A stretch of DNA of 8,474 bases from the NCBI RefSeq assembly GCF_029504745.1, contig NZ_JAQFIQ010000067.1, positions 1 to 8,474 on the forward strand. Direction: 5' to 3'. The notes beneath the pieces were generated by a model. That model saw only the letters and a list, made by a program, of their open reading frames with translations, was not told the origin of the DNA and made no database searches. Both the position numbers and the translations under genes were made by a program. Source of the DNA: Breznakia sp. PF5-3. GTDB taxonomy: Bacteria; Bacillota_I; Bacilli_A; Erysipelotrichales; Erysipelotrichaceae. Within the stretch, counting starts at the first letter, position 1; each line of letters begins with the position of its first letter. This document shows positions 1-8,474 of the stretch, piece by piece.

Positions 1-91
1 TTTATAGAGGATTCACCTCTGAAGCAAGACAATTGCACTTTTTTGATAGATTATAGTTAATTTTATTTAGCTATTGACATCTAATAGTTTG

Positions 92-117
92 TCTTATTCA
101 ACAATCTTGTTGGTACA
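92..117 (-). repeat. 26-nt conserved element, copy 1 (partner 1021-1046); encodes a ...KCTNKIVE* tail on the minus strand
   Basis: tcttattcaacaatcttgttggtaca versus tcttattcaacaagtctgctggtaca matches at 22/26. The minus-strand frame here reads *IGFMGRKKDLNRNKCTNKIVE*. Confidence 0.5.
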
Positions 118-230
118 TTTGTTCCTGTTTAGATCTTTTTTGCGTCCCATAAACCCAATCTATTAATTTAGTATATCACGCTATATGATTAACTGCTTTA
201 GTCAGATCATACATTTTTGTTATTAAATTA

Positions 231-324
231 GTTGATCATTCTCATCATACGTATATATTTCATTACTTCCACCTTCTTTTTCCTTGTTCTTTCAATTTCC
301 GCTTTCATTGCAATAGAAAGAAAG
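231..324 (-). pseudogene. Fragment of an rhs YD-repeat region, homologous to 6150-6243 and carrying an in-frame stop
   Basis: Hand alignment of 231-324 against 6150-6243 in the same orientation gives about 11 mismatches in 94 nt. The fragment translates ...LSFYCNESGN*KNKEKEGGSNEIYTYDENDQLI**, versus ...ISFYYNENGNLKNKVKEDGSNEVYTYDENDQLTQL in the main gene. Weaker similarity may extend to ~199. Confidence 0.75.
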
Positions 325-354
325 TAATTTTATAACCACTTGTTTTCTTTTAGC

Positions 355-1011
355 TTATTTAAATGGATATTTTATAATTTTAATATTAGTTTCCATATTA
401 CTTGTTAAAAATGCTTTGCATTTTTTAGAATTAGAAAATACTTCTACTGGAATTTCTTTCATTTTTTCTTTGTACTGGTTAAGAAAAAATGAATCATCCT
501 CATCTTTGTTTACTTCATTAAAATGTTCATTTAAATAATTATAAGTTTCCTGTGCAATTTTATAATTATTGTAATAAAGATTTAAAATTACTTTAAAATA
601 ATATTGATAAAACATCATTTTTTTAGTAGTTAATTCTAATATACTGTTTACATCATGAAAACTATTAAATTCTGGAATGATTTTTTCTTTGATAATATTA
701 TAAAAGTCATCAAATGCTTTTTCGCAATCTGCCTCTGTTTCTAATGGCCACCAGTGATCTTTTCCATATATTAATCGTCCAAATCTGCTACTTGTTTCAA
801 ACTTAATCGCTTGATATGGTTGATATAATAAAGAAAAGCTATAATTTCCTGTTACTTCTTTTCCATCAGACCGTTTTTGAATATGAATCTCTTCAACAAC
901 ATCATACTCTGTTCTTCTCACAAAAAAGGTTGATTTCCATTTTTGAAATCCTAATTCCTTCATCTTTTTTGTAAATATTCGCATCTGCTTATTGTATATT
1001 TTTGTATCCAT
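355..1011 (-). CDS. Cytoplasmic DUF4304-like protein (218 aa); candidate orphan immunity protein
   Basis: No signal peptide. The N-terminal pattern ...FTKKMKELGFQKWKSTFFVRRTEYDVVEEIHIQKRS... fits the DUF4304-type pattern I recall (xLKxLGFkKkGxxFxRxxxdxxxxIxFQKS), a family common next to polymorphic toxins. The SD AAGAGGAAA (1016-1024) lies 4 nt before the ATG (1009-1011). The family call is from memory, not from a search. Confidence 0.7.
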   Translation of the reverse strand: MDTKIYNKQMRIFTKKMKELGFQKWKSTFFVRRTEYDVVEEIHIQKRSDGKEVTGNYSFSLLYQPYQAIKFETSSRFGRLIYGKDHWWPLETEADCEKAFDDFYNIIKEKIIPEFNSFHDVNSILELTTKKMMFYQYYFKVILNLYYNNYKIAQETYNYLNEHFNEVNKDEDDSFFLNQYKEKMKEIPVEVFSNSKKCKAFLTSNMETNIKIIKYPFK

Positions 1012-1020
1012 ATTATTTCC

Positions 1021-1046
1021 TCTTATTCAACAAGTCTGCTGGTACA
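1021..1046 (-). repeat. 26-nt conserved element, copy 2 (partner 92-117); encodes a ...YCTSRLVE* tail and overlaps the SD of the DUF4304-like gene
   Basis: See the partner feature. The three amino-acid differences between the two tails are conservative (S/N, R/K, L/I). The stop TAA is at 1023-1025. Confidence 0.5.
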
Positions 1047-1190
1047 GTAATATCGTTATCTTTTATTGAGAAGCATCTAATGTTTTATAAATCAAATTAA
1101 TAGCCTCTTTATTTTATTATTACTATAAGTACAAGTCTTTTTTTCTATATCATGAGTACAGCCGTAACATGCAATGACTATGTAACTCAT
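1023..1190 (-). pseudogene. Possible decayed small Cys-rich ORF or toxin-tail remnant between the 118-aa lipoprotein gene and the DUF4304-like gene
   Basis: A single minus-strand frame reads MSYIVIACYGCTHDIEKKTCTYSNNKIKRLLI*FIKH*MLLNKR*RYYCTSRLVE*. Its ATG (1188-1190) overlaps the lipoprotein stop as ATGA. Three in-frame stops interrupt it, and the final 8 codons recur at 92-117. In AT-rich DNA this could be chance. Confidence 0.25.
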
Positions 1191-1543
1191 TCCAACCTTA
1201 TATAATCTCCTGTATCCGTCTGATAAACATCACCAGTATAAATATCCACAGCATAATTTCCTGTTACTGTTTTCTTACTAGGAGAGTCTAAATAACTGCG
1301 AAAACCATAATATATTCTATCTTCATAAACAATAACTCCCAATGCTTCTGTTTTAGTCTCATCTCCAAGCTTATCTTTTACTTTATCCAAAAACAAATTC
1401 CATGCTTCAGATAATGATAAATTATTTTTTTCTTTTTCTATGTTAATACAAATTTCTTCTTCCCCATCGGTTTTTTCAGATTTGCTATTTTGATTGTTAC
1501 AGCCTATCAGAATTAAAGCTAAACATATTATAATTTTTTTCAT
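1187..1543 (-). CDS. Small predicted lipoprotein of unknown function (118 aa); possible orphan immunity protein
   Basis: MKKIIICLALILIGCNNQ has a signal peptide with an LIGC lipobox (Cys15). A strong SD AAGGAG (1549-1554) lies 5 nt upstream of the ATG (1541-1543). I recognise no family for the mature domain (…EAWNLFLDKVKDKLGDE…GVIVYEDRIYYGFRSYLDS…). Confidence 0.75.
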   Translation of the reverse strand: MKKIIICLALILIGCNNQNSKSEKTDGEEEICINIEKEKNNLSLSEAWNLFLDKVKDKLGDETKTEALGVIVYEDRIYYGFRSYLDSPSKKTVTGNYAVDIYTGDVYQTDTGDYIRLE

Positions 1544-1750
1544 TGCATCTCCTTATTTTAAATTCCAAATTGAAAGAATACTAACCATCAAGTTTTATAT
1601 TCTCAATTTGTAACATATCAACCTTTTATTAAAGTAACTATCCAAACTTCAACTGCATCTATCTCAATATATTTCTTAGTCTTTCTGTAACTTCTGTTGT
1701 TTCTTTTAGTAATAAGTTTCTTATCGAATCCTATCCAAGAAACCTTAACA

Positions 1751-2076
1751 TCATCTTTTGGTTTTGCTGTTTAAGTTCTTCCACCACAAAATAGATTTAT
1801 ATTCTATTGGAATATCTTCCTCAAAAGGATTTTCATATCCTAATTTTTCTAATTCATCAAACCATAAATCTCTTTTTGAATCTGGCATTTTTTTCCGCAC
1901 CATGGACAATAATCAATTTTTATATATGATTCTTCTCCGTCATGTATAATAATTCCATATTCATCAAATTTTTCATTATAATATATCAATGCATCTGGAC
2001 ACTCAAAAAGGGTCTTTTCTTTGCATTCAAAATTCAATATTTTTATCATTTGATCACAACAATTTCCTTTTTGCAT
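1751..2076 (-). pseudogene. Small Cys-rich CPWCG-motif protein (DUF6980-like, from memory), interrupted by a frameshift in an A7 homopolymer
   Basis: The track ORF 1849..2076 ends ...DYCPWCGKKCQIQKEIYGLMN*. The -1 frame continues from the A-run as (M)PDSKRDLWFDELEKLGYENPFEEDIPIEYKSILWWKNLNSKTKR* with its stop at 1751-1753. That continuation reads like genuine protein and like the tail I recall for this family (CPWCGxxLP...W[FY]DELExLG). A strong SD AAGGAG (2083-2088) lies 6 nt before the ATG (2074-2076). Confidence 0.7.
1888..1894 (-). repeat. A7 (plus-strand T7) homopolymer at the frameshift point of the CPWCG gene
   Basis: The plus strand reads ggca-ttttttt-ccgc, and the minus strand reads GGA AAA AAA TGC. 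One extra A, or a -1 slip, gives GGA AAA AAA ATG CCA GAT... and joins the two reading frames into a ~108-aa product. Confidence 0.9.
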
Positions 2077-2183
2077 AGTAATCTCCTTTTTCTCCTATTT
2101 TGAGTTTATTTATATTTCACTCCACTTATATCTTTTCTAATCCTTCTTTAATAATAGCAGTACTAAAAGCTTTATAAATTTTG

Positions 2184-2876
2184 TTATTTTATTTTTATCA
2201 TTTCAACATTAATTACATCATATCTTTTCCCAGTCTCATCATCCATAAATGATAATCTAGATCTTAATTTTTGATCATATTTATAAGAATTAAACTCTAC
2301 TTGATGGGCAAGCTTACTTTCTAATACTGCTGGATCTTCTCTCGATGGCTCACAAAGAATAGACCTACTCTGCTTATAACTCATTTCAACATTTGATTGA
2401 ATTGTTGAATATTTATACCTTTCTCCATATAAATTCATACTTATATAATTTGAATCTATCTCAATTCGATATTCGCTTTTAATCTTAGATAATTTTTTAT
2501 AAAACTGAGGATAATCTTCTTTCTTAATTGATGTTCTCCATCCTTCACTATCCATTGTCGTCACTTTATCTATTTCTACATCATCTAAATTTATCTCATA
2601 AACACCACTGACTGCAGTATAAAATTTTTTCTTCTGATCCTCATCTAATATAATATATACTGTTAGAGGGGTATCTTTTTGATTCTCTGTTAAATTGATT
2701 TTTTGTTTATTATATTCAATATAACTTATATTTTCTTCCTTAAATGTTTTCTCATCATCAACTTTTTCTTGTTCTTTGTTATCATCCTTTGGAGGGTCTT
2801 TTTGATCATTTTCACCACATCCAACCAATAACAAAGTACTCACTATTATAAACTTTTTTACTATTTCCTTTTTCAT
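2184..2876 (-). CDS. Predicted lipoprotein, paralog C; candidate orphan or extra immunity protein
   Basis: 230-aa ORF starting MKKEIVKKFIIVSTLLLVGC (lipobox Cys20). It is colinear with B without gaps, with 68/230 differences by hand count. Conserved blocks include GVYEINLD, DSEGWRTSIK, DYPQFY, YGERY, CEPSRxDPAVLES, FNSYxYDQKLR and SFMDxETGKRYD. The SD-like GAGAGGA lies upstream. Confidence 0.8.
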   Translation of the reverse strand: MKKEIVKKFIIVSTLLLVGCGENDQKDPPKDDNKEQEKVDDEKTFKEENISYIEYNKQKINLTENQKDTPLTVYIILDEDQKKKFYTAVSGVYEINLDDVEIDKVTTMDSEGWRTSIKKEDYPQFYKKLSKIKSEYRIEIDSNYISMNLYGERYKYSTIQSNVEMSYKQSRSILCEPSREDPAVLESKLAHQVEFNSYKYDQKLRSRLSFMDDETGKRYDVINVEMIKIK

Positions 2877-2879
2877 ATT

Positions 2880-2954
2880 TTAATTAATCCTCTCTTCCTC
2901 TTGTTCATGATATCTTATCTTCTGCATAGTTGTTATGAATCTATACGAGATTTC
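2880..2954 (-). pseudogene. Ghost 3' end of a toxin gene upstream of lipoprotein C
   Basis: The minus-strand translation is *EISYRFITTMQKIRYHEQEEERIN*. It resembles the 3697-3768 ghost and, more distantly, the rhs C-terminus ...IRIMREGIYEHEGKRF*. It is bounded upstream by TGA (2955-2957) and has no toxin body. Confidence 0.45.
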
Positions 2955-2996
2955 TCATCTAGTGTTATAAATATTTTAAAGGTTGTCAATCACCAT

Positions 2997-3689
2997 CTAT
3001 TTTATTCTGACCATTTCAACATCAATTACATCATATCTTTTTCCTGTTTCAGCATCCATAAATGACAATACTGTTCTTAATTTTTGATCATATTCATAAG
3101 AATTGAATGTTATGTAATATATAGTATTACTTTCTAATACAGCTGGATCCTTTCTTGACGGCTCACAGACAATAGATCTACTTTGTTTATAATTCATTTC
3201 AATATTTGACGGAACTGTTAAATAGTTATATCTTTCCCCATATAAATTCATGCTTACATAATTGAAATCTATCTCAATTTGATATTCACTTTTAGTTTCA
3301 GATAATTTTTCATAAAACTGAGGATAATCTTCTTCCTTGATTGAGGTTCTCCATCCTTCACTATCTATTGCTATTACATTGTCCATTTCTACACTATCTA
3401 AATTTATCTCATAAACTCCACTAACTGCAATAAAAAAGCTTTCCTGCTGCTCATAATTTAACATTAAAATAGATGTTAGATGTGAATTTCTTTGCTTTTC
3501 TGTTAAAATGATTTTTTGCTTATTATATTCAATATAACTTATATCATTTTCCTTAAATGTTTTCTCATAGTCAACTCTGTCCTGTTCTTTGCTATCATCC
3601 TTTAGAGGCGTTTTTTGATTACTTTCACCACATCCAACCAATAGTAAGGCACTCGCTACTATGAACTTTTTTATTATCGATTTTTTCAT
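2997..3689 (-). CDS. Predicted lipoprotein, paralog B; candidate orphan or extra immunity protein
   Basis: 230-aa ORF with the same signal peptide and lipobox as A; the first 67 codons are nucleotide-identical. It is colinear with A without gaps, with 33/230 amino-acid differences by hand count. The same spacer and SD context as A precede it. Confidence 0.8.
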   Translation of the reverse strand: MKKSIIKKFIVASALLLVGCGESNQKTPLKDDSKEQDRVDYEKTFKENDISYIEYNKQKIILTEKQRNSHLTSILMLNYEQQESFFIAVSGVYEINLDSVEMDNVIAIDSEGWRTSIKEEDYPQFYEKLSETKSEYQIEIDFNYVSMNLYGERYNYLTVPSNIEMNYKQSRSIVCEPSRKDPAVLESNTIYYITFNSYEYDQKLRTVLSFMDAETGKRYDVIDVEMVRIK

Positions 3690-3707
3690 ATTTTAATTAA
3701 AACCTCT
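3489..3707 (-). repeat. 219-nt perfect direct repeat, copy 2 (partner 4428-4646)
   Basis: See the partner feature. This copy covers codons 1-67 of lipoprotein B plus the spacer and the ghost toxin stop with its flanking bases. Confidence 0.9.
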
Positions 3708-3768
3708 CTCACTCATGTTCATGACATCTTATATTATGCATAATTGTTATGAATCTATACGAGATTTC
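3697..3768 (-). pseudogene. Ghost 3' end of a toxin gene upstream of lipoprotein B
   Basis: The minus-strand translation, in the frame homologous to the rhs stop, is *EISYRFITIMHNIRCHEHE*ERF*. Compare the real rhs C-terminus ...EEEIRIMREGIYEHEGKRF*. It has an internal TGA (3709-3711) and is bounded upstream by TAG (3769-3771), so it cannot be functional. Confidence 0.5.
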
Positions 3769-3792
3769 CTATACTAGTGTTATCAACATTTG

Positions 3793-3837
3793 AAAGAAAC
3801 AGATTGATTATTATTAATATCATCAATCTGTTTCTTT
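3793..3837. terminator. Perfect 16-bp-stem hairpin (13-nt loop) in the A-B junction; possible terminator or attenuating stem-loop
   Basis: aaagaaacagattgat (3793-3808) is the exact reverse complement of atcaatctgtttcttt (3822-3837). It lies about 100 nt downstream of the lipoprotein A stop. The stem is AT-rich. No U-tract follows on the minus (coding) strand; only an A/T-rich tail follows on the plus strand. The hairpin is absent from the otherwise homologous B-C junction. Confidence 0.35.
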
Positions 3838-3935
3838 ATATTTTAAACGTTGTTAATCACCATCTATATTATTCAATGCATGTTAAATTTTTTCAAAAAT
3901 TGTTAGATTCTTTTCTATTAAACAATCATATCACA

Positions 3936-4628
3936 CTACTTTATTTTGACCATTTCAACATCAACTATATTATATCTTTTTCCTGTTTCAGCATCCATAA
4001 ATGACAATACTGTTCTTAGTTTTTGATCATACTCATAAGAATTGAACGTTATATAATATACATATTTACTTTCTAATACGGCTGGATCTTTTCTCGATGG
4101 CTCACAGACGATAGAACCTCGTTGTTTGTAACTCATTCTTACATTTGATGGAACTGTTGAATAGTTATATCTTTCTCCATATGAAATCATGCTTACATTA
4201 TTGGCATCTATCTCAATTTGATATTCACTTTTAGTCTTAGATAATTTTTCATAAAACTGAGGATAATCTTCTTCCTCGATTAATGAACTCCTTCCTTCAC
4301 TATCTATTGCTATTACATTATCCATTTCTACGCTATCTAAATTTATTTCATAAACTCCACTGACTGCAATATAAAAGCTTTCCTGTTGCTCATAATTCAA
4401 CCTAAAATTATCTTTTGGTTTTAACTTTCTTTGCTTTTCTGTTAAAATGATTTTTTGCTTATTATATTCAATATAACTTATATCATTTTCCTTAAATGTT
4501 TTCTCATAGTCAACTCTGTCCTGTTCTTTGCTATCATCCTTTAGAGGCGTTTTTTGATTACTTTCACCACATCCAACCAATAGTAAGGCACTCGCTACTA
4601 TGAACTTTTTTATTATCGATTTTTTCAT
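3936..4628 (-). CDS. Predicted lipoprotein, paralog A; candidate cognate immunity protein for the lysozyme-like Rhs tip
   Basis: 230-aa ORF. The N-terminus MKKSIIKKFIVASALLLVGC has a positive n-region, a hydrophobic core and an LVGC lipobox (Cys20). The ATG at 4626-4628 lies 7 nt after the rhs stop. The SD-like AAGAGG (4642-4647) sits inside the last rhs codons. The mature part belongs to no family I can name. Confidence 0.8.
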   Translation of the reverse strand: MKKSIIKKFIVASALLLVGCGESNQKTPLKDDSKEQDRVDYEKTFKENDISYIEYNKQKIILTEKQRKLKPKDNFRLNYEQQESFYIAVSGVYEINLDSVEMDNVIAIDSEGRSSLIEEEDYPQFYEKLSKTKSEYQIEIDANNVSMISYGERYNYSTVPSNVRMSYKQRGSIVCEPSRKDPAVLESKYVYYITFNSYEYDQKLRTVLSFMDAETGKRYNIVDVEMVKIK

Positions 4629-4646
4629 ATTTTAATTAAAACCTCT
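4428..4646 (-). repeat. 219-nt perfect direct repeat, copy 1 (partner 3489-3707)
   Basis: A base-by-base comparison finds it identical to 3489-3707. It covers codons 1-67 of lipoprotein A, the 7-nt spacer, the rhs stop codon and the last 8 nt of rhs coding sequence. Identity breaks at 4647 (t) versus 3708 (c), and at 4427 versus 3488. Confidence 0.9.
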
Positions 4647-7600
4647 TTCCCTCATGTTCATAGATACCTTCTCTCATAATTCTAATTTCTTCTTCTCTTC
4701 TTTTTACTAGACCTCCTAGCTCAGTCCCACCATCTCCATATTTAATATTTCTAAAACTCTGATCAACTTCACCATATCTTCCATCTTTTTCAAAGACTAA
4801 TATCTCATAAATATAGGCTCCCCCTCCATTCATAGCAAGACTAGTATAAGCATCAAATACATTCTGCTTTAACTGAAACTTTAACTCTTGCATATTTGCA
4901 TTAACTATTCCTTCAAATGTCAATAAATCCTCGCGTAAAATTGCATCCATTTGTTTTTCAGTCAACGGGTTTTTATATATATTCATAAAAGCATCTTGTT
5001 CTTCTTGGGTAGTAAAATGGTGTCCGTATCCTATTGTTCCGAATTGTTCTCCTCTTACATAATAAAGTTCAGGTTCTCTTCCTTCCACTGCTTTAATATA
5101 CTTAATCATTTTATTTGATACTTTCATATTTTTTATAACAACAGAATTATTATCTTTTACTTTATTATTATCATTATTTTTTTGATCATTCTTCTTTTTC
5201 TCAAGACATTCTAATATAAATTTAGCAATATCAGTTATAAATCCACCCCAGTCTTTTCCCTTTCCAGGATTTGGATTCGGATTCGGCTTTGGTTTTGGTG
5301 TTTTTGATTGATTGTTTTTAGGAGTGGTTACTGCTTTTTTAGCTTGCTCTATTAGCCATGCTGCTAATGCCATTGTCTTCTGTGCCACATTCTTTTTCTG
5401 ATTTTTTAGTTTTTTCTCGAATGCCGCCCTTGATAAATGAGCCCATTTACTAGCAAAGTTTTCTGCCCATGAATTCCCATCCCTATCCACATACTTATAA
5501 GGGTTAGATAAGGTGTAGTTATACCGATTCTGTGTTCCTACATCTTCTTTCTCTCCTGCATAGTTGTTATCTATCTGTATGAAGTTTCCTATACTTGGAT
5601 CATAATATCGAGCTCTTAAATATATTAACCCTGTTTCTTCTTTATGCTCTCCATTGTAATAGTGTCCTTCTCCATGTTTACTATACCCATAATCACTATA
5701 ACTTGCAAGTTTTACTTTATCCCCTTTTACCTCTGCTACCACACTGTTATTTAGTCCTGCTACTTGGGTAACACCATCCTCTTCTACAATCGATATTCCA
5801 TATACATTACTCTTTCCATCTTTCTCTAAGATTTGAGTATATTCTTGATTGCGATCTAAGGTATAAATGGTTACTTCTGGTTCTTTCTTGTATGTAGATG
5901 GATAAGACGCACTTAGTACTTCCTCACATACATCTCCATTCGCTTTTTTCTTTCTTACTTGATCTCTTAAGATATCAAAGCTATCTTCTACTTCTTTTTC
6001 ACTCACTTCATCAAATTCCAACGATACTGTATAGTCATACCATAATGTCATTGGATACTCTCTGATATCGCTCTTTACTTGTTTTACTCGCTCTCCTTGT
6101 GCATCATATGTGTAATCATACACATATGCTCCCTTTTGTAGCTGTGTCAGTTGGTCATTCTCATCATACGTATACACTTCATTACTTCCATCTTCTTTTA
6201 CCTTATTCTTTAGATTTCCGTTTTCATTGTAATAGAAAGAAATCGTTCCTTTGTCACTTTCGATTGTTTCCAATTGATTACGATCATTGTATTTATATGT
6301 CTTCTTACCTTCACTACTTGATGTAACTGTCTTATTACCATGTAAATCGTAACTGTATTTGGTTGTTACTTTCTTTCCATCGACATATTTATTACTTTCT
6401 AATAATTCATCTGCTTGATTGTATTTATACGTATTTGTCTTTCCATTGATTACTTCTTTTACGAGGTTGTTATTGGCATCATAACTCTTACTTGTTGTAT
6501 GAATTGCTTTTCCACTCTTCGTTGTATCTTTTTTGATTAGGTTTCCATTGTTGTCATACCCATAAATAGATACTACACTTCCTTGGGTTACTTTTGATAC
6601 TTCTCCTCGAGCATTGTATTCATACGCTGCTACTGTCGCATCATTCTTTTTCACACTCTTTAATAGATTATATGAGTTATATGCATACTTTACTAAATCC
6701 CCATTGGCATAGGTAATGGTACTTAGCTTTTTATCTTTGTTATAAGTATACTGTACTTCTTTTTGGTTGGTATCTTTCACGGATACGATTTGATCAAAAG
6801 CGTTGTATTTATACGTAATTGTTCCTGCCTTGTTCTTAGCACTTATTACATTATCTCTTGCATCGTATTTATACGTATCATTATTTCTTTGTACCATGTT
6901 GTTGTTGGCATCATACTTATATGTAATCTTACTTCCATCTGGTTTCGTATAACTTGTTTTATTTCCATATACATCATATGTATAGAAATGTTTATACTTA
7001 TATTCATTGTACTCTGATGTTAGGTTGTTTTGACGATCGTAGTTATAGATCGCATATTTCCCATTTAAATCTTTGGTGATTACATTATTGTTTCCATCGT
7101 ACACATACGATACCACTCTTCCATGAGGGTTTTGTGCTTTCAATAAGTTATTGTTTGCATCATATTCATAACGATATGTAACCCCTCTAGCATTGGTTGT
7201 GGTAATCTCATTATTATTTCCATCATAGGTTTTTGTTTCCTTGTTTCCATTACCATCTTCAATAACTAATGCATTTCCACTTTCATCATAGGTAACCTTT
7301 TGGACACTCTTCATACTACTTCCATCCGTAGATGGTAGTTTTAATTCTACTGGTCTATTTAGTTTATCATATACGATTTCTTTGCTTAGATTATGTTCTG
7401 TTACTTTAACTTCATTGCCATTGGCATCATATACTTTGTTTAGTGTTTCTTTACCATTGGTTTTTACGCTTACCAAACGTGATAGTTCATCATATGTATA
7501 TTCTTCTACATAACTACCATTTTCACTCTTCTTAAGCAATTCGCCATACACGTTATAAGTAGATACACTCTTGTATCCTTTTTCATTACTGCTTTTTTGA

Positions 7601-8474
7601 TTACCAAAAATATCATAAGTATACGTAGATTTCGCAAATCTTGCATCATACGATGTAACCAATTGATTGTATTTGTTGTATTCATTCTTTTGCGTGATAC
7701 GAGTATTTGTCTTTGTTTCTACTAGATTCCCTTTCTTATCATAGGCATTGCTAAGAACTTTATTTCCATTCTTCTCTTTTGTGACATTTCCTAATACATC
7801 ATAGGTTCTAGTTGTTTTATATCCTCTTCCATCACTTTCTTCAATTACTTGTCCATATGCATCATAGGCATACGTTTTTGTATTTCCATTACCATCAATT
7901 TCTTTTACAGCTTGGTTCTTGTCATTGTATTTTAAATAAGAACTATTTCCTAATTTATCTACAACTTCCACCAACCGACATTCATCATCATAAACATAGG
8001 TAATAGCAAATCCTCTTTGATCGATTTCTTTCGCTACTTGTCCATACTCATTGTATAGCGTTTGTTCACTATTTCCATTCGCATCGATTACCTTTGTGAC
8101 ATTCCCATTTGCATCATATTCATTTTGGGTTGTATTTCCTAAAGCATCGATTTCTTCCACAACTTGATTTTTTTTATCGTATACCTTCTTTATCGTATTA
8201 CCAAGAGCATCTTTTTCTTCAATGATATTGCCATTGGCATCATATACCGTCATTGTTTTTTGATTTCGATTAATATCTTGTTCTTCAATTACTTGATAGT
8301 TAGCATCATAGATATAAACAACTTCTTTTTCAGCTACTTTTTCTTTTACTTTATGATGAAGTTCATCATATTCATTAACCGTTTTCAATCCCAATTCATT
8401 GGTTGTAGAAACTACATTTCCATATTTATCATAGGTATTCTTTATCGTTCCTTTGTAGCTTGTTGTTTTTACTA
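4636..8474 (-). CDS. Rhs/YD-repeat polymorphic toxin, 5'-truncated by the window edge, with a C-terminal GH24 lysozyme-like toxin domain
   Basis: The track ORF is 4636..8394, but its 'M' is a TTG codon (8392-8394) and the frame stays open to the window edge. Translating 8395-8474 gives ...VKTTSYKGTIKNTYDKYGNVVSTTNE, which continues the YD repeats. Dozens of YD-type repeats are present (xYxYDxxGNxx, e.g. VYDANGNIIEE, NEYDANGNVTKV, TYAYDAYGQV). The Rhs-associated core ends with ETGLIYLRARYYDPSIGNFIQID...NRYNYTLSNPYKYVDRDGN and is followed by a 278-aa variable tail. Stop TAA is at 4636-4638. Confidence 0.92.
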   Translation of the reverse strand, partial: VKTTSYKGTIKNTYDKYGNVVSTTNELGLKTVNEYDELHHKVKEKVAEKEVVYIYDANYQVIEEQDINRNQKTMTVYDANGNIIEEKDALGNTIKKVYDKKNQVVEEIDALGNTTQNEYDANGNVTKVIDANGNSEQTLYNEYGQVAKEIDQRGFAITYVYDDECRLVEVVDKLGNSSYLKYNDKNQAVKEIDGNGNTKTYAYDAYGQVIEESDGRGYKTTRTYDVLGNVTKEKNGNKVLSNAYDKKGNLVETKTNTRITQKNEYNKYNQLVTSYDARFAKSTYTYDIFGNQKSSNEKGYKSVSTYNVYGELLKKSENGSYVEEYTYDELSRLVSVKTNGKETLNKVYDANGNEVKVTEHNLSKEIVYDKLNRPVELKLPSTDGSSMKSVQKVTYDESGNALVIEDGNGNKETKTYDGNNNEITTTNARGVTYRYEYDANNNLLKAQNPHGRVVSYVYDGNNNVITKDLNGKYAIYNYDRQNNLTSEYNEYKYKHFYTYDVYGNKTSYTKPDGSKITYKYDANNNMVQRNNDTYKYDARDNVISAKNKAGTITYKYNAFDQIVSVKDTNQKEVQYTYNKDKKLSTITYANGDLVKYAYNSYNLLKSVKKNDATVAAYEYNARGEVSKVTQGSVVSIYGYDNNGNLIKKDTTKSGKAIHTTSKSYDANNNLVKEVINGKTNTYKYNQADELLESNKYVDGKKVTTKYSYDLHGNKTVTSSSEGKKTYKYNDRNQLETIESDKGTISFYYNENGNLKNKVKEDGSNEVYTYDENDQLTQLQKGAYVYDYTYDAQGERVKQVKSDIREYPMTLWYDYTVSLEFDEVSEKEVEDSFDILRDQVRKKKANGDVCEEVLSASYPSTYKKEPEVTIYTLDRNQEYTQILEKDGKSNVYGISIVEEDGVTQVAGLNNSVVAEVKGDKVKLASYSDYGYSKHGEGHYYNGEHKEETGLIYLRARYYDPSIGNFIQIDNNYAGEKEDVGTQNRYNYTLSNPYKYVDRDGNSWAENFASKWAHLSRAAFEKKLKNQKKNVAQKTMALAAWLIEQAKKAVTTPKNNQSKTPKPKPNPNPNPGKGKDWGGFITDIAKFILECLEKKKNDQKNNDNNKVKDNNSVVIKNMKVSNKMIKYIKAVEGREPELYYVRGEQFGTIGYGHHFTTQEEQDAFMNIYKNPLTEKQMDAILREDLLTFEGIVNANMQELKFQLKQNVFDAYTSLAMNGGGAYIYEILVFEKDGRYGEVDQSFRNIKYGDGGTELGGLVKRREEEIRIMREGIYEHEGKRF
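4660..5121 (-). other. GH24 (T4/phage-type) lysozyme-like toxin domain of the Rhs protein
   Basis: Residues ~1092-1245 read SNKMIKYIKAVEGREPELYYVRGEQFGTIGYGHHFTT...PLTEKQMDAILREDLLTFEGIVN...LKQNVFDAYTSLAMNGGG...GGLVKRREEEIRIM. This matches the GH24 signature blocks EG..x..Y.D..G..TIGYGH, iTexqAxxlLxxDl, QxxALxSfxFNxG and GLxxRRxxE. The candidate catalytic Glu is E1104 (codon 5083-5085) and the Thr26 equivalent is T1120 (5035-5037). This is motif recognition only; no HMM was run. Confidence 0.8.
5122..5472 (-). other. Post-core linker: predicted helical segment followed by Pro/Lys/Asn/Asp low-complexity spacers
   Basis: Residues 975-1091 read SWAENFASKWAHLSRAAFEKKLKNQKKNVAQKTMALAAWLIEQAKKAVTTPKNNQSKTPKPKPNPNPNPGKGKDWGG...KKKNDQKNNDNNKVKDNNS. 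The PKPKPNPNPNP stretch (within 5254-5325) is encoded by imperfect hexanucleotide repeats (ggatttggattcggattcggctttggttttgg on the plus strand). I recognise no domain here. Confidence 0.5.
5473..5661 (-). other. C-terminal end of the Rhs-associated core domain, including the boundary (autoproteolysis-type) motif
   Basis: Residues ~912-974 of the track ORF read YNGEHKEETGLIYLRARYYDPSIGNFIQIDNNYAGEKEDVGTQNRYNYTLSNPYKYVDRDGN. This matches the canonical ...TGLyYxxxRYYDPxxGRFxxxDP...NxYxYxxNNPxxxxDPxGL pattern. The final motif is DRDGN (5473-5487) rather than DPxGL. Confidence 0.8.

Follow-up and report, generated by a model that had tools for sequence, protein, structure and literature searches.

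A tandem array of three predicted lipoproteins behind an Rhs gene with a GH24 lysozyme-like tip in Breznakia: candidate cognate and orphan immunity proteins

Polymorphic toxins of the Rhs/WapA type have been catalogued by Zhang et al. 2012 (PMC3482391); this catalogue contains no GH24 tip, its lysozyme-like folds are restricted to Tox-Glucosaminidase (PF01832), and lipoprotein immunity is called exceptional in it (Imm65). In the Gram-positive bacterium Streptococcus intermedius, the T7SS LXG toxin TelC is a phosphatase of the cell wall precursor, lipid II, and TipC exposes its immunity domain to the wall from a membrane anchor; several tipC paralogues are present in the operons, of which the tested TipC2 fails against the resident toxin (PMC6193138). 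In the first-pass annotation of the locus that we describe here, no proteinaceous inhibitor of lysozymes of the T4/GH24 type had been regarded as known. That view was wrong: the T4 protein Spackle (gp61.3) inhibits the lysozyme domain of the tail protein gp5 (PMC7677548), and the pesticin-like muramidase effectors TssI2 and VgrG3cp have the cognate immunity proteins TsiI2 and TsiV3cp, respectively (PMC9620997, PMC9927483). [quoted passage not shown]

The DNA studied here comes from Breznakia (Erysipelotrichaceae), a Gram-positive gut bacterium, and covers the 3' end of a polymorphic-toxin locus of the Rhs type. The window, by which we mean the whole stretch of DNA that was analysed, has a length of 8,474 nucleotides. 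Every gene discussed here lies on the minus strand, a detail that was missing from the first-pass annotation. The 3' part of the rhs toxin gene occupies 4636..8474, and its frame is open up to the end of the contig; positions 8394-8474 are stop-free in frame, and the amino acids of Rhs are numbered from the TTG at 8394. The contig ends before the N-terminus and the export signal of Rhs are reached and, because the N-terminus is missing, the delivery of Rhs to the cell exterior is only assumed. The Rhs ORF contains 17 RHS_repeat stretches (E-value 8e-76), together with YD_repeat and RHS_core matches, and an Rhs_assc_core domain (aa 899-973, 5476..5700; TIGR03696, E-value 3.8e-12) with the C-terminal sequence ...PYKYVDRDGN. 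Rhs proteins usually change from the conserved core to the variable tip at such a core end. The core is connected to the lysozyme domain by a basic linker (aa 974-1089, 5128..5475; pI 10) that is partly of low complexity. This order, in which RHS/YD repeats and an Rhs-associated core stand ahead of a variable tip, is the one by which an Rhs toxin is recognised.

The tip contains a GH24 or Phage_lysozyme domain (aa 1102-1236, 4687..5091; PF00959, E-value 1.6e-14), which scores 54.7 bits against a gathering cut-off of 22.3, and its sequence matches in the PDB are GH24 lysozymes (9kbq, and 8b2s, which carries the name 'GH24 family muramidase'). Its nearest relatives are phage-like lysozymes of ~197 aa that are at most 38% identical, and no relatives of the tip or of the core end were found in the GTDB genomes. 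The catalytic residues of GH24 enzymes are Glu, Asp and Thr (E11, D20 and T26 in T4 lysozyme; Glu184 and Asp193 in gp5). Both the Glu (aa 1104) and the Thr (aa 1120) are kept in the tip, and the Asp is replaced by Val (aa 1113, nt 5056-5058); all six sequences in the alignment, that is five homologues and T4 lysozyme, have Asp at this column. Because of this Val, it is not certain that the tip has muramidase activity. The upstream Rhs gene with a lysozyme tip that had been reported before is borne out by the RHS_repeat, Rhs_assc_core and PF00959 matches, and so is the GH24 homology, but the muramidase activity assumed at that time is made uncertain by the alignment. The assignment to the GH24 fold holds, the catalytic competence is uncertain, and the tip may have weak activity or another mechanism.

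Directly downstream of the tip and on the same strand as rhs, which is the position of an immunity gene, lies the gene of lipoprotein A (3936-4628), the candidate cognate immunity protein. Only 7 nt separate the rhs stop codon (4636-4638) from its ATG (4626-4628), and its Shine-Dalgarno sequence, AAGAGG, falls within the final codons of rhs, at a rather long distance of 13 nt from the ATG. Two further genes encode the candidate orphan immunity proteins B (2997-3689) and C (2184-2876), the latter being the most divergent of the three. According to the ORF list and the alignment, A, B and C each have 230 aa and are colinear without a gap over the 230 codons, with 33 amino-acid differences between A and B, 68 between B and C, and 77 between A and C. 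The identity among the tandem copies is 67-86% (67% for A vs C), far beyond chance, and the initial 180 nt of A and B are identical. All three start with MKK followed by a hydrophobic stretch and LLLVGC, i.e., a basic n-region and a hydrophobic h-region before a strict lipobox, LVGC, at residues 17-20 (pattern [LVI][ASTVI][GAS]C), with Cys20 as the lipobox cysteine. They also have in common the blocks GVYEINLD, DSEG, DYPQFY, YGERY, CEPSRxDPAVLES, FNSYxYDQKLR and SFMDxETGKRY. The coordinates of the array, the length of the three ORFs, the hand counts of the differences between A and B and between B and C, the lipobox with Cys20, the invariant blocks, and the position of the A start and its Shine-Dalgarno sequence had all been given correctly in the first-pass annotation. 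It had also combined the immunity-type position with anchoring at the surface, and the sequence agrees with this: A, B and C are predicted to be exported and lipidated, and the lipobox would place them in the compartment of peptidoglycan, the target of GH24 domains.

The spacers ahead of B and C contain traces of the toxin gene. The scar before B consists of two parts. The first (3737..3780) is a fragment of the Rhs core end that is homologous to rhs 5557-5600, which codes for DPSIGNFIQIDNNYA; 34 of the 44 positions are identical, a value that was reached in 0/1000 shuffles (shuffle maximum 29). The second (3690..3736) comprises the final ~11 codons of the lysozyme tip (...YEHE.KRF-stop), the Shine-Dalgarno sequence and the 7-nt junction, and over its last part there are 2 differences from the junction between rhs and A. 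The scar before C (2877..2966) has the same two parts: a core-end fragment (2923-2966) with 30/44 positions identical to rhs 5557-5600 (shuffle maximum 28, reached in 0/1000 shuffles), and the tip end with the junction (2877-2922). Since both spacers fuse the core end to the tip end, B and C derive from a module of core, tip and lipoprotein gene that lost its tip by deletion and, since the deletion junction is identical ahead of B and ahead of C, the scars document one former tip module and not two. Therefore, the lipoprotein gene appears to have travelled within an rhs tip module, like orphan toxin-immunity cassettes. The three paralogues and two scars tie polymorphism and orphan copies to displaced toxin modules, as is typical of immunity genes; the earlier suggestion that B and C are extra immunities is strengthened by these scars, which it had not included. 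The A-B spacer additionally contains what is left of a lipoprotein gene's 3' end and its downstream flank (3838..3874, 92% identical to 2971-3007) and, in this spacer only, a perfect 16-bp hairpin (3789..3837, -19.2 kcal/mol), which was not called by the terminator pattern scan and may be a terminator, an attenuator or an inserted sequence. Scans of the window for promoters and terminators performed no better than those of shuffled sequences, and zero terminators were called.

In the downstream remainder of the contig, a fragment of rhs at 215-323 is decayed, and the DUF4304 gene is preceded by a repeated junction; this part looks like an immunity island with more rhs debris. A literature search did not retrieve DUF4304 or DUF6980 as documented immunity families, and the products of the DUF6980 and DUF4304 genes, as judged by eye and without a predictor, have no N-terminus resembling a signal peptide. 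Another lipoprotein gene, encoding 118 aa, is located 2.6 kb further on, and its product is unrelated to the 230-aa family (hhalign probability 0.4%).

A, B and C are all intact and under purifying selection (dN/dS 0.34-0.39), and they are therefore maintained genes. Only in the stretch of aa 61-80 does pN/pS exceed 1. This stretch includes a hypervariable loop, aa 67-76 (A 4401..4430; B 3462-3491; C 2649-2678), in which A and B differ by 11 non-synonymous and 0 synonymous changes. The loop is a candidate specificity determinant in which specificity would mainly reside, and each single copy would presumably have a specificity of its own.

Taking together the position of the genes, the predicted localisation of their products and the scars, we consider it the best reading, and a probable one, that A is the cognate immunity protein of the Rhs tip and that B and C are orphan immunity proteins. 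According to this reading, the Rhs tip, once released, would attack the peptidoglycan of neighbours from the outside. Lipoprotein A would be translated off the rhs transcript and exported, after which lipid at Cys20 would anchor it to the outside of the membrane, where a charged linker of ~40 residues would hold it. It would then bind the tip in the wall zone and block its activity, so that the producer and its siblings would be protected; this binding and inhibition, as well as a muramidase activity of the tip, are inferred. The tip would have been deleted once from a core-tip-lipoprotein module, generating the fusion of core end and tip end, and the scar plus gene would then have been duplicated. 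Selection would keep B and C intact, plausibly against related tips of competing strains.

Homologues of the lipoproteins were sought by word-indexed searches of 5.8 billion proteins, by a HMMER profile search run exhaustively over 1.84 billion representatives, and in GTDB genomes, JGI metagenomes and IMG/VR. The family comprises sequences of four near-identical Breznakia isolates and one metagenomic relative, P0032 (E-value 6e-21). No relatives beyond the Breznakia paralogues and P0032 were found among the 1.84 billion representative proteins, and none were found in the GTDB genomes, the JGI metagenomes or IMG/VR. On the basis of these searches, A-C form a near-ORFan, strain-restricted protein family. 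Immunity families are often of this kind. Pfam, NCBIfam, PHROGs and PADLOC gave only sub-threshold matches at the level of the signal peptide or linker, and a profile of the mature domain had 0 matches among all PDB sequences at E-values up to 10. No sequence similarity to known lysozyme inhibitors (Ivy, MliC/PliC, PliG, PliI, Spackle) or solved immunity proteins (Tsi3, TipC and others) was found in the PDB, Pfam and NCBIfam. AF2 modelling of the lipoprotein with three sequences gave an unusable model (pLDDT 44); with four sequences the model was of moderate confidence (pLDDT 62.7, pTM 0.59), and its best Foldseek matches had an E-value of 0.53 and a TM score of 0.14 in the PDB and an E-value of 0.1 among viral structures (BFVD). 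Hence, the mature domain is without a named family, as had been noticed before. Two candidate names were rejected. PepSY (PF03413) reached 16.3 bits against a cut-off of 24, in 1/4 members only. The NCBI name of A and B, OapC or 'nucleic acid-binding Zn-ribbon protein', corresponds to a match of 18.7 bits (cut-off 23) within the charged linker, and the mature lipoprotein, which has a single Cys, lacks the Cys pairs of a zinc ribbon.

The gene of P0032 comes after addB/addA-type housekeeping genes and ahead of genes for a membrane protein and an HTH regulator, and no toxin gene is present in the available 7 kb upstream and 1.5 kb downstream. The proteins encoded beside P0032 fall into singleton clusters, which gave it no taxonomic placement. 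P0032 reads IHGC at the lipobox, which does not match the strict pattern. Taken literally, a relative without a toxin neighbour leans towards what the first-pass annotation had named as evidence against its proposal, namely homologues that are never linked to toxin genes, with n=1. Orphan immunity genes are common. The housekeeping context of this sole outside relative, an overall dN/dS (~0.35) that is unremarkable, and the lack of a match to an immunity family or fold would also suit lineage-specific surface proteins that are unrelated to the toxin, with a function in adhesion, nutrient capture or the wall, and that were tandemly amplified in a recombination-prone rhs island. However, the coupling to the toxin stop over 7 nt and the scars, which show that the ends of the rhs core and of the tip were duplicated with the genes, argue against this explanation, under which the tip would be left without an exported immunity candidate directly downstream, and we consider it unlikely.

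The lipoproteins might also confer immunity indirectly, by occluding or altering the local wall substrate or by preventing the Rhs tip from docking or entering at the surface. Position, localisation and scars would be the same as for a direct inhibitor, and the toxic activity of a tip without the catalytic Asp may not be that of a classical muramidase. Moreover, the tip is acidic and the lipoproteins are also acidic, so that charge complementarity is absent, and no likeness to known lysozyme inhibitors was found by PDB sequence search or with Foldseek. Nevertheless, characterised immunity proteins against wall effectors bind their toxin directly, as for TelC-TipC, TssI2-TsiI2 and, reportedly, Tse3-Tsi3, and a hypervariable loop on a constrained scaffold suits a specificity based on protein-protein contacts better than a role directed at the substrate. 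Indirect immunity is therefore quite unlikely in our view.

A role of the lipoproteins as accessory factors of the toxin, such as a tether, a maturation factor or a chaperone that presents Rhs, would have a parallel in MafA of the Neisseria MafB toxins: the lipobox protein MAFA is linked to a polymorphic toxin and was proposed to be an anchor (Zhang et al. 2012, PMC3482391), and A-C are likewise predicted to be surface-anchored and co-transcribed with rhs. Yet the MAFA gene lies upstream of the toxin gene, and MAFA is non-polymorphic (PMC3482391), whereas A-C are encoded downstream, are polymorphic and include orphans that have no toxin gene of their own. These features mark immunity proteins and make an accessory role improbable. 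Finally, the nearest relatives of the tip are phage-type lysozymes and Spackle shows that exported GH24 lysozyme inhibitors exist (PMC7677548), but co-opted phage-defence or superinfection-exclusion proteins that inhibit the GH24 lysozymes of phage tails or endolysins are a very remote prospect, with no relative of A-C in PHROGs (beyond the signal peptide), PADLOC, IMG/VR contigs or BFVD structures and no phage genes in the window.

On the immunity reading, A-C are a new protein family in an ordinary, standard toxin-immunity arrangement. A more far-reaching view, which we put forward tentatively as possible and slightly short of probable, is that a family of lipid-anchored inhibitors directed specifically at GH24 (T4-type) domains, new and possibly of a new fold, has its first members in A-C, that Rhs forms with them the first described Gram-positive Rhs-borne wall-degrading toxin-immunity pair, and that the loop of aa 67-76 separates the cognate protein (A) from the orphans (B and C). 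If confirmed, the new family would join the few inhibitors that are known for phage-type (GH24) lysozymes, and the locus would be a Gram-positive Rhs case of a wall-degrading toxin with surface-anchored immunity, beside TelC-TipC. Since enzyme antibacterials of the GH24 type are under development, a natural GH24 inhibitor would be of some practical interest. It should be noted that the reach of the system is limited, its lipoprotein family being known from four near-identical isolates plus a single relative from a metagenome, and that its logic is standard.

Compared with the described systems, TelC-TipC is alike in being Gram-positive, in having a toxin that acts outside the membrane and a tethered, wall-facing immunity protein whose gene lies directly downstream, and in its paralogue arrays. 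TipC is anchored by an N-terminal transmembrane helix, whereas the anchor of A-C is predicted to be the lipobox, and TelC combines a lipid II phosphatase with an LXG scaffold, where the Breznakia toxin has a GH24 domain on an Rhs scaffold; no likeness to TipC was found as a PDB-chain sequence match or with Foldseek. Spackle, in turn, is an exported inhibitor of a GH24/T4-type lysozyme domain that comes from outside, an inhibition that is only proposed for A-C. It is a phage-encoded, soluble periplasmic helical bundle of 75 aa, whereas the mature part of A-C has ~210 aa, is predicted to be mixed alpha/beta and lipid-anchored, and is encoded by the chromosome; similarity in sequence or fold was not found between the two. 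The T6SS muramidase effectors (TssI2-TsiI2, VgrG3cp-TsiV3cp and, reportedly, Tse3-Tsi3) also have a lysozyme-type domain on a delivery scaffold and an exported immunity protein encoded directly downstream. In these systems the immunity proteins bind their toxin, which is only proposed for A; they are Gram-negative, periplasmic and T6SS-delivered, with unrelated immunity families and no tandem arrays with rhs scars. Inhibitors of the MliC kind are exported or lipid-anchored as well (MliC is a lipoprotein) and guard peptidoglycan against lysozymes, but they target animal c-, g- and i-type lysozymes and are not linked to toxins. With the Rhs/WapA-type toxins (Zhang et al. 2012, PMC3482391), the locus shares the YD/RHS repeats, the core, the variable tip and the immunity gene immediately downstream, and in both cases displaced downstream modules keep a piece of the core. 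The orphan tips of the Breznakia locus differ from those of Rhs/WapA-type cassettes in that they are almost wholly deleted, leaving a scar of ~90 nt. The locus may serve as a clean, small example of how an orphan immunity array is formed: the tip is deleted between the end of the core and its own end, and duplication and gene conversion come after.

The rhs gene (4636-8474; like all genes discussed here, it lies on the minus strand) encodes 17 RHS-repeat stretches and an Rhs-associated core (aa 899-973, numbered from a TTG at 8394), and its reading frame is open up to the contig end. At its C-terminus it carries a Phage_lysozyme domain, here called the tip (PF00959, aa 1102-1236, 54.7 bits, cut-off 22.3). 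Its sequence matches in the PDB are GH24 lysozymes, and its closest relatives, phage-type lysozymes about 197 aa long, share at most 38% identity with it. When the core end and the tip were searched together in GTDB genomes, no close relative turned up. The tip was aligned with five phage-type lysozyme relatives and with T4 lysozyme. Of the catalytic residues, Glu (aa 1104) and Thr (aa 1120) are kept in the tip; the column of the catalytic Asp, which is D20 of T4 lysozyme, is occupied by Val in the tip (aa 1113, nt 5056-5058) and by Asp in all the others aligned. The catalytic Asp of gp5 is Asp193 (PMC7677548). The assignment of the tip to the GH24 fold is sound, but classical muramidase activity is not assured, and the tip may have weak muramidase activity or use another or altered mechanism. 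Such an altered mechanism is conceivable because one Glu suffices for lytic transglycosylases with the lysozyme fold.

Downstream of rhs, in a window with a GC content of about 28-30%, are the genes of the lipoproteins A (3936-4628), B (2997-3689) and C (2184-2876). The first-pass annotation had described them as three colinear 230-codon ORFs, and they indeed align without a gap. Its hand counts of differing residues (33 for A/B and 68 for B/C) were reproduced, with A and C differing at 77 positions, and all the invariant blocks it listed were found in the alignment. In line with the lipobox that it had noted, a basic n-region and a hydrophobic core precede a strict LVGC lipobox with Cys20 in each protein. 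The ATG of A, also as it had stated, lies 7 nt past the rhs stop. An AAGAGG motif is found within the last rhs codons.

As in the first-pass annotation, the mature domain could be assigned to no named family. With Pfam, NCBIfam, PHROGs and PADLOC, A-C gave sub-threshold matches only, located in the signal peptide or in a charged linker; against the whole set of PDB sequences, a mature-domain profile gave no match with an E of 10 or below; and a word-indexed search of 5.8 billion proteins returned the three paralogues and nothing else. An exhaustive HMMER profile search of 1.84 billion representatives added one further protein, P0032 (187 aa, E 5.9e-21), which has the YGERY, CEPS and FNS motifs in common with A-C. 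No further relatives came from a broadened profile, from two scans of JGI metagenomes, or from GTDB species genomes and IMG/VR. The protein of A (P0001) has four NCBI accessions, labelled "unclassified Breznakia". In NCBI, the proteins of A and B (P0002) are named "putative nucleic acid-binding Zn-ribbon protein", a name that probably stems from a sub-threshold OapC-like match within the charged linker (18.7 bits, cut-off 23). This name is not supported, since the mature protein has one Cys. AlphaFold2 reached a pLDDT of 44 with three sequences and of 62.7 (pTM 0.59) with four, the latter model predicting a mixed alpha/beta protein. Foldseek with this moderate-confidence model gave no credible match (best PDB E 0.53, TM 0.14; best BFVD E 0.1), and the predicted model is too weak for calling the fold new.

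The spacers upstream of B (3690-3935) and C (2877-2996) are not random intergenic sequence. Over the last 33-57 nt, they repeat the rhs 3' end (encoding ...IMREGIYEHEGKRF and the stop), the SD and the 7-nt junction. Immediately before this repeated end, a block of 44 nt is homologous to rhs 5557-5600, the part of rhs that encodes DPSIGNFIQIDNNYA close to the end of the core; 34 of the 44 positions are identical before B and 30 before C, whereas the best of 1000 shuffles reached 29 and 28, respectively (mean 23.9, sd 1.1). Each spacer is thus a scar, in which a core-end fragment is joined to the last tip codons and roughly 295 tip codons are missing. Similar short copies of the motif TATG..AGAGAAGG are present at both breakpoints in the intact rhs gene, suggesting that the tip was lost by deletion between short repeats. 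The deletion junction is common to both scars, so that the deletion was a single event, followed by duplication of scar plus gene. Further traces of recombination are found in the A-B spacer, which contains a remnant of a lipoprotein-gene 3' end with its flank (3838-3874, 92% identical to 2971-3007). The spacer also contains a perfect 16-bp hairpin (3789-3837, -19.2 kcal/mol) that is missing from the otherwise homologous B-C spacer and at which a terminator pattern scan made no call. Moreover, A and B are identical over their first 180 nt, and the roughly 33 nt of upstream junction differ between them at only 2 positions (4449-4662 versus 3510-3723), whereas the remainder of the gene has 62 nt differences, a pattern indicative of recent gene conversion or recombination of the two copies. 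The scars and recombination traces place the lipoprotein genes within rhs tip modules, as with orphan toxin-immunity cassettes.

Downstream of C there follow, in order, a DUF6980 gene, an ORFan lipoprotein gene, a DUF4304 gene and a decayed rhs fragment. This stretch looks like the debris of an rhs immunity island undergoing recombination. The DUF6980 gene (1751-2076) is split by a frameshift at an A7 run (1888-1894): profile positions 2-63 are covered by ORF 1849-2076 and positions 60-99 by ORF 1751-1909, which overlaps it, while the repaired product of 108 aa matches the profile over its full length (E 3.4e-42). The gene could be a pseudogene, or the frameshift could stem from a sequencing error in the homopolymer or from slippage. 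The ORFan lipoprotein (118 aa, 1187-1543) is acidic, has an LIGC lipobox and belongs to no family; hhalign detected no relation to A-C, and it could be another exported immunity protein. A 36-nt sequence (1011-1046), whose last nucleotide opens the DUF4304 start codon, is repeated at 82-117 with 78% identity. It encodes ...VPADLLNKRK and a stop 1 nt before the DUF4304 ATG. It resembles a further repeated junction of a tip end with an immunity gene, which would suggest that DUF4304 is the immunity gene of a different, lost tip. The decayed rhs fragment (215-323) contains in-frame stops and shares 84% identity with rhs 6134-6242 (aa 718-754). It is situated near the contig end, downstream of the DUF4304 gene. 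A repeat like this could be the reason why the assembly stops nearby.

All three lipoprotein genes are intact, and Nei-Gojobori dN/dS values (A/B 0.34, B/C 0.36, A/C 0.39) are those of genes that are being maintained, not lost to decay. Variation between the copies is clustered: the only window with pN/pS above 1 in all three pairs is aa 61-80 (2.5, 1.3 and 1.1). Within it, the patch 67-76 has 11 non-synonymous and no synonymous changes between A and B; this patch was chosen with the alignment in view, so that Fisher p-values are biased and were not relied on. A has 16 private changes, of which S116L, Y144N and N148I fall where B, C and P0032 agree.

On the basis of gene position, the predicted compartment, the scars, strain restriction, and purifying selection combined with a single hypervariable loop, we favour, as on balance probable, the reading in which A provides cognate immunity against the tip, B and C being orphan immunities. 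The three proteins would be tethered by lipid to the membrane's outer face and would most likely act by binding the tip. It is rather unlikely that they belong to a surface protein family unrelated to the toxin, for which the context of P0032 is relevant. P0032 (L001, 7172-7735; L002, 78-641; SRA runs SRR22859383/84), the family's one relative outside Breznakia, is preceded by genes for a Zip transporter, an HTH_11/3H regulator, a PDDEXK_1 nuclease and a UvrD-type helicase (addB/addA-like) and followed by those for a 345-aa membrane protein without family and an HTH regulator. These neighbours form singleton clusters, and no toxin gene is seen in the available 7 kb upstream or 1.5 kb downstream. 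The IHGC motif of P0032 does not match the strict lipobox pattern. This single case is the only finding at odds with an obligate link to toxins, and orphan immunity genes occur commonly. Immunity by a route other than inhibition of the tip is unlikely, and would share the position and scars with the favoured reading of cognate and orphan immunities. That the lipoproteins are MafA-like accessory factors of the toxin is improbable, as the MAFA gene lies upstream of the toxin and MAFA is not polymorphic (PMC3482391). A role in phage defence is very improbable, no phage relatives having been found.

The closest precedent for A-C is TelC-TipC. The immunity domain of TipC is membrane-anchored and faces the inner wall zone, and the operons contain several tipC paralogues, of which the one tested, TipC2, is non-protective (PMC6193138). 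The premise of the first-pass annotation that known proteinaceous lysozyme inhibitors do not act on T4/GH24-type enzymes is contradicted by T4 Spackle, which inhibits the gp5 lysozyme domain (PMC7677548), and by pesticin-like muramidase effectors with cognate exported immunity proteins (PMC9620997, PMC9927483). The 2012 catalogue of polymorphic toxins contains no GH24 tip on an Rhs scaffold, and it terms lipoprotein immunity exceptional (PMC3482391). What is new is narrower than first proposed, namely a GH24-tipped Rhs protein and a lipoprotein family that has no known relatives. A-C constitute a new family within a known kind of system, conceptually standard and of narrow distribution, and are a reasonable experimental target.

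Follow-up and report, generated by a model that had tools for sequence, protein, structure and literature searches.

A Breznakia Rhs protein with a GH24 lysozyme-like tip and downstream lipoproteins as predicted immunity proteins

The stretch of DNA that was analysed here over its full length of 8,474 nucleotides, termed the window, comprises an entire contig of a Breznakia sp. and includes the 3' part of a polymorphic-toxin locus of the rhs type, whose encoded protein ends in a tip that contains a GH24 domain with the fold of T4 lysozyme. Breznakia is a Gram-positive insect-gut bacterium of the Erysipelotrichaceae, which belong to the single-membrane Bacillota. Judged by its sequence and that of its neighbours, the tip is probably a muramidase toxin acting outside the cell, with immunity provided by lipoproteins encoded downstream. 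Rhs proteins, GH24 enzymes and exported immunity proteins are each of a known kind, and it is their combination rather than a new principle that distinguishes this locus. How cargo leaves the Rhs cage and crosses the envelope of its target is an unsolved question, especially in Gram-positive bacteria. Since a cargo that digests the wall would not need to cross a membrane, its release could be followed separately, with lysis serving as a simple read-out.

The shell is represented by a reading frame of 1279 uninterrupted codons, which is still open at base 8472 at the end of the contig. Profiles of the RHS_repeat family in Pfam match 17 stretches of this frame (E 8e-76) and those of the YD repeat TIGR01643 match 11 (E 1e-53). 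Because the frame runs off the contig, the N-terminal trafficking region of the protein is missing. It was not recovered when the first 300 residues of the Rhs protein were compared with other proteins, which returned only YD proteins of 24–35% identity, and the comparison of Rhs segments with genome and metagenome contigs gave no match for this part either. Towards the C-terminus, the Rhs-associated core domain TIGR03696 covers residues 899–973 of the frame (46.5 bits at a cut-off of 32.5) and leads into a boundary of the sequence …YLRARYYDPSIGNFIQID…NPYKYVDRDGN, with the tip starting directly after …SNPYKYVDRDGN. Its terminal DRDGN, a variant of DPxGL, marks the position where the similarity to other Rhs proteins stops, and the motif is predicted to be the site of an autoproteolytic cleavage that releases the tip. 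The initial annotation had placed the tail at 4639–5472 and these coordinates are exact, with 278 codons on the minus strand directly following the core boundary (Table 1). No genes for VgrG, PAAR or Hcp were found in the window with Pfam and NCBIfam, and T6SS are not known from Bacillota. An interpretation of the lysozyme domain as part of a prophage or as a virion lysin was ruled out, since PHROG profiles revealed no other phage gene in the window. Signs of decay are found among the neighbouring genes, which include a split DUF6980 gene and a relic of an rhs core with stops at 230–323. A scan of positions 1–5600 yielded promoter counts at chance level and 0 terminators.

Table 1. Features of the Breznakia rhs locus, in positions of the window.
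Feature	Position	Strand	Basis
Lipoprotein 3 (67% identity with lipoprotein 1)	2184..2876	-	Paralogue comparison
Lipoprotein 2 (86% identity with lipoprotein 1)	2997..3689	-	Paralogue comparison
Duplicated end of the rhs tip (last codons) with purine-rich ribosome-binding region, upstream of lipoprotein 2	3690..3734	-	Self-BLAST, alignment
Lipoprotein 1, 230 aa, predicted cognate immunity protein	3936..4628	-	Signal peptide and lipobox MKKSIIKKFIVASALLLVG|C
Whole C-terminal tip (278 aa, 31.9 kDa)	4639..5472	-	Stop codon 4636-4638
GH24 domain (T4-lysozyme fold), tail residues ~117-270	4663..5124	-	PF00959, pLDDT, Foldseek
E142-Q-F-G-T146, class-specific Glu four residues before the equivalent of T4 lysozyme Thr26	5035..5049	-	Alignments
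Position of T4 lysozyme Asp20, Val139/Arg140	5053-5058	-	Alignments
Codon of predicted general-acid Glu, tail E130 = frame E1104 = T4 lysozyme Glu11 equivalent	5083..5085	-	Invariant alignment column
Spacer, tail residues 1-116	5125..5472	-	Low pLDDT, charge, hydropathy
Imperfect hexanucleotide repeat encoding PKPKPNPNPNP	5267..5298	.	TRF: period 6, 5.3 copies, 84% matches, score 36
Rhs-associated core domain with the boundary motif at its end	5473..5700	-	TIGR03696
Rhs/YD-repeat core, partial	5473..8474	-	RHS_repeat, YD repeat; frame open at contig end

The assignment of the tip to GH24 was proposed in the initial annotation, which had staked it on a significant profile or structural match, and it is now borne out by both an above-threshold Pfam match and a match in fold. 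Residues 128–262 of the tail align with positions 2–125 of the 125 positions of the Phage_lysozyme profile PF00959 (E 9.4e-16, 58.7 bits at a cut-off of 22.3), the PHROG endolysin family phrog_7 matches the tail with an E-value of 2e-19, and lysozymes of GH24 with solved structures match it by sequence (E 4e-6). In a model of the domain predicted by AlphaFold, pLDDT values range from 77 to 92, and a search with Foldseek relates this model with a probability of 1.0 to the entries 6h9d, 6et6 and 9kbs at target-normalised TM scores of 0.71–0.74. Its other matches include R21, T4 lysozyme, 7m5i, 3hde, 7cn7 and hybrids of pesticin and T4 lysozyme. The best structural match is the muramidase domain of SpmX, which serves as a localisation module, and the NCBIfam profile LysLocSpmX matches the domain weakly. 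With 58.7 bits, the Pfam score lies far below the 99–150 bits obtained for other GH24 domains, either linked to Rhs proteins or free, and the Breznakia domain is therefore divergent.

In an alignment with lysozymes of the T4, P22 and phi29 types, the invariant columns include a Glu, Gly and Tyr, the motif T-I-G-x-G-H, two Asp and the Arg of GLxxRR, and the conserved blocks QN-FDA…N-G and GL-KRR-E are retained in the Breznakia domain. E130 and T146 are both found in invariant columns of the motif E-G…T-I-G-x-G-H. The T4/P22-type signature described earlier thus holds with respect to the blocks that had been quoted, which align, but not in the catalytic loop, where Asp20 of T4 lysozyme is not conserved and which instead belongs to the class found in p15 of phi29. 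A second carboxylate in the position of Asp20, provided by Asp or, in some relatives, by Cys, is absent. The same holds for 34 of the approximately 155 nearest GH24 relatives, whose loop is one to two residues longer and carries a Glu four residues ahead of the conserved Thr while lacking the Asp or Cys. This group includes the endolysin p15 of the phi29-like Bacillus phage Nf, and we consider the missing Asp a feature of the class and not a sign of decay. Judged by its conservation, Glu142, which aligns with the non-catalytic Glu22 of T4 lysozyme, might substitute for the absent carboxylate, and the tip is predicted to be catalytically active. The view that an enzyme without Asp20 is dead by default was not adopted, since functional endolysins of the phi29 type contain the same loop; p15 of phi29 has been described as a muramidase (PMC11476376).

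The organisation of the tail in three parts that had been recognised from the sequence, with a helical segment preceding a disordered stretch containing PKPKPNPNPNP and a folded domain, was confirmed. The spacer between core and enzyme is basic, with a pI of 10.0 and a net charge of +13.5, and its predicted structure, with pLDDT values of 34–68, consists of three helices and two low-complexity stretches. The helices are located at tail residues 2–24, 27–49 and 75–102 (pLDDT 40–68), whereas residues 50–74, which include PKPKPNPNPNP, are disordered. Tail residues 1–66 gave no database match, leaving the spacer without a homologue, and the coiled-coil families of Pfam that match it all do so below threshold. 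With a maximal Kyte-Doolittle value of 0.82 over 19 residues, the spacer contains no transmembrane segment. The distance from the boundary to the catalytic Glu amounts to 129 residues in Breznakia compared to 45–71 residues in other Rhs proteins with GH24 tips. Imperfect hexanucleotide repeats that had been proposed to encode the spacer are present, although confined to 32 nucleotides (5267–5298) instead of extending throughout, and the suggestion that the length of the spacer varies between strains has so far found no support, as the two comparable assemblies, which represent two strains, are 100% identical over 5643 nt. It can be speculated that the spacer allows the enzyme to reach the peptidoglycan, and its basic character would be compatible with a role such as electrostatic binding to the anionic wall.

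Downstream of the tip, the window encodes three related lipoproteins of 230 residues each. The start codon of lipoprotein 1 is located 7 nt past the stop codon of rhs, and copies of the 3' end of rhs are found upstream of the other two genes, in case of lipoprotein 3 at 2877–2920. All three proteins share an invariant n-region, h-region and lipobox LLLVG|C and are predicted to be exported. They are acidic, with pI values of 4.6–5.0, and the differences between the paralogues cluster in short patches of the mature protein, with variable stretches at nucleotides 201–230, 336–350, 424–446, 487–512 and 563–570 of the CDS. No match above threshold was obtained for lipoprotein 1 in Pfam, NCBIfam, PHROG and the PDB, including a profile search of PDB sequences, and homologues were not detectable outside Breznakia. 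In Pfam, NCBIfam and the PDB, the lipoproteins do not group by sequence with the known lysozyme inhibitors LprI/DUF1311, MliC/PliC, Ivy and PliG, and their AlphaFold model, which was built on three sequences only, has a pLDDT of 44. The location and predicted export of these proteins nevertheless suggest that they would confer immunity to the producer. It is quite possible that they form a new orphan family of membrane-anchored GH24 inhibitors of Gram-positive bacteria that has no relation to Spackle or to LprI, MliC/PliC, Ivy and PliG.

The Breznakia locus is not alone in its arrangement, since metagenomes contain at least three further Rhs lineages with GH24 tips, which are represented by four loci (P0152; P0170 and P0034; P0090). 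Of the encoded proteins, P0152 (1919 aa, Sec signal, DUF6531 and RHS) and P0170 (1398 aa, Sec signal, DUF6443) contrast with P0034 and P0090, which are fragments. As in Breznakia, the proteins consist of an Rhs boundary, with the motif NP-x-x-[YF]-x-D-x-x-G preceding each of the tips, a polar spacer and a C-terminal GH24 domain, and in all four cases a small exported protein is encoded immediately downstream. They differ in their GH24 domains, which are canonical, with the Asp present and Pfam scores of 99–125 bits, and only 28–36% identical to that of Breznakia, in their spacers of half the length, and in their downstream proteins, which bear no relation to the Breznakia lipoproteins (probability of 0.5% in hhalign). 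The neighbour of P0152 carries a signal peptide and an LprI lysozyme-inhibitor domain (PF07007, 56 bits), whereas those of the other three loci are lipobox proteins of 157–158 residues. LprI-domain proteins have been proposed earlier as immunity proteins to lysozyme-like effectors (PMC9796082). A scan of genome contigs with the tip of P0170 identified 31 free-standing phage-type lysozymes and 0 Rhs proteins, and a scan of metagenome contigs with a query that included the conserved end of the Rhs core yielded 79 Rhs loci, all of them with tips other than GH24. As far as our searches reach, none of the four loci has been characterised in the literature. Lysozyme tips have thus turned up on Rhs proteins of at least four lineages, all with exported neighbours of their own, and the catalogue of polymorphic toxin domains from 2012 contains none. 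These neighbours may include new families of lysozyme inhibitors, which would be of practical interest in the context of endolysin-based antibacterials and of lysozyme resistance.

Taken together, these features suggest a mechanism in which the YD-repeat shell would enclose the 278-residue tip until a cut at the DRDGN boundary sets it free. The tip would combine the basic spacer of about 116 residues with a GH24 muramidase whose loop is of the phi29-p15 class and whose predicted catalytic set comprises Glu130 as acid, Thr146, and Glu142 in place of the Asp20-type carboxylate. If set free on the surface of another Gram-positive cell nearby, the enzyme would attack the exposed peptidoglycan and cut its glycan strands without having to cross a membrane. 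On the producer and its kin, the acidic lipoproteins would be anchored at the outer face of the cytoplasmic membrane and would bind or inhibit the enzyme there, and the presence of three paralogues would probably broaden the protection to variant tips. That toxin and immunity both act outside the membrane had been anticipated in the initial annotation and gains indirect support from the invariant signal peptide and lipobox of the lipoproteins and from the exported proteins downstream of the four other tips, one of them an LprI protein. If the lipoproteins indeed form a family of GH24 inhibitors, the patchwise divergence of the paralogues would protect to different degrees against variant lysozymes carried by the Rhs proteins of kin, and the Rhs-GH24 pair would represent the first Rhs system with a cargo that acts without entry into the target cell.

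Several alternatives to a muramidase toxin with lipoprotein immunity were considered. It is quite unlikely that the tip is instead a lytic transglycosylase, which would form 1,6-anhydro-MurNAc at the MurNAc-GlcNAc bond and would still constitute an extracellular toxin degrading the wall with lipoproteins as immunity. The lysozyme R of phage lambda, a GH24 member without the second carboxylate, is such a transglycosylase, and Val139 and Arg140 occupy the canonical position of the Asp or Cys in Breznakia; yet the loop class retains an invariant Glu four residues before the Thr as a possible base, p15 as a phage enzyme of this class has been described as a muramidase, and the best matches in Pfam and PDB are similar to P22 and T4 lysozyme and not to the lambda enzyme. 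We also think it unlikely that the GH24 domain is a weak or inactive accessory for binding or breaching the wall, comparable to SpmX or T4 gp5, with the payload residing elsewhere, as for example in the basic helical segment. Such a role would be in accordance with SpmX as top structural match, with a Pfam score that is low relative to other GH24 domains and with the strongly cationic spacer, which at 129 against 45–71 residues is twice as long as its counterparts. However, this spacer contains no transmembrane segment, lacks a homologue and is modelled with low confidence, the catalytic Glu, the Thr and the blocks lining the substrate cleft are conserved, and GH24 domains with canonical catalytic residues occupy the position of the toxin in four other Rhs loci, in one of them followed by a lysozyme inhibitor.

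A different concern relates to the lipoproteins, which might be an unrelated array of surface proteins, with protection conferred by a modification of the wall or by another gene. Lysostaphin and zoocin are examples of bacteriolysins whose producers are protected by a modified wall, and the lipoproteins show no homology to inhibitor families and are modelled with a pLDDT of 44. We still regard this as improbable, since lipoprotein 1 starts 7 nt past the rhs stop and uses the 3' end of rhs as ribosome-binding region, a piece that the duplicated lipoproteins have retained upstream. The slot directly downstream of the tip is the canonical position of immunity genes and is filled by an exported protein in four of four other loci, and differences that are confined to short patches of the mature protein are expected for a binding surface. 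Highly improbable, finally, is a decaying orphan, in which the remnant of an rhs gene truncated at its 5' end would have a drifting tip and no longer be expressed. Although the N-terminus was not found in the assemblies searched, the neighbours show decay (the split DUF6980 gene and the rhs core relic at 230–323) and the GH24 domain is divergent, the 1279 codons are uninterrupted, core motifs and catalytic residues are intact, two strains have identical sequence, and contigs typically break within repeated rhs cores.

The predicted muramidase toxin shares properties with several known systems. The YD shell, the cleavage boundary of the core, the variable tip and the directly downstream immunity gene, which is predicted for Breznakia, are found in WapA-type toxins of Gram-positive bacteria and in Rhs toxins in general (PMC3482391), but the characterised Rhs tips, which include tRNases, DNases, NADases, ADP-ribosyltransferases and pore formers, exert their effect in or on the cytoplasm, where their immunity proteins reside as well. 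The survey of polymorphic toxins from 2012 (Zhang et al., PMC3482391) lists a glucosaminidase toxin and one family of lipoprotein immunity proteins but no GH24 tip. A muramidase with the fold of T4 lysozyme or another fold, used as a toxin between bacteria and countered at its site of action by exported immunity, is likewise found in pesticin and Pim of Yersinia and in pesticin-like and lysozyme-like T6SS effectors such as VgrG3 and Tge (PMC9620997, PMC9927483), and lysozyme-like T6SS effectors with periplasmic immunity that is proposed to include LprI-domain proteins follow a similar principle (PMC9796082). These toxins belong to Gram-negative bacteria and depend on TonB for import or on a T6SS for delivery without being encapsulated by an Rhs protein, whereas in Breznakia the host is a member of the Bacillota and there is no outer membrane to cross. 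The tail lysozyme gp5 of phage T4 is also a GH24 domain on a delivery device and is blocked in the protected cell by an exported protein, the periplasmic inhibitor Spackle (7cn7 among the fold matches), although there the context is phage infection and superinfection exclusion and Spackle is unrelated in sequence to the Breznakia lipoproteins. Endolysin p15 of phi29-like phages shares Pfam family, fold and catalytic-loop class with the tip at 32–34% identity and acts on Gram-positive peptidoglycan. Unlike p15, which is a holin-dependent enzyme of phage lysis with a C-terminal wall-binding domain, the GH24 domain of Breznakia follows a basic spacer, forms the C-terminal cargo in an Rhs shell and is not joined to a wall-binding domain.

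The reading frame that ends in the tip encodes a member of the Rhs family, with 17 RHS_repeat stretches (Pfam, E 8e-76), 11 YD-repeat stretches and the Rhs-associated core domain TIGR03696 at ORF residues 899-973 (46.5 bits versus a cut-off of 32.5). Since it is open to the contig end, the protein lacks its N-terminal part, which lies off the contig. The core ends in …YLRARYYDPSIGNFIQID…NPYKYVDRDGN and is followed by 278 codons, exactly the interval that the initial annotation had assigned to a GH24 lysozyme-like tip. Residues 128-262 of this tail align with the Pfam Phage_lysozyme profile over its whole length (E 9.4e-16, 58.7 bits versus a cut-off of 22.3). Further matches are to the PHROG endolysin family phrog_7 (E 2e-19), to the sequences of solved GH24 lysozymes (best E 3.7e-6) and, below the model's own cut-off, to a Bartonella gene-transfer-agent endolysin. 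An AlphaFold model built on 27 sequences contains a folded domain at tail residues ~117-270 (pLDDT 77-92), preceded by helices at 2-24, 27-49 and 75-102 (pLDDT 40-68) and a disordered stretch at 50-74. Its top Foldseek matches in the PDB are exclusively GH24 enzymes, including the SpmX muramidase domain 6h9d (TM 0.71-0.74 normalised to target), the Acinetobacter prophage muramidase 6et6, LysF1 7m5i, R21 3hde and many T4 lysozyme entries. Both the profile and the structural comparison that had been proposed as checks thus place the tip in GH24 far beyond chance, and the predicted numbering, with the domain at ORF residues ~1090-1252 and E1104 as the presumed catalytic Glu, was correct. As judged from its sequence, the domain is clearly divergent, its profile score comparing with 99-150 bits in ten relatives with long N-terminal extensions and its nearest database relative outside Breznakia sharing less than 45% identity.

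Coordinates of features in the window; all genes are on the minus strand
Feature	Position	Description
rhs ORF	4636-8394	in fact open to base 8472
Rhs tip	4639-5472	278 codons
Predicted catalytic Glu codon	5083-5085	E1104
Hexanucleotide repeat	5267-5298	5.3 copies, 84% matches; encodes PKPKPNPNPNP
Weak repeat	5170-5198	15 nt, 1.9 copies
Lipoprotein 1	3936-4628	230 residues; starts 7 nt past rhs stop
Hairpin	3793-3837	perfect 16-bp stem
Copies of rhs tip end	3690-3734, 2877-2920	~45 nt upstream of lipoproteins 2 and 3
Lipoprotein 2	2997-3689	
Lipoprotein 3	2184-2876	
DUF6980 gene	1751-2076	overlapping ORFs 1849-2076 (75 aa) and 1751-1909 (52 aa)
Small lipoprotein	1187-1543	118 aa; lipobox LIG|C, pI 4.5
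DUF4304 gene	355-1011	PF14137, 36 bits
rhs core relic	230-323	89% identity to rhs core 6149-6242
Region shared with PM6-1	1-5643	100% identity

Membership in GH24 is defined by profile and fold, while one defining residue, equivalent to Asp20 of T4 lysozyme, is absent; the domain falls in a subclass with phi29 p15. The T4/P22 signature described initially is thus reproduced in part: the loop E130-G-R-E-P-E-L-Y-Y-V-R-G-E142-Q-F-G-T146-I-G-Y-G-H retains the acid Glu and the Thr, but it is one residue longer and carries Val139/Arg140 at the position of the Asp. Classification of the Glu-to-Thr loop in the ~155 nearest GH24 relatives defines three classes, namely loops of canonical 15-residue spacing with either Asp (67) or Cys (14) at E+9, and loops that are 1-2 residues longer, contain neither residue and carry a Glu exactly at T-4 (34). 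This Glu is found in 20/20 sequences with a spacing of 17 and in 14/22 with a spacing of 16; in most of the remaining eight, the loop retains Asp or Cys. Both the Breznakia tip and the endolysin p15 of Bacillus phage Nf, a phi29-like phage, fall in the third class, and p15 is among the closest phage matches of the tip (32-34% identity). Because this class is common to phi29-type p15 proteins and the conserved blocks L-x-Q-N-x-F-D-A…N-x-G and G-L-x-K-R-R-x-x-E are kept in the alignment, we regard the missing Asp as a class trait and reject it as a sign of decay.

The loop also bears on the chemistry of the tip. The lambda enzyme, which lacks the Asp, performs lytic transglycosylation, and Glu142 of the tip, a candidate for the second catalytic carboxylate, aligns with Glu22 of T4 lysozyme, which is non-catalytic in T4. 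For its part, phi29 p15 is described as a muramidase in a recent review, which likens the p15 catalytic domain to 6h9d and the Acinetobacter prophage muramidase (PMC11476376), the same proteins that are the top structural neighbours of the Breznakia tip; that the latter is a lytic transglycosylase thus appears quite unlikely. Among GH24 relatives, a 770-residue protein encoded on a 1.06-Mb contig (P0177) combines a lipoprotein-like N-terminus with a long charged coiled-coil, and its loop YKVRGAGRWTIGYG, with neither the Asp nor the T-4 Glu, makes it a candidate for a non-catalytic or differently catalytic GH24 protein.

The first gene downstream of rhs encodes a lipoprotein with a signal of textbook type (MKKSIIKKFIVASALLLVG|CGE). 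It is followed by two further copies, 86% and 67% identical, in which signal and lipobox are invariant, and the mature proteins are acidic (pI 4.6-5.0). They find no match in Pfam, NCBIfam, PHROG or the PDB, a search of 5.8 billion clusters yields homologues only within Breznakia, and by their sequence they belong to no known inhibitor family. Lipoprotein genes 1 and 2 show 100% identity in the first ~200 nt, encoding the signal peptide and N-terminal linker; further on, their differences fall in tight clusters (CDS nt 201-230, 336-350, 424-446, 487-512 and 563-570). Such a mosaic points to conversion of the 5' part of the genes, to patches of the mature domain that are diversifying, or to the two together. 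Upstream of lipoproteins 2 and 3, the final codons of the rhs tip recur along with the purine-rich sequence that precedes the start codon, and the unit that was duplicated therefore extended from within the toxin gene and included the ribosome-binding region. Between lipoproteins 1 and 2, the gap of 246 nt contains a hairpin (RNA minimum free energy -20 kcal/mol, z = -5.4 versus shuffles), which the gap preceding lipoprotein 3 lacks.

A comparable organization recurs elsewhere. Four other proteins among the 150 top-ranking representatives have a GH24 domain immediately after an Rhs core boundary: P0152 (1919 aa, Sec signal, DUF6531 and RHS repeats, …NPVAYNDPTGY) from a forest-soil contig of 55% G+C, P0170 (1398 aa, Sec signal, DUF6443, …NPVFFIDYDGM; 41% G+C), P0034, a 502-aa fragment of a P0170-like protein, and P0090, a 239-aa fragment (…NPVNYTDPTGL). 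All four have canonical loops with Asp and a polar spacer ahead of the catalytic Glu, and the mutual identities of 28-36% together with the different cores indicate independent Rhs-GH24 fusions. In each of these loci, the gene directly 3' encodes a small exported protein. The neighbour of P0152 (140 residues, signal peptide) contains a genuine LprI lysozyme-inhibitor domain (PF07007, 56 bits versus a cut-off of 22), and those of P0170, P0034 and P0090 (157, 157 and 158 residues) form one loose family with a lipobox; neither this family nor LprI shows similarity to the Breznakia lipoproteins. LprI-domain proteins adjoining lysozyme-like T6SS effectors have been proposed as immunity proteins (PMC9796082). 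This recurrence provides the strongest available support for the predicted action of toxin and antidote outside the cytoplasmic membrane. Upstream of the P0170 gene, positions 151-3528 of its contig encode a 1125-aa protein without Pfam family, which may be an export or assembly partner.

The observed architecture, family, fold, loop class, export signals, gene order and recurrence are consistent with a mechanism that we consider probable as a whole. The 32-kDa tip would be enclosed by the Rhs shell and freed by cleavage at DRDGN|S through the protease motif conserved in the core, its GH24 domain would cut peptidoglycan exposed on the surface of a nearby single-membrane cell, and one or more lipoproteins on the outer face of the producer's membrane would bind and block enzyme reaching the producer's own wall, which the cage may also shield during export. 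The initial annotation had reported a real finding and its interpretation was essentially right. With SpmX as a close structural match, the domain could instead have an accessory role, binding or breaching the wall in the manner of SpmX or T4 gp5, while the payload resides elsewhere; given its place directly behind the core boundary, here and in four other proteins, we find this unlikely. It is similarly improbable that the lipoproteins are unrelated to immunity, a reading that accords with their lack of known relatives and has to be weighed against the exported neighbour found in all four other Rhs-GH24 loci. A decaying 5'-truncated orphan would accord with the missing N-terminus, and we consider it highly improbable in light of a frame that is open to the contig end and a domain with conserved blocks. 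Retaining the mechanism of a lytic tip and protective lipoproteins, the spacer at tail residues 1-116 may tether the enzyme to the anionic Gram-positive wall, as it is strongly basic (pI 10.0, net charge +13.5) and the lysozyme domain, with a pI of 5.35, is acidic. No membrane-spanning segment is present in the spacer, and its residues 1-66 are an orphan, left unmatched when 1.84 billion representatives were searched exhaustively with HMMER. Its proposed origin from imperfect hexanucleotide repeats holds for one stretch but not for the remainder, where a weak repeat is the only other one. The distance from boundary to catalytic Glu is 129 residues in Breznakia versus 45-71 in the four other proteins.

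The system is built like the WapA-type Rhs toxins of Gram-positive bacteria and is predicted to work like Gram-negative muramidase toxins (pesticin/Pim, VgrG3, Tge/Tgi, LprI-type immunity). A 2012 survey of polymorphic toxins listed a glucosaminidase toxin, no GH24 tip and a single lipoprotein immunity family (PMC3482391). Our literature search for Rhs with lysozyme or muramidase, whose incomplete coverage makes this an absence of evidence only, retrieved no paper on Rhs-borne GH24. The tip thus represents a predictable yet uncharacterised class of cargo for Rhs cages, in a Gram-positive host, and the orphan lipoprotein family a candidate inhibitor.

The host is a member of the Erysipelotrichaceae (phylum Bacillota), and the window, a complete 8474-bp contig of strain PF5-3 with 29.6% G+C, is shared in part with Breznakia sp. 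PM6-1 (contig JAQFIO010000074.1). A relic of the rhs core with stops in translation lies downstream of the DUF4304 gene; it hints at past rhs rearrangements and may be the reason for assemblies breaking here. The DUF6980 gene, both ORFs of which match PF22400, is probably a frameshifted orphan immunity-type gene. No literature was found on the families of the small lipoprotein, which has no assigned family, or the cytoplasmic DUF4304 protein in toxin loci; both are encoded further downstream and are possible orphan immunity genes for tips that have been displaced.
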